Made by a program: the position numbers and the translations under genes
Origin: Acidimicrobiia bacterium
GTDB taxonomy: Bacteria; Actinomycetota; Acidimicrobiia; IMCC26256; JAENVU01
Assembly (NCBI GenBank): GCA_036502405.1
Contig: DASXYP010000065.1
Location: 3,687-67,686 of the forward strand
Length of the DNA stretch: 64,000 bases
Reading direction: 5' to 3'
Part shown: piece by piece, positions 1 to 64,000 of the stretch
How the letters are laid out: each line of letters starts with the position of its first letter
How positions within the stretch are numbered: position 1 is the first letter of the stretch
Notes under the pieces: generated by a model
Databases searched by the model: none
What the model was told of the DNA's origin: nothing
The model's input: only the letters and a program-made list of their open reading frames with translations

Positions 1-887
1 TCGAGGGCGGCGCCGCTCGCCGAGAGGCCGGCCTCGACGAGGTACCCGCCGAGCGCCCCGATCGAGACCGCGGCCACCCGCGGCAGCACCTCGATCGGAC
101 CGGGATGGGGGACGGACACGTTCGTCGTCGTCCCCCACGAGACCATCGGTGCGTCGTCGCGGGCCCCCGTGCCGAGCACCTCGCACGCCCGGTCGCCGCC
201 GCCCACGACGACCCGAACGTCCGGCGCGAGTCCGAGGTCCTCGGGCCCGTGGATGCGGCTCCGATCGAACGCGGGCGCGACGGTCGCGGCCGGGGTCATG
301 TCCGGCAGCTTCGATGCGATGGTCTCCTCGACCCCCAGCCGCCCGTCGAGGCCGTACAGGCCGGTGCGCGACGCGAGGGTCGCGTCCGTCGTCACGATGC
401 CCGTGAGCCGGGCGATGACGAAGTCGCGGGGCGCGAGGATCCAGCTCGTCGCCGCGAACGCTTCAGGTTCGTGGTCGGTGAACCAGGCGACCTTCGCCGC
501 GCAGCACGCGGCGTTGAGCACCACGCCGGTCCGGGCGCGGAACTCGTCGGGGTCGCCGAAGTGCAGCACGGACGCCGCGGCCCGCTGGTCCGACCACAGG
601 ATGCCCGGTCCGACCGGCTGCATCTCGTCGTCGAAGCCGGCGAAGGTCTCGCGGGCGGCTGAGAACCCGACCAGGTCGATGCCGTCGTACCCGGTGCGCG
701 CGTCGGCGCGCAGCTGCGCGCACGCGTCCACCACCGACAGCCACCAGTCCTCGGGGTCCTGCTCGGCCCAGCCCGGTCGGGGATGGGCGGTCGGGACCTC
801 GGCCCGGGTGATCGCGACCAGATGGTCGTCGTCCCAGAGCGCCGCCTTCGTCGCGCTCGTCCCGAGGTCGAGCGTGAGGACGGTCAC
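1..887 (-). CDS. FGGY-family carbohydrate kinase (xylulokinase-like), 3' end runs off the window
   Basis: Not in the ORF track because it has no stop in the window. Manual translation from GTG 887 gives VTVLTLDLGTSATKAALWD...HPRPGWAEQDPEDWW...GILWSDQRA, the FGGY N-terminal motifs. GTGA overlap with the upstream gene's stop. Confidence 0.9.
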   Translation of the reverse strand, partial: MTVLTLDLGTSATKAALWDDDHLVAITRAEVPTAHPRPGWAEQDPEDWWLSVVDACAQLRADARTGYDGIDLVGFSAARETFAGFDDEMQPVGPGILWSDQRAAASVLHFGDPDEFRARTGVVLNAACCAAKVAWFTDHEPEAFAATSWILAPRDFVIARLTGIVTTDATLASRTGLYGLDGRLGVEETIASKLPDMTPAATVAPAFDRSRIHGPEDLGLAPDVRVVVGGGDRACEVLGTGARDDAPMVSWGTTTNVSVPHPGPIEVLPRVAAVSIGALGGYLVEAGLSASGAAL

Positions 888-1768
888 CTTGCAGCCAGCG
901 TCCGCATCACCTTGGCCATGGCCGAGAAGTCTTCCCGGCCGAATCCGGCGGCGCTCGTCGCCCCGAGGATCTGGCGGACGATCCCGGCGGTGAACAACGG
1001 CACGCCCGCCGCCGCCGCGTAGTCGATCGCGAGGTCGAGGTCCTTCGCCATGAGGTCGGTCATGAACCCGGGTGCCCAGCCGTTGGACGCGGGGCTCTCC
1101 GGGACGACGCCCTCGGCGGGGAGGCGCGTGCGCACCGCGACGCAGTCGCCGGTGGCATGCGTGAGGATCTCGTAGAGCTGGGTGAGCTCGACGCCGGCAT
1201 CCTGTGCCATCACCGTGGCCTCGGACACCGCGAGCATCTGCGCGGCGTAGATGAGGTTGTTGCAGAGCTTCACCACCTGGCCCATGCCGGGCCCGCCGAC
1301 GTGCACGACGAGGCCGGCGAAGGGATCGAGCGCGGGGCGTGCCGCCTCGAGGGTGGATCCTTCGCCGCCAACCATCAGTGTGAGCGCGCCCTTCTGGGCG
1401 CCGACGGTGCCACCCGACAGGGGCGCCTCGAGGTACCCGGCGCCGGTCGCGGTGACCCGTTCGTGCTGCTCGCGCTCGACATCGGGGCTGATGGTGGACG
1501 TGTCGACGACGATCGTGCCGGGGCCGAGCCGCGGGAGCGCGGCGTCGATCACCTCGACGACCTGCGGTGAGCTGGGCAGGCACAGGATCGTCACCTCGCT
1601 CGCCGCGACCACCGCGGCCGGGTCCGCGCCCTCGCGAGCGCCGAACGCGACGGCCGCGTCGATCGGACCGCGGCTGCGCGACGCCACCGTCAGGTCGTGC
1701 CCGGCGTCGACGACGTGGCGGGCCATCGGCAGCCCCATGGCCCCGAGCCCGATGAATCCGACCTGCAT
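884..1768 (-). CDS. NAD(P)-dependent oxidoreductase, 3-hydroxyisobutyrate/2-hydroxy-3-oxopropionate dehydrogenase family
   Basis: MQVGFIGLGAMGLPMA Rossmann motif, EAPLSGG, KLCNN, MAKDL. Confidence 0.92.
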   Translation of the reverse strand: MQVGFIGLGAMGLPMARHVVDAGHDLTVASRSRGPIDAAVAFGAREGADPAAVVAASEVTILCLPSSPQVVEVIDAALPRLGPGTIVVDTSTISPDVEREQHERVTATGAGYLEAPLSGGTVGAQKGALTLMVGGEGSTLEAARPALDPFAGLVVHVGGPGMGQVVKLCNNLIYAAQMLAVSEATVMAQDAGVELTQLYEILTHATGDCVAVRTRLPAEGVVPESPASNGWAPGFMTDLMAKDLDLAIDYAAAAGVPLFTAGIVRQILGATSAAGFGREDFSAMAKVMRTLAAR

Positions 1769-1815
1769 CCGCGCCCCCCGGGCCGGGCCGCACCCCGAGC
1801 GCGCGACCACTGATC

Positions 1816-1844
1816 TTGACGCTACCAGTGGCCCTCCGTACGGT
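1816..1844 (+). promoter_or_regulatory. Housekeeping-sigma promoter, probably giving a leaderless transcript
   Basis: TTGACG (1816-1821), 17 nt spacer, TACGGT (1839-1844), then 7 nt to GTG 1852. Confidence 0.7.
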
Positions 1845-1851
1845 GACGCTC

Positions 1852-2550
1852 GTGTCAGGTTCGGAGCTCCTCTTCGTGTCGCAGGTCGCGCCGTATGCCG
1901 ACGGTCCTGCGGGCGTGCACGGGGTGCTCGACCAGGCCGCGGTCGGTGTCGCGCAGGTCGCCGGGATGCACGGCCTCCGGAGCCGCCGAGTCGACGACGT
2001 GCGCGACCTCTCCGTCGAGGACCTCGCCGCAGCCCGGGCGCTCGCGCTCTTCACCATCGGCGAGACGCCCTGGAGCGAGGCGCAGCGCACGACCATCCTC
2101 GATCGGTGGCGCGGCGGAGCGCTGGCCATCCTCGCCATCCACTCCGCGACCGACTCCTGCTACGGCTGGAAAGAGTACGGGCGGGTCGTGGGCGCCCGGT
2201 TCGACGGTCACCCGTGGACCGAGACCGTGAGCCTGGACGTGGTGGACCCGAATCACCCGGCGACCGCGCACCTCGGTGGTACCTGGACCTGGCGTGACGA
2301 GGTGTACCAGTTCCGGGACCTGCGTCCGGACGCGCGGGTGCTCCTCCGGGTCCCGCCGGAGCAGCTCGACCTCGATGCCCCCGGGGCCGGCCGGCCCGAG
2401 TTCGGGTTCCCCCTGGCCTGGTGCTTCGACGAGGAGCAGGGACGCACGTTCTCCACCAGCCTCGGGCACTTCCCCGGCGGGTGGGAGACGCCGGCGTTCC
2501 TCCGACACCTGTCCGGCGGCCTCGGGTGGGCGCTCGATGCCGGCCGCTGA
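1852..2550 (+). CDS. ThuA domain-containing protein
   Basis: AIHSATD, GARFDGHP, DEVYQF, PLAWC, GRTFSTSLGH ThuA-like motifs; start chosen from promoter spacing. Confidence 0.85.
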   Translation: MSGSELLFVSQVAPYADGPAGVHGVLDQAAVGVAQVAGMHGLRSRRVDDVRDLSVEDLAAARALALFTIGETPWSEAQRTTILDRWRGGALAILAIHSATDSCYGWKEYGRVVGARFDGHPWTETVSLDVVDPNHPATAHLGGTWTWRDEVYQFRDLRPDARVLLRVPPEQLDLDAPGAGRPEFGFPLAWCFDEEQGRTFSTSLGHFPGGWETPAFLRHLSGGLGWALDAGR

Positions 2551-3598
2551 CGCACCGCCCGCCCGGCGGCGACGGCGGAACCTGTCCCCGTGGGCGCAGT
2601 GGCAGCTCCAGCTCGCCGCGGTGGAGCGGACCGACCCCGTCCCCGGGTCGGCGGCCGAGCTGGACGCGTGGCGCGACCGGGTCCGGGCCCGGCTCCACGA
2701 GCTGCTCGGCCCGACGCCGGCCGCGGTGCCGCTCGACGTCGACGTGCTCGGATCCGAGGACTGCGGGCCGTACCGACGCGACCGGATCGTCTTCGACGTC
2801 GAGGAGACGATGAGCGTTCCCGCCTACCTCCTCGTGCCGCACGACCGCGACGCACCCGGCGCGGCCGTGCTCGCGATCCACGGTCACGGTCCGGGCAAGG
2901 ACGAGGTGTGCGGCGTCGAGACCGCCGAGGTGCGAGAGGCGTTCGCCGAGCACCGCGGCGACTACGCGCACGTGCTCGCCGAGCGCGGGTACGTCGTGTT
3001 CGCCCCCGACCTGCGCTGCTTCGGTGAGCGCGCGGACTGGCAGCCCGAGGACAAGTACCACTGCGACGTCAACCTCGTGCACGCGGTGATGGCGGGTCGC
3101 AGCCCGCTCGGCCAGAACGTCTGGGACATGCAGCGGGCGCTGGACGTGCTCGGGCAGCACCCGCTCGTCGACGCGTCGCGCGTCGGCGCGGTCGGGTTCT
3201 CCTACGGCGCGACGATGACGCTGTTCCTGGCCGCGGTCGACGACCGGGTCCGGGCCGCGGTGGTGAGCGGCTACCTGTCGTCGTGGAAGGCCGCGCACCG
3301 CATGCCCTGGAACATGTGCGGGTCGCAGGTGATGCCCGGCATGCTGGGCTCGCTCGAGCACGTCGACGTCGCCGCGCTGGTCGCGCCACGCGCGCTCCTG
3401 GTCGAGACCGGCAGTGAGGACCCCCTGTTCCCCGAAGCGGTGGCCCGCGAGACCGTGGCCCAGCTCCGTGGCGTCTACGACCATCTGGGTGCGCCGACGG
3501 ATGCCGTCGTCCACGACGTGTTCGCCGGCGAGCACCGCTGGCACGGCGAGCAGGTCGGCGCCTTCCTCGACCAGTGGCTGGAGCACACCCCGTCATGA
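2537..3598 (+). CDS. Alpha/beta hydrolase (dienelactone hydrolase/acetyl esterase-like)
   Basis: IHGHG, PDLRCFGER, nucleophile elbow GFSYGA, GSEDPLF, GEH. Confidence 0.85.
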   Translation: MPAADAPPARRRRRNLSPWAQWQLQLAAVERTDPVPGSAAELDAWRDRVRARLHELLGPTPAAVPLDVDVLGSEDCGPYRRDRIVFDVEETMSVPAYLLVPHDRDAPGAAVLAIHGHGPGKDEVCGVETAEVREAFAEHRGDYAHVLAERGYVVFAPDLRCFGERADWQPEDKYHCDVNLVHAVMAGRSPLGQNVWDMQRALDVLGQHPLVDASRVGAVGFSYGATMTLFLAAVDDRVRAAVVSGYLSSWKAAHRMPWNMCGSQVMPGMLGSLEHVDVAALVAPRALLVETGSEDPLFPEAVARETVAQLRGVYDHLGAPTDAVVHDVFAGEHRWHGEQVGAFLDQWLEHTPS

Positions 3599-4056
3599 GC
3601 TTCGACGCGCGACTCACCGAGCTCGGCATCTCGTTGCCCGGGCCCTATCCACCCCACGACCCGCTCGACGCGGTCGTGATCCACGGTGGCGTCGCCCGGA
3701 CGTCCGGACAGCTGCCTCGCGACGAGGCCGGCAACCTCGTGCACCCGGGCCGGCTCGGTGCCGACCTGACGGTCGAGCAGGGGACGGAGGCGGCGCGCTG
3801 GTGCGCGCTCAACGCGCTGTCGGTCCTGCGGGCCGAGCTGGGCAGCCTGGACCGGATCGAGCGCGTCCTGACCGTCCTGGGGTTCGTCGCGTGCACACCG
3901 GACTTCCTGGCCCAGCCGGCAGTGGTCGACGGTGCGAGCCGACTGCTCGCCGAGGTGTTCGGCGGCGCCGGTCGTCATTCCCGTTCGGCCATCGGTGTCG
4001 CCGCGCTGCCCCGCGGTGGTGCGGTCGAGATCGAGGTCGCCGTCGCCCTCGGGTGA
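3595..4056 (+). CDS. RidA/YjgF family protein
   Basis: SGQLP, GRHSRSAIGVAALPRGGAVEIE; ATGA coupling. Confidence 0.9.
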   Translation: MSFDARLTELGISLPGPYPPHDPLDAVVIHGGVARTSGQLPRDEAGNLVHPGRLGADLTVEQGTEAARWCALNALSVLRAELGSLDRIERVLTVLGFVACTPDFLAQPAVVDGASRLLAEVFGGAGRHSRSAIGVAALPRGGAVEIEVAVALG

Positions 4057-4083
4057 CGGGACCACCTACACGAGAGGAGCACC

Positions 4084-5454
4084 ATGGCACCGCGCATCGT
4101 GATCATCGGAGGCGGCAGCTATCAGTGGGTGCCGAAGCTGCTCATCGACGTGGCGAACACGCCGTCGCTCCACGACGCCGAGATCGTGCTCGAGGACGTC
4201 AACCCCGACCCGCTCCCGCTGATGAGCCAGTGGGTCGAGCGGATCGCGACCCTGCGCGACATCGGGCTCTCGGTGACGAGCACGACCGATCAGCGTCGGG
4301 CACTCGAAGGCGCGGACTTCGTCGTCGTCTCGATCTCGACCGGCGGGTTCACGAGCATGCGCCGGGACCTCGAGATCCCGGACCGCTACGGGATCCGTCA
4401 GAGCGTCGGCGACTCCGTCGGCCCGGGTGGGATCAACCGGGCGTTGCGCAACATCCCTGTCCTCGTCGGCATCGCCCGCGACATGCAGGAGATCTGCCCG
4501 GACGCGTGGCTCCTGAACCTGACCAACCCGATGACCGCGCTGTGCCGGGCGATCACCCGTGAGACGCCGGTCAAGACGATCGGCCTGTGCCACGAGCTCA
4601 CCATGACCCGCTTCACGCTCTCGCTGCTCCTCGACGCGGACTTCCGGTCGCTCGACCTCGAGATCACGGGCGTGAACCACCTCCCGGTCATCACCACGTT
4701 CGACATCGACGGTGCCGACGGGTTCGACGCGCTGCGCGACCTGGTCGCCGACTCGAGCCGCCACGGTGAGACCCTCGCGTTCGACCTCCCCGACGACTTC
4801 GGCACCCCGACCGGGCCCGGCGGTCAGTGGACCAGGGGCGACCTCGTGCGCAAGAACCAGCTGAAGCTCGAGCTGTTCCGGCGCTTCGGCGTCCTCCCCG
4901 CGGCGGGCGACCGCCACCTCGCCGAGTTCTTCCCCGGCTTCCTCACCGAGCAGTCGGGCTGGGGCGAGCGGTGGGGCGTCAACATCACCACGATCGAGGA
5001 CCGAGAGAAGAGCCAGGTGGGCCACGTCGCGGACCTCGAGGCGCTCATCGCAGCACCCGAGATCCCGGCGATGCCGTCAGGCGAGCTCGTCGCACCGCTG
5101 ATCGACTCGATGCTGCGCGACCAGCCTCGCGACTTCCCGCTCAACATCCCGAACACCGGTCAGTGCCCGGACCTCCCGATGGACGTCGTCGTCGAGAGCG
5201 TGTGCACCGCGGACGGCTCCGGCGTGCGGGGGCGGGACCGGGCCGAGGCGCCGCCCGCGCTGGCCGAGCAGCTGCGCCGCGTGTCGGCGTCGCAGGAGCT
5301 CACCGTCGAAGCCGCGCTCACCGGGGACCGCGAGCGCGTGTTCGAGGCGATGTTGGCCGACCCGTTGACCTCCCGCCTCGACTGGGACCAGCTGCAGGCG
5401 ATGACCGACGAGCTCCTTGAAGCGACGTCGGCCTGGTTGCCCCAGTTCGCGTGA
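4084..5454 (+). CDS. Glycoside hydrolase family 4 (NAD+/Mn2+-dependent alpha-glucosidase/galactosidase)
   Basis: IIGGGS, GDSVGPGG, LTNPM, GLCHE, GVNH, GDRHLAEF; GAGGAG RBS. Confidence 0.92.
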   Translation: MAPRIVIIGGGSYQWVPKLLIDVANTPSLHDAEIVLEDVNPDPLPLMSQWVERIATLRDIGLSVTSTTDQRRALEGADFVVVSISTGGFTSMRRDLEIPDRYGIRQSVGDSVGPGGINRALRNIPVLVGIARDMQEICPDAWLLNLTNPMTALCRAITRETPVKTIGLCHELTMTRFTLSLLLDADFRSLDLEITGVNHLPVITTFDIDGADGFDALRDLVADSSRHGETLAFDLPDDFGTPTGPGGQWTRGDLVRKNQLKLELFRRFGVLPAAGDRHLAEFFPGFLTEQSGWGERWGVNITTIEDREKSQVGHVADLEALIAAPEIPAMPSGELVAPLIDSMLRDQPRDFPLNIPNTGQCPDLPMDVVVESVCTADGSGVRGRDRAEAPPALAEQLRRVSASQELTVEAALTGDRERVFEAMLADPLTSRLDWDQLQAMTDELLEATSAWLPQFA

Positions 5455-6215
5455 ACGCTGCGCCCGCGTGCACGATCGTCGTCGAGGCGGGCATCGGTGC
5501 CCTCGCGCGTGATGCCGCGACGCGGGCCGCGGACGCGATCACCGCGAGCATCGACGCCCGCGGCGCGGCGAACGTCATGCTCGCGACGGGGACATCGCAG
5601 CTGGCCTTCCTCGACGAGCTCGCGCAACGGCCGGGCATCGCGTGGGACCGGGTCACCGGCTTCCACATGGACGAGTACGTGGGGATCGCCGACGACCATC
5701 CGGCGGGCTTCGCCCTCTACATGCGCGAGCGCGTCGTCGCTCGTGTCCACCCCGGGACGTTCCACTACCTCGACGGATCGGCTGCCGACCCGGAGGCCGA
5801 GTGCCGTCGGTACGCCCTGCTCCTGGCCGAGCACCCGCTCGACCTCTGCTGCCTCGGGATCGGTGAGAACGGCCACCTGGCCTTCAACGACCCGCCCGTC
5901 GCCGACTTCGCCGACCCGCGCGACGTGAAGGTCGTGACGCTCGACGACGCCTGCAAGCGCCAGCAGGTGGGGGAGGGCCACTTCGCGTCGGTCGCCGCCG
6001 TGCCGCCGCAGGCGATGACGGTCACGATCCCCGCGCTGCTGCGCGCGCAGGTGGTCCTCGCGATCGTGCCGGAGCCCCGCAAGGCGCCGGCCGTGCGGGA
6101 CGCGCTCGAAGGCCCGGTGGCGACGAGCTGCCCGGCGTCGATCCTCCAGCAGACCGCGCACGCCGTCGTGTACCTCGACCGCGACTCCGCTGCGCTCCTC
6201 ACCGCCCGGTCATGA
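5451..6215 (+). CDS. Glucosamine-6-phosphate deaminase-like protein (NagB family)
   Basis: LATGTSQ, FHMDEY, LGIGENGHLAFNDP, CPASILQ. Confidence 0.88.
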   Translation: MNAAPACTIVVEAGIGALARDAATRAADAITASIDARGAANVMLATGTSQLAFLDELAQRPGIAWDRVTGFHMDEYVGIADDHPAGFALYMRERVVARVHPGTFHYLDGSAADPEAECRRYALLLAEHPLDLCCLGIGENGHLAFNDPPVADFADPRDVKVVTLDDACKRQQVGEGHFASVAAVPPQAMTVTIPALLRAQVVLAIVPEPRKAPAVRDALEGPVATSCPASILQQTAHAVVYLDRDSAALLTARS

Positions 6216-6898
6216 GCTCCCGGCGCGACCGCGCCCGAGACAACAACCCCGATCTGACCGTCCTCGGGTTCCCCGGGCCGGCCGAGCTGCGGCGCCGGCT
6301 CCCGCGCCTGATCCTCGGGATCATCCCGCTCGGTGTCGGGATCGGGATGATGGTCGAGGCGCGGCTCGGCGTGAGCCCGTACGACGTGCTGCACCAGGGC
6401 ATCGCGGACCACACCGGCCTGAGCTTCGGCACCGTCGTGATCCTGCTCGGCCTGCTCGTGCTGCTCCTGTGGATCCCGCTCGGGCAGCGGTTCGGCATCG
6501 GCACCGTGATCAACACGCTGACGGTGGGGCTCATCGTCGACGCGTTCCTCGACTGGTCGCCCGATCCCGGATCGCTCGCGCTGCGCTGGGTGTACCTGCT
6601 GGTCGGGATCCTGATCATCGCCTTCGGCGTCGGGCTGTACATCGGCGCCGGGCTGGGGCCGGGTCCGCGCGACGGGCTGATGACCGGCATCGCCGCCAAG
6701 GGCTACCCGCTCTGGCTGGTGCGCACCGGCCTGGAGCTCACCGCGCTCCTGGCGGGCTGGCTGCTCGGCGGCGACGTCGGCATCGGGACCCTGCTGTTCG
6801 CGTTCGGCATCGGCCCGCTCGGCCACTTCTTCCTGCTCCGCCTGCACCTCGGCGTGGGCGGCGGCGACCCCGACCCCACCGCGACCATCGGCGAGTGA
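6212..6898 (+). CDS. YczE/YyaS/YitT family membrane protein
   Basis: LGVSPYDVLHQG, GLGPGPRDGLM, GGDVGIGT; hydrophobic. Confidence 0.88.
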   Translation: MSSRRDRARDNNPDLTVLGFPGPAELRRRLPRLILGIIPLGVGIGMMVEARLGVSPYDVLHQGIADHTGLSFGTVVILLGLLVLLLWIPLGQRFGIGTVINTLTVGLIVDAFLDWSPDPGSLALRWVYLLVGILIIAFGVGLYIGAGLGPGPRDGLMTGIAAKGYPLWLVRTGLELTALLAGWLLGGDVGIGTLLFAFGIGPLGHFFLLRLHLGVGGGDPDPTATIGE

Positions 6899-7012
6899 CC
6901 CCTTCAGGCCCAGCCGGGGAACCCCGGCCCCTCTCGGCACGCTGAACCGCCCCTGGAGCGGTCGAACGGGCCGAGAACGGGAGCGATGCGCGCGCGTCGC
7001 CGTCGGGAGGGG

Positions 7013-10000
7013 TCAGCCGGGGGTGCCGGCCATGAGCGCGAAGGCGGTCTCCCAGCCGATCGAGCGCTGCTCGTCGACGGGGGCCTCGCGGTCGAGCGCG
7101 GCGCGGGCGAGCCGCACCACGAACTGGTCGAGCACGGAGGTGGTCGCGCCGACGATCGCGGCCGCGCGGTCGAGCGCCGCGGTCGCCCCGGACACGTCGG
7201 CGGTCCGGTGGAGGGCGAAGCCGCGGGCGAGCTCGAGCCGGTAGCGGTCGACGAAGGTCACGACGAGCTCGTCGGCCTCCGCACACACCGACAACGCGTG
7301 TTCGGCCCGGCCACCCGCGACGAGCGCGGCGGCGAGCGCGACGTCCGCGGCCGCGATCGGGCCCCGGTTGCTGGCGTTCTCGCGCGTCTTCGTCAGCGTC
7401 GCGATCGAGCGGTCGACGTCTCCACGCTGGAGCTGGGCGAGCCCCCAGAGCGTTTGCTGCTCGTTCGACATCATCCGCTCGCCGGTCTCGTCCGCGACCT
7501 CGATCATCTCGGCCGCGAGCTCGTAGCCGTCGGCGTCGCCGTTCTGGATCGCCAATGAGACTCCGAGAAGATCGGGCATCTGCGCCATCGCGTGGTCGGG
7601 GACGTGCTCGGCGACGTCGCGCGCCGCGTCGACCATGGCGCGCGCTTCGGTCGCCCGAAGCAGCGAGTTGAGCGCGAGGGACGCGGGTGCCATGGACTGC
7701 AGCTCACCCCACGGATCGGCGAGGGTCTGGAACACGACGCGCGCGTCCGTCGCGTACGTGAGAGCGTCGTCGGGGTGGCCCCGCCAGATCGCGACGTTGG
7801 CGAGCAGGACGCGCATGATCGCCGCGGCCCACCGGTTGCCGAGCTCGGTCGCCTCCTGCAGGATCCGTTCGGCGAGCCGGGCGGCCTCGTCGAGCCGGCC
7901 CTGGGTGAACTGGACCCACGCGAGCAGGCCGAGCGCCCAGCTCAGCCCGCCCCAGTCGCCGAGCTCCCCGAACGCCGTGGCCGACGCGTCGAGCCGCTGC
8001 TCGGCCTCCTCCGATCGGCCCCGCTCGAACGAGATCCAGGCCAGGTTCTGCAGGGCCCAGGCCTCCCCGCGGCGGTGACCGATCGACCGGAACAGCTCGA
8101 GCGCCTCGCCGATGAAGCGGGAAGCCTCGTCGGGGTGACCCATGAAGAGGCCGGTCAGCCCGCGGAACCGGAGCGCGTCCCCGAGGCCGCGCGGGTCGTC
8201 CAGCTCGCGCCAGCGGGAGACCGCGTCGTCGAGCGTCCGCGCCGACCCGGCGAGGTCCCCCTCCTTGTACTGCACGTCGCCGAGCACCGTCTGGGCCGCT
8301 GCGAGGGAACCGCGGTCCCCGAGGCTCTCGGCCGTGGCCAGGACGCTGGTGAGGTCGTGCCGTGCTCCCGCGCAGTCGCGAAGCTCCGCGCGTGCCCGTG
8401 CCCGCGCGAGGCGCAGCGTCATCGTCCCCTCCTCGTCGTCCCGGTCGAGGAGCGGGATCGCGTGGCTGAGGTACTTCTCGGCGGTCGTCCAGTCGTCGTG
8501 GCGTTCGGCCTGGTCGGCGGCGCGCCGGAGGAATCGGATCCCCGCCGGGATCATCCCGCTCGGCAGGCCGTCGATCGGGCCCAGCTCCGTCATCAGGGAC
8601 GCGGCCAGGTTGAAGTGGTAGCCGAGGCGGTCGAGGACCTCGTCGATGCGGTCGTTGGCCTCGGCCTCCTCGGCGATGAGCTTGGCCAACGTGCCGTGCC
8701 GGCGCGCCCGCTCGGCCTTCGTCAGGGTGCCGTAGGCGACGTCCCGGGTCAGCTCGTTGCGGAAGCGGAACTCGTCGTCGTCCAGCTCGAGCAGGTCCTT
8801 CGCGGCGAGCCGCTCCAGCGGGGGTTCGGCGTCGTTCCCCCGACCGGACGCGAGGGCGCGCACGAGGTCGAGCGGCCCGGTGTTGCCGATCACGGCTGCG
8901 TCCTCGAGCGTCACGCGGTCGAGGGGCTCGAGGTGGTCCAGCCGGGCGGCGAGGAGGCCGTGGAGCGTCGCGGGCAGCTCGCGGGCGCCGTCGGTTGCCG
9001 GCGTCTCGCCGAGCATCGCGACGAGCTCTTCGATGAAGAACGGGTTGCCGCCGCTGCGGTCCCGGAGCACCGAGATCAGCTCGTCGTCCGCCGCCGGGAG
9101 AAGGGTGCGGAGGAGCACGGCGGTGTCGTCGCCGGCGAGCGGGTCCAGGTTGACGTGGACCGTGTTGTGCCGACCCGCGGGCGGCGACCAGTGGTCGGTG
9201 AGCTCCGGGCGCGTCGTGCCGACGAGCATCACCGGCTGCGAGGAGAGGCGGGTGAGGAGCCGGGGGAGGAACTCGAGCACGACCTCGTCGCCCCAGTGCA
9301 GGTCCGAGAGGACCAGGATGAGCGGACGCTCCGTTGCGAGCCCGGCGAAGAACGCGAGCGCGGCCCTTAGCCCTTCCTCCCGCGCCCGACCGGGATCGAC
9401 GTCCTCCCCGGGGCCGCCCTCGCGCATGAGGTAGAGGAGACCCTCGGTGATGCGACCGACCTCGGGATCGTCGTCCTCGAGGCCGAGCGCGGCGCGCACG
9501 GCACTGCGGGTGCACGTCGGCACCTTCGCCCCGGGCTCGGTCAGGTCCACCTCGCAGGCCTCGGCCACCATCGTCGCGATCGGCCACCAGACGTTGGTCT
9601 CGCCGTACGGGATGCACTGGCCGTTCAGCACGCGGGCGCCGTGCTCGCACTCCGCGATCTGGCCGAGCTCGCTCGCGAGCCGGCTCTTGCCGACGCCCGC
9701 CTCGCCGGTGACGAGCACCAGATGCGCACGCTTGCGGGCCGTCGTGGTCGCCAGCGCGGCCCGCAGCACCGCGAGCTCCGTCTCACGGCCGATGAGCGGT
9801 GTCTCCGCCCGGCGGTGCCGGTGGCCCGGGGGCGCGACGGCGACGAGTGCACGCCACGCCCCGACCGGCTCCTCGCGGCCCTTGACCGCGATCGGGCCGA
9901 GCGGCTCGTAGCGCACCCCTCGCTGTCCCGCCGCGTGCGTGCTGTCGCCCACGACGACCTGGTCGGGGCCGGCGATCTGCTGCAGGCGGCTGGCGGTGTT

Positions 10001-10462
10001 CACGACGTCGCCCATGGCCGTGTAGTCGCCGCCGGCGCGGAGCGCACCGACGAGGACCTCGCCGGTGTTCACCCCGATCCGGAGGTGGACGTCCATCCCG
10101 ATCTCCTCGCGCATCTCCGCGATGCGCTCCTGCATGCGCAGTGCGGCGCGCACCGCGCGCTCGGCGTCGTCTTCGTGCGCGACCGGGGCACCGAAGAGCG
10201 CGACCAGCGCGTCGCCGATGACTTTGTCGACCTGGCCACCGAACGTCGTGACCTCCGTCGCGAGCCGAGCGAAGCAGCGGTCGACGAGATTCTTGATGTG
10301 CTCCGGGTCGGCCGTCTCCGAGAGCGAGGTGAAGCCGACGAGGTCGGCGAAGAGGACCGTCGCGACCCGGCGCTCGTCGGGGCGGGCCACGAGGCTGTGA
10401 CCGCACGTCGGGCAGAAGCGCGCGTCGGCTGGTGCTGCACTTCCGCATGACGGGCAGGTCAT
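7013..10462 (-). CDS. Class III adenylate/guanylate cyclase with double zinc ribbon, AAA ATPase (STAND) and TPR repeats
   Basis: MTCPSCG..RFCPTCG, LFADLVGFT, DKVIGDA, GDVVNTASRLQ, GEAGVGKS, SGGNPFFIEEL, C-terminal TPR-like helices; TACCAT-6 nt-ATG start. Confidence 0.93.
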   Translation of the reverse strand: MTCPSCGSAAPADARFCPTCGHSLVARPDERRVATVLFADLVGFTSLSETADPEHIKNLVDRCFARLATEVTTFGGQVDKVIGDALVALFGAPVAHEDDAERAVRAALRMQERIAEMREEIGMDVHLRIGVNTGEVLVGALRAGGDYTAMGDVVNTASRLQQIAGPDQVVVGDSTHAAGQRGVRYEPLGPIAVKGREEPVGAWRALVAVAPPGHRHRRAETPLIGRETELAVLRAALATTTARKRAHLVLVTGEAGVGKSRLASELGQIAECEHGARVLNGQCIPYGETNVWWPIATMVAEACEVDLTEPGAKVPTCTRSAVRAALGLEDDDPEVGRITEGLLYLMREGGPGEDVDPGRAREEGLRAALAFFAGLATERPLILVLSDLHWGDEVVLEFLPRLLTRLSSQPVMLVGTTRPELTDHWSPPAGRHNTVHVNLDPLAGDDTAVLLRTLLPAADDELISVLRDRSGGNPFFIEELVAMLGETPATDGARELPATLHGLLAARLDHLEPLDRVTLEDAAVIGNTGPLDLVRALASGRGNDAEPPLERLAAKDLLELDDDEFRFRNELTRDVAYGTLTKAERARRHGTLAKLIAEEAEANDRIDEVLDRLGYHFNLAASLMTELGPIDGLPSGMIPAGIRFLRRAADQAERHDDWTTAEKYLSHAIPLLDRDDEEGTMTLRLARARARAELRDCAGARHDLTSVLATAESLGDRGSLAAAQTVLGDVQYKEGDLAGSARTLDDAVSRWRELDDPRGLGDALRFRGLTGLFMGHPDEASRFIGEALELFRSIGHRRGEAWALQNLAWISFERGRSEEAEQRLDASATAFGELGDWGGLSWALGLLAWVQFTQGRLDEAARLAERILQEATELGNRWAAAIMRVLLANVAIWRGHPDDALTYATDARVVFQTLADPWGELQSMAPASLALNSLLRATEARAMVDAARDVAEHVPDHAMAQMPDLLGVSLAIQNGDADGYELAAEMIEVADETGERMMSNEQQTLWGLAQLQRGDVDRSIATLTKTRENASNRGPIAAADVALAAALVAGGRAEHALSVCAEADELVVTFVDRYRLELARGFALHRTADVSGATAALDRAAAIVGATTSVLDQFVVRLARAALDREAPVDEQRSIGWETAFALMAGTPG

Positions 10463-10534
10463 CGCCTCATGGTACGACGGTGGCGGCCGAGCCGGGCACG
10501 TGACCTGCGTCCCAGGCCCCGAAAATCGGGCTCG

Positions 10535-10900
10535 ACGGAACTTGTCGCGTCGTTCCTCGTCATCGAGCCGGGGTACGTGCGCGACGTCCTCCACGGCTCG
10601 CCGACGATGCTCGCCCTGCTGCAGGCGACCTTCGGGGTGGGACTGCTCGCCATGATGATCGTCGCGTCCCGGTTCGGCGAGCGGGTCGCCCGCCTCAGGA
10701 TCGCGGCAGCCGCGGCGGCGGCGTCGGAAGTCGCCGCGGCGCGGTACATCGGCACTGCTGTGCCCGCGGTCGCGTTCTTCGGCATCGGCGTCTGGGGTTG
10801 CGTGACGGCGTTCTTCGTCGTGCCCGGACGCTGATGCAGCGGGCCGGTGTCGCCTTCGCCGCGGTGCCGATCGCGGTGGCCTGGTCACGTTGTGGCGCGT
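10535..10900 (+). pseudogene. MFS transporter fragment with frameshift
   Basis: Hydrophobic helices VIEPGYVRDVLHGSPTMLALLQATFGVG...FFVVP continue in another frame as RTLMQRAGVAFAAVPIAVAW; no N-terminal half. Confidence 0.55.
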
Positions 10901-11054
10901 GCGCCGCGATGCCCCGGCCTCGGTGGCCGGGCCGGCGCCCGAACCGCGGAGCCCGCTCGCAGAGGCATCCGTCCGTCCCGTCGCCGCCTGACCTGAAGCC
11001 GGCTGCGGGAGGGCCGGCTCCCCGGCAACGAGGCTCGGGCGCGAGACTCGCGAG

Positions 11055-11339
11055 ATGCCCGAGCGCCTCGATGACCCCACGATCACTTCCCGGCTCGCGA
11101 CGCTCGACGGCTGGTCCCGGGTGGACGACGAGATCTGCAAGCAGTACCAGTGCGCCAGCTTCCCCGACGCGATCGCGCTCGTCGTCCGCATCGGGTTCCT
11201 CGCCGAGGCCGCCAACCACCACCCGGACATCGACATCCGGTGGCGCACCGTCCACGTCGCGCTGACCACTCACGACGCCGGTGGGCTCAGTGCCTCGGAC
11301 TTCGACCTCGCGGCGCAGATCGACGAGGCCGCCGCGTGA
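11055..11339 (+). CDS. phhB: Pterin-4-alpha-carbinolamine dehydratase
   Basis: AEAANHHPDIDI, LTTHDAGGLS..DFDLAAQID. Confidence 0.92.
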   Translation: MPERLDDPTITSRLATLDGWSRVDDEICKQYQCASFPDAIALVVRIGFLAEAANHHPDIDIRWRTVHVALTTHDAGGLSASDFDLAAQIDEAAA

Positions 11340-11752
11340 TCCTCGCCGTGGTGCTCGTCCTGCTCGCGGCGCTGGTCGTCGCGGTGATCGTCGGCGTGGC
11401 GAAGGACCCCGGTCCCACCCCGATCGAGATCGCGCTCGGCTACGAGCACGCGTGGGACACCCGTGACTTCGACGTCCTCTACCGGATGTCGGGTCCGGAG
11501 CTGCACGACGGGCTCACCAAAGCGGAATGGGTCGCGGCCCAGCGTGCCGTTCACCTGAAGGTCGTGCCGGCACCCGAGCGCGTCGACGATGTGGCGGCCG
11601 ACGCGGAGCTCATTGAAGGGGAGGCGTCGGTGGTCACGACCCGGCTCACGCTGCAAGGCGGGCGCGTGGTCCACAACGAGGTGCGGATGCTGCGGCGGTC
11701 GCGGGCGTGGAGCGTCGTGGCCTACGAGCCCCTCGGATCCGGCGCGGGCTGA
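11336..11752 (+). CDS. Membrane-anchored hypothetical protein, possibly NTF2-like
   Basis: GTGA overlap, N-terminal TM helix, YEHAWDTRDFDVLYRMS. Confidence 0.7.
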   Translation: MILAVVLVLLAALVVAVIVGVAKDPGPTPIEIALGYEHAWDTRDFDVLYRMSGPELHDGLTKAEWVAAQRAVHLKVVPAPERVDDVAADAELIEGEASVVTTRLTLQGGRVVHNEVRMLRRSRAWSVVAYEPLGSGAG

Positions 11753-12324
11753 CCACGACCGAGGTTCCCGGGCTGCTGCTCACCGGCGGCGCCAGCTCGC
11801 GCATGGGAGTGCCGAAGGCGACGCTGCTCGTCGAGGGCGAACCGATCGCGGCCCGGCTCGCCCGGCTCCTGGCCCGGGTCTGCACGCCCGCGCTCGAGGT
11901 CGGTCCCGGCTACTCCGACCTGCGAACCGTGGAGGAGGCGCGCCCCGGGATGGGGCCGCTCGCCGCGCTCGTCGCGGGTGCCGACGCGGTCGGGGGCTCC
12001 GGGCCGGTGCTCCTCATAGCGTGCGACCTTCCGTTCGTCGGAGAGGCGTTGCTGTCGCGGCTCGTCACGTGGCCGGGCACCGGCACCATCGTCCCGGTCG
12101 ACCGCGAGGGGATGATGCAGCCGGTGTGCGCCCGCTACTCGCACGACGCGATCCGACGGGCGCGTGAGCAGCTGGCTGACGGCGAGCGATCGCTGCGCGC
12201 GGTGCTCGACGATGTCGACGTGACGCGCGTCGACGACGTCGACGAGCGCGAGCTGGTCGATGTCGACACGCCCGAGGATGCCCGGCGGTGGGGGATCGGC
12301 CCTCCCGGTAGCCTCGGCCCATGA
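11749..12324 (+). CDS. mobA: Molybdenum cofactor guanylyltransferase
   Basis: LTGGASSRMGVPKA, GPLAAL, IACDLPF, DVDTPED; start uncertain (CTG 11749 or GTG 11707). Confidence 0.88.
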   Translation: MTTTEVPGLLLTGGASSRMGVPKATLLVEGEPIAARLARLLARVCTPALEVGPGYSDLRTVEEARPGMGPLAALVAGADAVGGSGPVLLIACDLPFVGEALLSRLVTWPGTGTIVPVDREGMMQPVCARYSHDAIRRAREQLADGERSLRAVLDDVDVTRVDDVDERELVDVDTPEDARRWGIGPPGSLGP

Positions 12325-13169
12325 GTGCCGCGTCGGCCCGTCGCCCGGTGACCCCGGTCCGGGTGCAGGCGATCCTCGAGGAGCGGCTCGTCGACCGGCC
12401 CGACCGCCTGGTCACCGAGGAGCCCATGGAGATCCGGCTCCAGGGCGCGGGCCGGCCCGCGGAGGCGATCGCGGTCACCATGCGGACGCCGGGCCACGAC
12501 TTCGAGCTGGCGGTGGGCCTGTGCCGCACCGAAGGGCTGCTGCGCGGCCACGACGACCTCGCGGAGGTGCGCTACTGCGTGGCCGACGAGCTCGGCCAGG
12601 ACCAGGAGTACAACGTCGTCACGGTTGCGACCCGCAGCCCGGTCGATCTCGGCGCCAACCGGCGCGTGGTCGCGGCGGGATCCAGCTGCGGCGTGTGTGG
12701 CAAGGCGACGCTCGACGAGGTCGCGGTGGACTGCCACCCGGTCGCACCCGGCCCGCTCGTCGCGAGCCGCGTGCTGACCGCCATGCCGGACACGCTGCGT
12801 GCGTCGCAAGCCGTGTTCGACGTGACCGGTGGCCTGCACGCGGCGGGGCTCTTCGCTCCGGACGGCGCGCTGCGCGTCGTGCGCGAGGACGTCGGCCGGC
12901 ACAACGCGGTCGACAAGATCGTCGGGCATGCGGTGATGGCCGATCTGCTTCCGCTCGTGGACAGCGTCCTGGTCGTCTCGGGCCGGCTGAGCTTCGAGAT
13001 CGTCCAGAAGGCCGCGGTTGCGGGGATCCCGATCGTGGCGGCGGTGTCCGCCCCGTCGAACCTCGCGGTCGCGACCGCGGAGCGCTTCGAGCAGACCCTC
13101 GTGGGCTTCGTGCGCGACGGCCGCGGCAACGTGTACACGCATCCCGAGCGGATCGACAGCGGGCGCTGA
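12321..13169 (+). CDS. fdhD: Formate dehydrogenase accessory sulfurtransferase
   Basis: TMRTPGHDFELAVG, SSCGVCGK, TGGLHAA, REDVGRHNAVDK, SGRLSFE, SAPS. Confidence 0.95.
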   Translation: MSAASARRPVTPVRVQAILEERLVDRPDRLVTEEPMEIRLQGAGRPAEAIAVTMRTPGHDFELAVGLCRTEGLLRGHDDLAEVRYCVADELGQDQEYNVVTVATRSPVDLGANRRVVAAGSSCGVCGKATLDEVAVDCHPVAPGPLVASRVLTAMPDTLRASQAVFDVTGGLHAAGLFAPDGALRVVREDVGRHNAVDKIVGHAVMADLLPLVDSVLVVSGRLSFEIVQKAAVAGIPIVAAVSAPSNLAVATAERFEQTLVGFVRDGRGNVYTHPERIDSGR

Positions 13170-15412
13170 TGCCCTGGAAGGGGTCCGCGAAGGTCAAGGG
13201 GCCGAAGGGAACGCGCACGAGCCTCTGGGTCGGCTTCAAGCCGTACGGCGTCGGCGAGCAGAAGCCCAACCACTACGCCGACATGGCCAAGATCGCGTGG
13301 AAGAACCGGCGCAACCTGCCGTACGCGTGGCGCATCCTGAGCAAGGGCGTCTGCGACGGCTGCGCACTCGGCGTCGCGGGCTTCCACGACTGGACGCTGT
13401 CCGGTGTCCACCTCTGCACCACGCGGCTGAACCTGCTGCGTGTGAACACGATGGGCGCGCTCGATCCGATCGTCCTGCGCGACGTCGCGGCACTGCGGAA
13501 GCTGAGTGGCGCCGAGCTGCGCGAGCTGGGCCGGCTCCCGTACCCGATGGTGCGCCGGCGGGGTGAGGCCGGGTTCACCAGGGCGTCGTGGGACGAGGCG
13601 CTCGACCTGATTGCGGGCCGGATCCGGCGCATCGACCCCGACGCGTTCGCGCTCTACCTGACCGCGCGCGGCATCACCAACGAGGTGTACTACGTCGCGC
13701 AGAAGATGACGCGCGTCATCGGCACCAACAACGTCGACAACGCCGCACGCGTGTGCCACTCCCCGTCGACGACCGCGCTCAAGCGCACGATCGGCGTGGC
13801 CGCCACGACGTGCTCATACACGGACGTGATCTCCAGCGACCTGATCGTGCTCTTCGGCGCCAACGTCGCGAACGCGCAACCGGTCTTCATGAAGTACCTC
13901 TTCCTCGCCCGCAAGCGCGGCGCGAAGGTCGCAGTCGTCAACCCGGTGCGCGAACCCGGCCTCGACCGCTACTGGGTGCCGAGCAACGTCGAGAGCGCGA
14001 TCTTCGGCACCAAGATGGCCGACGAGTTCTTCGGCGTGCATCACGGCGGCGACATCGCGTTCCTGAACGGCGTGCTGAAGGTGCTGCTCGCCGAAGGTGG
14101 CGTCGACCGGGCGTTCGTCCACCAGCACACGACGGGGTTCGACCGCCTGCTCCGCGAGCTCGAGGCCGAGTCCTTCGCGGACCTGGAGGAGGCGTCCGGC
14201 GCGACCCGGGACGACATGGCGCGCTTCGCCCGCATGTACGCGGGCGCGCCGTCGGCGGTCCTGATCTGGTCCATGGGGATCACCCAGCACGCGAACGGTG
14301 TCGACAACGTCACGGCGATCGTGAACCTGGCCCTGGCCCGGGGCAACGTCGGCCGCAAAGGCGCCGGGCTCATGCCGATCCGCGGGCATTCGGGTGTGCA
14401 GGGCGGCTCCGAGATGGGGGCCTACGCGACCTCGTTCCCGGGCGGCGTCTCGATCGACGCGACCAGCGCGGCTGCGTTGTCCGAGACCTACAGCATCCCG
14501 GTCGGGGCACGCGACGGCCTCACCGCGGACGCGATGGTCGAGGCCGGGGCGCGTGGCAACGTCGAGGTCCTGTATTCGAGCGGGGGCAACTTCCTCGACG
14601 TGCTGCCCGATCCCGCGTCGGTCCAGGACGCGCTCGAGCGCGTGCCCCTGCGTGTCCACCAGGACATCGTCGTGTCGAGCCAGATGCTCGTGGACCCGGG
14701 CGAGGTCGTGGTCCTGCTGCCCGCGTGCACCCGGTACGAACAGGCCGGCGGCGGCACCGAGACCACCACCGAGCGGCGCGTGCTCTACAGCCCCGAGATC
14801 CCGGGCCCGCGCATCGGTGAAGCGCGCAGCGAGTGGGAGATCTTCGCCGACCTCGGCCGCCGGGCCCGGCCCGACCGCGCCCACCTCCTCGAGTTCGCGG
14901 ACGCGGATGCGGTGCGAGAGGAGATCGCCCGGGTGGTGCCCACCTACGCCGGGGTCGACCAGCTGCAGAAGCTGGGGGACCAGGTGCAGTGGGGTGGCAC
15001 GCGGCTCTGCGCGGGCGGTGTGTTCCCGACCGAGGACGGCAAGGCCCGCTTCTCCGCGGTCGCGCCGGCGCCGAGTCAGCGCGGTCCGGATCGCTTCGTC
15101 CTGAGCACGCGCCGGGGCAAGCAGTTCAACACGATGGTCTACGCCGACGTCGATCCCCTGACCGGCGCGAAGCGGGACGCCCTGTTCCTCGGCGCGAAGG
15201 ACGCGCAGGCGCTGGGCGTCGAAGAGGGGTCCGCGGTCCTCGTGCGGTCCGAGCACGGTGAGCTGCACGCCCGCGTGCACCTCGCCCCGATCCGCTCCGG
15301 CAACGTGCAGGTCTTCTTCCCCGAGGGCAACGTGCTGCTGCCCCGGGGCCGTCTCGACCCCGAATCCGGGGTGCCCGACTACAACGCCACGGTCGAGATC
15401 CTGCCGAAATAG
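13169..15412 (+). CDS. FdhF/YdeP family molybdopterin oxidoreductase
   Basis: CDGCALG, NNVDNAARVCHSPS, WSMGITQH, PIRGHSGVQG, TRRGKQFN; TGATG coupling to fdhD. Confidence 0.92.
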   Translation: MPWKGSAKVKGPKGTRTSLWVGFKPYGVGEQKPNHYADMAKIAWKNRRNLPYAWRILSKGVCDGCALGVAGFHDWTLSGVHLCTTRLNLLRVNTMGALDPIVLRDVAALRKLSGAELRELGRLPYPMVRRRGEAGFTRASWDEALDLIAGRIRRIDPDAFALYLTARGITNEVYYVAQKMTRVIGTNNVDNAARVCHSPSTTALKRTIGVAATTCSYTDVISSDLIVLFGANVANAQPVFMKYLFLARKRGAKVAVVNPVREPGLDRYWVPSNVESAIFGTKMADEFFGVHHGGDIAFLNGVLKVLLAEGGVDRAFVHQHTTGFDRLLRELEAESFADLEEASGATRDDMARFARMYAGAPSAVLIWSMGITQHANGVDNVTAIVNLALARGNVGRKGAGLMPIRGHSGVQGGSEMGAYATSFPGGVSIDATSAAALSETYSIPVGARDGLTADAMVEAGARGNVEVLYSSGGNFLDVLPDPASVQDALERVPLRVHQDIVVSSQMLVDPGEVVVLLPACTRYEQAGGGTETTTERRVLYSPEIPGPRIGEARSEWEIFADLGRRARPDRAHLLEFADADAVREEIARVVPTYAGVDQLQKLGDQVQWGGTRLCAGGVFPTEDGKARFSAVAPAPSQRGPDRFVLSTRRGKQFNTMVYADVDPLTGAKRDALFLGAKDAQALGVEEGSAVLVRSEHGELHARVHLAPIRSGNVQVFFPEGNVLLPRGRLDPESGVPDYNATVEILPK

Positions 15413-15614
15413 TGCCCCGACCGGCATCGACCGGCGGGTTCCCGCCGGCCAGGAACACCGCTCGCGGCGTCCTCGTTGCAGAAGCCCACCGCGCCCTGGT
15501 CCTGCGTCCTTGCGAGCCGCGCCCCGGCCTCGCCGTGAACATCGCCGTCGTCACCGGACGGAGCACCGGCCCGAGCCACGCGCTTCGGGCATCGTCTGCG
15601 AGAATCACCGCCGC

Positions 15615-16355
15615 ATGCATGAATCCCTGCTGACCCTGTTCGACAAGACCGCAGTGGCGATCCGCGACGCGGTGGCGCCGATCAGGGGGGAGCAGCGTCG
15701 GGCGCGGACCGACCGCCCCGGCCAGTACGCCATCGACGTCGTGGCGGACCGGGCGGCCCTGGAGATCCTGCACCGGGTGCCGTTGACGGTGGTGAGCGAG
15801 GAGTCGGGGATCACGGGCACCGCCAACGCGCCGATCACGGTCGTGATCGACCCGATCGACGGCTCCAGCAACGCGTCACGGGACATCCCGTATTGGGCCA
15901 CCTCGCTGTGCGCGCTGGACCGGGACGGTCCGCTCGCCGCGATGGTGATCAACCACGCGACCGGGTCGTCGTTCCGGGCCCTGCGGGGGGCGGGTGCGAC
16001 GCGCGACGGCGAACCGCTCGAACCGTCGAGCGCGACACGAGTCGAGGATGCGGTCGTCGGGATCTCCAACCTTCCGGGTCGGGTGCTCGCGTGGAAGCAG
16101 TTCCGTGCGCTCGGGTCGTGCGCGCTGGCGCTCTGTGACGTCGCGTACGGCGCACTGGACGGCTACTTCGACGCGGGCAGCGTCCACGCGCCGTGGGACT
16201 ACCTCGGCGGACTGCTGATCTGCACCGAGGCCGGCGTGACGATCGTCGACGCCGAGGACCGTCCGCTCGGCATCGCGGACCCGAACGCACGACGCCGACT
16301 GGTCGCGGCCGGGACCCCTCAGCTGCTGCAGTCGCTGCGCGCGGCCGCGGGGTGA
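15615..16355 (+). CDS. Inositol monophosphatase family protein
   Basis: VSEESG, IDPIDGSSN, RALGSCAL, APWDYLGG. Confidence 0.88.
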   Translation: MHESLLTLFDKTAVAIRDAVAPIRGEQRRARTDRPGQYAIDVVADRAALEILHRVPLTVVSEESGITGTANAPITVVIDPIDGSSNASRDIPYWATSLCALDRDGPLAAMVINHATGSSFRALRGAGATRDGEPLEPSSATRVEDAVVGISNLPGRVLAWKQFRALGSCALALCDVAYGALDGYFDAGSVHAPWDYLGGLLICTEAGVTIVDAEDRPLGIADPNARRRLVAAGTPQLLQSLRAAAG

Positions 16356-17143
16356 CCGACCTCGATCTCCCGCACCTGCTCGAGGTGGCGGAGGCCGCGG
16401 CGCGCGTCGGAGGGCGGATCGTGCTCGACGGCTTCGGAGCGGCGGCGAGCAACGTCCGGGCGAAGGCGCCGGGCGACTGGGTCAGCGATGTCGACACCGC
16501 CAGCGAGAACGCGGTGCGCGAGTCGCTGGCCGCGCGAGCACCGGACATCGCGTTCTTCGGCGAGGAGAGTGGCGGGGAGCGCGCGCCACTGCGCTGGTTG
16601 GTCGACCCGCTGGACGGCACCGCGAACTTCCTGCACGGGCTGCCCGCGGTGGGTGTGTCCGTCGGGTTGGTGCAGGACCATCGACCGCTCGTCGGCGTCG
16701 TGCACGCGCCGATGCTCGGCGACACCTACTGCGCCACGGCCGGTGGCGGCGCGACGCGCAACGGCGTCCCGCTTGCCGTCAGCTCACGCGCGCCGGCCGA
16801 GGCCATCCCCGCGACCGGGTTCCCGTTCCGGCACAAGGAGTGGATCGACGGGTACCTCGCGGTCTACCGGGAGACGTACTCGGTGGTCGAGGACCTGCGC
16901 CGGGTCGGCGCCGCCAGCCTCGACCTGGCGTGGAGCGCGGCGGGCGTGTTCGACGGGTTCTTCGAGCTGGGCCTGGGCCCGTGGGACGTGGCCGCGGGGG
17001 CGCTGCTCGTCCGGGAGGCCGGCGGGGTGGTGACCGACTGGGTCGGCGACCCCGACGCCTGGCTGGAGAGCGGCAACATCCTGGCCGGTCCCCCTGCCGT
17101 CCACGCCCGGCTGCTCGAGATCACCCGGGTGGCCGGGTTCTGA
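16352..17143 (+). CDS. Inositol monophosphatase family protein (SuhB-like)
   Basis: GEESG, WLVDPLDGTANF, RRVGAASLDL, PWDVAAG; GTGA overlap. Confidence 0.92.
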   Translation: MTDLDLPHLLEVAEAAARVGGRIVLDGFGAAASNVRAKAPGDWVSDVDTASENAVRESLAARAPDIAFFGEESGGERAPLRWLVDPLDGTANFLHGLPAVGVSVGLVQDHRPLVGVVHAPMLGDTYCATAGGGATRNGVPLAVSSRAPAEAIPATGFPFRHKEWIDGYLAVYRETYSVVEDLRRVGAASLDLAWSAAGVFDGFFELGLGPWDVAAGALLVREAGGVVTDWVGDPDAWLESGNILAGPPAVHARLLEITRVAGF

Positions 17144-17302
17144 GCCCGGGCTCAGGTCCCGGGCCGGGATCGCCGAATATTCGGTTGACGCCACCCACCT
17201 GGGTCTGATTGCCTACACTTCGCAGTCGAATCACCGTCATGTGATCCGTCGGCACCACCCGAAGTCCGCAGCCACGTCCGCGACGAACCGGAAGCCAGCA
17301 CG

Positions 17303-17476
17303 ATGCATTGCCACGCCGAGCTCCAGCACCAGGCAGCCTTCGGCGTCGCGCGCGTCCGTTCGGCCGGTGCGTACGTCACGCCGAAGCTGGGCTCGTGGTC
17401 GATTCTCCCCACCACCGGGATGAACAACGACCCGAAGACTCCCCGGCCCCGACGCCACCCGGTGACCTCGCCGTAG
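17303..17476 (+). CDS. Putative whiB7 leader peptide (uORF, 57 aa)
   Basis: Manual translation MHCHAELQHQAAFGVARVRSAGAYVTPKLGSWSILPTTGMNNDPKTPRPRRHPVTSP*; high GC3; ends 24 nt before a terminator. Confidence 0.65.
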   Translation: MHCHAELQHQAAFGVARVRSAGAYVTPKLGSWSILPTTGMNNDPKTPRPRRHPVTSP

Positions 17477-17500
17477 CCCACCCGCTACCGCACACCCACC

Positions 17501-17538
17501 AGGCCGTCGGGGCAACCCGGCGGCCTTTCTTGTGTTTC
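17501..17538 (+). terminator. Intrinsic terminator (attenuator) in the whiB7 leader
   Basis: AGGCCGTCGGG-GCAA-CCCGGCGGCCT 11-bp stem followed by TTCTTGTGTTT. Confidence 0.85.
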
Positions 17539-17596
17539 CGAACGGTCGCCACCCCGAACCCCGAACCGAGCACGACCGAAGAGAGAGGGCAAGGCG

Positions 17597-17941
17597 ATGA
17601 TCGCCATCGAGATCGAGATCGCAGAAGAGGAGCCCTGGCGGGCCGACGCGCTGTGCCGGGACGGCTCGGCGTCGCTGGTCGAGCTGTTCTTCTCGGAGCA
17701 GCTCGACGACATCGCACGGGCCAAGGCGTTCTGCCGGGGTTGCGCGGTCCGGGCCGAGTGCCTGGACGCGGCGCTCGACCGGCGCGAGCCCTGGGGTGTC
17801 TGGGGCGGTGAGCTCCTCGCCAACGGCAAGGTGCTCGCGCAGAAGCGGAAGCGGGGGAGGCCACCCAAGGTCGCCCCGCCGACGCTCCTGAACCCGGTCA
17901 TCCGGGTGCAGGACGTCCTCGCCCAGAAGCAGACGGCCTGA
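17597..17941 (+). CDS. whiB7: WhiB7/WblC-type Fe-S transcriptional activator
   Basis: Four Cys, EPWGVWGGE turn and C-terminal AT-hook KRKRGRPPK, typical of the WhiB7 class. Confidence 0.88.
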   Translation: MIAIEIEIAEEEPWRADALCRDGSASLVELFFSEQLDDIARAKAFCRGCAVRAECLDAALDRREPWGVWGGELLANGKVLAQKRKRGRPPKVAPPTLLNPVIRVQDVLAQKQTA

Positions 17942-17971
17942 GCCGCGGCTCAGGTCAGGTTCGCCGCATAT

Positions 17972-18052
17972 GGGCGGGCCGAGGTGACGCACAGGTCCGG
18001 GTCGGGGCGTTGTCCCCCCGACGCCCCGACCTCGACGAGCCTCGGCCTGCCC
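17972..18052 (+). ncRNA. Candidate structured RNA: long hairpin with a C-rich loop
   Basis: Outer stem GGGCGGGCCGAGG/CCTCGGCCTGCCC; inner stem GTCGGGGCGTTG/CGACGCCCCGAC; TCCCCCC apex at 18013-18019. Confidence 0.45.
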
Positions 18053-18140
18053 GCGGCCAATCCCTTCGGTTTCGGTGGTGATCGGCCGGGGGACCCTCCG
18101 GCAGTGAAGCGCCACGCGCGAACCCGTCGGGTGTGAAGGA

Positions 18141-19193
18141 GTGCAGGCGGCGGCCACCGCGCCCGAGGTGACTTCGCGCCGGGCCCACTGGTTCCCCTGG
18201 GTCGTCGGCCTGGTGGTCGCCGCGGTCGCGCTCGTCGTCGTCATCGAGCTCGCGGGCGGCATCAGCGAGTCGCTCGACGCGCTGGGCCAGGCCGACCTGT
18301 CGCTGGTCGCGCTGGGCGTCGGGTTCGAAGCGGGAAGCTTCCTGTTCATCGCGCTGTACCTCCGCCGGCTCGTCGGCGGCGACCCGCCCGTCCGACTCGG
18401 GCCGAGCTACTCGCTTGCCCTCGTGGTGTACGGCCTCGGCGCGATCACCCCCGCCTCACCGGTGGAAGGCGTGGCCCTCGGGGTCGCGGAGCTCCGGCGC
18501 ACGGGCCACCCCCGGCGTCGGGCGCTGTTCGCGCTGGGGTACTCGGAGTGGTTCAGCAACGCCGCGCTCATCACGATCCTCGCCGTCGACCTGGTGCTGG
18601 CGACGGTGTTCGAAGACGTGCGCCACGACGAACGGGTTCCGTTCCTCCTGCTCGCCGCGGCGTTGCTCGTTGCCCTCGTGATCGTCGGAGTGTTCCTCAC
18701 GAGCAAGCGCACGATCGCGGTGCTGGCGGCGGTGTGGAGTCGGGTGTGCTTCTGGCGGCCGCGCCCATCGGAGCAGGACCTGCGGGCCGCGGTCGAGCGA
18801 CTTCACGCGGACCGCGACGCGGTCATCGGCGACCGGTGGAACCAGGCTCGCCTGCTGCTGCTCGCCACCGGCGCCTGGCTGTTCGACGTCGCGTGCCTCG
18901 AAGCGTCGCTGCTCGCAATGGGTGTGCACGCCAACCTCGACCAGCTGATCCTCGCCTACGGCGCCGGCATCCTCGCGGCCGCGGTCCCTTTCGTCCCCGC
19001 CGGGTTCGGCCTCACCGAGGTGGCGATGCCCGCGGTCCTGCACCACTACGGCGTGCCGTTGGCCCCGGCGCTCGCCGGAGCACTCGCGTACCGGGCGATC
19101 GGGACGCTCCTTCCCGCGTCCTTGGGCGGGCTGTTCGCGCTGGGCATGCGGCGCCGGTCGCGCGGCTACCGTGATCTGCCCTCGGGCGCTTAG
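18141..19193 (+). CDS. Lysylphosphatidylglycerol synthase TM domain / YbhN-like flippase
   Basis: Multi-TM; PFVPAGFGLTE, ALAYRAI. Confidence 0.8.
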   Translation: MQAAATAPEVTSRRAHWFPWVVGLVVAAVALVVVIELAGGISESLDALGQADLSLVALGVGFEAGSFLFIALYLRRLVGGDPPVRLGPSYSLALVVYGLGAITPASPVEGVALGVAELRRTGHPRRRALFALGYSEWFSNAALITILAVDLVLATVFEDVRHDERVPFLLLAAALLVALVIVGVFLTSKRTIAVLAAVWSRVCFWRPRPSEQDLRAAVERLHADRDAVIGDRWNQARLLLLATGAWLFDVACLEASLLAMGVHANLDQLILAYGAGILAAAVPFVPAGFGLTEVAMPAVLHHYGVPLAPALAGALAYRAIGTLLPASLGGLFALGMRRRSRGYRDLPSGA

Positions 19194-19256
19194 CTCAGTT
19201 GGAAGAGCGCCTCCCTTACAAGGAGGAGGTCGGGGGTTCGAGCCCCTCAGCGCCCA
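19184..19256 (+). tRNA. tRNA-Val(TAC), CCA not encoded
   Basis: GGGCGCT/AGCGCCC acceptor stem, D arm GCTCAGTTGGAAGAGC, anticodon arm CCTCC-CTTACAA-GGAGG, T loop GGTTCGAGCC. Confidence 0.97.
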
Positions 19257-19290
19257 CTGATCCCGAATGACCTCGCCGGCGGCGCGACGG

Positions 19291-19701
19291 TCAGCCGGAC
19301 GACATGTCGACCGCTCTGACCCGCGTCGGTCGGATCGTGACGACGACCCGGCCCTCCCCGGGTCCGTCATGCTGACGCAGGTCGGTGTCGTACTTCCGAC
19401 CGACCCGGTCCGCGAAGGCGTAGTCGGTGTCCGGCTCGAGCACGGCGTCACCGCGGAGCTCGAGGTAGCGGTACGGGTTCCCGAGATCGAGGATGAGGAG
19501 GTCGACCACCGGGTCGGCCTCGAGGTTCTTGGTCTTCTGGCGGGTCGAGTTGAGCGACACGCGTACCGTGCCGTCGTCCTCGGCCAGGAACCAGACCTCG
19601 GAGAGCTGCGGGCGACCGTCTTCGCCGACGGTGGCGAAGGTCGCGAACTGCTCGTCCAGGAGGTCCCGGTGCGTGGCGGGGATGTCGGAGATCGTGGCCA
19701 T
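19291..19701 (-). CDS. PPOX class F420-dependent oxidoreductase
   Basis: ATVGEDGRPQLSEVWF, RQKTKNL..DP, NPYRYLELRG. Confidence 0.9.
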   Translation of the reverse strand: MATISDIPATHRDLLDEQFATFATVGEDGRPQLSEVWFLAEDDGTVRVSLNSTRQKTKNLEADPVVDLLILDLGNPYRYLELRGDAVLEPDTDYAFADRVGRKYDTDLRQHDGPGEGRVVVTIRPTRVRAVDMSSG

Positions 19702-19734
19702 GCGGTGCGCATACCCGGGCACCGCATGGCCGAA

Positions 19735-20706
19735 TCACGAGACCCGACGCGGCGCCAGCTCTTCGTGGAGCACCGACTGCTCCGCCGCGCGCAGGCGCGC
19801 CGGGATGCTCAGCGGGCGGCGCGAACCGGTGTCGAACGCGAGGTTGACGATCTCGAACGTGGTCAGGAGGTCGCCCCCATCGACCTCATACACCCATTGG
19901 ATCCGGTACGACGTCTTGTCGGCCAGGCCGATGACGGCGCTGAAGCTCTGGACCCGGTCGCCCGCACGCGGCAGGCGCCGGATCGCGATCCTCGTCTCCA
20001 TCGACGCCCAGCCCATGCGCTCGCCCGCCGGACCCTCGTAGAGCATCTCCGGGTTCCCGCGGTGCACCGGCTCACCGGCCCACGTCAGCATCGGCGCGTT
20101 GGACCGCAGGTAGGTCCCGCTCGCGTCGCACTCCTCCGGGGTCACGGCCCGCACCTGGCGCATGGCGAGGTCGAGCTCGCGCACGCGCTCCAGGCTCGGT
20201 GCGCTCGCGACCGGGTCCGCCTCGAGCGAGATGCTGCGCGTCGCACCGTGCTCGGGGATCGCGACGACCATCGCACGGGCCCGCGTCGTGATGTCGTCGG
20301 ACAGGGGACTTCGGTCTCCGTTGGCCTCCTCGGCGACGACGCGATGGACGAACGTAGCGGCGAGCGTCCCCGTCTCCTCGTTCGCGAGCTCGTGGTAGAG
20401 GCGGAGCTGGTCGACGCCGACGTCGACGACGCCGCTGCGGACGACGAGGCGCGCACCGAGCAGCTGCTCGCGGTGATGGCGGGTGTAGAAGTCGACCGGC
20501 ACGAACCGCCGCGGGTCGTCCGTCGCGATCGCGGCCAGCAGTGACCGGCTCCCGGCCTGAGCGTTCACGCCGTAGAACCGGACGTTCATGTGCCCGAGGT
20601 GGTCGATCTGGTCGTCGGTGACGACGCTGTGATGAGTGGTCGTGAGGTCGGTCGTCGTGGCGTCGGTGATCGGGCGATCCTGTCGGAGCCCGATCGGAGG
20701 CGGCAA
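19735..20706 (-). CDS. Double hotdog-fold thioesterase family protein
   Basis: QIDHLGHMNVRFY and a second degenerate repeat VTPEECDASG; start uncertain. Confidence 0.8.
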   Translation of the reverse strand: MPPPIGLRQDRPITDATTTDLTTTHHSVVTDDQIDHLGHMNVRFYGVNAQAGSRSLLAAIATDDPRRFVPVDFYTRHHREQLLGARLVVRSGVVDVGVDQLRLYHELANEETGTLAATFVHRVVAEEANGDRSPLSDDITTRARAMVVAIPEHGATRSISLEADPVASAPSLERVRELDLAMRQVRAVTPEECDASGTYLRSNAPMLTWAGEPVHRGNPEMLYEGPAGERMGWASMETRIAIRRLPRAGDRVQSFSAVIGLADKTSYRIQWVYEVDGGDLLTTFEIVNLAFDTGSRRPLSIPARLRAAEQSVLHEELAPRRVS

Positions 20707-20770
20707 CTCGACGCCGGCCGTTCGTGCGAGCGACCTCGACTCGCAGCGCGGGGGAGGGCAGACTCCGACG

Positions 20771-21238
20771 ATGACGAAGCTGCAGCAGTCGGGGTCGATC
20801 GTGATCGCCCGGTCGCCCGAGGATCTCTACGACATGGTGGCCGACGTGACCCGCATCGGGGAGTTCAGCCCCGTGTGCCGGGAGTGCTGGTGGGAGGGCG
20901 ACGCCGACGGGCCGGCGGTCGGCGCGTGGTTCATCGGGCACAACGTGACCGCCGATCGGGATTGGAAGACGCGCTCCGAGGTCGTCGTCGCCGAACGGGG
21001 CCGCGAGTTCGCGTTCCTTCTGGGCGGCGCGTACGCACGGTGGGGCTACACGTTCGCGCCGGTGGGCGGCGGCACCGAGGTGACCGAGTCCTGGGAGTTC
21101 CTCCCCGAAGGCCGGACCTTCTTCGAAGCGCGGTTCGGCGACGAGGCCGAGGCGACGATCGCCGACCGCTCCGAGTCGGCGCGCACCGGCATCGCCGCGA
21201 CGCTGGCTGCGATCAAGCGCACCGCGGAAGCCGGCTGA
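20771..21238 (+). CDS. SRPBCC family protein
   Basis: IARSPEDLYDMVADVTRIGEFSP, WGYTF..GGTEVTESW. Confidence 0.9.
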   Translation: MTKLQQSGSIVIARSPEDLYDMVADVTRIGEFSPVCRECWWEGDADGPAVGAWFIGHNVTADRDWKTRSEVVVAERGREFAFLLGGAYARWGYTFAPVGGGTEVTESWEFLPEGRTFFEARFGDEAEATIADRSESARTGIAATLAAIKRTAEAG

Positions 21239-21252
21239 GCCGCGCCCTCCGG

Positions 21253-21432
21253 ATGAGCGGGGTGCGCGTCGCGCGCGGCACCGATCGCGCCGCGACGGTC
21301 GCCGTGCTGACGGAAGCCTTCTCGCCGGCCGAGGGATCGAGCGAGTGGGCGGACCGTGCGGACCTCCCGGCCGGATGGTGCCTGCGTCGGGACCCCCCCG
21401 GCTCAGGCGCGGGCGGCGGCCGCGCGGCCTGA
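21253..21432 (+). pseudogene. Internally deleted GNAT acetyltransferase remnant
   Basis: N-terminus VRVARGTDRAATVAVLTEAF and C-terminus DLPAGWCLRRDP resemble the two ends of puromycin-acetyltransferase-like GNATs; only 59 aa. Confidence 0.4.
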
Positions 21433-21497
21433 ACGGAGCGAATCGTTCGACCGGACACCTCCCGACTGCTTGCGCGCGGGCGTGTCGGTCTCGGCCT

Positions 21498-22079
21498 CTA
21501 TGCGTCCGCCTTGCTCTTGCCTTTCGCCTTCTGCGCCTGCTTCCACTTGCGGACCTCGGCGAAGGCCTCGCGCGAGTCGATGTCGGCGACCGAGCGGGGC
21601 GAGGCATCGCCGAAGGGTGACGCGAGCTCCTCCCAGCCGGCCGGGGCCCGCCCGAACCGCTTGCCGAGGATGGCGAGGAAGATCTTGGCCTTCTCGGCGC
21701 CGTAGCCCGGCAACGCCTTGAGCCGTTCGAGCAGGACCTCGGGGTCGCGCACGCCCGTCCAGATCCGCGCCGGATCACCGCCGTAGGTGTCGACGACCAC
21801 CAGGCAGAGCGCGTGGGTCCGCTTCGCCATGGACCCGGGATAGCGGTGCAGCGCGGGCTTCTGCCGGAACACCTCGACGAGCTCGTCGGGTGACATCGCG
21901 GCGATCCGCGCCGCGTCGAGGCCACCGAGGCGCGCCGAAAGCGACGCGGGGCCGCGAAACGCCCACTCCATCGGGACCTGCTGGTCGAGCAGCATGCCGA
22001 TGAGCAGCGCGAGGGGGTCGTCGACGAGGAGCTGGTCGGCTTCGGCGTCGCCGGTGATGGGAAAGGTCACACGGGCCAT
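21498..22079 (-). CDS. HhH-GPD-type base excision repair protein (actinobacterial family)
   Basis: DPLALLIGMLLDQQVPME, PALHRYPGSMA, LPGYGAEKAKIFLA, RSVADI. Confidence 0.9.
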   Translation of the reverse strand: MARVTFPITGDAEADQLLVDDPLALLIGMLLDQQVPMEWAFRGPASLSARLGGLDAARIAAMSPDELVEVFRQKPALHRYPGSMAKRTHALCLVVVDTYGGDPARIWTGVRDPEVLLERLKALPGYGAEKAKIFLAILGKRFGRAPAGWEELASPFGDASPRSVADIDSREAFAEVRKWKQAQKAKGKSKADA

Positions 22080-22171
22080 CGCCGTAGCGTACCGACGCCC
22101 CGTCATGGCCGGGTCCGCCCCGGCCGCGAGTGGTTGACTGGACGGACGGCCGGAGAGCACTGGAGGTCGAG

Positions 22172-23449
22172 ATGGGCGTCGCCGAATTCTTCCTCGGGCT
22201 GGTGGGAGCCGATGCGCCGGTGGAGTTCCGCGCGTACGACGGCACCCGCGCCGGGCCCGAGGGTGCGCCCGCGGTCGTCGTGATCCGCTCGCCCCAGGCG
22301 CTGCGCCGGCTCGTCACCGCCCCCAACGAGCTCGGCCTCGGTCGCGCCTACGTGAGCGGTGAGCTCGACCTCGACGGCGACATCTTCGCGGTGCTCGCAC
22401 TGCAGGATCGGCTGCTCGACCTCCGGGTCAGCCCGGCGCAGGTGCTGGAGGCACTGCGGATCTTGGGGTTGCGTTCGTTGAAGCCGCTTGCGCCACCTCC
22501 GGAGGAGGCGCGGCTTCACGGCGTGCGTCACTCGAAGGAGCGTGACGCGGCGGCCATCGCGCACCACTACGACGTGTCGAACGATTTCTACCGCACCGTG
22601 CTCGGCCCATCGATGACGTACTCGTGCGCGGTCTGGACGGACACGACCACGTCGCTCGAGGAGGCGCAGGCCAACAAGTACGAGCTGGTCGCCACGAAGC
22701 TCGGGCTCGAGCCGGGCATGCGGTTGCTCGACATCGGCTGCGGCTGGGGCGGGATGATCATGCACGCGGCCGAGCACCACGGCGTCAACGCGGTCGGGGT
22801 GACGCTGTCCCGCCGCCAGGCCGAGTACGCGGCCAAACGGGTCGCGGACGCCGGGCTCACGGGGAGGGTCGAGGTGCGGTGTGTCGACTACCGCGACGTC
22901 GACGACGGTCCGTACGACGCGATCAGCTCGATCGGCATGTTCGAGCACGTCGGGTGGACGCAGCTGGGTCAGTACTTCGACCGGTGCGCGGCGCTGCTCG
23001 CCCCGGGTGGACGGTTCCTGAACCATGGGATCAGCGAGCCGCCGTACGTGTTCTCGAACCCGGCGGCGCGGGCGGTGTCGGAGCTGCGGGCGCGCTTCGG
23101 GCGGGGGCTCGGTCACGACTTCTTCAACCGGTACGTGTTCCCGGACGGCGAGCTGCACGAGGTCGGGCTCGTGGTCTCCGCGATCCAGCGCGCGGGGCTC
23201 GAGGCCCGTCACGTCGAGAGCCTCCGCGAGCACTACGCGCTGACCCTGCGGCAGTGGGTGCAGAACCTCGAGCACAACTGGGACCAGGCGGTGCGTGAGG
23301 CCGGCGAGGCCCGGGCGCGCGTCTGGCGGCTCTACATCGCGGCGTCGGCGATCGGCTTCGAGGCGAACCAGATCGAGATCCACCAGGTGCTCGCGACGAA
23401 GTCGACTGACGGGCGCAGCGGCATGCCGTTGCGCCCCCGCTTCACCTGA
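22172..23449 (+). CDS. cfa: Cyclopropane-fatty-acyl-phospholipid synthase family methyltransferase
   Basis: HHYDVSNDFY, MTYSCA, LDIGCGWG, SIGMFEHVG, YVFPDG. Confidence 0.92.
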   Translation: MGVAEFFLGLVGADAPVEFRAYDGTRAGPEGAPAVVVIRSPQALRRLVTAPNELGLGRAYVSGELDLDGDIFAVLALQDRLLDLRVSPAQVLEALRILGLRSLKPLAPPPEEARLHGVRHSKERDAAAIAHHYDVSNDFYRTVLGPSMTYSCAVWTDTTTSLEEAQANKYELVATKLGLEPGMRLLDIGCGWGGMIMHAAEHHGVNAVGVTLSRRQAEYAAKRVADAGLTGRVEVRCVDYRDVDDGPYDAISSIGMFEHVGWTQLGQYFDRCAALLAPGGRFLNHGISEPPYVFSNPAARAVSELRARFGRGLGHDFFNRYVFPDGELHEVGLVVSAIQRAGLEARHVESLREHYALTLRQWVQNLEHNWDQAVREAGEARARVWRLYIAASAIGFEANQIEIHQVLATKSTDGRSGMPLRPRFT

Positions 23450-23458
23450 GGCCTGCGC

Positions 23459-23950
23459 TCACCGGTCGCGGTGGGGGACGAACGCGTCGAACGCGGTCTC
23501 GATCGTCGCCTCCGCGGCGACGCGGTCCTCCCAGTGGCCGGGCTCGGTGAGCTTGCCGGGCTCGAGCTGCTTGTAGACCTGGAAGAAGTGCAAGATCTCG
23601 TCGAGCAGGAAGCTCGCGATGTCGGTGATGTCGAGCAGGTGCGACCAGCGCGGGTCGGTCGCCGGCACCGAGAGGATCTTGTCGTCGCCGCCCGCCTCGT
23701 CGCGCATGCGCAGGACCGCCACCGGCCGGGCGAGCACGTGACAGCCGGGAAACGTCGGCTCGTCGAGCAGCACCATGATGTCGAGCGGGTCACCGTCGTC
23801 CGCGAGCGTGGCCGGGATGAACCCGTAGTCCGTCGGGTACTGCGTCGCGGTGAAGAGCATCCGGTCGAGCCAGATGCGCCCGGTGTCGTGATCCGCCTCG
23901 TACTTGTTGCGCGAACCCCGGGGGACCTCGATGATCGCCTCGACTTCCAC
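23459..23950 (-). CDS. ppa: Inorganic pyrophosphatase
   Basis: RNKYE, YPTDYGF, DDGDPLD, DEAGGDDK. Confidence 0.95.
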   Translation of the reverse strand: MEVEAIIEVPRGSRNKYEADHDTGRIWLDRMLFTATQYPTDYGFIPATLADDGDPLDIMVLLDEPTFPGCHVLARPVAVLRMRDEAGGDDKILSVPATDPRWSHLLDITDIASFLLDEILHFFQVYKQLEPGKLTEPGHWEDRVAAEATIETAFDAFVPHRDR

Positions 23951-23974
23951 GGCCCGAGGCTACCGGCGGGCCCG

Positions 23975-26900
23975 TCAGTCCGGTGTCGGAGGCTCGTCCC
24001 GCAGCGGCACGGACCCGAGCCGAACCCGGACGTCCTCGACCGCGGCGCGCAGGTCGTGGACCTCGCGCTCGATCGCCGGCCCGGATGTCCGGGCGAACAC
24101 GAAGACGCACCGGGAGACCGGTCGGTCGAGCAGGTGCTCGAGCGCGAGCGCGTACGCGGCGCCCTGCGGCCGGTAGCGGTCGACTGCGGCATCGATCTCC
24201 GCGTCGGAGCGGGCGGCGTCGGTCTTGTAGTCGACGACGGTGAGCTCGCCGGCCTGGTCGACCAGGAGGTCGACGAACCCCTCGACGGTGATGCCGTCGA
24301 CGACCGCGGCGACGGGGACCTCCCGCCAGGACGACGCGGTCGCCGCGGCGCGGATCGTAGGGGCCTGGAGGACGCTGCGGGCGAGAGCCCCGATCGTCTC
24401 CTCCCGGTCCGGGATGCCCTCGGCGAGCGCCTGCGCGCGGGCCGCACCTTCGATCCCGTCGCCGGTCGCCAGGTCCGCGGTCTGGAGCACCGCGTGGACC
24501 GCGCGTCCGAGTGCGGTGGCGCCGCGCCCGCGCCGCCAGGCCGGGCGGTCGTCCTCGGGCTCCGCCTCCCGGGCCAGGTCCAGCGCCGGGTTCGCCGGGT
24601 CGGCCCGGGGCGCGAGGGCACGTGCGATGCTCGTCGCCGCGACCACGGGTCGGGCATCGGTGCGCGCGATCGCGGCCTGCCGCTCGCGCCACCAGTCGTC
24701 GCGCTCCGCGCCGGTCATCGCCGCAGTCTCGGGCTCGTCGTCCCAGCGGAGCTGGACCGCAACCGGCGGGGCGGCCACCGGCGCGTCGCCCGCCTCGGCC
24801 TCGATCCGCCACGGCAGCGGCTGTTCGGCGTCGACCCGCTCGATCTCGGCCGCGTGGCAGCTCGTGCCCTCGTGGTGGTGGAGGCTGACGACGAGATGGT
24901 CGCGCGCGCGAGTCGTCGCGACGTAGAGGAGCCGCATGCCCTCGTACCGGTCGGCGAGGTCCTCGCGCCCGGCCCGCTCGTCGTAGCCGATCGTGCAGTA
25001 GGGGCCACCGAACGACGCGGTGAGGCGCAGCTCGGGCTCGGGGTCGCCGTGGTACAGCGCAGCCGGGTTGGCCCGGTACCCCACGCCCAGCCCGGCCAGC
25101 AGCACGACCGGGAACTCGAGGCCCTTGCTGCCGTGCACGGTCAGGACCCGCACCGCGTCGTCGTCGGGCTCGGGGACCACGGACTCGTTGACCCGCGCGC
25201 CCTCCTCGCGCTGCTCCTCGAGCCAGCGCACGAACCCGCGGAGGCTGGCGCCGCCGGCGTCCGTGAACGCGTGCGCGGCGTCGGTGAGGAAGCGGAGTCG
25301 GCGCCAGTGGTCGCGCGGCCGGCGGTTGGCCAGCGCGAGGGTGAACAGCCCGCGCTCGCGCATCACGCGCTCGACGGTGTCGGCCGGGCTCTCCCAGCGG
25401 TGCTCGTCGTGCAGCCGGCGGAGGTCCGCGAGCGCGACCAGGACCGGGTGGTCCGGGGCGAGGAGCTCGGGCGCCGATCCGAAGATCGACCAACGGCCGC
25501 CCGCCTCGCGGTGCTCGAGCAGGTCGGCGTCGGAGCACCCGAACGCCGGTGTGCGCAGCGCGCCGACCAGCCGGACCTCGTCGGCAGGGTCGTCGATGGC
25601 ACCCAGGATCGCGACGAGGTCACTGCACTCGGTGGTGGCGAACAGCAGCGACTGGCTCTCGATCCGCAGCGGGACGCCCGCGGCCTCGAACGCGGCCTCG
25701 AGCTCGGGCAGCAGCGTCCGGGTCGGGACGAGCACCGCGACGTCGGCGTACCGGGCCGGGCGGACCCACTCGTCGGTGGCCGGGTCGAGCGGCGTCGCGC
25801 CCGGCTCCTCGGACTCGGCACGCACGCGCCAACCCTCCGACCGCACCCGCAGCGCGAGCGCGGCGAGGTCGGCGGCTTCGCGCCGGCGCAGCTCGACCAG
25901 CGGGATCGCCTTCTTGGGCACCGGTCCTCCGAGCCGGGCCACCGGGACGGGGACGTCCGGGTCGGCCGGCCGGAACGCGTGGAGGGGTGAGTAGGCGACC
26001 TGGAGGCCGTCGTGCTCGTCATCGCGGATCAGCGCGCCGAGCGCGGCGTTGACCCACTCGATGATCCCCGGACGTGAGCGGAAGCTCTCGGTGAGCTCGA
26101 GCACGTCCTCGGTCAGGGCCTCGACCACCTGCCCGTAGAGCTCGATGTCGGCCCGGCGGAAGCGGTAGATCGACTGCTTCGGGTCGCCGACGACGAAGAG
26201 CGCGCCCGGCCGGGCCGGGATGTCGGCCCAGCTGACCGCGACGTCGGCCTCCTCGGCACGCCCGCCGATGCGCATCGCGAGGTCGATCTGGAGGGGGTCG
26301 GTGTCCTGGAACTCGTCGAGGAGCAGCACGCGGAACCGGCGCGCCAGCGCGTCCCGCACGCGCCGGTTGTCCCGCAGCAGATCGCGGGCGATGACCAGCA
26401 GGTCGTGGAAGGTGACCCGGCCTTCGTGGCGGCGGGTGACGGTGGCGCGCGCGACCTCGCGGACGAGCGCCGAGAGGACGTTCGAGATCGCGGGCTGGAC
26501 GACCGCGGCGAGTGCGGCCGACCGCGCCCGATCGACGACCGCGCACGCGTCCACGGCGCGGTCCTTGCCGTCGTCGCGCCAGCTGCCCCGCTTGCCGTTC
26601 TTGCACGTCAGCTTGCTCCGCTCCCCGAGCAGTGTGAGCGCCTCGAGCTCGTCGTGGGCCAGCGTGCGCAGCCGGTCGGCGAGCTCGGCGAGCTCGTCGA
26701 GGTGCTTGCGCATCAGGTCGTCGTCGTCGATGCAGCAGTCCCGGAGCGCCGTGGCCGCGTCGAGCGCGTCGAGCAGCGGAGCGAGGTCCACGCGGGGCAC
26801 GACCGCCGGCGCGATCCCGTACCCGGCGGTGCGGTCGTGGTGCTCGGTGAGGATCCGGGCGAGCTGGCGGTAGCGGTTCGGGCGGATGCCCAGCGCTCCG

Positions 26901-27400
26901 AGGACCAGGAGGGACTCGCTCAGGGACTCGTCGGCGAAGAGGAGGTCGAGGGTGCGCTGCCACCAGTCCTCGAACGCGACCGACTCCTGGATCGCGTCGA
27001 GCACCTCGAACCCCGGGGGCAGCGCCGCCTCGAGCGGGTGCTCGGCGAGGATCCGCTGCGCGAACGCGTGCAGCGTGGAGATCGCGGCGTCGTCGAGCGC
27101 CTGCAGCGCACGGGTGTAAGGGCCGTCGCCCGGCTCCGGTGCCGCGAGCTCCTCGACCCGGGCGCGGATGCGCTCCTGGAGCTCGCTCGCGGCCGCGGTC
27201 GTGAAGGTGATGACCGCGATCTCGCCCATCGGGACGTCCTGCAGGAGGCCGACCACCCGCTCCACCAGCTCGTGGGTCTTGCCGGTACCGGCCCCGGCCA
27301 CGACGTTGAGCGTCAGGTCGCGGTCGTCCCGGATCCGGTCGCGCGCGGGCTGGTCGGTGGGGACGGGCGCGTCGATGCGCAGCGGGGTGTCGGTGGTCAT
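23975..27400 (-). CDS. UvrD-type helicase with C-terminal PD-(D/E)XK nuclease (AddA-like)
   Basis: AGAGTGKT, TFTTAAA, DEFQDTD, VGDPKQSIYRFR, TVHGSKGLEF, YVATTRA, VDYKT. Confidence 0.93.
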   Translation of the reverse strand: MTTDTPLRIDAPVPTDQPARDRIRDDRDLTLNVVAGAGTGKTHELVERVVGLLQDVPMGEIAVITFTTAAASELQERIRARVEELAAPEPGDGPYTRALQALDDAAISTLHAFAQRILAEHPLEAALPPGFEVLDAIQESVAFEDWWQRTLDLLFADESLSESLLVLGALGIRPNRYRQLARILTEHHDRTAGYGIAPAVVPRVDLAPLLDALDAATALRDCCIDDDDLMRKHLDELAELADRLRTLAHDELEALTLLGERSKLTCKNGKRGSWRDDGKDRAVDACAVVDRARSAALAAVVQPAISNVLSALVREVARATVTRRHEGRVTFHDLLVIARDLLRDNRRVRDALARRFRVLLLDEFQDTDPLQIDLAMRIGGRAEEADVAVSWADIPARPGALFVVGDPKQSIYRFRRADIELYGQVVEALTEDVLELTESFRSRPGIIEWVNAALGALIRDDEHDGLQVAYSPLHAFRPADPDVPVPVARLGGPVPKKAIPLVELRRREAADLAALALRVRSEGWRVRAESEEPGATPLDPATDEWVRPARYADVAVLVPTRTLLPELEAAFEAAGVPLRIESQSLLFATTECSDLVAILGAIDDPADEVRLVGALRTPAFGCSDADLLEHREAGGRWSIFGSAPELLAPDHPVLVALADLRRLHDEHRWESPADTVERVMRERGLFTLALANRRPRDHWRRLRFLTDAAHAFTDAGGASLRGFVRWLEEQREEGARVNESVVPEPDDDAVRVLTVHGSKGLEFPVVLLAGLGVGYRANPAALYHGDPEPELRLTASFGGPYCTIGYDERAGREDLADRYEGMRLLYVATTRARDHLVVSLHHHEGTSCHAAEIERVDAEQPLPWRIEAEAGDAPVAAPPVAVQLRWDDEPETAAMTGAERDDWWRERQAAIARTDARPVVAATSIARALAPRADPANPALDLAREAEPEDDRPAWRRGRGATALGRAVHAVLQTADLATGDGIEGAARAQALAEGIPDREETIGALARSVLQAPTIRAAATASSWREVPVAAVVDGITVEGFVDLLVDQAGELTVVDYKTDAARSDAEIDAAVDRYRPQGAAYALALEHLLDRPVSRCVFVFARTSGPAIEREVHDLRAAVEDVRVRLGSVPLRDEPPTPD

Positions 27401-30400
27401 GTCTCGTCCCGCAGGCCGCGCAGCTCGACGAATTGGGCCACGGTGGGGTCCTCGGACTTCGCGACGAAGGCGCGCTCACGGTCGGGCGAGCACAGGTGGT
27501 CGAAGTCGCAGTACCGGCATTCGTCGAACGAGTTGAAGAACGGGTTCTCCTTGCCGGGGTACGCGGGGAAGGTTCCCGCGGCGACGCCCCCGGCGACGGT
27601 CTCGAGCACCTCCAGCGCGCGCGGCCCGGCGTCCTCGGCTGCGAAGCCGCGCAGCTCCTTGCCCGCGGGCTGGGCCGTGTGCCAGTAGTCGGCGCGCACG
27701 GCGCGGCCGGGGTACGCGCGCTCGACCGCGAGCGCGTAGATCGCGAGCTGGATCTTGGTGCCCTTGAGCACCGGGTCGTCCTCCAGTCCCTTGAACCCGT
27801 TCGCGCTCCCGGTCTTGTAGTCGTAGACGACCAGCTCGCCGTCGGGCGCGGGGGAGGTGTCGATCCGGTCGATCTGGCCGCGGAACGTGACCTGCGCCCC
27901 GTCGAGGTCGATGGTGAGCGCGGGCATCGCGTCGTCGGCCCCGCGCCCGAAGTTGACCTCGGTCTCGAGTGGGATCAGGCCGCGCTCGCTGCGGATCCGC
28001 TCGTCGGCGTCGAGCGTGCGCGACACCTCGCGCAGGATGCGCGCCCGCTCCAGCTTCCAGAGGAGCGGCCGGCCGGTGAGGCCCTTCGCGACGGCATCGT
28101 CGCAGGCGGCCGCGGTCATGGCCCGGGCCTGGTCGCGCTCCTCGGTCGACCAGGGCTGGTCCGGGGAGGATCGGGGTGGCATCTCGCGGATGAAGTCCTC
28201 CAGGACCTTGTGCACGAGCGACCCGCGCACGCGAGGGTCGATCGTGTCGATCGCCTCCGGCGCGTCCCGCTGGCGGAGCTGGAGGACGTTGGCCAGGAAG
28301 TAGCGGAACGGGCACTGCGCCCACGACTCGATGCGCGAGGGGGACAGCGGACGCTCCGGGTTCGGCAGCAGTCCGGCCCGGGGGCCGATCACCCCGTCGA
28401 ACTCGGTGAAGCGCGGCTCGGCGCGCGCAGCAAGGGTGTGGAAGCCGCGCTGCAGGCGCGGGTTGGCCTCGGCGAGCGGGTGCGCGGCCGGGCCCGTGCC
28501 GGGAGCGTCCCGGTCGGCCGCGTCGAGGAGCCGCAGCTCCAGGTCCGCGACGGAGATCGCCGCGCCGGGGCGGCGCACCGCGGCCGCGAACGACTCGAGC
28601 ACGAGGAGGTCGGCGAACGCGCCAGGACGGGCGTCCGCGAGCTGGCGCGCCGTCACCTTGGACTCGGGACGGCGCGCCCGCATCGTCTCGACGACCCAGC
28701 GCGCGGGCAGCAGCTCGCGTTGGCCGACGGGATCGGCGCGCGACCAGCTGAGCACCACGTCGCCGCGCGCACCCGCGAGGGCCGAGAGGTAGTCGCGGCG
28801 CTCCCGCGCCGCAGCGAGGGACCGGTCGGGGACCTGGCCGCCCGTGACGGCGCGCTCCCGGTCGGGGAGCAGCGGGTCCTCGCGCGGCGGGGGTGGCATG
28901 CGACCTTCGGCCGCGCCGACCAGGTGCACCGTCTCGAAGTCCGTGCCGCGGAGCGACGCCAGCGGGCACAGCAGGACGCCGGTGCCGAAGTGCCCGACGT
29001 GGTCGAGCGACCGGTCGAGCTGCTCGCCGAGCGCGACCCGGAACGTCGAGCGGTCGACCGCGCTCGTATCCGGCAGTGCCCCGAGCGCGGCGAGCCCGTC
29101 CAGCACGCGGTGGTGGGCGTCGATCTCGGCCGCCGGCCAGGTCGACGGGGGATCCCCGACGTAGCGGCCCACCAGCTCGATGGCCCACGTGCTCCACCCG
29201 GCCCAGGTGACGGGATGCTCGGTGCTGCGCTCGACCAGCTCCTCGACGAAGCGCCGGCACCGTTCGATGCGCTCGACCCGGGTCGCGACCGCTTCCGGGT
29301 CCCGCCCGCGCTCGTTCGCCTCGGCGTCGTCGCGCAGCCGGGTCAGCCGGACGGTCCAGTCGTCGTCGCCGACGACGCCGGCGTCCCGCGAGATCCGGTC
29401 CCACCGGTCGACCGGGACCCGCGGGCCGCCCGGGGTCTCGCGGACCTCCGTCCCGGCGAGGAACGCCATGACGTCGTCGCGGCGGAAGCCGCGGTCGGGC
29501 AGCTCGAGCAGGGCGACGAGCGCACGGCCGGCGACGGTGTCGGCGAGCCGGCGGACCGACGGCCCGTAGGTCGGGATGCCGGCCTCGGCGAGGCGCTCGT
29601 GCAGCAGGCGCGCGTGGGGCTCCGCGACCCGCCAGGCCACCGCGACGTCGTGGAGGCTCCGGCCCGCGTCGGCGCGCTCGACGAGCGCGCGCACGACCTC
29701 GCGGACCTCGCTGTCCGGGTCCGGAGCCGAGATCACCCGGTCGGCCAGGCGCGGCGCCGACGGGCCGGTGTCCTCGGCCGGGCCGAGCAGGGGGGTGAGC
29801 GTCGTCGCCAGCGCCCGGGTGTCGGCGTCCGCGTCGGGGTCGCCGGTGAGGCCGAGCACCGCGGCGGTGAACGTCTGCGAGGCGAATCCGGCGACGAGGT
29901 CGAGCGCGCCGGGGCTCAGCCGGTCCGGCAGGTGGAGGATCAGCGCGCCGAGGTCGGCGGGGACCCCGTGCGCGGCGACGAGGTCGGCCGCCACCGACAG
30001 CTGGTCCTCGTCGTCGTAGGTGCCGGCGGTCAGCGCGCGGAAGCGCTCGTAGGCCCGCACGACCGAGGCGGCCCGCGGGCTCTCCTGCGCGAGCCGGGCG
30101 AGCGCGGCATCGTCGGCGCGGCGCAGATCCGCGAATGCGCCGACGAGCGCCCGGACCGTCGACGGGTGCCCGGCGACCGGCGCGAAGTCGCCCGGCTCCT
30201 CGGCCAGCGCGACGCGGGCTGCCTCGAGCCGTGCCTCCGCGGTCAACGGGACGCGGTCGGGCTCGGCGAGGAACGGCGCGCCGAGCAGCTCGGCCACCCG
30301 GTTCAGCGCGAGGAACCGGACGTTCACGAGACCGGGAGCGCGGTTGCGGGCGAAGCGCGCGTCGTGGCGGCGCAGCGACAGGCCCGCGTAGCTCGACGGC

Positions 30401-30510
30401 ACGGCGACCGAGACCGGGGCGAGCGGATCGTCGCCCTTGGCTTCGGCGACCAGCGCTTCGAGTGCGCTCCGGGCGGGCTGCCCGAACGACGTGAGCACGA
30501 GCCGCGACAT
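27397..30510 (-). CDS. AddB-like inactive helicase fold with PD-(D/E)XK nuclease and Fe-S cysteines
   Basis: SPSRIESWAQCPFRYF, GQIDRID, YDYKTG, QLAIYA, CRYCDFDHLC; ATGA-coupled to the helicase. Confidence 0.9.
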   Translation of the reverse strand: MSRLVLTSFGQPARSALEALVAEAKGDDPLAPVSVAVPSSYAGLSLRRHDARFARNRAPGLVNVRFLALNRVAELLGAPFLAEPDRVPLTAEARLEAARVALAEEPGDFAPVAGHPSTVRALVGAFADLRRADDAALARLAQESPRAASVVRAYERFRALTAGTYDDEDQLSVAADLVAAHGVPADLGALILHLPDRLSPGALDLVAGFASQTFTAAVLGLTGDPDADADTRALATTLTPLLGPAEDTGPSAPRLADRVISAPDPDSEVREVVRALVERADAGRSLHDVAVAWRVAEPHARLLHERLAEAGIPTYGPSVRRLADTVAGRALVALLELPDRGFRRDDVMAFLAGTEVRETPGGPRVPVDRWDRISRDAGVVGDDDWTVRLTRLRDDAEANERGRDPEAVATRVERIERCRRFVEELVERSTEHPVTWAGWSTWAIELVGRYVGDPPSTWPAAEIDAHHRVLDGLAALGALPDTSAVDRSTFRVALGEQLDRSLDHVGHFGTGVLLCPLASLRGTDFETVHLVGAAEGRMPPPPREDPLLPDRERAVTGGQVPDRSLAAARERRDYLSALAGARGDVVLSWSRADPVGQRELLPARWVVETMRARRPESKVTARQLADARPGAFADLLVLESFAAAVRRPGAAISVADLELRLLDAADRDAPGTGPAAHPLAEANPRLQRGFHTLAARAEPRFTEFDGVIGPRAGLLPNPERPLSPSRIESWAQCPFRYFLANVLQLRQRDAPEAIDTIDPRVRGSLVHKVLEDFIREMPPRSSPDQPWSTEERDQARAMTAAACDDAVAKGLTGRPLLWKLERARILREVSRTLDADERIRSERGLIPLETEVNFGRGADDAMPALTIDLDGAQVTFRGQIDRIDTSPAPDGELVVYDYKTGSANGFKGLEDDPVLKGTKIQLAIYALAVERAYPGRAVRADYWHTAQPAGKELRGFAAEDAGPRALEVLETVAGGVAAGTFPAYPGKENPFFNSFDECRYCDFDHLCSPDRERAFVAKSEDPTVAQFVELRGLRDET

Positions 30511-30629
30511 GAAAGCCACACTAACGACGGGGTGGGACACCCTCGCGGAGCTGCGATCGGCCCCGGGACGGCGCGGTGGAGCGACGCGCCGTCGTTCGCG
30601 GGGTCCCGTGTGGGAACCTGGATGCCTTC

Positions 30630-32765
30630 ATGGAAGGCCCGTCCCGGCGCTGGCTGCGCTTCTTCGTGATCATCACCCTGGGCGGGATCGGGGTCGGCAT
30701 CTGCCTCGCGGCGCTCGTCCCCGGGGTCCAGAAGATCGCGGGCTCGAGCCAGTACTCGGGCAAGGTCGGCCCGCTGCTCAACCGGCAGTGCGCCATCTGC
30801 GGCGAACCGACGACGGTCTACGACACCGGCGGTCATTACCTGGACACGCTGGGACTGCGCGACCGGCGGCCGGTGGACCTGAGCGACGTGCCGAAGACCC
30901 TGATCAGCGCGGTGATCGCGACCGAGGACCGGACCTTCTACGACAACCCCGGAGTCGACGTGCAGTCGATGATCCGGGCGTTTCTCGAGAACGTCGACAA
31001 GGGTGGCGTCGAGCAGGGCGGCTCGACCATCACCCAGCAGCTGATCAAGAACCGGGTGCTGAAGCACCCCAAGCGCGACCTCAACCGCAAGATCAAGGAG
31101 GCGGCGCTCGCCATCCGGCTGAACGAGGAGTGGTCCAAGAACCACATCCTCCAGGAGTACCTCAACACGGTGTACTTCGGTCAGGGCTCCTACGGCGTGA
31201 AGGCGGCCGCGGCGCGCTACTTCGACAACACCCCGCTCGAGAAGATCGACCTCGCCCAGGCCGCACTGCTCGCCGGGCTCATCAAGAACCCGGAGGGTGA
31301 CAACCCGTTCGTCCATTCGGACCACGCGTACGTCCGCCGGGCGCAGGTGCTCGCGACGATGGTCCGCCAGCATCGGATCACCAAGGCGCAGGCTGCGCTC
31401 GCGAACCGTCAGGCGCTGCCGACGGTGGCGCCGCCCGCGGACTTCCGGCCGGACAACTACTACGTCGCGCAGGTGCGCGACCTCCTGACCGAGGACACGA
31501 AGTTCGGGCTCGGCGCGACGTTGAAGGAGCGCGAGGACAAGCTGAACCTCGGCGGGCTCCGGGTGTTCACCGCGTACGACCCGAAGGCCGAGCTGCTCGC
31601 GCAGGCGTCGATCGACTCGACGATCCCGATGACCCAGTTCAAGGTCGGGCTCGCGGCGATGGACCCGAGCAACGGCGACGTGAAGGCGATCGTGGCGGGC
31701 CCGCACCTCAGCTTCAACGACACGCCGTACAACTTCGCGACGATGCCGGCCCCGACCGGTCGCCAGCCCGGCTCCACCTTCAAGGCCGTGGTCCTGGCGA
31801 CCGCGCTCGCCAACGGCTTCTCGGTCAAGGACTCGGTCGACGGCACGTCGCCGTGCACCCTCAAGCTCACCGGCCAGAAGTACAACCCGCTGCTGCGCAC
31901 CCAGAACGCCGAGGGCGGGGGTGGGGTGATGAGCCTCCGCAGCGCGACCGAGAACTCGGTCAACTGTGCCTACTTCCGCCTCGGTGCCGCGGTCGGCCTC
32001 CAGAAGATCTCCGACATGGCGAAGGCGCTCGGGATCACCCACCGGATCAACCCGTCGAATTACTCACTCTCGATCGGCTCGTCCGACGGTGTGTCCCCGC
32101 TCGACATGGCCACCGCGTTCGCGACGTTCGCGGCCGACGGCGTACGCCACGACCCCGTGTTCATCACCAAGGTCGAGGACTCGAGCGGGCACGTGCTCTT
32201 CAAGGACGACTCCCAAGGGATTCGGGTGCTCGATCCTCAGGTGGCCCGGACCGTCACCGACGTCCTGCGCGGCGTGATCACGAAGGGCACCGGGACGCGC
32301 GCCAAGCTCATCGGACACGTCGCCGCCGGCAAGACGGGGACCACCGACCGCGAGCACGACGCGTGGTTCGTGGGCTACACGCCCCAGCTCGTCACCGCGG
32401 TGTGGATGGGCGACCCGACCCAGCTGACGCCGATGAGCCACGTCGGCAAGTTCAGCCCGGTGTTCGGCGGCACCTGGCCCGCGACGGTGTGGCAGAAGTT
32501 CATGACGCTCGCGCTCGCCGGCCAGACCGAGTATCCGTTCGCCGCGCCGGACCAGAAGCTGTGGCCCTTCGGGAAGTACGTCTCGGAGAACGGGCGGGGC
32601 AAGACGATCTCGTCGGGCTCCTCGCGCTTCGGCAGCTCGTCCACGACCCGGGGACGCCCGTTCGGCCGCCAGCCCGGCCCGCTCGCACCCTCGCCGACCG
32701 CGCCGACTTCGCCACCGGCGACGAGCCCGGAGACGACACCGACGCCGAGCACCCCGGGGCCGTGA
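30630..32765 (+). CDS. Class A penicillin-binding protein (transglycosylase/transpeptidase)
   Basis: EDRTFY, QGGSTITQQLIKN, RKIKE, YLNTVYFG; STFK, SVN, KTG. Confidence 0.94.
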   Translation: MEGPSRRWLRFFVIITLGGIGVGICLAALVPGVQKIAGSSQYSGKVGPLLNRQCAICGEPTTVYDTGGHYLDTLGLRDRRPVDLSDVPKTLISAVIATEDRTFYDNPGVDVQSMIRAFLENVDKGGVEQGGSTITQQLIKNRVLKHPKRDLNRKIKEAALAIRLNEEWSKNHILQEYLNTVYFGQGSYGVKAAAARYFDNTPLEKIDLAQAALLAGLIKNPEGDNPFVHSDHAYVRRAQVLATMVRQHRITKAQAALANRQALPTVAPPADFRPDNYYVAQVRDLLTEDTKFGLGATLKEREDKLNLGGLRVFTAYDPKAELLAQASIDSTIPMTQFKVGLAAMDPSNGDVKAIVAGPHLSFNDTPYNFATMPAPTGRQPGSTFKAVVLATALANGFSVKDSVDGTSPCTLKLTGQKYNPLLRTQNAEGGGGVMSLRSATENSVNCAYFRLGAAVGLQKISDMAKALGITHRINPSNYSLSIGSSDGVSPLDMATAFATFAADGVRHDPVFITKVEDSSGHVLFKDDSQGIRVLDPQVARTVTDVLRGVITKGTGTRAKLIGHVAAGKTGTTDREHDAWFVGYTPQLVTAVWMGDPTQLTPMSHVGKFSPVFGGTWPATVWQKFMTLALAGQTEYPFAAPDQKLWPFGKYVSENGRGKTISSGSSRFGSSSTTRGRPFGRQPGPLAPSPTAPTSPPATSPETTPTPSTPGP

Positions 32766-32795
32766 CCCGCGGAGGCGACCGGTAGGCTCGCCTCG

Positions 32796-33521
32796 ATGAC
32801 GACGCCGCTCGAGCAGCTCCTCGTGGTCCAGGAGCACGACTCGGCCGCCGAGGGCCTCCGCCACCGACGGGCCATCCTCCCGGAGCGCGAGGTCCTGGCG
32901 CGGGCGCAGGCCGAGGTGAGCGCGCTCGAGCCCCGGCTCGCGGACGCCCGCAGCCGCCGCGACGACGTCATGCGCGAGGTGAAGCGGCTCGACGACGAGA
33001 GCTCGGCGGTCACCGCCCGGGTCAAAGAGGTCGAGAAGACGATGTACTCGGGGACGATCAGCTCCCCGCGCGAGCTGCAGGCGATGCAGGCCGACGTCGA
33101 GTCGCTCGGGCGGCACAGCCGAACGCTCGACGACCGCGAGCTCGAGCTCATGGAGCGCCAGGAGGCGCTCGACGCCGAGGTCGGGGGCCTCGAGCAGCAG
33201 GTCGCCGCGCTGCAGACCGAGGCCGACACGGCGCGGGCGACACTCATGGAGCAGGAGGCCGTCATCGACGGCGAGCTGGCCGAGGAGCTCGAGGCCCGCG
33301 GGGTCGCGGCCGGCGCGATCCCGGCCGACCTGCTCGCCAGCTACGAGCGGATCCGGGCCAGCAACCACGGGGCCGGCGTGGCCCGGCTGGTCGGCAACAC
33401 CTGCCAGGGCTGCCGGCTCACGATCCCCGCGACCGAGGTGGACCGGATCCATCGCGAGGGCGCACAGGGGTCGACCCACCACTGCGACAACTGCGGCGCG
33501 ATCCTCGTCCCGACCTCGTGA
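32796..33521 (+). CDS. C4-type zinc ribbon coiled-coil protein (Rv2229c/CT398-like)
   Basis: Long coiled coil, CQGC...CDNCGAIL. Confidence 0.9.
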   Translation: MTTPLEQLLVVQEHDSAAEGLRHRRAILPEREVLARAQAEVSALEPRLADARSRRDDVMREVKRLDDESSAVTARVKEVEKTMYSGTISSPRELQAMQADVESLGRHSRTLDDRELELMERQEALDAEVGGLEQQVAALQTEADTARATLMEQEAVIDGELAEELEARGVAAGAIPADLLASYERIRASNHGAGVARLVGNTCQGCRLTIPATEVDRIHREGAQGSTHHCDNCGAILVPTS

Positions 33522-33940
33522 CCATCGACACGGTCGAGGTCCAGTGCGACGGCGGCGCGCGAGGCAACCCCGGGCCGGCTGCGATCGGCGCGGTGGTCCT
33601 CGACGTGACGGTCGATCCTCCGGAGCTCGTCGCGTCGGTGAGCAAGCGGATCGGGGTGGCGACGAACAACGTCGCGGAGTACCAGGCGCTCATCGAGGGG
33701 CTCCGGGCCGCGTTGCCGTTCGAGCCGCGCCTCGTGCGCGTCCGCGCCGACTCGGAGCTGATGATCCGTCAGCTCGAGGGTCGGTACAAGGTGAAGAGCA
33801 CGCATCTCAGGCCGCTCTACGAGGAGGCTCGGGCGCTGCTACGGGAGTTCCCCGAGGTCGACCTCGCGCACGTGCGGCGCGAGCACAACGTCGACGCCGA
33901 CGCGCTCGTGAACGCGGCACTCGACGCCGTCGAACCCTGA
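33518..33940 (+). CDS. rnhA: Ribonuclease HI family protein
   Basis: DGGARGNPGPA, TNNVAEY, DSELMIRQ, RREHN..AD. Confidence 0.92.
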   Translation: MTIDTVEVQCDGGARGNPGPAAIGAVVLDVTVDPPELVASVSKRIGVATNNVAEYQALIEGLRAALPFEPRLVRVRADSELMIRQLEGRYKVKSTHLRPLYEEARALLREFPEVDLAHVRREHNVDADALVNAALDAVEP

Positions 33941-33950
33941 GGCGGCTCCC

Positions 33951-34430
33951 ATGGTGTTCTGGTACCTCGCGCCGTCGATCGTCGCGGTGCACGACATCTT
34001 TCGCAGCCAGGGCCTCGACTACCGCCTGATCGCGCTCGGCGCCCTCCTGCCGTTGGTCGTCGACGCGCCGCTCGGACACTTCGCGTACGGCCACTCGCTG
34101 TTCGTCGCGGTCGGGCTCCTCGCGGTCGTCATGGTCGCGACCATCGGCCGCCCGCGCCTGCTGCGTCGCCGCCTCATCTGCCTTCCGATCGGGTGGTTCT
34201 GCGGGCTGGTGCTCTCGGGCGCGTTCCTGCACGACGTGTCGTTCCTGTGGCCGCTGCTCGGCTCGGACTTCCCCGACGACTCCCTCATCCCGCCGGTCAC
34301 GATCCTCGTGCTGCTGGACGCCGCCGGGTTCGCGCTCGGGGTCTGGGCATGGGGCCGGTTCGGCTTGTCCGACCGCGCGAAGCGAGACGCGTTCCTCCGC
34401 ACCGGGCGGCTCCGGGACGCCGCCCGATGA
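33951..34430 (+). CDS. Membrane protein resembling metal-dependent hydrolases (YdjM-like)
   Basis: DYRLIALGALLP, GHSL, FLWPLLG; hydrophobic. Confidence 0.65.
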   Translation: MVFWYLAPSIVAVHDIFRSQGLDYRLIALGALLPLVVDAPLGHFAYGHSLFVAVGLLAVVMVATIGRPRLLRRRLICLPIGWFCGLVLSGAFLHDVSFLWPLLGSDFPDDSLIPPVTILVLLDAAGFALGVWAWGRFGLSDRAKRDAFLRTGRLRDAAR

Positions 34431-35041
34431 TCCTCCTGGTGCGCCACGGCGAGACCGCGGCCAACCGGGATCGGCTCGCGCTGGGTCGGGCGGACCCCGA
34501 GCTGACCGAGCGAGGCCGCGCGCAGGCGGCCGCGGTGGCAGCTCGGCTCGGTGCGACGAGCGTCGCCACGGTGCTCTCGAGCCCCTTGGGCCGGGCCCGG
34601 GAGACCGCGGCACCGATCGCCGAGGTGGTGGGCGCGGAGGTCGTGCTCGACGAGCGGCTGATCGAGCTGGACTACGGCGAGTGGGACGGCAAGAGCTTCT
34701 CGAACCTGCCGCCCGACCAGCTCGACCGATGGCGGACCGACCCGACGTTCGCGCTTCCCGGAGGCGAGAGCCTCCGGGCCGTCACGACGCGTGTCGGCGC
34801 CTTCTGCGCGGAGCACCTCGACGGTCCCACGGTCGTCGCGGTCAGTCACGTCTCGCCGATCAAGGCGGCGGTCACGTGGGCGCTCGGTGCCGACGAGGGG
34901 CTCGCCTGGCGCATGTTCCTCGATCTGGCCTCGATCACGCGGATCGCGGGACGGAACGGTCAGGCGAGCCTGATCGGGTACAACGACATCGGCCACCTGA
35001 CGCCGCAGGCGGACGGCGGCGGACGAGGGCCGCGCATCTAA
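34427..35041 (+). CDS. Histidine phosphatase family protein
   Basis: LVRHGET, SSPLGRA, ELDYGEWDG, VSHVSPIK. Confidence 0.92.
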   Translation: MILLVRHGETAANRDRLALGRADPELTERGRAQAAAVAARLGATSVATVLSSPLGRARETAAPIAEVVGAEVVLDERLIELDYGEWDGKSFSNLPPDQLDRWRTDPTFALPGGESLRAVTTRVGAFCAEHLDGPTVVAVSHVSPIKAAVTWALGADEGLAWRMFLDLASITRIAGRNGQASLIGYNDIGHLTPQADGGGRGPRI

Positions 35042-35050
35042 GGTTCGCGG

Positions 35051-36436
35051 ATGGCAGAACGCGTGAACGTCGACGTCGTCATCGTCGGCGCGGGGCTGGC
35101 CGGCCTCGGCGCCGCACGCGCGCTGGTCGCCCAGGGGCAGACGGTCGTCGTGCTCGAAGCCCGAGATCGCGTGGGCGGTCGGGTCCACGGTCGCACGTTG
35201 GCCGACGGCGAGACCGTGGTGGAGGTCGGCGGCCAGTGGATCGGGCCCGGCCAGCACCGGATGATCCGGCTGTCGGCCGAGCTCGGGCTCGAGACCTTCC
35301 CGACCTACAACGACGGCGAGAACCTGCTCCGGTTCGGCGAGGCGCAGGCGCGCTACCGCGGGGCCATCCCGAAGATCAGCCCGCTGTCGCTCGTCGACAT
35401 GGGCCAGGCGCAGCTCCGGTTCGACCGCCTCGCGCGCCAGGTGCCGCTCGAGACGCCGTGGATGGCGAAGCACGCGAAGTCATGGGACGCCATGACCTTC
35501 GCGACGTGGATCAAGCGCAACGCGCAGACTGCGAAGGCGCGCAGCCTGTTCCGTCTCTACGCGCAAGCGGTCTTCGCAGCCGAGCCCCAGGACTTCTCGC
35601 TGTTGCACGCGCTGTACTACACGCACTCCGGTGGGGGTGTCGACGCGCTCGCCGGCGTCGTCGACGGCGCGCAGCAGGATCGCTACGTCGGCGGCTCCCA
35701 GCTCGTGCCGCTGCGCATGGCGGAGGAGCTCGGTGAGGACGTGGTCCGCCTGAGCACACCGGTCCGCCGCATCGAGCAGCGCAACGACGTGGTCACCGTG
35801 CTCGCCGACGGGCTCCTCGTGACGGCCCGGCACGCGATCGTCGCGATCCCACCCGTGCTGGCCGGCCGCATCGCGTACGACCCTCCGCTGCCCGCGTACC
35901 GCGACCAGCTCACGCAGCGGGTACCGGCGGGCTCGGTGATCAAGTGCAACGTCGTGTACGACTCACCCTTCTGGCGTGCCGACGGGCTCACCGGCCAGGC
36001 CACGGGCGACGGGGGGCCCGTCGGTGTCGTGTTCGACAACTCACCGCCCGCCGCGAGCCCCGGCGTCCTGCTCGCGTTCCTCGAGGGCGCGCACGCGCGC
36101 CGCTTGAGCCCGGTCTCGCTCGACGAGCGCAGGGCCGCGGTGGTCGGGAGCCTGGTGCGGTTCTTCGGGCCGAGAGCAGCCGACTTCGCCGAGTACGTCG
36201 AGCTGGACTGGTCGCAGGAGGAGTGGACGAGGGGCTGCTACGGCGCGCACTTCCCGTGCGGGGTCTGGACGCAGTACGGCCCGGCCCTCCGCCGGCCGGT
36301 AGGCCGCATCCACTGGGCCGGAGCGGAGACCGCGACGATCTGGAGCGGTTACATGGACGGTGCGCTGCAGTCCGGCTCCCGGGCGGCCACCGAGGTGCTC
36401 GCGGCACGTCCCTCGTCTTCGGCGGCACACCGGTAG
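35051..36436 (+). CDS. Flavin monoamine oxidase family protein
   Basis: GAGLAG, LEARDRVGGR, GGQWIG, IHWAGAETA..GYMDGA. Confidence 0.93.
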   Translation: MAERVNVDVVIVGAGLAGLGAARALVAQGQTVVVLEARDRVGGRVHGRTLADGETVVEVGGQWIGPGQHRMIRLSAELGLETFPTYNDGENLLRFGEAQARYRGAIPKISPLSLVDMGQAQLRFDRLARQVPLETPWMAKHAKSWDAMTFATWIKRNAQTAKARSLFRLYAQAVFAAEPQDFSLLHALYYTHSGGGVDALAGVVDGAQQDRYVGGSQLVPLRMAEELGEDVVRLSTPVRRIEQRNDVVTVLADGLLVTARHAIVAIPPVLAGRIAYDPPLPAYRDQLTQRVPAGSVIKCNVVYDSPFWRADGLTGQATGDGGPVGVVFDNSPPAASPGVLLAFLEGAHARRLSPVSLDERRAAVVGSLVRFFGPRAADFAEYVELDWSQEEWTRGCYGAHFPCGVWTQYGPALRRPVGRIHWAGAETATIWSGYMDGALQSGSRAATEVLAARPSSSAAHR

Positions 36437-36437
36437 C

Positions 36438-37727
36438 TCAGCGGCGCGATGCCACAGCCGCGCGCGCCCGGACCGGCCGGACCGCGAGCAGGCAACTGAT
36501 TGCAAACGCCGCGAGCAGGCAGAGGCCGAGCGCGGTGGGACCGAACACGGTGGACGCGAGCCCGCCACGGCCCACGACGTCGTCGAACGCGCTCCAGCTC
36601 GTCGGGTCGATCATCGGAATCAGCAGCAGCACGACCAGCGCGGTCCGGAGCCACGCAGGACGGATCGCGTCCACGGATCGGCGTCGGAGCAGCAGCAGGA
36701 TCGGCCAGGTGAGCAGGAGCAGGTCGTAGCCGACCCGGAAGATCGGCACGAGGATCACGAGCGCGGCGAGGGTCACCGCGAGCTCGCTGCGGTCGCCGCC
36801 CGGGCTGCGCGTGTGCAGGAGCCACGCCGCCCAGACACCGATGGCGAGGAGCACGACGCCCAACGCGGTCGCGGCGCTCTCCGACGGGCGGAGCCCTGTC
36901 GCGCGGGCGAGGACGTTCGCGGCGTCGAGGCGCAGCGGGCTCCCGATGCGCGACTGCACCGAGCGGCTGGTCACGTCCAAGTCGTCGCGCAACGAATCGA
37001 CCAACCGGCCGACGCCGCCGGCCGCGCTCGCGAGCTCGAACGACGCGACGAGAGAGATCGCCACCGCCGCGCCGACCCCCACGAGCACGGCTCGGAACCG
37101 GCGGCGCGCCACCAGCACCAGCGCGAGCGGGATGCCGAACGTCGGCTTGGCGAGCGCGAACGCGACGCCGAGCGCGGCGCGACCGGACTGCGCCGCGCGA
37201 CTGGCGAGCGCGAGGTAGCACGCGAGCACGATCAGCAGCGTCGGCTCGCCGTTGCGGAGGTCGACGCGTCCCGGCGCGCTCAGGAGCAGGAGCGCGCCGA
37301 GCGCGAGGACCCCGTCGAGTCCGACGTCGTAGCCGGCGAGCCGCAGGGCGACGCCGGCGAGCACGAGCACGAGCACCAGGTTGAGCCCGAAGTAGACGGC
37401 GCGGGCATCGTCGAGCGAGAGCGCCGCGAGGGGGAGGTGCGCCACGAGGTGCACCGGGCTGTAGAGCGGGAACTCCTGGCCGACGGGATAGCTGCGGTAG
37501 TACCGCACGGGGTCGTAAGGGTTGGCGCCGTCGGTGAACGCGACGACGGGGTAGTAGACGGCGTCACGAAAGTCGGTCTGGAACCCGACGTCCTGCCGGC
37601 TCGGCGTGATGTTCTCCCAGGTGCTGTGGGTGAGCCAGGCGGCGACGCCCGCGAACGCGAGCACGGCCACGAGGGTGCGGAGCCAGCGCGGGACACCGGC
37701 GAGCACCGATGGTCCGGTCGACGCCAT
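36438..37727 (-). CDS. Glycosyltransferase family 87 (GT-C) membrane protein
   Basis: DFRD..YYP, NPYD, LYSP, AKPTFG, YDLLLL; multi-TM. Confidence 0.8.
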   Translation of the reverse strand: MASTGPSVLAGVPRWLRTLVAVLAFAGVAAWLTHSTWENITPSRQDVGFQTDFRDAVYYPVVAFTDGANPYDPVRYYRSYPVGQEFPLYSPVHLVAHLPLAALSLDDARAVYFGLNLVLVLVLAGVALRLAGYDVGLDGVLALGALLLLSAPGRVDLRNGEPTLLIVLACYLALASRAAQSGRAALGVAFALAKPTFGIPLALVLVARRRFRAVLVGVGAAVAISLVASFELASAAGGVGRLVDSLRDDLDVTSRSVQSRIGSPLRLDAANVLARATGLRPSESAATALGVVLLAIGVWAAWLLHTRSPGGDRSELAVTLAALVILVPIFRVGYDLLLLTWPILLLLRRRSVDAIRPAWLRTALVVLLLIPMIDPTSWSAFDDVVGRGGLASTVFGPTALGLCLLAAFAISCLLAVRPVRARAAVASRR

Positions 37728-37742
37728 CCGGCGGCAGGGTAG

Positions 37743-38024
37743 TCAAACCCGCTCGAGCCGCTCCCAGTCCTCGAGCAGCACGACCCGCTGATGGCTGGTG
37801 CGCCAGGCGAGCACGACGAGGATCCCCGGCCAGCCCGCCAGCAGCGCACCGACCACCATGGCGGTGAGCCACCGGTCCTCCCGGGAGCGCTCGGTGCGCC
37901 AGACCCAGTGCGGGATGTGACGAACGTCCCTGAACCCCCAGGCCACCGTCGGCACGGCGGCGACGAACCCGACGATCACGACGACCATCGCGAGGTCGAT
38001 CTCGACGCCCGGCCCCAACCGCAC
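37743..38024 (-). CDS. Small hypothetical membrane protein
   Basis: Two TM segments; fills the gap between genes. Confidence 0.65.
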   Translation of the reverse strand: MRLGPGVEIDLAMVVVIVGFVAAVPTVAWGFRDVRHIPHWVWRTERSREDRWLTAMVVGALLAGWPGILVVLAWRTSHQRVVLLEDWERLERV

Positions 38025-38373
38025 GGCGCGAGTTTCGTCGGCGCGCGATGAGACCCGAGTGAGAGCAACGACCCCGTGGCCAGGGGATGGAATCGAGGTG
38101 GGAGCGGGTGAACTCCGCGCGAAGGACGGCGAGGACGCCCTGCCGCACCGGGCAGGGTGGCGCAGCAGGGCGTCGACTCGCCGGTCGGGGACCGTAGTGC
38201 CACGCCATGTCCCGATGCGAGTGCAGAGCGCGAGACGTCAGGCACGTCGGGTCGTCGGTTCGACGCGGTGGGTGAGCTCGCCCACGGTGCGTTTCCGCCG
38301 CCGACGGGCCGGGTAGCCCGAGAGGGCGAGCAGGTTCGCCACCCCCGGCGAATCTTCAACGGGAAGTGCGCGA

Positions 38374-38610
38374 ATGACCGGCGTGAGCTCCGAGTTCCAG
38401 CAGGACGAGCGGTCGCAGCTCGACCTGCTGCGCACCAGTCTCGAGGACGCGCAGGACCAGTTGCGCCGGGCCCGGGCGCGCCTCGATCGCGCGCAGCGTC
38501 GCGTCCGGAACCTCGAGGTCGCGGTGCAGAGCTGGCAGGTGCTCGTCAGTCAGTACGAACAGGGCAACGCGCCCGGAAACGACCGTCGGCGGGCCGAGAT
38601 CCAGCTCTGA
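38374..38610 (+). CDS. Small coiled-coil hypothetical protein
   Basis: High GC3; heptad pattern LDLLRTSLEDAQDQLRRARARLDRA. Confidence 0.6.
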   Translation: MTGVSSEFQQDERSQLDLLRTSLEDAQDQLRRARARLDRAQRRVRNLEVAVQSWQVLVSQYEQGNAPGNDRRRAEIQL

Positions 38611-38787
38611 CCCGAGTCGACACGGCGTCGTCGACCGCGTCATCCTCTCGCTGCCGCGGCGGAGGGGGACGAGGTTCCTCGGTGCTCCCTTCCCCGGTCC
38701 AGGTACGTCGGAGTCTGCCGCTGGCGCGAGGAGATGCGCTTCGGTACCGGCGTCGAGACCCTGCACCGACACACGGGAGGCGTACGA

Positions 38788-39933
38788 GTGCACGTGAAGC
38801 AGCAGAGCCGCACCTCGAGCTCATGGATGATGAAGGTCGGCGGATTCGTCCTGGCCGCGTGCCTCTTGGCGCCGTTGGCCGGGATGGCTCGCGCGGACGC
38901 CGCCGTGGCACCGCTCGGTCCGCGCGCGGGCATCAGCGGCGGGTCGGTGATCCTGTGGGAGCCCGACAACCAGCGCATCGTCGAGCTGACCCAGATCGCG
39001 AACTCGGGCGCGGGCTGGTTCGCGATGGACATCGACTGGCCGTCGATCGAGCCCCAACGCGGCACGTTCAACTGGGCGGCGACCGACCGCGTGGTCCAGG
39101 AGGCACACGCGCGCGGACTGAAGATCCTCGGCATCGTCGGCTACACGCCGAAGTGGGCGCAGGGCAGAGGCTGCCCCTCGGGCACGACCCACTGCCTGCC
39201 GGCCAGGGCCGAGGACTACGGGGCGTTCGCGAAGGTGGCAGCTGCTCGGTACGGCGCGTACTCGTCGAACCCGGCCCTCCGCGGCACGGTCCAGGCGTGG
39301 CAGGTCTGGAACGAGCCGAACCACTACCCGTACGTGCAGAAGGTCGACATTCCTCGGTACACGTTGATGCTCAAGCAGGCGTACCTCGGCATCAAGAGCG
39401 TTGATCCGACCTCGACGGTGATCGCCGGCGGGACCTCGCCGGCACCGAACGACCCGTCCGGCAAGGACATGTCACCGGCGAACTTCCTCAGCGCGATCTA
39501 CCTCTGGACGGGGAAGGGCTACTTCGACGCGTTCGGGCATCACCCGTACTCGTTCCCGTGCGACCCGCAGACACCCGCATCGTGGAACGCGTTCCAGCAG
39601 ACGCTCAACCTGCGTTGGATCATGGCTGCGGTCGGTGATGGCGCCAAGAAGATCTGGGCCACCGAGATCGGCGCGCCGACGGCTGCCGACGTCGGCACCT
39701 GCACGGGGCACAACGGCAGCTCGATGACCGAAAGCGGTCAGGCCCTGATCACTGCGCAGTACATGCAGGGATGGATCAAGGACTGGAGCGCGTTCACCGG
39801 ACCGATGATCTGGTACATGATCCGCGACGCGGGGACGAACGCCTGGGCCCGGGACGACAACTTCGGATTGGTGCACCGCGACTTCAGCCCGAAGCAGTCC
39901 TACACCGTCTTCCAGCAAGAGCTACGCGGGTAG
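38788..39933 (+). CDS. Secreted clan GH-A glycoside hydrolase (GH5/GH39-like)
   Basis: GGAGG RBS, signal peptide, WNEPN acid/base, HPYS, WATEIG nucleophile, NFGL. Confidence 0.85.
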   Translation: MHVKQQSRTSSSWMMKVGGFVLAACLLAPLAGMARADAAVAPLGPRAGISGGSVILWEPDNQRIVELTQIANSGAGWFAMDIDWPSIEPQRGTFNWAATDRVVQEAHARGLKILGIVGYTPKWAQGRGCPSGTTHCLPARAEDYGAFAKVAAARYGAYSSNPALRGTVQAWQVWNEPNHYPYVQKVDIPRYTLMLKQAYLGIKSVDPTSTVIAGGTSPAPNDPSGKDMSPANFLSAIYLWTGKGYFDAFGHHPYSFPCDPQTPASWNAFQQTLNLRWIMAAVGDGAKKIWATEIGAPTAADVGTCTGHNGSSMTESGQALITAQYMQGWIKDWSAFTGPMIWYMIRDAGTNAWARDDNFGLVHRDFSPKQSYTVFQQELRG

Positions 39934-39965
39934 CCCGCGCCCGACGTTCGGTTCGTCGGGGCTCG

Positions 39966-41342
39966 CTACGCCTGAGCGCGCACGCGCGAGGCCGCGGGAG
40001 CCCCGACGAGCGCGGCGACCTGCTCGAGCACGCGCTCGCGGCTCGAGCGGGCCGCCGTCAGGGCCTCGTCGGGGTTCCGGAACCACTCGAGGCTCGCGAC
40101 GGTTCGCCGCCAGCGCAGCCAGCGGGCGCGCCACGCGATCCAGGCCATGCCGCCGACCGGGGCCGCCGCCGCGACTGCGAGCGCGGCGCGGCCGCCGAAG
40201 CGGCGATACGCGATCGTCGTCTCGGCTGCCCACATCGTCGGGAGCAGCACGACCCCGGTCAGGCCCTTGGCCGTGACCTGCCACGCGGGATGGGTGACCT
40301 TCGAGCGGACGAGGTGGATGGCGGGCACCATCGCGCCGTTCAGGGCCATCCCGACCGCCGCGAAGGGCATCAGCACGACGCTGCCGACCGCGAGACGCGC
40401 CAGGCGCAGGCGGATCCAACCGGGGTGCAACCGAGGCACGGCTCGCGGGTTGTCGATGCCGAGCAGTGCGATGTCGCGGCGGTAGCTCTCGACCGCGTCG
40501 GCGAGCGCACGGAACGCCGCGCTGTCCTCCCCACCCTGAGCCTGGATCGCCGCCGCGAGGCTGCGGCTGAGTGCGCTGCGCTCGGCGAAGACGGGTTCGC
40601 GCGGGCCGGCGTCACGCTCGCCGAGGATCGTGATCGCCGCGGCGCGGTCGATCACCGCGGCTTCTTCCCACGAGGCGTGGTTCAGCGTGAGCTCGTGCAG
40701 GCGCTGCGCGAGCACCGAGGTGAGGCCGCGCACGGCCACCGGTCCGTCGGCTCGGTAACGCTCGACCCATTCGTCGACCGCGATGGCGTGGCCGATGTGG
40801 ATCGCGGCCTGGGAACGGAAGCGGCCCTTGTCGTCGTAGACCAGGCCGATCGGGAGGATCGTGATCCCCGGCGTGCCGGCGTCGGCGGCGGCGCCCAGCG
40901 CGATCCGCGCCGCGCCCGTCTTCAGCGGGAGCATCGCCGGCTCGAGGTGCACGCCCCCTTCGGGGAAGAGCGCGAGGTGTGCGCCGTGAGCGAGCGCCTC
41001 GTGGCACGCCTGGAACACCTCGTCGTTGTCGCCGGCCGCGGCGTTCTCCCGTCGCCGGGAGACCGGCAGCACCCGCGCGAGCCAGAACAGGAACCGCGCG
41101 GGAGGAAAGCGCCAGAGGTCCTGCGCGGCGAGGAAGCTGGGGAGCCCGGGGAGCTTCGCGGCGATGACGACCGGGTCCGCGAGCCCATTGGTGTGGTTCG
41201 CGGCGATGATCGTCGGCTCGCCCTCGACGAGGCGTGCCGCGCCGGTGACGTCCACCCGGCGGAAGACGACCCGGACGACGATCCAGGCGAGGATCTTCAG
41301 GAAGCGGTATGCGGGAGGGCGCTCCGGCGCCGGACGGCTCAC
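39966..41342 (-). CDS. Lysophospholipid/glycerol acyltransferase family protein
   Basis: NHTNGLAD (HX4D), FPEGG, KTGAARIA; start chosen from TACCGT-7 nt-GTG. Confidence 0.88.
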   Translation of the reverse strand: MSRPAPERPPAYRFLKILAWIVVRVVFRRVDVTGAARLVEGEPTIIAANHTNGLADPVVIAAKLPGLPSFLAAQDLWRFPPARFLFWLARVLPVSRRRENAAAGDNDEVFQACHEALAHGAHLALFPEGGVHLEPAMLPLKTGAARIALGAAADAGTPGITILPIGLVYDDKGRFRSQAAIHIGHAIAVDEWVERYRADGPVAVRGLTSVLAQRLHELTLNHASWEEAAVIDRAAAITILGERDAGPREPVFAERSALSRSLAAAIQAQGGEDSAAFRALADAVESYRRDIALLGIDNPRAVPRLHPGWIRLRLARLAVGSVVLMPFAAVGMALNGAMVPAIHLVRSKVTHPAWQVTAKGLTGVVLLPTMWAAETTIAYRRFGGRAALAVAAAAPVGGMAWIAWRARWLRWRRTVASLEWFRNPDEALTAARSSRERVLEQVAALVGAPAASRVRAQA

Positions 41343-41430
41343 GGCCCGGACGGTACCGCCTCGAAGGGTGCCGGTTCGCTCCACTCACCCAGTTGCGCGC
41401 CCGCCGCGGTGACGGCTAGCCAGGCCGTCC

Positions 41431-42225
41431 ATGACCTCCCGTCGGAGCCACCTCGTCGCGGCCGTGCTCGTTGTGCTCGCGGTCGCGTCCGGTTGCTCGA
41501 GCGGTGGTTCGGGGGGTACGTCCGGCGCGAGCAGGGCGCGCGGTCGCAGCCTCACCGGAACCCACTGGGTGCTGAGTGACCCCACGAACCTCGGGGTCCC
41601 TCTCAACGGGGTGGCGGTGACCGCAAAGCTCGATGCCGGCGTGATCAGCGGGAACAGCGGTTGCAACGGCTACCGCGCCCCGTACACGGTGGACGGGTCG
41701 AAGCTCACGATCAGTCGCCCCGTCGCCGGGACGCTGATGCAGTGCCCGCCCGCGCCGCAGGCGGTCGAGACCGCATACCGCGCTCGCCTGCCCCAGGTCG
41801 CGTCGTACGCGATCCGCGGTGCGCGCTTGACGTTCTCCGGGTCCGACGGTGCGGCACTGCTCGTCTACGACGCGATCGACGGATCTGCCGCGCTCGCAGG
41901 GGAGTGGAAGGCGACCAGCTACTCCACGGGCGAGGCGGTCCAGTCCGTGGCGAGCGCATCGACCCTGACCGCCAAGTTCGAGCACGGGCAGGTGTCCGGT
42001 GAGAGCGGCTGCAACAGCTTCGGCGGACCGTACGAGGTGCACGGCTCGAGCATCGATCTGGGTCCGCTCCGCTCCACGCTCAAGGCCTGCGCGGATCCGG
42101 CACTGCAGACCCAGGAGCAGCAGTTCCAGGAGGCCTTGCACCTCGCGTCGACCTATGAGGTCGCGAACGCGATCCTGCAGCTGTTCCGCGCCGACGGTGG
42201 GATCACCGCGACCTTCGTGAGGTGA
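41431..42225 (+). CDS. Lipoprotein with two META domains
   Basis: Lipobox ASGC; two SGCN and T(L)MQC/TLKAC motifs. Confidence 0.88.
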   Translation: MTSRRSHLVAAVLVVLAVASGCSSGGSGGTSGASRARGRSLTGTHWVLSDPTNLGVPLNGVAVTAKLDAGVISGNSGCNGYRAPYTVDGSKLTISRPVAGTLMQCPPAPQAVETAYRARLPQVASYAIRGARLTFSGSDGAALLVYDAIDGSAALAGEWKATSYSTGEAVQSVASASTLTAKFEHGQVSGESGCNSFGGPYEVHGSSIDLGPLRSTLKACADPALQTQEQQFQEALHLASTYEVANAILQLFRADGGITATFVR

Positions 42226-42247
42226 TCGGTGAGGCGCGTGGAGTCGG

Positions 42248-42322
42248 TCAGGCGCGCCGCGCGAAGGCGACGATGAGCACGATCAGCAGGATGACGACCA
42301 GCGTTCCGATGCCGATGTACAT
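42248..42322 (-). CDS. 24-aa single-TM micropeptide
   Basis: MYIGIGTLVVILLIVLIVAFARRA with GAAGGGA RBS. Confidence 0.65.
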   Translation of the reverse strand: MYIGIGTLVVILLIVLIVAFARRA

Positions 42323-42555
42323 GCTCAGTGTCCCTTCGTCTTCCCGGCCCGCCGCGGTCGCACGGGTGAAGTACGAGCGCGCCTCGGGCCGGTGCCTGCG
42401 GAGGTGGCGTTGATGTTCCACGTGACGCCCAGCAACGTGAGCCGATGGGAGCGGTCTCGCCGGCGCGGCATCATGGATGAAGCGTCGCCAACGCGCGGTC
42501 ATTCCAAACTCCGGCGCGCGCGCCGCGCGACGCGCGTGGTGGTGTCACGCGTCGC

Positions 42556-42801
42556 TCAGCTGCGAAGCACCGACGCGTCGTCGTCTTCGTCACCGCGGCG
42601 CGGGTAGAGGCGCTCCTCTTCGATGTGCCCGTCCTCGTCGTGGTACCGCACGACGACGTCGTTGTCCTCGGCGTTGGCCGCGTCGGCGGTGTTCCGGGTC
42701 GCGGTGTCCCTGGTCGAACCATGAGCTCTGACGTCGCCGTTTTGATCCCGGGTGACCCAACCGTCATCGATCTTGGTGACGTCCCAGCGGGCCGTGGCCA
42801 T
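42556..42801 (-). CDS. DUF2188-like small protein
   Basis: DGW...T..A..A...VRYHDEDGHIEEERLYPR pattern; GAGGAG RBS. Confidence 0.75.
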   Translation of the reverse strand: MATARWDVTKIDDGWVTRDQNGDVRAHGSTRDTATRNTADAANAEDNDVVVRYHDEDGHIEEERLYPRRGDEDDDASVLRS

Positions 42802-42992
42802 CCGTGCGCGCTCCTCGGCTCGACCGGGTGATCCTTCGGGCCTACCCAAAAGTACGTCGAATGACTCATAGCGGCACCGACCTACCCAACGATAATTTTT
42901 GTGGCGGCGCCGCCCCTGCTCCGCCCGAGTGTGGTCGGCGCGAGCGCTTGGAGACCTCGGCCCCATCTGACCGGGACCGGGGTCTCGGCGCG

Positions 42993-43610
42993 CTACGGGC
43001 CGTTGCGGACGCGGGTGACGCCTTCCACGTTGCATCCGACCGTGCCCCCCGGCACGGGCCGATCCGCCATCGCGACGAAGGCGGTCGGAGCGTTCGCCGG
43101 GACACCGTCGCTCGGTGTGGACGCTTGCTCGAGCTCGCGGCCGCCCCGCTGGAACCCGATCGTGACGACGTAGCTCGACACGGCGCCCGAGTGGTTCGTG
43201 ATCGCCCCGTCGGCCTCGGGTCGCCCGAGTGAGTTCACGAGGCACGAGGTGATGACGACGTCGCCGGTCGCCGAGCCGTGCGAGTCCGCGAGCGCGCCCC
43301 CGTCGAGCAGCACACCGACGATGCCGGCGCCGACGACGATGGCCAGCGCGCAGATGATCCAGGTGAGGCCGCCCACGCGAGGCTTCTCGACGAACCTGGC
43401 GGACACCCACGGACCGGCCGGCGGCGCGTGGAGGACGGCACCGGCCGCGACCGGTGTTGCTCTCGGTCGCGTCGCGGTGGACCGCTCGGATCCGGAGCCG
43501 TCGATGCCGACCCGACCCCGGTCGCTGACGTGCGCGGTCCAGCGGTTGCCGTCGTGGAAGCGGTGCTCATGACTGCCCCGAGGATCCGGATGCCAACCCG
43601 GCTCGACCAT
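42993..43610 (-). CDS. DUF2510 domain membrane protein
   Basis: PGWHPDPRG.HEHRFHDGNRWT, TM helix, Cys-containing external domain. Confidence 0.8.
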   Translation of the reverse strand: MVEPGWHPDPRGSHEHRFHDGNRWTAHVSDRGRVGIDGSGSERSTATRPRATPVAAGAVLHAPPAGPWVSARFVEKPRVGGLTWIICALAIVVGAGIVGVLLDGGALADSHGSATGDVVITSCLVNSLGRPEADGAITNHSGAVSSYVVTIGFQRGGRELEQASTPSDGVPANAPTAFVAMADRPVPGGTVGCNVEGVTRVRNGP

Positions 43611-43836
43611 CCCTGCCCTCCTGCCCGAACGCCGGGGAGGTCGGACTCCAAGGCAGGAGGGAGTCCGCCCTCGCCGCGGCGAGAACCAGCGTCGCGCCGC
43701 TCTTCCCGGTCCGCATCCGAGGAACCACGGATTCACAGATCGTGGGAGGAATCGCCACCGGGTCCTCGCGCCTGCACCGGAATGCCCGATCGCGATCCGT
43801 AATTCCACGGAACCTCGCGCCACTGCGCCGGTTCAA

Positions 43837-43862
43837 GGTTTGGCCGCGCGAACATCGGGTAC
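43837..43862 (+). promoter_or_regulatory. SigB/SigF-type (general stress) promoter
   Basis: GGTTT-N15-GGGTAC. Confidence 0.65.
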
Positions 43863-43869
43863 GTGCGCG

Positions 43870-44230
43870 AAACCTCGGATGTGACGCGTCGCCGGCTCTG
43901 GCCCCCCAGCCATGCCCACAAGGCATGCCGGCGCGCGTCGCATCCGAGGGCGCGGCGGACGCTCGGGGCTTCCCCCCAACGGAATCCTTCGGGCGCTCCG
44001 CCGCGTCCCGGTTCCGACGCAGCGCGCGATCCGGCACCGCGCGTGATCAGCGGGGCCGCCGCTTCGGAAAGACCGCGGCGAACGTGCGTGGTTCCACCCT
44101 TGTCGGGGACTCGGGTCGGCTCTTGAATGGAAGGGCGCGGCGGGGTGAGCCCCGAGCTTCCCCCCAGGTTGTCCGAGGGCACCCTCGCCGCGCCGAGGCC
44201 CGTCCCACCTTGGCGGGGACGGGCCTCGTG
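43870..44230 (+). ncRNA. Candidate sRNA(s) with three long hairpins carrying CCCCCCA loops
   Basis: Stems 43873-43949, 43948-44009 and 44134-44194; closing hairpin 44195-44227; no credible CDS. Confidence 0.55.
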
Positions 44231-44814
44231 ACCGTGCCCTCTCGGGGGTGAGGGGAGACGGATGCGCGATGGTACGGGCGCGCGCGCCGTCGGCGAGTGG
44301 CGCGCCTCGCAACGTTCATCCGCGTTCCACGCGACCGTTACCCCGGGGCGCGTGACCCGACCGCGGGTGTCGAACAGGCGCGCGACCCACGCGGGAAGGG
44401 TCTCGAGACGCGCCGCGACCCCGGGCCGGGCAGGGTGGCTCGGGGTCGCTGGCCTCGTGAACCTAGCGGTTCGAAGCCCGGGCCGCACCTATGGCCCGGC
44501 GACGGGAACCTGCCCGGACGGGGCGGTGTGAAGCGGTACGACGGCGGGTACTTCGCTCGTGGCGGCAGGGATGTCGCCACGAGCGGAGAGACGCGGGGCA
44601 ACCCATCGGTCGCCGCGGCTGCCGAGGGGCACCGTCGGGCGCCGGGGGTTGAACCAACACATGGACGTGGACCCACGCGTGAGCCGGGGGTGCGGGTGCC
44701 GAAGCTTCTTCCCCGGTGACGGTCCGCGCCCTCGGCGCGTGCCGCCTGGTTGCTCCTTTGCTCCGGGCATGAGAGCGTGCGCGAGGGGAACGGGCATCTA
44801 CAGAGAGTCGGAGC

Positions 44815-45120
44815 ATGGCTGCAGAATTGATCCTGGAGTTCGAAGGTGTCACCACGGACGAGTACTACGCCGTGAACAAGGAGCTGGGGATCGACCCGGA
44901 GAGCGGGGAGGGCAGCTGGCCCGACGGGATGGTCGCGCACTCGGCGGGACTCAACGAGGCCGGGCATCTGGTCGTCATCGAGGTGTGGGATACCCCCGCG
45001 CACCAGGCCAAGTTCATGGAGGGACGGCTGCGAGACGCGCTGGCCAAGGGAGGCGTCACCGACCCACCGTCGAGCGTGACCTGGATCGAGCTCGTCGCGC
45101 ACCATCACCTCGGGAGCTGA
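44815..45120 (+). CDS. Hypothetical protein, possible dimeric alpha/beta barrel
   Basis: GGAG RBS; WPDGMVAHSAG, VIEVWD, QAKFMEGRL. Confidence 0.8.
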   Translation: MAAELILEFEGVTTDEYYAVNKELGIDPESGEGSWPDGMVAHSAGLNEAGHLVVIEVWDTPAHQAKFMEGRLRDALAKGGVTDPPSSVTWIELVAHHHLGS

Positions 45121-45193
45121 CCGAACGGCCGATCGATCGCGAGCCGCGCACGTCAGCTCGATCGCTGACGCGGTCCGGAAGAAGGGGGAGCGG

Positions 45194-45706
45194 ATGCGGC
45201 GGTGGGTCGTTGTCATTGCTGTCGTACTCGGCGCGGTGGTCGTCGCGCCGGGGACGGCCGGAGCTGCGGTCCGGCACGTCGACGGGGCGATGTCGGGAGC
45301 CGGGCACTTCGACTCCCAGTCGGGGTGCGCCGGGATCATCGAGCAGACGGGTTCGGGTGCGTTCGCGGCGCGCGACCTCGGGGTCGGCACGTACACGTTC
45401 TCGGTGTGCATCACCCAGGGCCCGAGCGCGCTGTCCTTCGCTGGGACCGCTTCGTTCCGGACACACTCCGGCGCGCAGCTCCACGGCACCATCGACAACT
45501 CGGGACCACTGGGCCAGTACCCGACCTTCGTCCTGACGGTGACGGGCGGGACGCGGCGCTACCGGCACGCGACGGGGACGCTGACGCTCGGCCCCCTCGC
45601 CGAGAGCAACTCGACGAGCTGCGACCCGAGGTCGGGGGTCTGCTTCGACTGGACCGACCGCGGTCCGCTCACCGGAGCGCTCCGCCACGTGCGTCCCCGT
45701 CGATGA
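45194..45706 (+). CDS. Secreted hypothetical beta-rich protein
   Basis: Signal peptide ending AGA; VTGGTRRYRHATG motif. Confidence 0.75.
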   Translation: MRRWVVVIAVVLGAVVVAPGTAGAAVRHVDGAMSGAGHFDSQSGCAGIIEQTGSGAFAARDLGVGTYTFSVCITQGPSALSFAGTASFRTHSGAQLHGTIDNSGPLGQYPTFVLTVTGGTRRYRHATGTLTLGPLAESNSTSCDPRSGVCFDWTDRGPLTGALRHVRPRR

Positions 45707-45713
45707 CGCGACG

Positions 45714-45959
45714 GTGACCGAGGTCCGGGGCGGATCCCGGCTCGCAATCGGGAACTGGACGTGGTGGGTCTGGTGGATCGTGGGCGGACTCGTGCTCGTC
45801 CCAACCATGGACCTGCTCTTCAACGCGGGGGCCGCAGGCGCTGCCGCGCTTGGCTGGACAATTCTCGCCACGACGACTGTCAGGAGCTCGCTGGACAAGA
45901 TTCGAGACCCCGAAATAGCAGCCCGAGAAGCGCGTAGGAGGGAACGCAACCAGCTCTAG
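45714..45959 (+). CDS. Small hypothetical membrane protein
   Basis: Two hydrophobic segments. Confidence 0.5.
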   Translation: MTEVRGGSRLAIGNWTWWVWWIVGGLVLVPTMDLLFNAGAAGAAALGWTILATTTVRSSLDKIRDPEIAAREARRRERNQL

Positions 45960-46030
45960 CAGGCTGGCCCGGGAGCCAACGAGCACGCCAGCGCGACGAG
46001 CGCGACGACGCAGCAGCCAACGAGCGGGCT

Positions 46031-46390
46031 CTACACCTTGCGGCCGGGCCGGCTGATGTACCAGGCGCAGGTCTGAAGGACGGCCTGGATGAAGAAGCCC
46101 GAACCCCACTCGAACTCGCCGAGCAGCACGTAGATCCAGGAGACGGCCGCAGCCGCAGCGCCCGCACCGGTGTACTCCCCGTTCCGATACTGATACGCGG
46201 CCGCGAGGCTGAACCCGATGGACGGGATCGAGACGATCAACCAGAAGATTCCGACCGGGCTCCCGTCGGTCAAGCCCTTCGGGATGAAGAACAGGGCGGT
46301 GATGCACCCGGCGATCAGGCACAGGAGGCCCGACCGGCGACGGCGTCGACGTACCAGATCGTCGCGGGTCTCCGCCGCGCCCAGCCCCAT
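46031..46390 (-). CDS. Hypothetical 4-TM membrane protein
   Basis: TACGCT-6 nt-ATG; hydrophobic helices. Confidence 0.65.
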   Translation of the reverse strand: MGLGAAETRDDLVRRRRRRSGLLCLIAGCITALFFIPKGLTDGSPVGIFWLIVSIPSIGFSLAAAYQYRNGEYTGAGAAAAAVSWIYVLLGEFEWGSGFFIQAVLQTCAWYISRPGRKV

Positions 46391-46574
46391 GGGCGGAGCG
46401 TAGGCGGACGATCCCGTCGTGGGCCACGTCGCGCGACGCGGTGCGACGCGCCGCGACCCCGGGTGGCTCGCGGTCGCAGGCGGACTCGAGTGTGCACCCC
46501 GAGGGCGGTCTGAGAACGCGCGCACGCTGAACGGCGGCAAGGGTAGGGGTCGCGCGCGGACGCCGCCATGGGCC

Positions 46575-46632
46575 GTGGTCCTGGCGGTCGCGCTCGTGAT
46601 CGCCGCGCCCGCGTGTGACTCGTCGAGCTCGC
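46575..46632 (+). repeat. Imperfect ~60 bp direct repeat, copy 1 (copy 2 at 48541-48600)
   Basis: GTGGTCcTGGCGGTCGCGCTCGtGATCGcCGcGCCCGCGTGTGACT--CGTCGAGCTCGC. Confidence 0.85.
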
Positions 46633-46780
46633 ACATCGTTCTCGCCCTGACGCTGACTGTGGCGACACTCTCGAACTGGATCATTGAGCGGCCCATCAAT
46701 CGCTCGGCCCGGCGGGCGATGCGCTGAGGCACGTCGCGGGTCCGCGACATCTCGATCCCTGCAGACCAATATGCGGCGAC

Positions 46781-48412
46781 ATGGAGGCCCGGCCCACGCG
46801 CGCTTCGACGAGTCGGCCGTTCCCGACGACCGCCGTCCTCCTGGCTGCGGTCGTCGCGCTCGGTCTGGTGCTCCGGTTGGCCACGATCGTTGCCGGGAAG
46901 GGTGGACTGGGCGAGAGCGTGCATCCGGGCTACGACGAGTCGGTTTACGTCGGAGCGGCGTGGCTCGTCGGCAGGGGTGCCCTTCCCTACCGGGACTTCG
47001 TCTACGTGTTCCCTCCGGGGTTTCTCGTATTGCTGTGGCCGGTGACGAAGATCGCCTCGATCTTCGGCGGGCCTGCGCTCGCCGTCACCTTGGTGCGGCT
47101 CCTCGCGGCACTCGTCGGCGCGATCAACGTCTGGCTCGTCGGTCGGATCGGTCGCCGGTGGATGGGCGACGCCGGCAGCATTGTTGCCGCGCTCGTCTAT
47201 GCCACCGCGCCTCTCGTCGCGCAGACCGAGGCCTCGGCACTTCAGGAGCCGTTCGTCAACGTGTTCGTCCTGCTCGCGGTCGTCGTGTGGGCGGCCCGAC
47301 CTGACGCTGAACGCACGACCCGCCGGCTGATCGCCGCGGGGCTGCTCGTCGGCGCTGCGGTGTCCATCAAGCTCGTCGCCGGGATGTTCCTCGTCCCGCT
47401 GCTCATCGCGATCCCGTTCGCCCGCCCGGTTGCGGACCGTGTGCGCCTGGCCGTCGCCGCGAGCCTGCCCCTCGCGGTCACCGGTGCCGTGATCGCGCTG
47501 TTCGTCGGCTGGCACGCCATCTTCGAGCAGGCGTTCATGGCCCAGGTCCTGCGACCCCAAGACGGTGAAGGTCTGTCGCGCGTGGACTCCATGCTCCCGG
47601 TCCTGCGCGGTCAGCTGCAGCACACGGGCTTCCTCTCGAACCCGAGCGCGTGGATCGCAGTGTTGGTCTTCGTCACAGTGTGCGCCGGAGCGATCTGGAA
47701 GGGGGGACTCCCCGGCCGGCTCTGGGGGACGACGGGGCTCGTCGTCATGGGCGTGCTCATGGCGTCGCCTTCGTACTTCGCTCACTACGGGGTGCTCATC
47801 GCACCGACGGTCGCGCTCATCACCGGCTGGGTACTGACCCGCGCGTACCTCTGGCTCCAGGATCGACACCTCGTCGCGCCCGCCATCGTCTCGGCGGGCG
47901 CGATCCTCGTCGTCGCCGCGATCGGCTTCGCCCAGGCCGCGACTACGGTCGACGAGCTCCCGGTCGGCGTCACCCAACTCGGAGACCAGCTCAACACGAT
48001 CGTCCACGACCGCGGCCGACCCACCGCAGGCGCGGTCTCGAAGGGCATCCTCCATACGCCCGCCGACACATGTTTTGTCGCCGTGCGTCCGCAACCACTC
48101 CTCGACGCGAACCGCGTTCCTTCTGCAGACCGACACGGCCACGTGCTCCTCGACGTCTACGGCAGCGCGCTCGTCGCCGCGCGGCACGGACACCGGCAAC
48201 CGTTCGAGCTGCTCAGCGCCGCGTTCCCATCAATCCAACGCGAGATCCTCGAACAAAGCCGCGACTGCGAGTTCACCGTGTTCTCCCTGCGCCGCTGCAT
48301 CGCCGGCCGCAAGGACATCACGGCGGCAACCCAGAGGAAGCTGATCGCCGAGACCCGTCCATGGGCCCGCAACGGCTGCACCATGATGCGACGCCGAGCA
48401 ACCTCCAAGTGA
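46781..48412 (+). CDS. GT-C membrane glycosyltransferase (ArnT/PMT-like)
   Basis: YDESVY, PYRDF..FPPG, LQEPF, SIKL, YFAHY; multi-TM. Confidence 0.8.
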   Translation: MEARPTRASTSRPFPTTAVLLAAVVALGLVLRLATIVAGKGGLGESVHPGYDESVYVGAAWLVGRGALPYRDFVYVFPPGFLVLLWPVTKIASIFGGPALAVTLVRLLAALVGAINVWLVGRIGRRWMGDAGSIVAALVYATAPLVAQTEASALQEPFVNVFVLLAVVVWAARPDAERTTRRLIAAGLLVGAAVSIKLVAGMFLVPLLIAIPFARPVADRVRLAVAASLPLAVTGAVIALFVGWHAIFEQAFMAQVLRPQDGEGLSRVDSMLPVLRGQLQHTGFLSNPSAWIAVLVFVTVCAGAIWKGGLPGRLWGTTGLVVMGVLMASPSYFAHYGVLIAPTVALITGWVLTRAYLWLQDRHLVAPAIVSAGAILVVAAIGFAQAATTVDELPVGVTQLGDQLNTIVHDRGRPTAGAVSKGILHTPADTCFVAVRPQPLLDANRVPSADRHGHVLLDVYGSALVAARHGHRQPFELLSAAFPSIQREILEQSRDCEFTVFSLRRCIAGRKDITAATQRKLIAETRPWARNGCTMMRRRATSK

Positions 48413-48540
48413 TGCACCCCGTCGCGCTCGCGCCTGGAACCAGGCGCGTGCGTGAATGTCACCCTTCAGGATCGACGACATGGTGAGCGAGGAGTGTGGT
48501 CATCTACCGTGATGGTGTGGCAGGACGGACGTGGGGATTC

Positions 48541-48600
48541 GTGGTCTTGGCGGTCGCGCTCGCGATCGTCGTGCCCGCGTGTGACTCTCGTCGAGCTCGC
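48541..48600 (+). repeat. Imperfect ~60 bp direct repeat, copy 2
   Basis: Matches 46575-46632 with 4 substitutions and a 2-nt insertion. Confidence 0.85.
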
Positions 48601-48883
48601 GGTAGGTCCATGCTGGCCCGGGGTGCCCCGCACGATCCGCGCCGTGGAGGTTGCGTGCCCCGACTCCGACCGCCCCTGGACCAGCTCGACCAGGAGGGCG
48701 AGATGCGAAGCGCCCTGCGCCGGCTCCGGCGCCTGGGCTGCGAGCTGCCCTACGAACGCGACACCTCGGGTCTCGGCGCGCAGGTCGGACCGGCGAGTGT
48801 CGCGCATAGGCAGATCCTCGGCTGCGTGGTACTGGAGCGGTACTGGTCCGCCGGTGTTCTCCCAAAACTCTTCTGAAGATGGG

Positions 48884-49292
48884 GCGTAGTGGTGAGGTGG
48901 CCTGTACGCCGGATTCTGTGCCGGCACCTCGCGGTGCCGGTGGCGACCATCCATCTCGGCCGGCGGTTGCCCGACGGCTCCAGCGGCCTACCCGGAGGTG
49001 TGTGACGCGAACGCCACGCGGACGGGCCGTCCTCCTCCTGTCTGGCCTTGCTCCTGGTGGGGTTTACCGAGCCGCCCGGGTCACCCCGGGCGCTGGTGCG
49101 CTCTTACCGCACCGTTGCACCCTTGCCTGTGCGGACCGGTCGCCCGGTCCGCCATCGGCGGTCTGTTCTCTGTGGCACTGTCCTGCGGGTCGCCCCGACT
49201 GGGTGTTACCCAGCACCGTGCCCTGCGGAGTCCGGACGTTCCTCGGACGGGTCGAGCCCGTACGCGGTCGCCCGGCCACCTCACCACTACGC
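48884..49292 (-). ncRNA. rnpB: RNase P RNA (type A)
   Basis: Minus strand has GAGGAACGTCCGGACTCC, CAGTGCCACAGAGAACAGACCGCC, GGTAAACCCCACCAGGAGCAAG and ACAGAATCCGGCGTACAG; complementary ends. Confidence 0.97.
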
Positions 49293-49410
49293 ACCGACAG
49301 TCTCGCACCTCGCCCGGATCGCGCGGGCCCCGAAGTGAATTCGGCGTAGCGAAAGCGCCAACTCGGTGTGTAGTGTCACGCGGTCCAGGGAGGGACCGAG
49401 AGGGGCAAGG

Positions 49411-52400
49411 GTGAGTCCAGCGATCCGCGCGCGAGCCGATTCGCGCCGCAACGGCCGGGTCTTCGGGGCCCGGCGGTACGTCGTCCTCGCGATGGTCGTC
49501 GCCGTCATCGGGGCCTTCGTCGCGGTGGTTCCCCGTGCCGAGCGGGCCGAGGCCGCGAGCCTCCCCAGCGGGTTCACGTCGACCGCGGTCTTCAGCGGCC
49601 TGACGCTGCCGACGGCGGTGGCCTTCTCACCCGACGGGAAGGTCTACGTCGCCGAGAAGAGCGGCATCATCAAGGTGTTCCCGAACGCGTCGTCGAACAA
49701 CGGGATCGTGTTCAAGGATCTGTCGACCCGCACGTTCGACTTCTGGGACCGAGGGATGCTGGGCCTGACCGTCGACCCCCGCATGGGGAACGGCACCGGC
49801 CACGACTTCGTCTACGTCCTGTACGCGACGGACGCGCCTCCCGGCCAGTCTCCACCGGTCTGGCACGACGACTGCCCGACGCCTCCTGGCGGGCTGACCG
49901 ACGGCTGCATCGTCACGAGCACGCTGTCGCGCATCCCGGTCAACAGCAACGGCACCTCGGGCGCGGAGCAGATCCTCATCAGCAACGAATGGTGCCAGCA
50001 GTTCACGACGCACTCCGCCGGCCACCTGGCGTTCGGTCCCGACGGGAACCTGTACGTCAGCGGTGGTGACGGCGGCAGCTACGAGAACGCGGACTGGGGC
50101 CAGTTCGGCGGGAGCCTGCCGAACTCCCCGACGCCGGTGAACCCGTGCGGCGACCCGCCGGGCGGCAAGGGAGTGGCGAACACGTCGCCGACGGGTCGCG
50201 GTGGTGCGATGCGGTCGCAGAGCCCGCGCCGACCGGCCGGCGAAGCGCGCGTCCTGAGCGGCACGGTGCTCCGCCTGAACCCGGACACCGGCGCCGGCGT
50301 GTCGGGCAACCCGATGTTCAACGCGTCCAGCCCGTCGGCGAACTCGTCGCGCATCCTCGCCTACGGGATGCGCAACCCGTTCCGGTTCACCGTCCGGCCC
50401 AACACGAACGAGCTCTGGGTCGCCGACGTCGGCTGGGGGATCTACGAGGAGATCAACCGCATCCCGACGCTCACCCCGGCGAAGGCGCCGAACTTCGGCT
50501 GGCCGTGCGTGGAGGACCAGACGCACCTGTCCGGATACCGCGACCTCGACATGTGCAAGGCGCTGTACAACGACACCGTCGATCCGCCGACCGACCCGTA
50601 CTTCGCCTACGAGCACGGCCAGAAGGTCAACGGGAACGACACGTGCGGGTTCGCCGACGGGACCGCGATCACCGGGGTCGCGTTCTACACCGGGAACCGG
50701 TACCCGTCGAGCTACGCGAACTCGCTGTTCTTCGCCGACGACGTGCGCAACTGCATCTACGTGATGACCGCGGGAGCGAACGGTCTCCCGGACACGTCCA
50801 CCGCGCGCACCTTCGTCGACGACTCGGACAACCCCGCGCCCGTGGACCTCGAGGTGGACCCGGCGTCGAAGGACATCTTCTACGTCAACATCGCCCAAGG
50901 GACGGTCAACCGGATCTCGTACACCTCGTCGAACCGTGCGCCCGTCGCCTCGGCGACGGCGACGCCCACATCCGGTGCCGCGCCGCTCTCCGTCCAGCTG
51001 AACGGATCGGCATCGAGCGACCCGGACGGTGACGCCCTGACCTACTCATGGGACACGGACGGCAACGGCAGCTTCGGCGACGCAACCGGCAAGACGCCGA
51101 CGGTGAGCTACGCCTCGGGCGGGACCTACCACCCGCGCCTGCTCGTGACGGACCCCGGAGGGTTGTCGAACACCAGCAGCGCACTGACCGTCACCGTCAC
51201 GAGCGCCGCAGGCCCGACGAACACCGCCGCCCCGGTGATCGGCGGGACGTTCCAGGTCGGCTCCACGGTGCTCGGCGGGACCGGGACGTGGACCGGCGCG
51301 GCCCCGATCACCTACGTGCGCCAGTGGCAGCGGTGCACGACCTCCGCGGGCTCGACGTGCACCGACATCGGCGGCGCGACCGCGTCCACCTACTCGTTGC
51401 AGCTCGCCGACCAGGGCAAGCACATCCGCGAACGCGTCACCGCGACCAACGCCGGAGGCACCAGCTCGGCGGCGTCGACGCTGCACGGACCGGTCATCGC
51501 GGGGACCAACGCGCCGCCGACCCCGGTCATCGACACCCCGGCGGCCACCCTGACGTGGAAGTCCGGCGACACGGTGAGCTTCTCGGGCCACGCCACCGAC
51601 CCGCAGGACGGCACCGAGCCCGCGAGCCGCTTGTCGTGGAACCTCATCCTCGGACACTGCACGAACCTCGGATGCCACACGCACCCGCTGACGACACGCA
51701 CGGGGATCGCGTCCGGCACGATCGCCGCGCCCGACCATCAGGCGCCGTCCTACATCCAGCTCACGCTCACCGCGACGGACGCGTCGGGCGCGACGGCGAG
51801 CGTGGTCCGGCGCATCGATCCCAAGACGGTGAACCTGACGTTCAAGACCACGCCCGCGGGCCTCTCGCTGGCGGTAGGCGCGGAGCAGAGCGCGCCGGCG
51901 CCCTTCACCCAGGAGTGGGTCGTCGGCTCGCAGGTCCAGCTCAACGCACCGACCCAGCAGACGGTCGGCGGGACCGCCTACACGTTCTCGGGTTGGTCGG
52001 CCGGCGGCGCCGCGACGCACACCGAGAAGGCACCCGCGAGCAACACCACCTACACGGCCAACTACACGTCGGCGTGCTCGGGCTCGACGTACGCGTCCGC
52101 GGTCCTGGCGAACAACCCGTGGACCTACTGGCGGTTGGGCGACAAGAGCGGGACGACCGCGGCCGACGCGAGCCCCAACGCCCGGCCGGGGACGTACGCC
52201 GGCGGCGTGGGCCTGCTGAAGGTCGGCGCCATCGCCGGCGACAAGAACGCCTCCGTGTCGCTCGACGGTGCGAACGACAACATCATCCGCAAGGGCATCA
52301 CCAACTTCCCGACGACGGCGATCAGCGCGGAGCTGTGGCTCAAGACCTCCGACACCACGAAGGAGGCGGGGATCGTCTCGTACGCGGCGAGCTCGTCCGC

Positions 52401-52998
52401 CGACGAATTCCAGCTCCGCGATTATCGCAACCTCCGCGTCTACGTGAAGGGTGCGGTCGTGACGACGGGCGTCGCCCTCAACGACAACCAGTGGCACCAC
52501 CTGGTGGTCACGTGGAAGTCGAACGGCGGGTCGATACGGGTCTACAAGGACGGTGCGCTGGCCTACAAGAACACGATCCCGGTGCAGGCCGGCACGTCGC
52601 TCACCGGCGGTGGTGCGCTCGTCCTCGGCCAGGAGCAGGACTCGGTCGGCGGCGGCTTCGACCCGGCCCAGGCGTTCCTCGGCAAGCTCGACGAGTTCGC
52701 GCTCTACCGCAAGGTGCTCGCCGCGGCCGAGGCGAAGGCCGACCACGACGCAGGGGCCACTGCTCCGGTGTGCGGGGCGGCGAAGGCGGCGTCGGTGCGG
52801 GCGCAGTCCGCGTCGACCCCGCGGCTGGTTCCCGGCTCGGAGTTCCTGCCGAGCCTGCCGCGCGGCGCGACGAGCGTGAGCGCGACGAGCGGGCTGCGGT
52901 CGTCGACCACCGTGACGGGTGCAGCGGCGCTCGCCGCGGCCGAGCCGGTCGACGCCGACCACTCGTGGTTCTGCCCGCTGCTCGGGCGGCAGACCTAG
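49411..52998 (+). CDS. Secreted PQQ-dependent sugar dehydrogenase-family protein with PKD/Ig-like and LamG domains
   Basis: DRGMLG, FGPDGNLYVSGGDG, AYGMRNPFRF, EEIN, NFGWPC; SSDPDGDALTYSWD; YWRLGD, WHHLVVT, LGQEQD. Confidence 0.88.
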   Translation: MSPAIRARADSRRNGRVFGARRYVVLAMVVAVIGAFVAVVPRAERAEAASLPSGFTSTAVFSGLTLPTAVAFSPDGKVYVAEKSGIIKVFPNASSNNGIVFKDLSTRTFDFWDRGMLGLTVDPRMGNGTGHDFVYVLYATDAPPGQSPPVWHDDCPTPPGGLTDGCIVTSTLSRIPVNSNGTSGAEQILISNEWCQQFTTHSAGHLAFGPDGNLYVSGGDGGSYENADWGQFGGSLPNSPTPVNPCGDPPGGKGVANTSPTGRGGAMRSQSPRRPAGEARVLSGTVLRLNPDTGAGVSGNPMFNASSPSANSSRILAYGMRNPFRFTVRPNTNELWVADVGWGIYEEINRIPTLTPAKAPNFGWPCVEDQTHLSGYRDLDMCKALYNDTVDPPTDPYFAYEHGQKVNGNDTCGFADGTAITGVAFYTGNRYPSSYANSLFFADDVRNCIYVMTAGANGLPDTSTARTFVDDSDNPAPVDLEVDPASKDIFYVNIAQGTVNRISYTSSNRAPVASATATPTSGAAPLSVQLNGSASSDPDGDALTYSWDTDGNGSFGDATGKTPTVSYASGGTYHPRLLVTDPGGLSNTSSALTVTVTSAAGPTNTAAPVIGGTFQVGSTVLGGTGTWTGAAPITYVRQWQRCTTSAGSTCTDIGGATASTYSLQLADQGKHIRERVTATNAGGTSSAASTLHGPVIAGTNAPPTPVIDTPAATLTWKSGDTVSFSGHATDPQDGTEPASRLSWNLILGHCTNLGCHTHPLTTRTGIASGTIAAPDHQAPSYIQLTLTATDASGATASVVRRIDPKTVNLTFKTTPAGLSLAVGAEQSAPAPFTQEWVVGSQVQLNAPTQQTVGGTAYTFSGWSAGGAATHTEKAPASNTTYTANYTSACSGSTYASAVLANNPWTYWRLGDKSGTTAADASPNARPGTYAGGVGLLKVGAIAGDKNASVSLDGANDNIIRKGITNFPTTAISAELWLKTSDTTKEAGIVSYAASSSADEFQLRDYRNLRVYVKGAVVTTGVALNDNQWHHLVVTWKSNGGSIRVYKDGALAYKNTIPVQAGTSLTGGGALVLGQEQDSVGGGFDPAQAFLGKLDEFALYRKVLAAAEAKADHDAGATAPVCGAAKAASVRAQSASTPRLVPGSEFLPSLPRGATSVSATSGLRSSTTVTGAAALAAAEPVDADHSWFCPLLGRQT

Positions 52999-53435
52999 CC
53001 CTCGGTCGGGATCGAGCCTGCGGCGCGCGCCTGGCGCGCGCCGATCAGCCCACCGACCAGTCCGAAGACGGCCGCGAACAGGATGCTGCCGAAGAGCTGG
53101 CCGGCGGTGAAGACGGGGTCGGGACCGGTGAACAGACCCTGGGCCTCGCCGCGCGCCGCCCAGATGATCACGCGCAGGGGGATCCAGAGCACGAGCGCGC
53201 CGACCCCCGCGAGGAGCCCGTTCGAGAGAGGTGAGCCCGGTGCGCGGCGACCGGCGACGAGCCCGGCGATGACGTACGCGGCGAACAGTGCGATCGCGAA
53301 GAGCGGCACCCATCCGCTGCTGTCGAAGTGGTCGACCTCGTGGTCGACCAGCGCGCGGAGCGCGGTGAGCGGCACGATGACGAGCAGCCCGGCGACGGCA
53401 CCCCGTCCCACGGCTCGTGCATCGAAGGTCGCCAC
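52995..53435 (-). CDS. Hypothetical 4-TM membrane protein
   Basis: Hydrophobic; GLVAGRRAP..PLSNG, GGLIG. Confidence 0.75.
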   Translation of the reverse strand: MATFDARAVGRGAVAGLLVIVPLTALRALVDHEVDHFDSSGWVPLFAIALFAAYVIAGLVAGRRAPGSPLSNGLLAGVGALVLWIPLRVIIWAARGEAQGLFTGPDPVFTAGQLFGSILFAAVFGLVGGLIGARQARAAGSIPTEG

Positions 53436-53447
53436 GGAGTCAGCCTG

Positions 53448-54749
53448 TCACGCGGGCTCGGGCGCGGGTGCGTCACCACGCGCCAGCTCGACGACGGGCA
53501 CCCGCAGGCCGTCTCGCAGCACGCGGGGGAACGCGGCCCGGTCGCGGGCGATGATCACGGCGGCCAGCACCAGGTATGTGACGCCCACGGCGATGCGCTC
53601 GAGCTCACGGATGCTCTCGGGGAGGGCTGCGCCGAGGACGAACTGGGAAAGGAACAGCCCGAGCAGCATCAGCGCCTCCTTCACGTTGATCGACCGGTTC
53701 GCCAGCACTGCGACGGCGAACGCGGACTGCGCCGCGGTGAGGAAGAGCTCCTCGCGCTGGAGCGCGTCGAGCGGGAGCCCGTGCAACGAGGACGACGAGA
53801 TCGCGAACACGATCGGGAGGCTGCCGACGAGCAGGGTCCACTGGTTGACCTTCGACGAGAGCAGCGCGCCGAGGGCGGCGTTCGTGTTGAGCCGCCACGC
53901 GAAGAGCCCCGCGATCAGCAGCTCCGGCGCCTCCGATGCGAGCGGTGCCAACCACTGGACGAGGAGGAACTCGTCGATGCCGAACTGCGCGCCGGTGTGG
54001 ACGAGCGCCTCCGCGAACCCCTCCGCGCTGGCCAGGATCACCCCGGCGGCGAAGGCGAGCATCAGCCCGACAACGACCCGACGCTTCACCTTCGGCAGCC
54101 GGCCGATCAGCTCCGACGGACCGACGAGGTGCGGGGACTCGGCGGGCGCGCGGGCGATCCGCACGAGGTAGGCCACGAAGAGGCCGATCAGCACGACCGA
54201 GTCGAAGAGGGTGAGCGAGCGCTTCAGGCAGAGGGTGAGGGAGTAGACGGTCGCCAGCGTGAGGAACGCGATCTCGACGGAGTGCGACCGGTCGAGGTGG
54301 ACCTCGTCGTCCAACGGCCCGGTGTAGCTGCCGGCCCGGGCGAGCTTGCGCATCCGCCACGCGGCCAGCAGCACGACGAGTGACCAGCCCACGCCGATGA
54401 GCAGCCGGTTCCCGCCGGTCATGTTGGCCAGGGCGAGCGGGGCGTACTTGTCCGGGTTGGTCCCGGCCTTGGACGTGAAGACGAAGTCGACCGCGTACTC
54501 CGGGAGCACCGCGATGAGCGCGAGCACCGCGAGGGCGAGCCCGGCCGAGACGTCGAGCTGGAGGACCTCGGCCGCCCAGGCGAGCAGGAACGCCGCACCG
54601 ACCACGGCCAACCCGAACAGCACGGCCTGCACCCAGCTCGCCGGGCTGAGGCCCCCGAGGCGCAGCGCCAGCCCGGGGATCGTGAGCACGACCCCGCCCA
54701 CGAGTGCCGTCAGCTGTCCCCGGCGGTGGTCGGCTGCGTCGGCCTCCAT
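53448..54749 (-). CDS. Sodium:calcium exchanger (CaCA) family antiporter
   Basis: IAVLPEYAVD, ANMTGGNRLL, PLASEAPE, SSKVNQWTL alpha repeats. Confidence 0.9.
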   Translation of the reverse strand: MEADAADHRRGQLTALVGGVVLTIPGLALRLGGLSPASWVQAVLFGLAVVGAAFLLAWAAEVLQLDVSAGLALAVLALIAVLPEYAVDFVFTSKAGTNPDKYAPLALANMTGGNRLLIGVGWSLVVLLAAWRMRKLARAGSYTGPLDDEVHLDRSHSVEIAFLTLATVYSLTLCLKRSLTLFDSVVLIGLFVAYLVRIARAPAESPHLVGPSELIGRLPKVKRRVVVGLMLAFAAGVILASAEGFAEALVHTGAQFGIDEFLLVQWLAPLASEAPELLIAGLFAWRLNTNAALGALLSSKVNQWTLLVGSLPIVFAISSSSLHGLPLDALQREELFLTAAQSAFAVAVLANRSINVKEALMLLGLFLSQFVLGAALPESIRELERIAVGVTYLVLAAVIIARDRAAFPRVLRDGLRVPVVELARGDAPAPEPA

Positions 54750-54875
54750 CGAGCCGATCCTACGGGGGCCGCCCCGGAGCGCCGGGGTCGGCCCGGCCGT
54801 CGGCCTCTCAGGTCGGGCGGAATACGCGCCGAAAGAACGCCGTTGGAAGGTTCCGATTTCCAGAACGGGTTGCGC

Positions 54876-55130
54876 ATGATGGCACTACAGGGTCTTCCGG
54901 TTACCGGTGGCTGGCGGCAGCGGGCAGCCTGTCGCGGCATCGACCCCGAGGTGTTCCATCCCGGTGAGGAGGACGACCCCTCCCGGGCGAAGGCGATCTG
55001 CGCAGAGTGCCCGGTACGGGAGGCATGTCTCGAGCACGCACTCGCCGTGCGCGAGAAGCACGGCGTGTGGGGTGGGCTCACCGAGCGGGAGCGCCGGCGG
55101 GTCCTGCGCCAGCGACGCCGGTCCGCCTAG
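54876..55130 (+). CDS. WhiB family transcriptional regulator
   Basis: WRQRAAC, C..CPVREAC, GVWGGLTERERR. Confidence 0.93.
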   Translation: MMALQGLPVTGGWRQRAACRGIDPEVFHPGEEDDPSRAKAICAECPVREACLEHALAVREKHGVWGGLTERERRRVLRQRRRSA

Positions 55131-55247
55131 CCGCCGGAGGTCGCCCGGACTCCCGCGGTCCGGCGTTGCCCTCCGGAGGTCTTCCGGGCGCGGTCTGGAC
55201 CTCCACGCTTCGATCTTCCGGGGTCGGCGTTCTCTAACGTCCCCCTG

Positions 55248-56726
55248 GTGCCCCGCCTCCGGATGAGCCGCTCGACGGCCGCGCTCGGAGTCGCGCTCGC
55301 CGGTGCGGCCGTCGTGGCCGGCATGGCGGCGACGCGCGCGCGGCGCACGACCCTGCGTCCGGTGGTCGGTACCGGCGTGCTCGCACGCAACGCGCGGCTC
55401 GCCGGCCTCGGCGCCCGCACCGGCACCGGGTACGCGCTACATCGGGCCCGGCGGCGCTTCACCTCGGCCGAGCGCCGCGAGGAGCTCGATCAGGAGCACG
55501 AGATCCGGACCGCAGAGCAGGTTGCGGCGACGCTCGGCAACATGAAGGGCGCGCTGATGAAACTCGGCCAGATGCTCAGCTACCTGGACGAGGGGATGCC
55601 GGAGCACCTGCGCGCCGCATTGGCGCAGCTCCAGCACGACGCACCACCGATGAGCGCGGAGCTCGCCGCCTCGATGATCGAGCAGGAGCTCGGTCGCCAC
55701 CCGGACGAGCTCTTCGAGGAGTGGGACCCGGTGCCGATCGCCTCCGCCTCCATCGGGCAGGTGCACCGGGCGATCACCCGCGAGGGAGTCCCGGTGGCGG
55801 TGAAGGTGCAGTACCCCGGCGTCGCAGCCGCGATCGAAGCCGACCTCGGAAGCATCGGGATCGTCTTCGGCGGCCTCGGGCAGATCTTCCCGGGACTGGA
55901 TTCCGGTCCCCTGGTGGCCGAGCTGCGCCTGCGCCTCCGCGAGGAGCTGGACTACCTGCGCGAGGCGAGGCACCAGCAGCAGTTCGCGGACTACTACGCA
56001 GCCCACCCGTTCATCCACGTCCCGTCGGTGCTCCCGGCCTACTCGTCGGCACGCGTGCTGACGTCGGAGCTCGCCACCGGAGCTCGGTTCGCCGAGCTGG
56101 AGTCGTGGTCCCAGGAGGAGCGCAACCTGGCGGCCGAGGCCATCTTCCGGTTCGTGTTCGGCAGCCTGTACCGCCTGCGCCTCTTCAACGGCGACCCGCA
56201 TCCGGGCAACTACCTGTTCGAGCCCGGCGGCCGGGTCACGTTCCTCGACTTCGGCCTCGTCACGCCGTTCGGTGACGCCGAGATGGTGACGCTGCGGGCC
56301 CTCATCGAGAGCATCGTCCTGCGACCGGACCCGGCCGCGTTCCGGCGCGCGGTGGAGACGGCCGGGTTCCTGAAGCCCGGTGCGCCGGTGACCGACGCCG
56401 AGGTCGTCGACTACTTCGGGCACTTCTACGAGTACCTCCAGGAGGACCGCGCCTCGACGCTCGACCACGAGTTCGCGAGCGAGAACGTGCGCCGGGTCTT
56501 CGACGCCACCGGTCCGTACCGGGAGATCATGCGCTACGCGAACGTGCCGCGGGCCTTCGTCGTCGTGCAGCGGATCAACCTGGGGCTCTTCGCGGTCCTC
56601 GCCTCGCTCGGGGCGACGGCGAACTGGCGCCGGCTGGCCGAGGAGCTCTGGCCCTGGGTGCAGGGGCCGGCCTCGACGCCGCTCGGCGAGCTGGAGCAGG
56701 CGTGGCGCACCCGGCACGGTCGCTGA
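55248..56726 (+). CDS. ABC1/AarF/UbiB family kinase
   Basis: MKLGQ, ASASIGQVH, VAVKVQYPG, DPHPGNY, LDFG. Confidence 0.93.
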   Translation: MPRLRMSRSTAALGVALAGAAVVAGMAATRARRTTLRPVVGTGVLARNARLAGLGARTGTGYALHRARRRFTSAERREELDQEHEIRTAEQVAATLGNMKGALMKLGQMLSYLDEGMPEHLRAALAQLQHDAPPMSAELAASMIEQELGRHPDELFEEWDPVPIASASIGQVHRAITREGVPVAVKVQYPGVAAAIEADLGSIGIVFGGLGQIFPGLDSGPLVAELRLRLREELDYLREARHQQQFADYYAAHPFIHVPSVLPAYSSARVLTSELATGARFAELESWSQEERNLAAEAIFRFVFGSLYRLRLFNGDPHPGNYLFEPGGRVTFLDFGLVTPFGDAEMVTLRALIESIVLRPDPAAFRRAVETAGFLKPGAPVTDAEVVDYFGHFYEYLQEDRASTLDHEFASENVRRVFDATGPYREIMRYANVPRAFVVVQRINLGLFAVLASLGATANWRRLAEELWPWVQGPASTPLGELEQAWRTRHGR

Positions 56727-56826
56727 ACGCCGGGTGAAGAGACCGATGGCAACCGAACCCGGACCTCGTGGCCGGGGGCGTTTGGAGCCATAAAGCCGGG
56801 ACGCCGGACTGTAGGCTTCCCTCACC

Positions 56827-57993
56827 ATGGACTTCGACCTGCCGCCCGAGCTGGCGGAGCTCCAGGCCTCCGTGCGCAAGCTCGCCCAGGAGCGGGTCGC
56901 GCCCCGGGCGAGGGAGATCGACCTCACCGAGGAGTATCCCCAGGACCTCTTCGAGCTCTTCGTCGAGACCGGTCTCGCCGGCCTCTGCGTGCCCGAGGAG
57001 TACGGCGGCTCCGGGGCGGGGATCCTCGGTCTCGCGATCGCCATCGAGGAGGTCGCCAAGTACTCGAACGCCGCCGCGCTCATGCTGCTGCTCACCCGGC
57101 TCCCCACCGGCCCGCTGCTGATCGCCGGGTCCGAGGCGATGAAGCACAAGTACCTCACGCCGATCACGACCGGGGAGCAGCGCGCCGCCTTCGGCCTCTC
57201 CGAGCCCCAGGCGGGCAGCGACGTGATGGGCATGCGCACGAAGGCGGTCCAGGACGGCGACGACTGGATCCTCACCGGCACGAAGTGCTGGATGTCCGGG
57301 GTGCGCCAGGCCGACTGGTACTGCGTGTTCGCCAAGACGGGGCCCGTCGACAGCCGGTCCCACGACAGCGTCACCGCGTTCGTCGTCGAGCGGCAGTGGG
57401 ACGGGGTCTCGGTCGGGCGCGTGGACAAGAAGATGGGGGTCAAGGGCGTCGACACCGGCGAGCTCCTGCTCGACGGCGTGCGCGTCCCGGCCGAGAACGT
57501 GGTCGGCGACATCGGCGGGTTCCGCCTGTGCATGCTCGGGCTCAACGCCATGCGACCGATCGTCGCGGCCCGGGGCATCGGCCTCGCCGAGGGTGCGCTG
57601 ATGTACGCGGTCGAATACGCGAAGCAGCGCGAGGCGTTCACGAAGACGATCGCGGACTTCCAGGGCATCCAGTGGAAGATCGCCGAGCTCGCGACCGAGA
57701 TCGAGGCGGCGCGACTGCTCACGTACCGCGCCGCGTGGATGGCGGACCGCGGGCAGTTCACCAAGGAGTACGTCCCCTACCTCTCCATGTGCAAGTACTA
57801 CGCGACCGAGCTCGCGGTGAAGACGAGCAACCACGCGCTGCAGATGCTCGGGGCCGCGGGATACATGCAGGACCACCCGATGGAGCTCTACTACCGCGAC
57901 GCGAAGCAGCTGACGATCGTCGAAGGGACGTCGCAGGTGCAGCTCGGTCTCATCGCGAAGGGCGTCCTCGACCACGACCTCTGGTGGGACTAG
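56827..57993 (+). CDS. Acyl-CoA dehydrogenase
   Basis: LSEPQAGSD, GTKCW, KKMG, FQGIQW, YYRDAK..IVEGT. Confidence 0.95.
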   Translation: MDFDLPPELAELQASVRKLAQERVAPRAREIDLTEEYPQDLFELFVETGLAGLCVPEEYGGSGAGILGLAIAIEEVAKYSNAAALMLLLTRLPTGPLLIAGSEAMKHKYLTPITTGEQRAAFGLSEPQAGSDVMGMRTKAVQDGDDWILTGTKCWMSGVRQADWYCVFAKTGPVDSRSHDSVTAFVVERQWDGVSVGRVDKKMGVKGVDTGELLLDGVRVPAENVVGDIGGFRLCMLGLNAMRPIVAARGIGLAEGALMYAVEYAKQREAFTKTIADFQGIQWKIAELATEIEAARLLTYRAAWMADRGQFTKEYVPYLSMCKYYATELAVKTSNHALQMLGAAGYMQDHPMELYYRDAKQLTIVEGTSQVQLGLIAKGVLDHDLWWD

Positions 57994-57997
57994 GGCG

Positions 57998-59065
57998 ATG
58001 AGCGCCGACGCCACCACGGTCTCGTGGCCCGACGTGCTCGGGCCGCTGTCGCGCCGCGACGATCTGCCGGCCGAGCTGGTCGACGCGGCGATGGCGACGA
58101 TCCTCGGGGGCGAGGCGACGGACGCGCAGATCGCCGCGTTCGCCGTGCTGCTCCGCGCGAAGGGGGAGACCCCGGTCGAGCTGGCCGCGCTGGTGCGGAC
58201 GATGCTGCGGTTCGCGGAGCCGATGCCGATCGAGCCCGAGGGGCCGGCCGGGCCGCTCGTCGACACCTGCGGCACCGGCGGTGACCGCTCGCACACGTTC
58301 AACATCTCGACGGTCGCCGCGGTGGTCGTCGCGGGCGCCGGCGTGCGCGTCGCCAAGCACGGCAACCGCGCCGCCTCCTCCGCCTGTGGCTCCGCCGACC
58401 TGCTCGAGGAGCTGGGCGTCGTGATCGACCTCGGCCCCGCCGGAGTGGTCCGGTGCATCGAGGAGACGAACATCGGGTTCTGCTTCGCGCAACGGTTCCA
58501 CGCCGCGATGCGCTTCGCGGCCCCGATCCGGCCGCAGCTCGGGGTCCCGACGACCTTCAACTTCCTCGGGCCCCTGGCGAACCCGGCCCGGGTCACGCGC
58601 CAGGTCGTGGGGGTGTCGGATCCCGCGATGGCCGAACGCGTGATCGGCACGCTCGCGGAGCTCGGCGCCGAGCACGCGATGGTCTTCTTCGGCCACGACG
58701 GCCTGGACGAGCTGACGACCACAGACCTCTCGACCGTGCGTGAGCTCCGCGCCGGCGAGATCCACCGCACGGTGCTGGACCCACTGGACCTCGGGATCCC
58801 GCGCGCGTCGGCCGGGGACCTGCGCGGCGGGAGCCGGGCCGACAACGCGAAGATCGCCCGGCGCGTGCTCGACGCGGAGAAGGGCCCGGTGCGTGACGTC
58901 GTGCTGCTGAACGCGGCCGCCGCGCTCGTGGTCGCGGGCGCCGCGCCCGATCTCGCCGCCGGTGTCGAGACGGCCGCCCAGTCGATCGACTCGGGACGGG
59001 CCGCCGCGACCCTCGAGCGCTGGATCGCGATCAGTCGATCCGCGCGCGAGGCGGAGGCGGCGTAG
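57998..59065 (+). CDS. trpD: Anthranilate phosphoribosyltransferase
   Basis: DTCGTGGD, NIST, KHGNRAASS, GLDE. Confidence 0.96.
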   Translation: MSADATTVSWPDVLGPLSRRDDLPAELVDAAMATILGGEATDAQIAAFAVLLRAKGETPVELAALVRTMLRFAEPMPIEPEGPAGPLVDTCGTGGDRSHTFNISTVAAVVVAGAGVRVAKHGNRAASSACGSADLLEELGVVIDLGPAGVVRCIEETNIGFCFAQRFHAAMRFAAPIRPQLGVPTTFNFLGPLANPARVTRQVVGVSDPAMAERVIGTLAELGAEHAMVFFGHDGLDELTTTDLSTVRELRAGEIHRTVLDPLDLGIPRASAGDLRGGSRADNAKIARRVLDAEKGPVRDVVLLNAAAALVVAGAAPDLAAGVETAAQSIDSGRAAATLERWIAISRSAREAEAA

Positions 59066-59067
59066 CC

Positions 59068-59865
59068 GTGGCGAGCGCGCTCCAGTGCCCGGCGTGCGGG
59101 CACAAGCATCGCCTCACCGGGCTGTCGGGTGAGCCCGTCTTCGCGTGCGAGGAGTGCGGCCGTCTGTTGAAGACGCCGGTCGAGTACCGCCGCCCGGATC
59201 CGTCGACGCCGGCCGAAGCGCCGCGCCCGAACGGCTCGGCCCGGTCGCGGCGGGGCGGCTCGCCGTCACGACAGCCGGTTCCCGCGCGCCCCGCGGCCCG
59301 CGCCGCGCCCGCCGCGCCGCGCGCCGCCGCCGCGGCCACGCCTCCACGGCGCCGTCGGGGGCCACGACCTCCGGCGACGATCGCGGTGCCCCTGCAGATC
59401 CTCGCTTGGGTCGCCGCCGTCCTGCTGGGCGGGATCATCGTCCGCTACCTGGCCCGGTGGACGGGGCTCCTGACCGGGGACTCGGTCATCGACATCATCA
59501 CCGGCAGCGGGTGGGGCCGGTACCTCCGGCTGTTCGCGCTCGTCCCGTTCTGGGCGCTCGTCAGCGCGGGCCTGATGACGGCGTTCGTCGAGGGTGGGCG
59601 CTGGTGGGCCGCGCGGCGGGGTGTCGTCGCGGGCCGGCCGCCGGGCGCGACCGCGAAGCCTCGGCCCGCGCCGCGCGCCGCGTCCAAGCCTGCGCCCGCG
59701 CCGGCGACCCGTCGCCCGTCCGCCGAGCCGGAGCCCGCGCCCGCTCCCACGCCCGCGCCCGCGAAGGCGGCGACCGAGACCCGAACGCCGTCGGCGGCGG
59801 CCGCCGCACCACGCGTGCGGCGGATCCCGAAGCGCGACATCTCGTCGCTCGGGGACGGCACCTAG
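59068..59865 (+). CDS. Hypothetical membrane protein with N-terminal zinc ribbon
   Basis: CPACG...CEECG, Pro/Ala linkers, two TM helices. Confidence 0.7.
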   Translation: MASALQCPACGHKHRLTGLSGEPVFACEECGRLLKTPVEYRRPDPSTPAEAPRPNGSARSRRGGSPSRQPVPARPAARAAPAAPRAAAAATPPRRRRGPRPPATIAVPLQILAWVAAVLLGGIIVRYLARWTGLLTGDSVIDIITGSGWGRYLRLFALVPFWALVSAGLMTAFVEGGRWWAARRGVVAGRPPGATAKPRPAPRAASKPAPAPATRRPSAEPEPAPAPTPAPAKAATETRTPSAAAAAPRVRRIPKRDISSLGDGT

Positions 59866-61487
59866 CCGGGACGATCCGCCAGCGCGGGCGGGAGCGGCTC
59901 GGTACCCGACGGGAACACGTGCGCGCGGCCGGTCGCGACCTGGCGGACGAGCCAGCGGGCCACCACGGCGAGCTCGTCGGGGTGGACGTCGGAATGGACC
60001 TCGGTGGGCGGGGCAGTGGGCGTCCCGGGCCGCTCGTCGTCGGGCTCGTCGGTGAGCGTCAAGCGGCCGTCGTGCAGCTCCACCACCCCCGACGCGGTCA
60101 GCACCCGCAGCCGTCCGGAGGCGCGCAGCCACGCGAGCAGGTGCTGGTGGGCGAGCACGCCCCGGACCGCAGCCCGCTGGTCGCGCGCGACCGCGGCGGC
60201 CTCGAGCTGCCCGGCGGCGGCGAGGTCGCCCATCCGGCCCGTGAGCGCGTCGACCACGACGGCCGGGTCACCCGAGAGCGCGCGCACGACCGCGTCGGTC
60301 GCGACCCGGTATTCGCTCGTGGTGACCTCGCCGCGGCACGGGCACCGGGTCAGTCCACCTTCGACCGGGCAGCACGATTCGGCCTCGCGCGCCGGGGCGC
60401 GGCCGAGTCGCGTCGTACACCGCCGGATCGGGAGCGCCGCCTCGATCGCGGACCGCAACGCGCGCGCGGACGCGGCCGAGGTGAACGGCCCGACGGTGAG
60501 CGACCCGTCGTCTCGTCGCGCCTGCACCACGGCCAGGCGCGGGAACGGCTCGGCGAGGGTCAGCTTCAGGTAGGCGGGACGCCGGGTCGGGCCGGCGCGG
60601 TTGAACCGGGGGGCCAGCCGGTGGATCAGACGCGCCTCGCGGACCGCAGCCTCGAGCTCGTCGGTGCACTCCACCCAGTCGATCGACTCCACCTCGCGCA
60701 GCAGCTGGGGGACGCGCGTCCGGCTGCCGCGGAAGTGCGACCGCACCTCGGTCCGGAGGTTCGCGGCCCGACCGACGTACAGCGTCTCGCCGGCGCGGCC
60801 ACGGAACCGGTACACGCCGGGCCGGCGCGGGGTGCGGGCGGTCAGCCGCAGCTTGCTCGTCGTGGGGTGCATGCGGACCGCCGGCAGCGCGAGCAGGTCG
60901 TCGAGGGCGAGGACCCCGAACGTGCCGGCCCGCTCGAGGAGCGCGTGGAAGACCTCGGCCGTGGCCTCCGCGTCGGCCTGGGCCCGGTGGCAGGGCTCGA
61001 TCCCCACCCGCAGGTGGCGGGCCAGGGTCGCGAGCTTGAGGTCGTCGACCTCGTCGTGCACCAGTCGCCGCGACAGGCCGAGCGTGTCCGCCCGGGGGTT
61101 GTCGAGGGGCGGCGCGCCACGGCGGGCGAGCGCGGCGTCGAGGAAGCTGATGTCGAAGCGGATGTTGTGCCCGACGATGACCGCGCCGCCGACGAACTCG
61201 AGCAGTGCCGGCAGGACCTCGTCGATGCCGGGGGCGGGGAGCACGAGGCGCTCCGTGATCCCGGTCAGCACCGAGATGAACGGCGGGATCGGCACCCCCG
61301 GGTTCACCAGGGTCTCGAACGTGCCGAGGCGCTCACCGGTGCGGTACTTCACCGCGCCCACCTCCGTGATGCGGTCGACGGCCGGTGAGGTGCCCGTGGT
61401 CTCGAGGTCGAGGACGGCGAACGTCACCGCGGACAGCGGAGTCGCGAGGTCGTCGAAGCGCCCGGGGACGGCGGGGGAGGTCAGCAC
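59862..61487 (-). CDS. DEDD exonuclease fused to GIY-YIG/UvrC-like domain (Rv2191-like)
   Basis: DLETTG, GHNIRFD, HRAQADA; PGVYRF, LYVGRA, PRFN. Confidence 0.9.
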   Translation of the reverse strand: MLTSPAVPGRFDDLATPLSAVTFAVLDLETTGTSPAVDRITEVGAVKYRTGERLGTFETLVNPGVPIPPFISVLTGITERLVLPAPGIDEVLPALLEFVGGAVIVGHNIRFDISFLDAALARRGAPPLDNPRADTLGLSRRLVHDEVDDLKLATLARHLRVGIEPCHRAQADAEATAEVFHALLERAGTFGVLALDDLLALPAVRMHPTTSKLRLTARTPRRPGVYRFRGRAGETLYVGRAANLRTEVRSHFRGSRTRVPQLLREVESIDWVECTDELEAAVREARLIHRLAPRFNRAGPTRRPAYLKLTLAEPFPRLAVVQARRDDGSLTVGPFTSAASARALRSAIEAALPIRRCTTRLGRAPAREAESCCPVEGGLTRCPCRGEVTTSEYRVATDAVVRALSGDPAVVVDALTGRMGDLAAAGQLEAAAVARDQRAAVRGVLAHQHLLAWLRASGRLRVLTASGVVELHDGRLTLTDEPDDERPGTPTAPPTEVHSDVHPDELAVVARWLVRQVATGRAHVFPSGTEPLPPALADRPG

Positions 61488-61503
61488 GCGGCGGCCAGGC
61501 TAC

Positions 61504-61517
61504 CGAACATCTGTTCG
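61504..61517. promoter_or_regulatory. LexA SOS box
   Basis: CGAAC-ATCT-GTTCG palindrome, adjacent to a TAGCCT -10 of the nuclease gene. Confidence 0.8.
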
Positions 61518-61564
61518 TCGCACGAGGATCCGGGGCCCGAAGGGGCCGTCGGTAAGATCGGCCG

Positions 61565-61813
61565 ATGGGTGGCGGCGGGCTCCGGTGCACGGCGTGCGGG
61601 AACCTCACGCGCTTCGACGTGACGGTGAGCCGACGGGTGAAGGAGTTCCGGCACTTCAGCGTCGGCGGCGACCTCACCGTGGAGAGCGCCGAGGTGCTCG
61701 ACGAAGCGGTGGAGCAGGTCGTGTGCCGCTGGTGCAACGCGAGTGGCGACGCGATCGAGGTGCGGACGGAGCCGGTCGCCGGATCCGACGCCGGCGCGTC
61801 CGGAGTGGCGTAG
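61565..61813 (+). CDS. Small actinobacterial zinc-ribbon protein
   Basis: RCTACGNLTRFDV...VCRWC. Confidence 0.85.
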   Translation: MGGGGLRCTACGNLTRFDVTVSRRVKEFRHFSVGGDLTVESAEVLDEAVEQVVCRWCNASGDAIEVRTEPVAGSDAGASGVA

Positions 61814-61831
61814 CTCCCGGGAGCTCCCGCG

Positions 61832-62251
61832 CTACTCGCCCAGGAGCTGGACGACGACCTTCCGGGTCCGCGGTCGGTCGTCGAAGTCGACGCAGACGAT
61901 CTTCTGCCAGACTCCGAGGACCAGCTCGCCCCCCGACAGCGGCACCGTCACCGATGGCCCGATCAGCGCCGCACGCGCGTGGCTGTGTCCGTTGGTGTCC
62001 GCATTGCGTTCGTTGTGCTCCCAGCGACCGGCTTCGGGCGCGATCCGCTCCGCAACCGCGTTCAGATCGGCGTTGCAGCCCGGCTCGAACTCGATGGTCG
62101 TCATGCCACAGGTGGAGTGGGCGACGAAGACGGTGCAGATCCCGTCGGTCATCCCCGCGTTGTCGATCGCCTTCTGGGCCTGGGCGGTGAGGTCGACGAC
62201 CTCGCCGTTGCCCTGCGTGTCGAGTGACAGCTCCTCGTAGCGAGCCTGCAT
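61832..62251 (-). CDS. YjbQ/UPF0047 family protein
   Basis: HSTCG, NGHSH, LGVWQKI..DFD.RPR.R. Confidence 0.92.
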   Translation of the reverse strand: MQARYEELSLDTQGNGEVVDLTAQAQKAIDNAGMTDGICTVFVAHSTCGMTTIEFEPGCNADLNAVAERIAPEAGRWEHNERNADTNGHSHARAALIGPSVTVPLSGGELVLGVWQKIVCVDFDDRPRTRKVVVQLLGE

Positions 62252-62390
62252 GACCCCCCAGTCGCGACGCCGCGCCGGCTCCGGTGCCAGGCGCGCAAGA
62301 GCGGTCATTCTACGGAACCCACCCCTCGAGGGCACGATCGCCGCTCGATCGCGTGGTCCGGCCGGACCGATCGGAGCGGGGAGGAGCTGG

Positions 62391-62885
62391 CTACTGACGG
62401 GCGCAGGCGCGGCGAGACCCCGGTCGGCTCCGGCGCCGGGCCGGGCGGCCCGTCGTGACCCATCGGGTGCCGGTGCCGCGGTCCGGTGGGGCGCACCGTC
62501 GCCGGTGCGGGAGCCGGTGGGGCCGGGGATCGTGGGGCCGCGGATCGTGGGGCCGGGGCGCCCGGGCATCGGGCTGCACGTGGCCGCGCGCCGGTGGGCA
62601 GGCGTCAGCCGCACCGACGCGTGCGGCACGTACGTCCGGCGCGTGCCGCACGCGCGGTGGGCCCATTCCCGGCACCGGCGTCCACGGCCGGCGGAACGCA
62701 CGGATCGTGGCGATGGTCGCGCTGACGGCGAATGCTCCGCCGAGCGTGACCAGTGCGATCGAACCGTCCATGAGACCCGGGACGAGGAAGATGAGGACGA
62801 GCGACCAGATCGCCACCTGGCCCCCGCGCCGCTCCCGCGACATCAGGAGCGCGAAGTCGGCATCTTCGAGCTCGAAGTACGTCAC
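62391..62885 (-). CDS. Hypothetical membrane protein with low-complexity tail
   Basis: VTYFELEDADFALL followed by two TM segments; tail has a 15-bp tandem repeat (PRPHD). Confidence 0.45.
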   Translation of the reverse strand: MTYFELEDADFALLMSRERRGGQVAIWSLVLIFLVPGLMDGSIALVTLGGAFAVSATIATIRAFRRPWTPVPGMGPPRVRHAPDVRAARVGAADACPPARGHVQPDARAPRPHDPRPHDPRPHRLPHRRRCAPPDRGTGTRWVTTGRPARRRSRPGSRRACARQ

Positions 62886-63126
62886 CGTCGGACCGCATGA
62901 CTGGTGAGAACCATCGGTTGGGACGGTACGTCCGCAGGTTCGCGCCGTCGACGTCATCACCCATCTGTTCACCGGTTCGTCGTCGAGGCCTTTCTTCCGC
63001 ACCGGCGTGTTCGGTGAACACGGACCGAACCTTGAACGAAGTCGGCGTTCAATGCTTGCCCCACCGCGCGCTTCACGGTCTCCTGTCGCCCAACGGACGC
63101 GACGCGTCCGACCTGGAGGAGATGCT

Positions 63127-64000
63127 GTGCGACGGATCGTTGCTCTGTTCCTGGCGGTGCTGGTGGGCGTCGTCGGCCTGACGTTGGCCGCGGGCCCGGC
63201 GAACGCGGGGACGATCACCGCGCCTTCCGGCAACCCGTTCACGGTCCCCGGCGACGCCGGTGGGAACCCGCAGGCGTTCACCATCTCGGCTACCGGGTTC
63301 ACCGCGGGGACGAACGTCTTCGTCGAGCAGTGTGACGGCACCCCGCCCAGCGCGATCGGCTGGTCGCCGACCGCGAACTGCGACCTCGTGTCGTCGCCCG
63401 CGCCGGTGATCGCCGACGGATCGGGCAACGTCAGCTTTGCGGCGGCGGACCCGAACCACTCCTTCCTGCCCTTCAAGGGGATCAGCCCCCAGGGCATCTT
63501 CAACTGCCTCGCGCCGGCGCAGGCGTCGCCGAACAACGGATTGCCGGACTTCGACAACTGCCAGGTGCGCGTCTCGAGCAACAACACCACCGCGACCGCC
63601 GACCAGGTCTTCCTGACGATGACGCTGCCGGGAGCCGCTGTAGGCGTCGCACCGGGCTTCACCGGGACGCCGAGCGGCGCGATCGTCGGCGCGGCCTACA
63701 GCTTCAGCTTCACGGGCGTCACGGGTTCGCCGGCGCCGACGTTCTCGATGACCCCGGCCACGGTTGCGGGTGGGATCACGATCAGCAGCGCGGGTGCGCT
63801 GTCGGGGACGCCAACCTCGGCGGGGTCGTTCCCGATCTCGGTCACCGCGACCAACGGGGTGAACCCGGACGCGGTGAAGCAGCTCACGCTGGTGGTCGCG
63901 CCGGCTTCGGTTGCACCCGGGTTCACCGGAACGCCCGGTGGCGGGACGGTGGGTACTCCCTACTCCTTCAGCTTCACGGGGATCACGGGTTCGCCGGCGC
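63127..64000 (+). CDS. Secreted protein with Cys-containing N-domain and putative Ig (He_PIG-like) repeats, partial
   Basis: GGAGGA RBS; signal VRRIVALFLAVLVG..PANA; VFVEQCDG; repeated APGFTGTP....VG..YSFSFTG.TGSPAP, GALSGTP. Confidence 0.85.
   Translation, partial: MRRIVALFLAVLVGVVGLTLAAGPANAGTITAPSGNPFTVPGDAGGNPQAFTISATGFTAGTNVFVEQCDGTPPSAIGWSPTANCDLVSSPAPVIADGSGNVSFAAADPNHSFLPFKGISPQGIFNCLAPAQASPNNGLPDFDNCQVRVSSNNTTATADQVFLTMTLPGAAVGVAPGFTGTPSGAIVGAAYSFSFTGVTGSPAPTFSMTPATVAGGITISSAGALSGTPTSAGSFPISVTATNGVNPDAVKQLTLVVAPASVAPGFTGTPGGGTVGTPYSFSFTGITGSPA

Follow-up and report, generated by a model that had tools for sequence, protein, structure and literature searches.

A putative uORF-dependent transcription attenuator in the leader of a WhiB7-type regulator gene of uncultured Acidimicrobiia

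The WhiB7-type gene

The source organism is an uncultured soil actinobacterium of the class Acidimicrobiia. The window (i.e. the whole stretch of DNA that was analysed, 64 000 nt) carries whiB7, an antibiotic-response regulator gene, at 17597–17941 on the + strand. Judged from its translation, a Pfam match and a structure match, this gene encodes a Wbl transcription factor of 114 aa of the WhiB7 type. Cysteines were found at positions 20, 46, 49 and 55, the motif EPW at 64–66 directly followed by GVWGG (67–71), and an RGRP AT-hook at 86–89. The traits of the WhiB7/WblC subfamily (four [4Fe-4S]-binding cysteines, EPW beside the G[I/V/L]W[G/A]G turn, and an AT-hook) are thus present; the list of WhiB7 features given in PMC10727445 comprises four invariant cysteines, EPW next to the beta-turn and the RGRP AT-hook. 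Members of the subfamily are reported to bind region 4 of SigA and to activate resistance genes (PMC10727445). The product was matched by the Pfam family Whib (E = 6.7e-17), and the NCBIfam search gave no match for it. Its best solved relative was M. tuberculosis WhiB7 (7kif_Z, E = 1.1e-16), with the AT-hooks aligned; other solved Wbl proteins were matched at E = 4e-9 or weaker. Among the nine Wbl-domain matches in the genome, EPW, and with it a C-terminal RGRP, was found only in the 17597–17941 gene, and RGRP was kept in the 30 orthologues that were aligned. A Shine-Dalgarno-like GAGAGGG (17583–17589, + strand) was read from the sequence upstream of the whiB7 start.

Promoter region and 5′ end of the leader

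All leader features lie on the + strand and were compared with related loci. An AT-rich box with palindromic flanks (CCGAATATTCGG, 17173–17184) is a candidate site for the WhiB7 AT-hook. Its core, GAATATT (17175–17181), ends 3 nt before the −35 hexamer TTGACG (17185–17190). The same arrangement (AT-rich run, 3 nt, TTGAC) was shared by nearly all loci in an alignment of 30 relatives, and the −35 variants were CTGAC (L008) and TGGAC (L026). The WhiB7 ChIP-seq regions of M. abscessus are reported to carry, in 56 of 56 cases, AT-rich sequence 3 bp before the −35 (PMC10727445).

The candidate −10 region (17206–17219), chosen from the sequence and the alignment of 30 loci, is atypical. It contains TG (17206–07), one base and TTGCCT (17209–14), which is 18 nt from the −35 and has no A at hexamer position 2. 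The sequence TACACT (17214–19) fits TANNNT well, but its distance from the −35 is 23 nt, as the initial annotation had cautioned, and a similar sequence was seen only within the genus of the window. GGTCTG-N4-YCT is kept across genera, and another genus has AAGTCT or CAGTCT at the TTGCCT position. A consensus scan found no sigma-70 promoter, and no canonical −10 lies at normal spacing.

Further downstream, an imperfect, genus-specific hairpin (GAATCAC ... GTGATCC, 17228–17247) holds the ATG-TGA start-stop that had been flagged at 17239; it is present at 17239–17244. NTG-TGA (N = A, G or T) was found in 9/10 loci of the genus and was absent in other genera. The 3.9-Mb assembly was also scanned for WhiB7 boxes with the pattern [AT]4-8, N3, TTGAC. 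Three matches were obtained, i.e. that of the window and two others. One of these (contig C49) is flanked by a MarR gene and by the tail of a cellulase gene and faces no evident gene; the scan of this assembly yielded no regulon.

The uORF and the terminator

A uORF of 57 codons extends from ATG 17303 to TAG 17474–17476 and encodes a leader peptide with all 20 amino acids. A Shine-Dalgarno-like GGAAG (17290–17294) precedes its ATG by 8 nt. When the 20 nt upstream of the chosen starts were compared by eye, a purine-rich element of the GGAA/AGGA/GGGAA type was seen in most of 30 loci and was not evident in L028. The length of the uORF was 54–59 codons in 30/30 order-level loci, with an ATG start in 29 and ATG or GTG in all. 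Its stop occupied the same aligned columns in 94/95 class-level sequences, 20–35 nt before the 5′ arm of the terminator.

The intrinsic terminator was identified by folding, scanning and covariation. Its stem-loop (17501–17526) has 11 pairs, 17501–17511 with 17516–17526, including one G-U, closed by a GCAA loop (17512–17515) and followed by the T-rich tail TTCTTGTGTTTC (17527–17538). A consensus scan of 1.4 kb gave three terminator-like sites against 0.3 expected, and 17501–17538 was the only strong one on the + strand. A strict scan recovered the terminator in 29/30 order-level loci, the 30th having the stem and a weaker T tail, and it was found in 64/78 class-level loci. In alignment A1 (95 rows, 92 distinct Acidimicrobiia leaders), 99.5% of the terminator cells were paired and 7 of the 11 pairs changed on both sides, which 0/500 shuffles reached. 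Genome contigs were also scanned for the exact terminator pattern, which gave at least 120 loci. Among the matches listed, only 33 adjoin a whiB7-like gene and the rest lie in unrelated high-GC bacteria; those in Streptosporangiaceae, Actinoplanes, Propioniciclava and Baekduia were not linked to whiB7. Because most of the listed matches lie elsewhere, the hairpin sequence alone is no marker of a whiB7 leader.

The initial annotation had already described three of these features: GAATATT 3 nt before TTGACG as in WhiB7-activated promoters, a 57-aa uORF absent from the list of reading frames (17303–17476), and a GCAA-loop terminator (17501–17538). Their coordinates proved correct. In the relatives, the AT-rich/−35 box, the position of the uORF stop and the terminator are conserved.

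Alternative folds of the leader RNA

The antiterminator combines a 3′ segment of the uORF with the 5′ arm of the terminator. The 5′ strand, GCCCCGACG (17446–17454, codons R48-P49-R50-R51), pairs with 17505–17513, so that the segment 17505–17513 is common to both structures. The initial annotation had noted that CCCCGACG(CC) at 17447–17456, in the Pro-Arg-Arg codons P49-R50-R51, is complementary to the terminator 5′ arm at 17505–17512. This segment is indeed the reverse complement of CGTCGGGG at these positions. The pairing thus holds, and only its length of 8 pairs had to be revised, folding giving 9 Watson-Crick pairs (17446–17454 with 17505–17513).

An alignment of whiB7 leaders from related genomes, which had been proposed as a check, showed that both helices are conserved and covary across the class Acidimicrobiia. 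In A1, 76.2% of the antiterminator cells were paired, against 26.7–55.5% when the partner was slid. Cells changed on both sides numbered 57, against 27 ± 6 in shuffles (0/500 reached 57); such shuffle statistics are inflated by kin, because independent events are not countable, the independent-pairs test on the WhiB7 protein tree giving only 1–2 independent pairs on supported branches and having no power. Covariation was seen at two positions: column 34/105 was GC in 32 sequences, AU in 30, GU in 4 and other in 13, and column 33/106 was GC in 57 and AU in 10. Where the 5′ arm is GCTGGG, it pairs with a uORF segment CCCAGC and the encoded residue changes from Arg to Gln. Because the uORF segment follows the 5′ arm despite the change of residue, the constraint at this Arg/Gln site is RNA pairing. 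The remaining 24% of antiterminator cells were unpaired, and several lineages had only 5–7 contiguous pairs at the expected place (an ungapped measure). RNAalifold predicted the antiterminator helix after removal of the 3′ arm.

In the window, the two folds differ little in energy. The antiterminator fold of 17440–17513 had an energy of −35.9 kcal/mol and the terminator hairpin −24.5; over the whole segment, the terminator fold reached −42.9 kcal/mol against −41.3 with the antiterminator forced. The z-score of the whole-leader fold against shuffles was unremarkable (−1.21). A small hairpin, GUAGC/GCUAC (17473–17488), was predicted to hold the UAG stop of the uORF inside the loop closed by the antiterminator. 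GTAGC...GCTAC is conserved, with both arms changed in some loci (not formally counted).

Proposed mechanism

The most probable reading is that this leader represents, in Acidimicrobiia, the uORF-dependent transcription attenuator of whiB7/wblC, a reading to which we give a probability of about 0.85. That the same switch operates in this lineage had been put forward initially. This proposal is now supported by the WhiB7 traits, the geometry of the elements, the covariation of both helices, the near-equal fold energies and, as a weak hint, the ends of RNA contigs described below.

Transcription would begin downstream of the AT-rich box and −35, pass through the 57-codon uORF and meet the terminator 60–70 nt before whiB7. 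In unstressed cells, a ribosome finishing at UAG 17474–76 would occupy the ~50 nt between 17446–54 and 17505–13 and keep the antiterminator helix from closing. The terminator hairpin would then form and the transcript would end near 17530. Under stress, earlier stalling in the uORF, caused by ribosome-targeting drugs or by a shortage of any charged tRNA, would free the antiterminator strand. This strand would pair with the newly transcribed 5′ arm, no terminator would form and RNA polymerase would continue into whiB7. WhiB7 probably boosts its own promoter via the AT-rich box. The stalling signal, the induction by antibiotics or starvation, and the autoregulation are inferred.

Evidence bearing on a possible translation of the uORF

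Translation of the uORF is central to this mechanism, and we infer it from sequence data. The terminator/antiterminator switch could also be real and be set by a small-molecule riboswitch, an RNA-binding protein or an sRNA, the uORF being an untranslated by-product of GC-rich DNA. The DNA is 72% GC, in which open frames are common, and the two other reading frames across the uORF region are also open. Within-genus substitutions at codon positions 1/2/3 numbered 197/179/248 and 307/328/443, i.e. a weak third-position excess; codon differences were more often non-synonymous than synonymous (384 vs 158 and 543 vs 231). RNA pairing is sufficient to explain the conserved C-terminal PRR codons. Against this stand the start codon in frame with a stop of fixed position in all 30 loci although the length varies, and the purine-rich element upstream of most of them. 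Moreover, the uORF frame encodes 18–20 kinds of amino acid, whereas the other two frames encode 13.5 on average and 17 at most (0/60 reach 18). An Rfam scan of 16900–18200 at E up to 10 gave only chance-level matches and no leader family, and beyond the two alternative helices no conserved structure was found except one weakly supported helix inside the uORF. A switch of this kind, set by something other than the ribosome, is considered very unlikely. In the same scan, a match to the 6C RNA at 17998–18066 was rejected (24 bits; gathering score 47).

Leader transcripts in metatranscriptomes

Matching sequence was found in 24 RNA runs, each with a small share (at most 0.12 of the sampled words). 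Three studies supplied metatranscriptome contigs of 255, 262 and 293 nt that map entirely inside 17232–17530 and end at 17525–17530; two of them start at 17232. They are 96–98% identical to the window, and thus come from a relative, and are assembled contigs rather than reads, without a DNA control. These leader-only contigs hint weakly that transcripts end prematurely at the terminator. Depth was zero over 17534–17626 in 4/4 runs, a missing cover that is not evidence of silence. The whiB7 coding region was covered at 17658–17870 by short contig pieces with loose ends. Because of this, the cover is attributed to Wbl genes of other organisms and is uninformative on whiB7 expression here.

A separate small transcript would account for the same contigs as well. 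The uORF would then be a small-protein gene in its own right, complete with a terminator, and whiB7 would be uncoupled from it and expressed from a separate promoter in the 60–70 nt after the terminator. The conservation of the peptide motifs GVARxR, SWS and PRPRR..SP across an order is in line with such a gene. However, the peptide had no match in Pfam or NCBIfam, no promoter-like site was found in 17539–17596, and the arrangement is invariably linked to whiB7 throughout the phylum. A plain gene end also needs no covarying antiterminator overlapping its terminator. This separate gene is considered about as unlikely as a switch set by a non-ribosomal signal.

Comparison with known attenuators

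The mechanism is already known from Mycobacterium and Streptomyces, and the Acidimicrobiia leader adds a lineage. The attenuator in the whiB7/wblC leader has been published for both genera (Lee, Lee & Roe 2022, via 10.1101/2023.06.02.543512, PMC11550727, PMC10727445, 10.1101/2025.10.10.681568). Judging from these sources, the systems have in common the type of regulated gene (WhiB7), a uORF within a long leader, an intrinsic terminator preceding the gene, an antiterminator to which the uORF contributes its 3′ part and the terminator its 5′ arm, and an AT-rich box placed 3 nt before the −35. The present leader differs by its lineage, in which all relatives are uncultured, by its own order-wide peptide motifs and by its atypical −10 region. 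The uORF of the window is also shorter, having 57 codons where that of M. smegmatis is reported to have 83. A literature search found no description of a whiB7 leader in Acidimicrobiia. In mycobacteria and streptomycetes, intrinsic resistance to ribosome-targeting drugs is under the control of WhiB7, and the induction of this regulator through the uORF is an active research topic. The presence of the switch, with covariation support, throughout the uncultured and deep-branching Acidimicrobiia suggests that the attenuator is of old origin and, outside the model genera in culture, widespread among Actinomycetota of soil and water. The ~90 divergent leaders also separate the RNA-level constraint (antiterminator, terminator and stop position) from the sequence that is free to vary.

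The classical leader-peptide attenuators are those of the trp, his and leu operons of enterobacteria. As in these, a translated leader and alternative terminator and antiterminator hairpins would be combined here, the position of the ribosome deciding between them. In contrast, there is about one codon per amino acid and no run of a single amino acid, and a transcription factor is controlled instead of a biosynthetic operon. A scan of 30 aligned leaders found no conserved 1:2 anti-antiterminator helix. A four-region variant of the trp type, in which the antiterminator strand would be captured by an upstream uORF segment and zero translation would also lead to termination, is likewise considered very unlikely: GGCGTCG (17342–17348) is complementary, by reading, to CGACGCC (17451–17457) in the window, but the 30 leaders gave no well-conserved 5-pair diagonal (best mean 0.76 paired, some columns 0.5–0.6) and RNAalifold predicted no such helix.

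The topAI switch of E. coli is Rho-dependent. Its uORF senses several antibiotic classes (PMC12121999), and antibiotic-responsive uORF attenuators have been described for the resistance genes vmlR, vgaA, msrD, lmrC and lmo0919 (rli53). In these systems, as proposed here, ribosome stalling on a short uORF relieves the premature termination of a stress or resistance gene. Their uORFs, as reported, have 3–20 codons and are often specific for a drug class, whereas that of the window is long, compositionally diverse and followed by an intrinsic terminator.

Amino-acid repertoire of the uORF

The amino-acid repertoire of the Acidimicrobiia uORFs bears on what the switch senses. According to the published work, uORF composition sets which starvations induce whiB7, a finding that this repertoire extends. 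All 20 amino acids were encoded by 19/30 order-level uORFs, against ~1.5% under the null. The variety was far above three nulls and above both other frames of the same DNA. For comparison, the mycobacteria-like uORFs retrieved in this analysis have 13–17 kinds in their last 50 codons. The mycobacterial whiB7 uORF is described as specifically enriched in alanine (Poulton et al.). Because alanine amounts to 6/57 residues (10.5%) in the uORF of the window against 12.5% in the long ORFs of the genome, this uORF is not alanine-enriched and is outside the alanine-leader subtype of mycobacteria. The near-complete repertoire is what is new here, and published lists of uORF sequences may already tabulate amino-acid content.

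A tentative proposal, to which we give slightly less than even odds, is that the uORF has been selectively kept as a ‘one of each’ sampler, in an attenuator dating to the common ancestor of Actinomycetota. With every amino acid in ~57 codons, and most of the rare ones once, it would report both drug-stalled ribosomes and a lack of any one charged tRNA. If true, the leader would be a complete translation-capacity sensor instead of an alanine- or drug-tuned switch. The common-ancestor origin is proposed because the geometry from uORF stop to terminator, with a related arm, recurs in other classes of the phylum. There, the uORF stop lies 17–30 nt before an RGGCC...GG terminator arm in 12/13 loci, and 52 nt before it in the remaining one (L258).

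The whiB7 gene and its leader

The observation of an attenuator in the whiB7 leader, made in the initial annotation, was confirmed. Each element was found where it had been placed: the uORF (ATG 17303 to TAG 17474-76, 57 aa); the terminator (stem 17501-11 with 17516-26, 11 pairs including one G-U, a GCAA loop, then TTCTTGTGTTTC); the antiterminator segment CCCCGACGCC (17447-56, codons Pro49-Arg50-Arg51), reverse complement of CGTCGGGG at 17505-12; the AT-rich box GAATATT (17175-81), 3 nt before the -35 TTGACG (17185-90); TACACT (17214-19), a candidate -10 located 23 nt after the -35; and an ATG-TGA start-stop (17239-44). The conserved uORF, both helices and the fold energies support, at the level of sequence, a uORF-dependent switch of the whiB7/wblC type in this lineage.

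Gene 17597-17941 encodes a protein of the Wbl family (Pfam Whib, E = 6.7e-17). It carries Cys20/46/49/55, EPW (64-66), GVWGG (67-71) and RGRP (86-89), and four Cys, EPW, a GVWGG-type turn and RGRP form the WhiB7-defining set in PMC10727445. Among solved structures it was matched best by WhiB7 of M. tuberculosis (7kif_Z, E = 1.1e-16), in an alignment that includes the AT-hook, the remaining Wbl structures matching at 4e-9 or weaker; the identification of the gene as whiB7 is thus upheld. EPW together with a C-terminal RGRP was present in one of the nine Wbl-domain matches of the 3.9-Mb assembly, that of gene 17597-17941. The nearest named records were all uncultured Acidimicrobiia metagenome-assembled genomes. 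A second Wbl-family gene of the window, at about 54912-55100 (contig C65:58598-58786 of the same genome, G000), lacks EPW and the C-terminal AT-hook and is therefore a different paralogue.

Forty-one related genomes were searched and all gave a Wbl match; the best 30 whiB7 loci, drawn from the same genus and family and from further families of the order, were examined (30-sequence alignment A2). At class level, 80 further loci were taken, two of which lacked the EPWGVWGG anchor, leaving 78. A phylum-wide sample added six loci, giving 100 leaders, 96 of them distinct; 95 were aligned (L104, truncated, was left out), with 92 distinct rows (class-level alignment A1).

Terminator and antiterminator

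The motif GGCCG[T/C]CGGGG was found 5' of whiB7 in 30/30 order-level loci, and a strict hairpin-plus-T scan detected the terminator in 29; in the 30th, L029, the stem was kept and the T tail was weaker. Judged from these sequences, the terminator is nearly invariant throughout the order. The same scan found a perfect-stem terminator in 64 of the 78 class-level loci and none in 14, some of which are cut at contig ends. In A1, 99.5% of terminator cells were paired (slid controls, 25-61%) and 7/11 pairs were altered on both sides, a value reached by 0/500 shuffles.

For the antiterminator, A1 columns 29-40 were tested against 99-110. Pairing was found in 76.2% of cells and fell to 26.7-55.5% when the partner was slid; 57 cells were altered on both sides versus 27 +/- 6 in shuffles (0/500 equal). 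A WhiB7 protein tree, with 9 and 13 parsimony changes in columns 34 and 105, holds only 1-2 independent pairs on supported branches, too few to give such a test power, and the shuffle statistics are therefore inflated by kinship. The covariation expected among related leaders was recovered, most strongly for the antiterminator at two positions, columns 34/105 (GC 32, AU 30, GU 4, other 13) and 33/106 (GC 57, AU 10, GU 1, other 11). When column 105 is U, the terminator 3' arm retains G (U-G 34, U-A 3) and the antiterminator partner is A in 30 sequences. A 5' arm reading GCTGGG is matched by CCCAGCGGCT in the uORF, with the encoded residue changed from Arg to Gln; RNA pairing rather than peptide is conserved at this site.

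RNAalifold on A2 gave the antiterminator when the 3' arm was removed and the terminator when it was present. The segment 17440-17513, in which the 3' arm is not yet made, folds at -35.9 kcal/mol with a helix of nine Watson-Crick pairs (17446-54 with 17505-13), predicted to enclose a small stop-codon hairpin (17473-77 with 17484-88). The terminator hairpin by itself gave -24.5 kcal/mol. Over 17440-17540 the minimum-energy fold was the terminator (-42.9 kcal/mol), and the forced antiterminator reached -41.3, so that the region is predicted to be bistable. The proposal that the uORF segment complementary to the 5' arm acts as antiterminator is therefore sustained by a conserved, covarying helix of nearly equal energy. 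A conserved third partner of the antiterminator strand was looked for in the aligned leaders and none was found; the leader follows the two-state scheme known from whiB7/wblC and not the four-region trp scheme.

The uORF and its amino-acid repertoire

A uORF of 54-59 codons was conserved in 30/30 order-level loci, ending 26-31 nt before the 5' arm. It starts with ATG in 29 and GTG in one, with a purine-rich SD-like element upstream in most loci, and its stop occupies the same aligned columns in 94/95 sequences of A1. The coding signal measured directly on the uORF is weak: comparisons inside two genera gave 197/179/248 and 307/328/443 differences at codon positions 1/2/3, and non-synonymous codon differences exceeded synonymous ones. 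Although uORF length varies, the start nevertheless stays in frame with a stop of constant position, and this, together with the SD-like element and the high amino-acid variety, points to translation.

The window's peptide contains all 20 amino acids. Among the 30 order-level uORFs, 19 had 20 kinds, 28 at least 19 and all at least 18. Random 57-residue windows from the genome's own long ORFs had a mean of 15.9 kinds (all 20, 1.5%; 19 or more, 8%) and independent draws from proteome composition 16.8 (1.2% and 9%); the two alternative frames of this DNA had a mean of 13.5 and a maximum of 17, 0/60 reaching 18. Kinship was handled in this comparison through genus representatives alone, the 11 of which (median pairwise identity 39%) had 20, 19, 20, 20, 19, 18, 19, 19, 20, 18 and 20 kinds. 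Over the final 50 codons, a stretch of set length chosen so as not to depend on the start, the class-wide mean was 18.2 (n = 92), at least 19 kinds occurring in 47/92 (about 3% expected), and loci outside the order averaged 18.05 (n = 62). In the phylum sample, mycobacteria-like relatives are rich in alanine and have 13-17 kinds in these codons, unlike the window's uORF, in which alanine is not enriched (6 of 57 residues versus 12.5% in the proteome). According to Poulton et al. (10.1101/2023.06.02.543512), uORF composition determines which starvations induce whiB7, and the M. smegmatis uORF holds every amino acid but Cys. The near-complete repertoire in Acidimicrobiia extends their idea of a composition-set starvation response.

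Ser-Pro-stop ends 27/30 order-level uORFs (17471-17476 in the window). A C-terminal proline slows peptide release and would thereby keep the ribosome in place over the antiterminator loop. Because the same bases form the stop-codon hairpin, the cause of this conservation is confounded. RNAalifold also gave a conserved helix inside the uORF, 17348-17356 with 17389-17397 (A2 columns 82-90 with 144-151), covarying at one pair (CG 15, GC 10, GU 3). It links codons of the conserved GVAR-x-R and S-W-S motifs, which may be RNA constraints, or both peptide and RNA.

Promoter and RNA contigs

The AT-rich box, the 3-nt spacer and TTGAC, noted in the initial annotation, are conserved throughout the order. 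In the window the box has palindromic flanks (17173-17184, CCGAATATTCGG, CCGA-ATAT-TCGG); other genera have CCGAT-AAA-ATCGG or GCGAT-A-ATCGT at aligned positions (L002-L030). The flanked box could be the site of a second, dimeric regulator, or simply a preferred AT-hook context. A conserved GGTCTG-N4-YCT downstream puts a TG-extended hexamer 18 nt from the -35; it is acceptable in another genus (AAGTCT or CAGTCT) and reads TTGCCT, with no A at position 2, in the window's genus. TACACT, 5 nt beyond that hexamer, is restricted to this genus, and the reservation about the -10 stands. A consensus promoter scan of the leader region found no promoter.

Twenty-four metatranscriptome runs share small parts of the stretch, and assembled RNA contigs from four were compared with 17100-18000, each matching along its entire length: X1 (255 nt, 17276-17527, 6 differences), X2 (262 nt, 17269-17530, 7 differences), X3 (293 nt, 17232-17525, 11 differences, one gap) and X4 (126 nt, 17232-17358). 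Contigs of three studies end at the terminator (17525-17530; 3' ends had been predicted at about 17535), contigs of two begin at 17232, and none of the four runs had depth over 17534-17626. As contigs, not reads, from a 96-98% identical relative, they hint weakly at leader-only transcripts. A transcription start near 17221-17232 fits them.

An imperfect hairpin at 17228-17247, at or near the transcript 5' end, holds an NTG-TGA start-stop (N = A, G or T) in 9/10 loci of the genus and is absent elsewhere. The sole close look-alike of the promoter box in the genome, GGCCGATTTTTGCTTGACGCG (contig C49:30631-30643; L259:1632-1644), sits between a MarR-family gene start and a GH5 cellulase gene tail, oriented antisense into the cellulase gene.

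Comparison with known attenuators

In Mycobacterium and Streptomyces, efficient uORF translation favours the Rho-independent terminator of whiB7/wblC, stalling favours the antiterminator, and WhiB7, once made, activates its own promoter (10.1101/2023.06.02.543512, PMC11550727, PMC10727445, 10.1101/2025.10.10.681568). The window's leader is likewise predicted to have two states. In the genomes sampled from other classes, the terminators of whiB7 leaders show a related arm, RGGCC-NNN-GG, preceded at 17-30 nt by a uORF stop in 12/13 loci, and the window's element looks homologous to the known attenuator, not convergent. The mechanism, whose primary source is reportedly Lee, Lee and Roe (2022), is already known; the leader's own features are a short, non-alanine-rich, near-complete uORF, an almost invariant terminator and an atypical -10. 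In the literature searched, the leader is undescribed for Acidimicrobiia; supplements might contain wider surveys.

Neighbourhood of the locus

A GC-rich hairpin 3' of whiB7 (17998-18066) gave a sub-threshold 6C RNA match (24 bits, with the gathering score at 47; E = 1.4) and is probably merely the end of the whiB7 transcript. The next gene, 18141-19193, codes for a membrane protein that resembles flippases and is related to the flippase domain of MprF (TIGR00374, E = 9.7e-18); the tRNA-Val(TAC) gene at 19184-19257 starts 10 nt before the end of this listed ORF. On its 5' side the leader is preceded by a gene of the inositol-monophosphatase/HisN family (16193-17143), and that gene in turn by ORF 15258-16355, by eye of the same family; if so, the two would form a tandem pair.

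Follow-up and report, generated by a model that had tools for sequence, protein, structure and literature searches.

In Firmicutes, RsaE/RoxS, LhrC1-5 of Listeria and the Rsa family of S. aureus carry several C-rich seed loops per RNA, which are aimed at G-rich Shine-Dalgarno (SD) regions. The loops are UCCC/CCCC motifs, and some of these small RNAs (sRNAs) with C-rich regions are controlled by the stress sigma factor SigB. LhrC exists in multiple copies and contains three seed motifs. Acidimicrobiia are abundant in soil and almost wholly uncultured, and a limited literature search found no description of a regulatory RNA of Acidimicrobiia. Among actinobacterial RNAs, the closest described systems are 6C (Rfam RF01066; B11 in mycobacteria) and F6 (RF01791). 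As described in PMC6486639, the hairpin loops of 6C hold conserved C runs, and these C-rich loops pair with G-rich ribosome-binding sites independently of a chaperone. F6 is stress-induced and has unpaired C-rich stretches in its loops (PMC8557902, PMC2764107); its SigF promoter is referred to as putative in PMC2764107, and its 102-nt transcript is processed to 58 nt.

We have analysed a stretch of 64,000 nucleotides from the genome of an uncultured soil member of the Acidimicrobiia, in the following called the window, for which a first-pass annotation had proposed a 6C/F6-like sRNA system. On balance, and with some reserve, we favour the interpretation that the plus-strand segment 43837-44228 is the gene for a stress-induced regulatory non-coding RNA of ~360 nt, whose C-loops would pair with G-run sites in mRNAs. 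This reading as an sRNA rests on comparison and is supported by it. The proposed relationship to 6C and F6 holds with respect to kind, that is, an actinobacterial C-rich-loop sRNA with a SigF-type promoter, but not with respect to descent, as Rfam indicates no homology to either RNA.

Like 6C, the window RNA has adjacent hairpins with C-run loops, here CCCC(C)A, and the C/G-run depletion reported for M. smegmatis (PMC6486639) is paralleled by a strong genome-wide depletion in this organism. In contrast to 6C, whose model comprises 75 positions and which is conserved over several actinobacterial genera, the window RNA would be ~360 nt long with three modules and stems of 20 bp and more, has a SigF-type promoter, is present in multiple copies in one genome, and belongs to a family restricted to one genus. 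The locus resembles F6 in its promoter motif and its C-rich loops, but differs in fold and, with about 360 nt, in length. The Firmicutes sRNAs with C-rich regions belong to another phylum and have no sequence relation to the window RNA, whose loops are CCCCCA on long GC stems.

At gathering thresholds, Rfam models identified RNase P RNA and one tRNA in the whole window, and nothing else. At E ≤ 10, the segment 43400-45000 yielded only noise (mraW 18.3 bits, Pxr 17, Leu leader 15.8, miRNAs). The match to Pxr of Myxococcus (RF01812), located at 44131-44235 in hairpin 3 and the terminator hairpin, is at chance level (gathering threshold 80 bits, E 4.7) and occurs because in Pxr, too, a GC hairpin comes after a C-run loop. 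RF01066 (cut-off 47 bits) had no match at E ≤ 10 in 43400-45000, at the sibling loci L062, L063, L002 and L004, or among the 150 of about 2670 candidates scored in the organism's own genome. The sensitivity of this genome-wide search was limited, because among the control genomes Corynebacterium gave a match that stayed below the cut-off. RF01791 (cut-off 46 bits) had no match in the region at E ≤ 10; its best match in the genome (19.1 bits, at C97) is unrelated to the locus.

Results

The locus is part of a variable region that has a META-domain gene on one side and the gene for RNase P RNA on the other. Its elements are:

43837-44228, plus strand: putative sRNA locus as a whole, with promoter, three C-loop hairpins and closing GC hairpin
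43837-43862, plus strand: predicted SigF/SigB-type promoter; -35 box G-GTTT (43837-43841), 15-nt spacer, -10 box GGGTA-C (43857-43862)
43873-43949, plus strand: hairpin 1, a long outer stem around two small hairpins; -57.5 kcal/mol, 31 pairs
43948-44009, plus strand: hairpin 2, abutting hairpin 1; apex UUCC-CCCCAAC-GGAA, loop 43974-43980
44010-44133, plus strand: spacer with weaker local structure
44090-44118, plus strand: degenerate promoter-like GGTTC-N18-GGGTCG within the spacer, 15 nt before hairpin 3
44134-44194, plus strand: hairpin 3; core CCGAGCTTCCCCCCAGGTTGTCCGAGGG, loop CCCCA at 44162-44166
44194-44228, plus strand: closing GC hairpin, perfect 13 bp, no U-tract, directly 3' of hairpin 3

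The locus is non-coding. The first-pass annotation had seen no credible CDS here, and indeed the codon-position GC bias is absent from about 43580 to 44780. The three long ORFs of the region matched no family when tested against Pfam, and the 251-aa minus-strand ORF was represented in 34 family genomes by two short pieces only (38 and 30 aa), both in G008, which is the closest relative at the locus.

The promoter GGTTT-N15-GGGTAC, which had been noticed at first pass, is present at 43837-43862. It matches the consensus exactly, has the commonest spacing, and is followed by hairpin 1 at the described distance of 10 nt from the -10 box. Judged by motif alone, GTTT-N15-GGGTA (43838-43861) fits the M. 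smegmatis SigF consensus GTTT-N(14-19)-GGGTA (PMC4694148, Table 1). Transcription would be expected to start at ~43869-43872. In the genome, GGTTT-N14-17-GGGTAY occurs 13 times, the window promoter included. The more general motif GTTT-N14-17-GGGTAN has 42 sites, and a coding-like ORF lies within 220 nt downstream in 34 of them. Fourteen own-genome ORFs located behind the motif were compared with Pfam: seven matched a family (CsbD-like, DJ-1/PfpI, two Zn-ADH, SDR, PEBP and DoxX, the CsbD-like match being just below the cut-off with 38 compared to 40 bits) and seven matched none. The window ORF 38374-38610 has a weak DUF7310 match alone (20.5 bits, cut-off 40). The SigF-type motif of this genome is linked with general-stress genes. 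Moreover, a gene for a sigma factor of the SigB/F/G subfamily is present at C21:46306-46971 (278.7 bits compared to a cut-off of 234.35).

Inverted repeats exist at all three positions where long stems had been claimed, and they are 92-94% complementary: 43873-43888/43934-43949 in hairpin 1 (16 nt, 94%), 43948-43959/43997-44008 in hairpin 2 (12 nt, 92%), and 44134-44145/44183-44194 in hairpin 3 (12 nt, 92%). The closing hairpin, originally described as a perfect 12-bp stem at 44195-44227, is one base pair longer (44194-44206/44216-44228; 13 nt, 100%). In G008 its stem is identical and the two differences are both in the loop. A terminator scan did not find a canonical terminator at the locus; the closing hairpin presumably acts as an I-shaped one. 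The inner hairpins of hairpin 1 are GGC-CCCCCA-GCC (loop 43903-43908) and CATGCC-CACAA-GGCATG, and its loop motif GCCCCCCAGC is common to the sibling loci C36 and C66. A duplication relating hairpins 2 and 3 had been suspected; they have AGGGCGCGGCGG in common (100%) and also a 27-nt segment (74%) with GCTTCCCCCCA at its end. The array has probably been enlarged by duplication, as judged from the copy relation of these two hairpins and from the decayed promoter-like box in front of hairpin 3.

The predicted fold of the plus strand (370 nt) has a free energy of -224.1 kcal/mol, compared to -192.7 ± 5.9 kcal/mol for 100 shuffled sequences (z = -5.3), none of which was as good. For the minus strand the value is nearly equal (-222.8 kcal/mol, z = -5.1). 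The postulated G-U bias in favour of the plus strand is therefore only partly borne out; hairpin 2 and the spacer favour this strand by 6.6 and 3.6 kcal/mol. The folding energies of the elements on the plus and the minus strand, respectively, are -57.5 and -57.2 kcal/mol for hairpin 1, -44.9 and -38.3 for hairpin 2, -48.4 and -44.8 for the spacer, -41.9 and -41.1 for hairpin 3, and -26.6 and -28.2 for the terminator hairpin. Transcription might already halt at the long stems in hairpins 1 and 2, so that a single 360-nt RNA is not assured.

The heptamer CCCCCCA, which had been reported for the three apices, was found on the plus strand at 43902, 43972 and 44160. In the folded RNA, the first one or two C of each run are paired, which leaves CCCCCA, CCCCAAC and CCCCA as loops; the predicted probability of being unpaired is about 0.8-1.0 for the loop bases of all three hairpins. 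On both strands of the 3.9-Mb genome the heptamer was observed 217 times; base composition would predict 2331 occurrences and a first-order Markov model 574. For three copies on one strand within 260 nt, the genome-wide expectation is ~0.006, and two loci have such a triple, namely the present one and one on contig C21, which is antisense to the G-rich start of a gene. We also inspected three further close pairs of the heptamer, one of which represents the L34 (rpmH) leader. None of the three had a match to 6C at E ≤ 10, and they were rejected as canonical 6C RNAs.

The layout of the locus recurs within the genus. It consists of GTTT-N14-17-GGG(T/C)A, 7-12 nt, a CCCCCA-loop hairpin and, usually, a GC-rich terminator-like hairpin, and it is found at four loci of the own genome (the window locus, C36:3023, C66:19621 and C101:27921). 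The pattern GTTTN{14,17}GGGYAN{8,45}CCCCCCA was used for a search, with the same pattern read backwards as a control. In the genus, 10 matches were obtained in 5 of 11 genomes, several of which are 56-73% complete, and the control gave none. In the other 23 genomes of the family there were 3 matches compared to 9 control matches. Judging from these counts, the layout is enriched only in one genus. The 10 matches belong to the four loci named above and to G005, G008, G010 (two loci) and G001 (two loci). In all of them the distance from the -10 box to the base of the C-loop hairpin is 7-12 nt, and every sibling shares with the three window hairpins an apical CCCCCA or CCCCA loop in a G/C-closed stem. 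Eight of the 10 are followed within 170 nt by a GC hairpin of the GAGGCC..GGCCTCG type; the exceptions are C101, which has none, and the window, where it lies further on (44194-44228). Hairpins of a similar form, GAGGCCCCG...CGGGGCCTCGAC, close the sibling loci and are found repeatedly throughout the genus. All four genomes of the C66 orthologue group have unchanged GTTT and GGGTA boxes and an almost identical terminator hairpin, while their spacers differ. The stem of the loop hairpin in G010 and G001 differs from that in G000 and G008, yet the CCCCCA loop is the same. Sequence features common to the family are limited to the promoter, the loop and, in most members, the terminator-like hairpin. 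We take the locus as the enlarged, three-module representative of a family of putative sRNA genes, each roughly 100 nt long, that is confined to this genus.

The individual modules differ in their distribution. Neither hairpins 1 and 2 nor the window promoter have a homologue in the 33 other family genomes (best non-self match 24 nt, E 1.1e-3), and DNA and protein searches for the two hairpins in relatives yielded nothing meaningful. Hairpin 3 is the only module with homologues elsewhere, namely at C101:27826-27886 (minus strand) in the own genome and at G005:C3:1811388-1811461 (plus strand). The copy in G005 is located as in the window, with the META gene and RNase P RNA on either side, and has its own promoter, the conserved core and a re-paired outer stem. 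In H3-type hairpins a 28-nt core is kept, and the outer stems differ yet still pair; in the alignment of four sequences, 4 of 19 consensus pairs stay paired through double changes. The box at 44090-44118 may be a relic promoter, because the H3-type hairpins of C101 and G005 directly follow GTTT-N16-GGGCA. The exact core of hairpin 3 is present in 2 of 264 genomes of the order, and a metagenome scan gave 0 matches.

A covariance-model scan, as envisaged in the first-pass annotation, did not extend the family. The model R1 was built from four H2/H3-type hairpins, including hairpin 2 of the window, and scored these with 86, 84, 77 and 67 bits, the last value being that of hairpin 2. In 34 family genomes it found only its training hairpins, the next best score being 29.6 bits. 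When applied to 11 loci with filters off, it again detected only these and missed the siblings of the C36/C66 type and the G010a type. The combination of promoter and GCTTCCCCCCA matched 35 times in metagenomes, 34 times on contigs of 30-67% GC. The layout is present in none of these cases, and the one contig of 73% GC lacks the hairpin; the matches were taken as chance.

Compared to G008, the window segment 42229-44181, which contains the locus, has no counterpart, and a further 4.4 kb (44503-48877) are located between the locus and RNase P RNA. In G008, the promoter and hairpins 1 and 2 are missing, and hairpin 3 is truncated, without its 5' half. The array is therefore either dispensable or recent, and selection may not yet have acted on what could be a young locus. 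Directly 3' of the locus, a small gene that G008 has in intact form appears to survive as a remnant. On contigs of related soil strains, 2 variant sites were found in the 394 nt of the locus compared to 15 in the flanking 827 nt, a contrast that is not significant (Fisher p = 0.07) and was obtained with uneven contig coverage along the compared stretch. One of the two variants is in the promoter spacer, the other in the inter-hairpin spacer, and none is in stems or loops, which is a weak hint of constraint on the locus.

With respect to targets, a G-rich site had been noted in front of a yjbQ-like gene. This UPF0047 gene (61832-62251, minus strand; Pfam E 2.6e-34) does have CTGGGGGGTC directly before its ATG; the preceding CTGGGGGG is a site complementary to the loop motif GCCCCCCAG, and the base of the target idea is this 8-nt complementarity. 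Likewise, two genes for GT2-like glycosyltransferases (C2, at about 50316, and C21, at about 25686), a transaldolase-like gene and some further genes have CTGGGGGGC 2-5 nt ahead of their starts. Sites complementary to GCCCCCCAG at SD positions are possible candidate target sites. In a crude scan, the fraction of TGGGGGG sites near coding-like starts was 0.111, compared to 0.082-0.089 for GGGGGT, GGAGG and GGGAGG, which is no clear enrichment.

Discussion

A plausible course of events is as follows. Under stress, a sigma factor of the SigB/F/G type would guide RNA polymerase to GTTT-N15-GGGTA. Transcription would begin just before hairpin 1 and end at the GC hairpin 44194-44228, and some transcripts may end earlier, at a long stem. 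The RNA is predicted to fold into three rigid hairpins, each with 4-6 unpaired C (plus A) at its tip. These loops could serve as seeds; their partners would be SD-like sites in some mRNAs, namely G-runs, (C)UGGGGG(G)(C) for example. Seed pairing would alter translation or stability, as for mycobacterial 6C, without the help of an Hfq-type chaperone.

Several observations could also be accommodated if the locus were evolutionary debris, i.e. a recent, non-functional by-product of the duplication and rearrangement of sRNA-gene pieces in a variable region, transcribed or not. The locus lies inside a segment that is absent from G008, with another 4.4 kb before RNase P RNA. Hairpins 1 and 2 are unique to the own genome, the promoter-like box before hairpin 3 is decayed, G008 has only a truncated hairpin 3, and a small-gene remnant directly follows downstream. 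However, the promoter is a perfect, undecayed consensus, the three stems are nearly perfect with the C-run kept in all three loops, related strains are free of variants in stems and loops, and the layout is the same as that of the conserved siblings; we consider debris unlikely. The presence of three identical loop motifs on rigid stems is reminiscent of multivalent decoy RNAs, and the C-rich loops might be bound by a poly-C-binding or chaperone-like protein, or soak up G-rich RNA. An alternative chaperone recognising C-rich stretches was raised by Arnvig and Young (PMC2764107), and the lack of a clear enrichment of G-run target sites would agree with such a role. It is nevertheless improbable in our view: no candidate protein was identified, chaperone-independent pairing is shown for 6C in PMC6486639, and siblings with a single loop exist.

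The promoter is directed at the 101-aa ORF 44815-45120, and no other promoter was found in between. The hairpins might be the 5' part of a long SigF-dependent mRNA of this ORF and act in cis, by attenuation or masking of the ribosome-binding site. In another scan, 3 of 10 promoter plus C-run matches of the genus are mRNA leaders, located before genes for CsbD-like and other small proteins, and the window contains a further example of such a leader at 38291-38373. However, the closing hairpin is about 590 nt away from the ATG, part of these 590 nt abuts RNase P RNA in G008, where the ORF is absent, and the ORF has no Pfam family. Moreover, C36, C66 and the copies in G010, G001 and G005 close in terminator-like hairpins with no ORF attached. 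A cis-acting leader is thus quite improbable. We give even less credence to a function of the minus strand, with G-rich loops for example in a long leader of the DUF2510 gene (42993-43613, minus strand), or to DNA-level palindromes like REP elements. The minus strand folds nearly as well as the plus strand, and the DUF2510 gene adjoins the region. Yet the consensus promoter is on the plus strand, a C-run and never a G-run follows the promoter in all paralogues, and the plus strand has the lower folding energy for hairpin 2 and for the spacer. A REP-type element is at variance with the very low copy number, the exact core being present in just 2 of 264 order genomes.

If the locus is a regulatory sRNA gene, as we favour, one may speculate further about a lineage-specific post-transcriptional arm of the SigF-type stress response in soil Acidimicrobiia, a proposal that we regard as possible but doubtful. 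At least four sibling sRNAs with GCCCCCCAG-type loops would silence mRNAs that have G-run SD sites (CUGGGGGGC). The window locus would be a "polycistronic" sRNA, that is, one ~360-nt stress-induced transcript with three seed hairpins, which might work as a multivalent hub; alternatively, it might be processed into individual hairpin sRNAs, much as the 102-nt F6 transcript is shortened to 58 nt.

What is new is the genus-restricted family; its kind, C-rich-loop sRNAs under a stress sigma factor, is known, and no new mechanism is involved. We expect specialists to view the finding as plausible and useful, not as surprising. With its promoter, its three loops and the few G-run leaders listed, the locus offers a compact set that lends itself to testing. 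If the family is real, the logic of C-rich loops directed against G-rich ribosome-binding sites, as found in Mycobacterium, Streptomyces and Firmicutes, would have arisen again from unrelated sequence and would have been wired to the same type of stress sigma factor.

Architecture of the locus

The window belongs to contig C65 of an assembly of 3.9 Mb with 71.6% GC, and soil metagenome runs contain DNA that is near-identical to it. The ~1.2 kb between a DUF2510 gene and an ORF of 101 aa lack, in every frame, the strong third-position GC bias typical of this genome's genes, in agreement with the earlier statement that no credible coding sequence is present. The promoter and the hairpin array described by the first-pass annotation were recovered in every feature:

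42993-43613, minus strand: DUF2510 gene, left flank of the non-coding stretch
43837-43862, plus strand: promoter motif GGTTT-N15-GGGTAC
43873-43949, plus strand: hairpin 1, beginning 10 bases past the promoter motif
43948-44009, plus strand: hairpin 2, directly adjoining hairpin 1
between hairpins 2 and 3, plus strand: spacer of 124 nt
44134-44194, plus strand: hairpin 3, 3' of the spacer
44194-44228, plus strand: perfect 13-bp GC hairpin lacking a U-tract, directly adjoining hairpin 3; putative terminator
44815-45120, plus strand: ORF of 101 aa, right flank of the non-coding stretch

CCCCCCA sits at the tip of all three hairpins, and 4-6 of its bases are unpaired (P 0.8-1.0 in the predicted ensemble).

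The array exceeds chance expectation. The 370-nt RNA folds 31 kcal/mol below dinucleotide shuffles (z -5.3), and none of 100 shuffles was as good. C-runs are strongly avoided in the source genome, which contains 1041 CCCCCC versus 16402 expected from composition; for CCCCCCA, the count is 217 versus 2331 (composition) or 574 (first-order model). A same-strand CCCCCCA triple within 260 nt is expected ~0.006 times per genome. This genome has one other triple, on contig C21, where it lies antisense to a G-rich gene start. GGTTT-N14-17-GGGTAY is rare (13 sites on both strands). The proposed preference for the plus strand was clear for hairpin 2 and the spacer only; overall, the minus strand folds nearly as well. 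Related soil strains have two variant sites in the 394-nt locus versus 15 in 827 flanking bases, which is not significant (p = 0.07; uneven coverage). Both locus sites fall outside stems and loops.

Putative promoter and stress regulon

Table 1 of PMC4694148 gives GTTT-N15-GGGTA as the SigF promoter consensus of Mycobacterium smegmatis, with N15 and N16 as usual spacings. A sigma factor encoded in the source genome scores above the NCBIfam SigB/F/G cut-off (278.7 versus 234.35 bits). At 34 of its 42 GTTT-N14-17-GGGTAN sites, a coding-like ORF follows within 220 nt. Half of the 14 ORFs tested matched a Pfam family and the other seven matched none. The matches comprise DJ-1/PfpI, two zinc alcohol dehydrogenases, a short-chain dehydrogenase, PEBP and DoxX; a CsbD-like protein scored 38 bits, just under the cut-off of 40. 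In relatives, the motif also precedes CsbD-like and other small proteins. These genes resemble a general-stress regulon, and it is therefore reasonable to label the putative promoter as a stress-sigma one.

Within 69 kb of contig C49 (C49:68823-137723), eleven GTTT-N14-17-GGGTAN motifs precede genes for dehydrogenases and for small proteins without a known family; this region is possibly a general-stress gene island. The window contains a second SigF-type motif, GTTT-N17-GGGTAG, followed by a hairpin with an ACCCCC loop (38291-38373, plus strand). This hairpin belongs to the mRNA leader of an ORF (38374-38610; 78 aa, coiled-coil-like, weak DUF7310 match of 20.5 bits versus a cut-off of 40) and not to an sRNA.

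A recurring layout in the genus

In three further loci of the source genome (C36:3023, C66:19621 and C101:27921), GTTT-N14-17-GGG(T/C)A is followed after 7-12 nt by a CCCCCA-loop hairpin. The pattern GTTTN{14,17}GGGYAN{8,45}CCCCCCA yielded ten matches in five of the 11 genomes of the genus and none for the control, the same pattern read backwards. The other 23 genomes of the family showed no enrichment (3 matches versus 9). The ten genus matches fold into compact units of ~100 nt, in which the promoter is followed by a C-loop hairpin, in some cases by another small hairpin, and then by a GC-rich hairpin of the type GAGGCCCCG...CGGGGCCTCGAC. Exceptions are the C101 unit, which lacks the closing hairpin, and the window, where it is situated further downstream. 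Hairpins of this type occur repeatedly across the genus, where they presumably are the standard form of terminator.

In the C66 group of four orthologues, the -35 and -10 boxes are invariant, the spacer is variable and the terminator hairpin is almost unchanged. The stem of the loop hairpin differs between G010/G001 and G000/G008, two pairs of family genomes, and the loop is identical. This pattern of constancy and variation is characteristic of sRNA genes under selection. The C101 copy of the hairpin 3 type (locus L002, minus-strand view 1300-1600) is without a terminator-like hairpin, and a small ORF on the opposite strand, seen by eye, runs into it; this copy may therefore work differently or be decaying.

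Origin of the array

Hairpin 3, hairpin 2, the C101 copy and one copy in the family genome G005 form a subtype: they share a 28-nt core, CCGAGCTTCCCCCCAGGTTGTCCGAGGG, which is conserved, whereas their outer stems are divergent yet still paired. The duplication proposed earlier for hairpins 2 and 3 is borne out, hairpin 2 being by sequence a diverged duplicate. As a consequence, the 3' arm of hairpin 2 (43998-44008) and the 5' arm of hairpin 3 (44133-44143) are complementary at 91%, and could alternatively pair with each other over a long range, with the spacer enclosed.

As in the window, the G005 copy is flanked by the META-domain gene and the gene for RNase P RNA. It lies directly behind GGTTT-N16-GGGCAG and ends in a terminator-like hairpin; it is therefore a positional orthologue in a simple one-hairpin form. 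A degenerate GGTTC-N18-GGGTCG on the plus strand, 15 nt before hairpin 3, is read as a relic of the original hairpin 3 promoter. The loop context of hairpin 1, GCCCCCCAGC, is of the C36/C66 type, and a second small hairpin follows as in C66; a long outer stem encloses both. Taken together, the array looks like a fusion/duplication product, in which promoter, hairpin 1 and hairpin 2 were placed ahead of an older hairpin 3 unit.

No homologue of hairpins 1 and 2 or of the window's promoter copy was found in the 33 other family genomes, the order or the metagenome collection. Of the array, G008, the closest genome at the locus, shows the terminator hairpin (identical stem, two changes in the loop) and no more than the 3' half of hairpin 3; the sequence downstream is 89-91% identical. 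Both 42229-44181 and 44503-48877 are entirely missing from it, so the array is young or dispensable and lies in a variable region. This absence also speaks for the main rival explanation, namely that the array is young, non-functional debris of an sRNA-gene duplication, which we consider unlikely. We prefer a functional regulatory RNA gene, and regard the full mechanism of the array as somewhat probable.

Relatives differ in what lies between the META-domain gene (41431-42225) and the RNase P RNA (48889-49283, minus strand). G005 has ~1.45 kb of unrelated sequence there, and in G008 ~37 nt separate the match to 44409-44502 from the 3' end of the RNase P RNA. The extra 4.4 kb of the window (44503-48877) contain a PMT_2/GT87-like membrane glycosyltransferase gene (46781-48412) and small ORFs matching no Pfam family. 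G008 (locus L003, alignment A1, 44231-44502) has ~161 nt that are absent from the window between 44348 and 44409 and open a small hydrophobic, membrane-protein-like ORF (by eye), of which the window appears to keep only a remnant. A small G-run-loop hairpin, CCCTC-TCGGGGGT-GAGGG (44243-44260), is conserved in both. The weak match to the actinobacterial mraW RNA motif at 44683-44736 (plus strand; 18.3 bits versus 50), a hairpin whose loop reads CUUCCCC and which lies ~80 nt upstream of the 101-aa ORF, is probably noise, though again with a C-rich loop.

Candidate targets

The 9-mer CTGGGGGGC, complementary to the loop of hairpin 1, C36 and C66, occurs 29 times in the source genome. Three occurrences are the antisense of the sRNA loops themselves, and at least six of the others directly precede apparent start codons, as read from sequence context. 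Among the genes concerned are a transaldolase-like gene and two GT2-like glycosyltransferase genes sharing GGCACTGGGGGGC. At the start of one of the latter (C21:25509-25746, plus strand), four TGGGGGG are clustered, whose antisense is the other CCCCCCA triple; in the second (C2, ~50316, plus strand), GGCACTGGGGGGC immediately precedes the ATG. As candidate targets of the GCCCCCCAG loops, these two genes look best. The UPF0047 (YjbQ-family) gene indeed has CTGGGGGGTC before its ATG, as noted earlier. G-runs resemble Shine-Dalgarno sites in any case, and a crude scan found no clear excess of G-run sites near starts over GGAGG-type controls. The CTGGGGGGC-type and UPF0047 sites are candidates, not evidence.

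The L34 (rpmH) leader (locus L185; C141, ~31150-31290, minus strand) starts after a TAGAAT -10-like box. Small hairpins in this leader present CCGACCCCCCAC twice, at a distance of 25 nt; it gave no Rfam match, including 6C, at E<=10.

Relation to known RNA families

According to PMC6486639, the C-rich loops of 6C act on G-rich ribosome-binding sites without a chaperone. For F6, a SigF promoter of the typical form is described, with a transcript of 102 nt that is processed to 58 nt (PMC8557902); like most M. tuberculosis sRNAs, F6 shows C-rich unpaired stretches (PMC2764107). By analogy, these two families would be closest in function to the locus, which is a member of neither: Rfam searches of the region and of four sibling loci gave no match to RF01066 or RF01791 even at E<=10. 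Across the source genome, nothing was found for 6C among the part of the candidates scored, and F6 gave only sub-threshold noise away from the locus. Pxr, weakly matched by hairpin 3 plus terminator hairpin (17 versus 80 bits), was rejected as a chance likeness of C-loop plus GC hairpin.

The 6C/F6-like interpretation in the first-pass annotation is partly supported: the C-rich-loop, SigF-type kind fits, and a relation in sequence to 6C or F6 was not found. In the most likely reading, the locus encodes a regulatory RNA with three C-rich seed loops whose gene depends on a SigF-type sigma factor. This gene most likely represents an enlarged member of a family that is new and restricted to the genus, would work like 6C and F6, and is unrelated to them in sequence.
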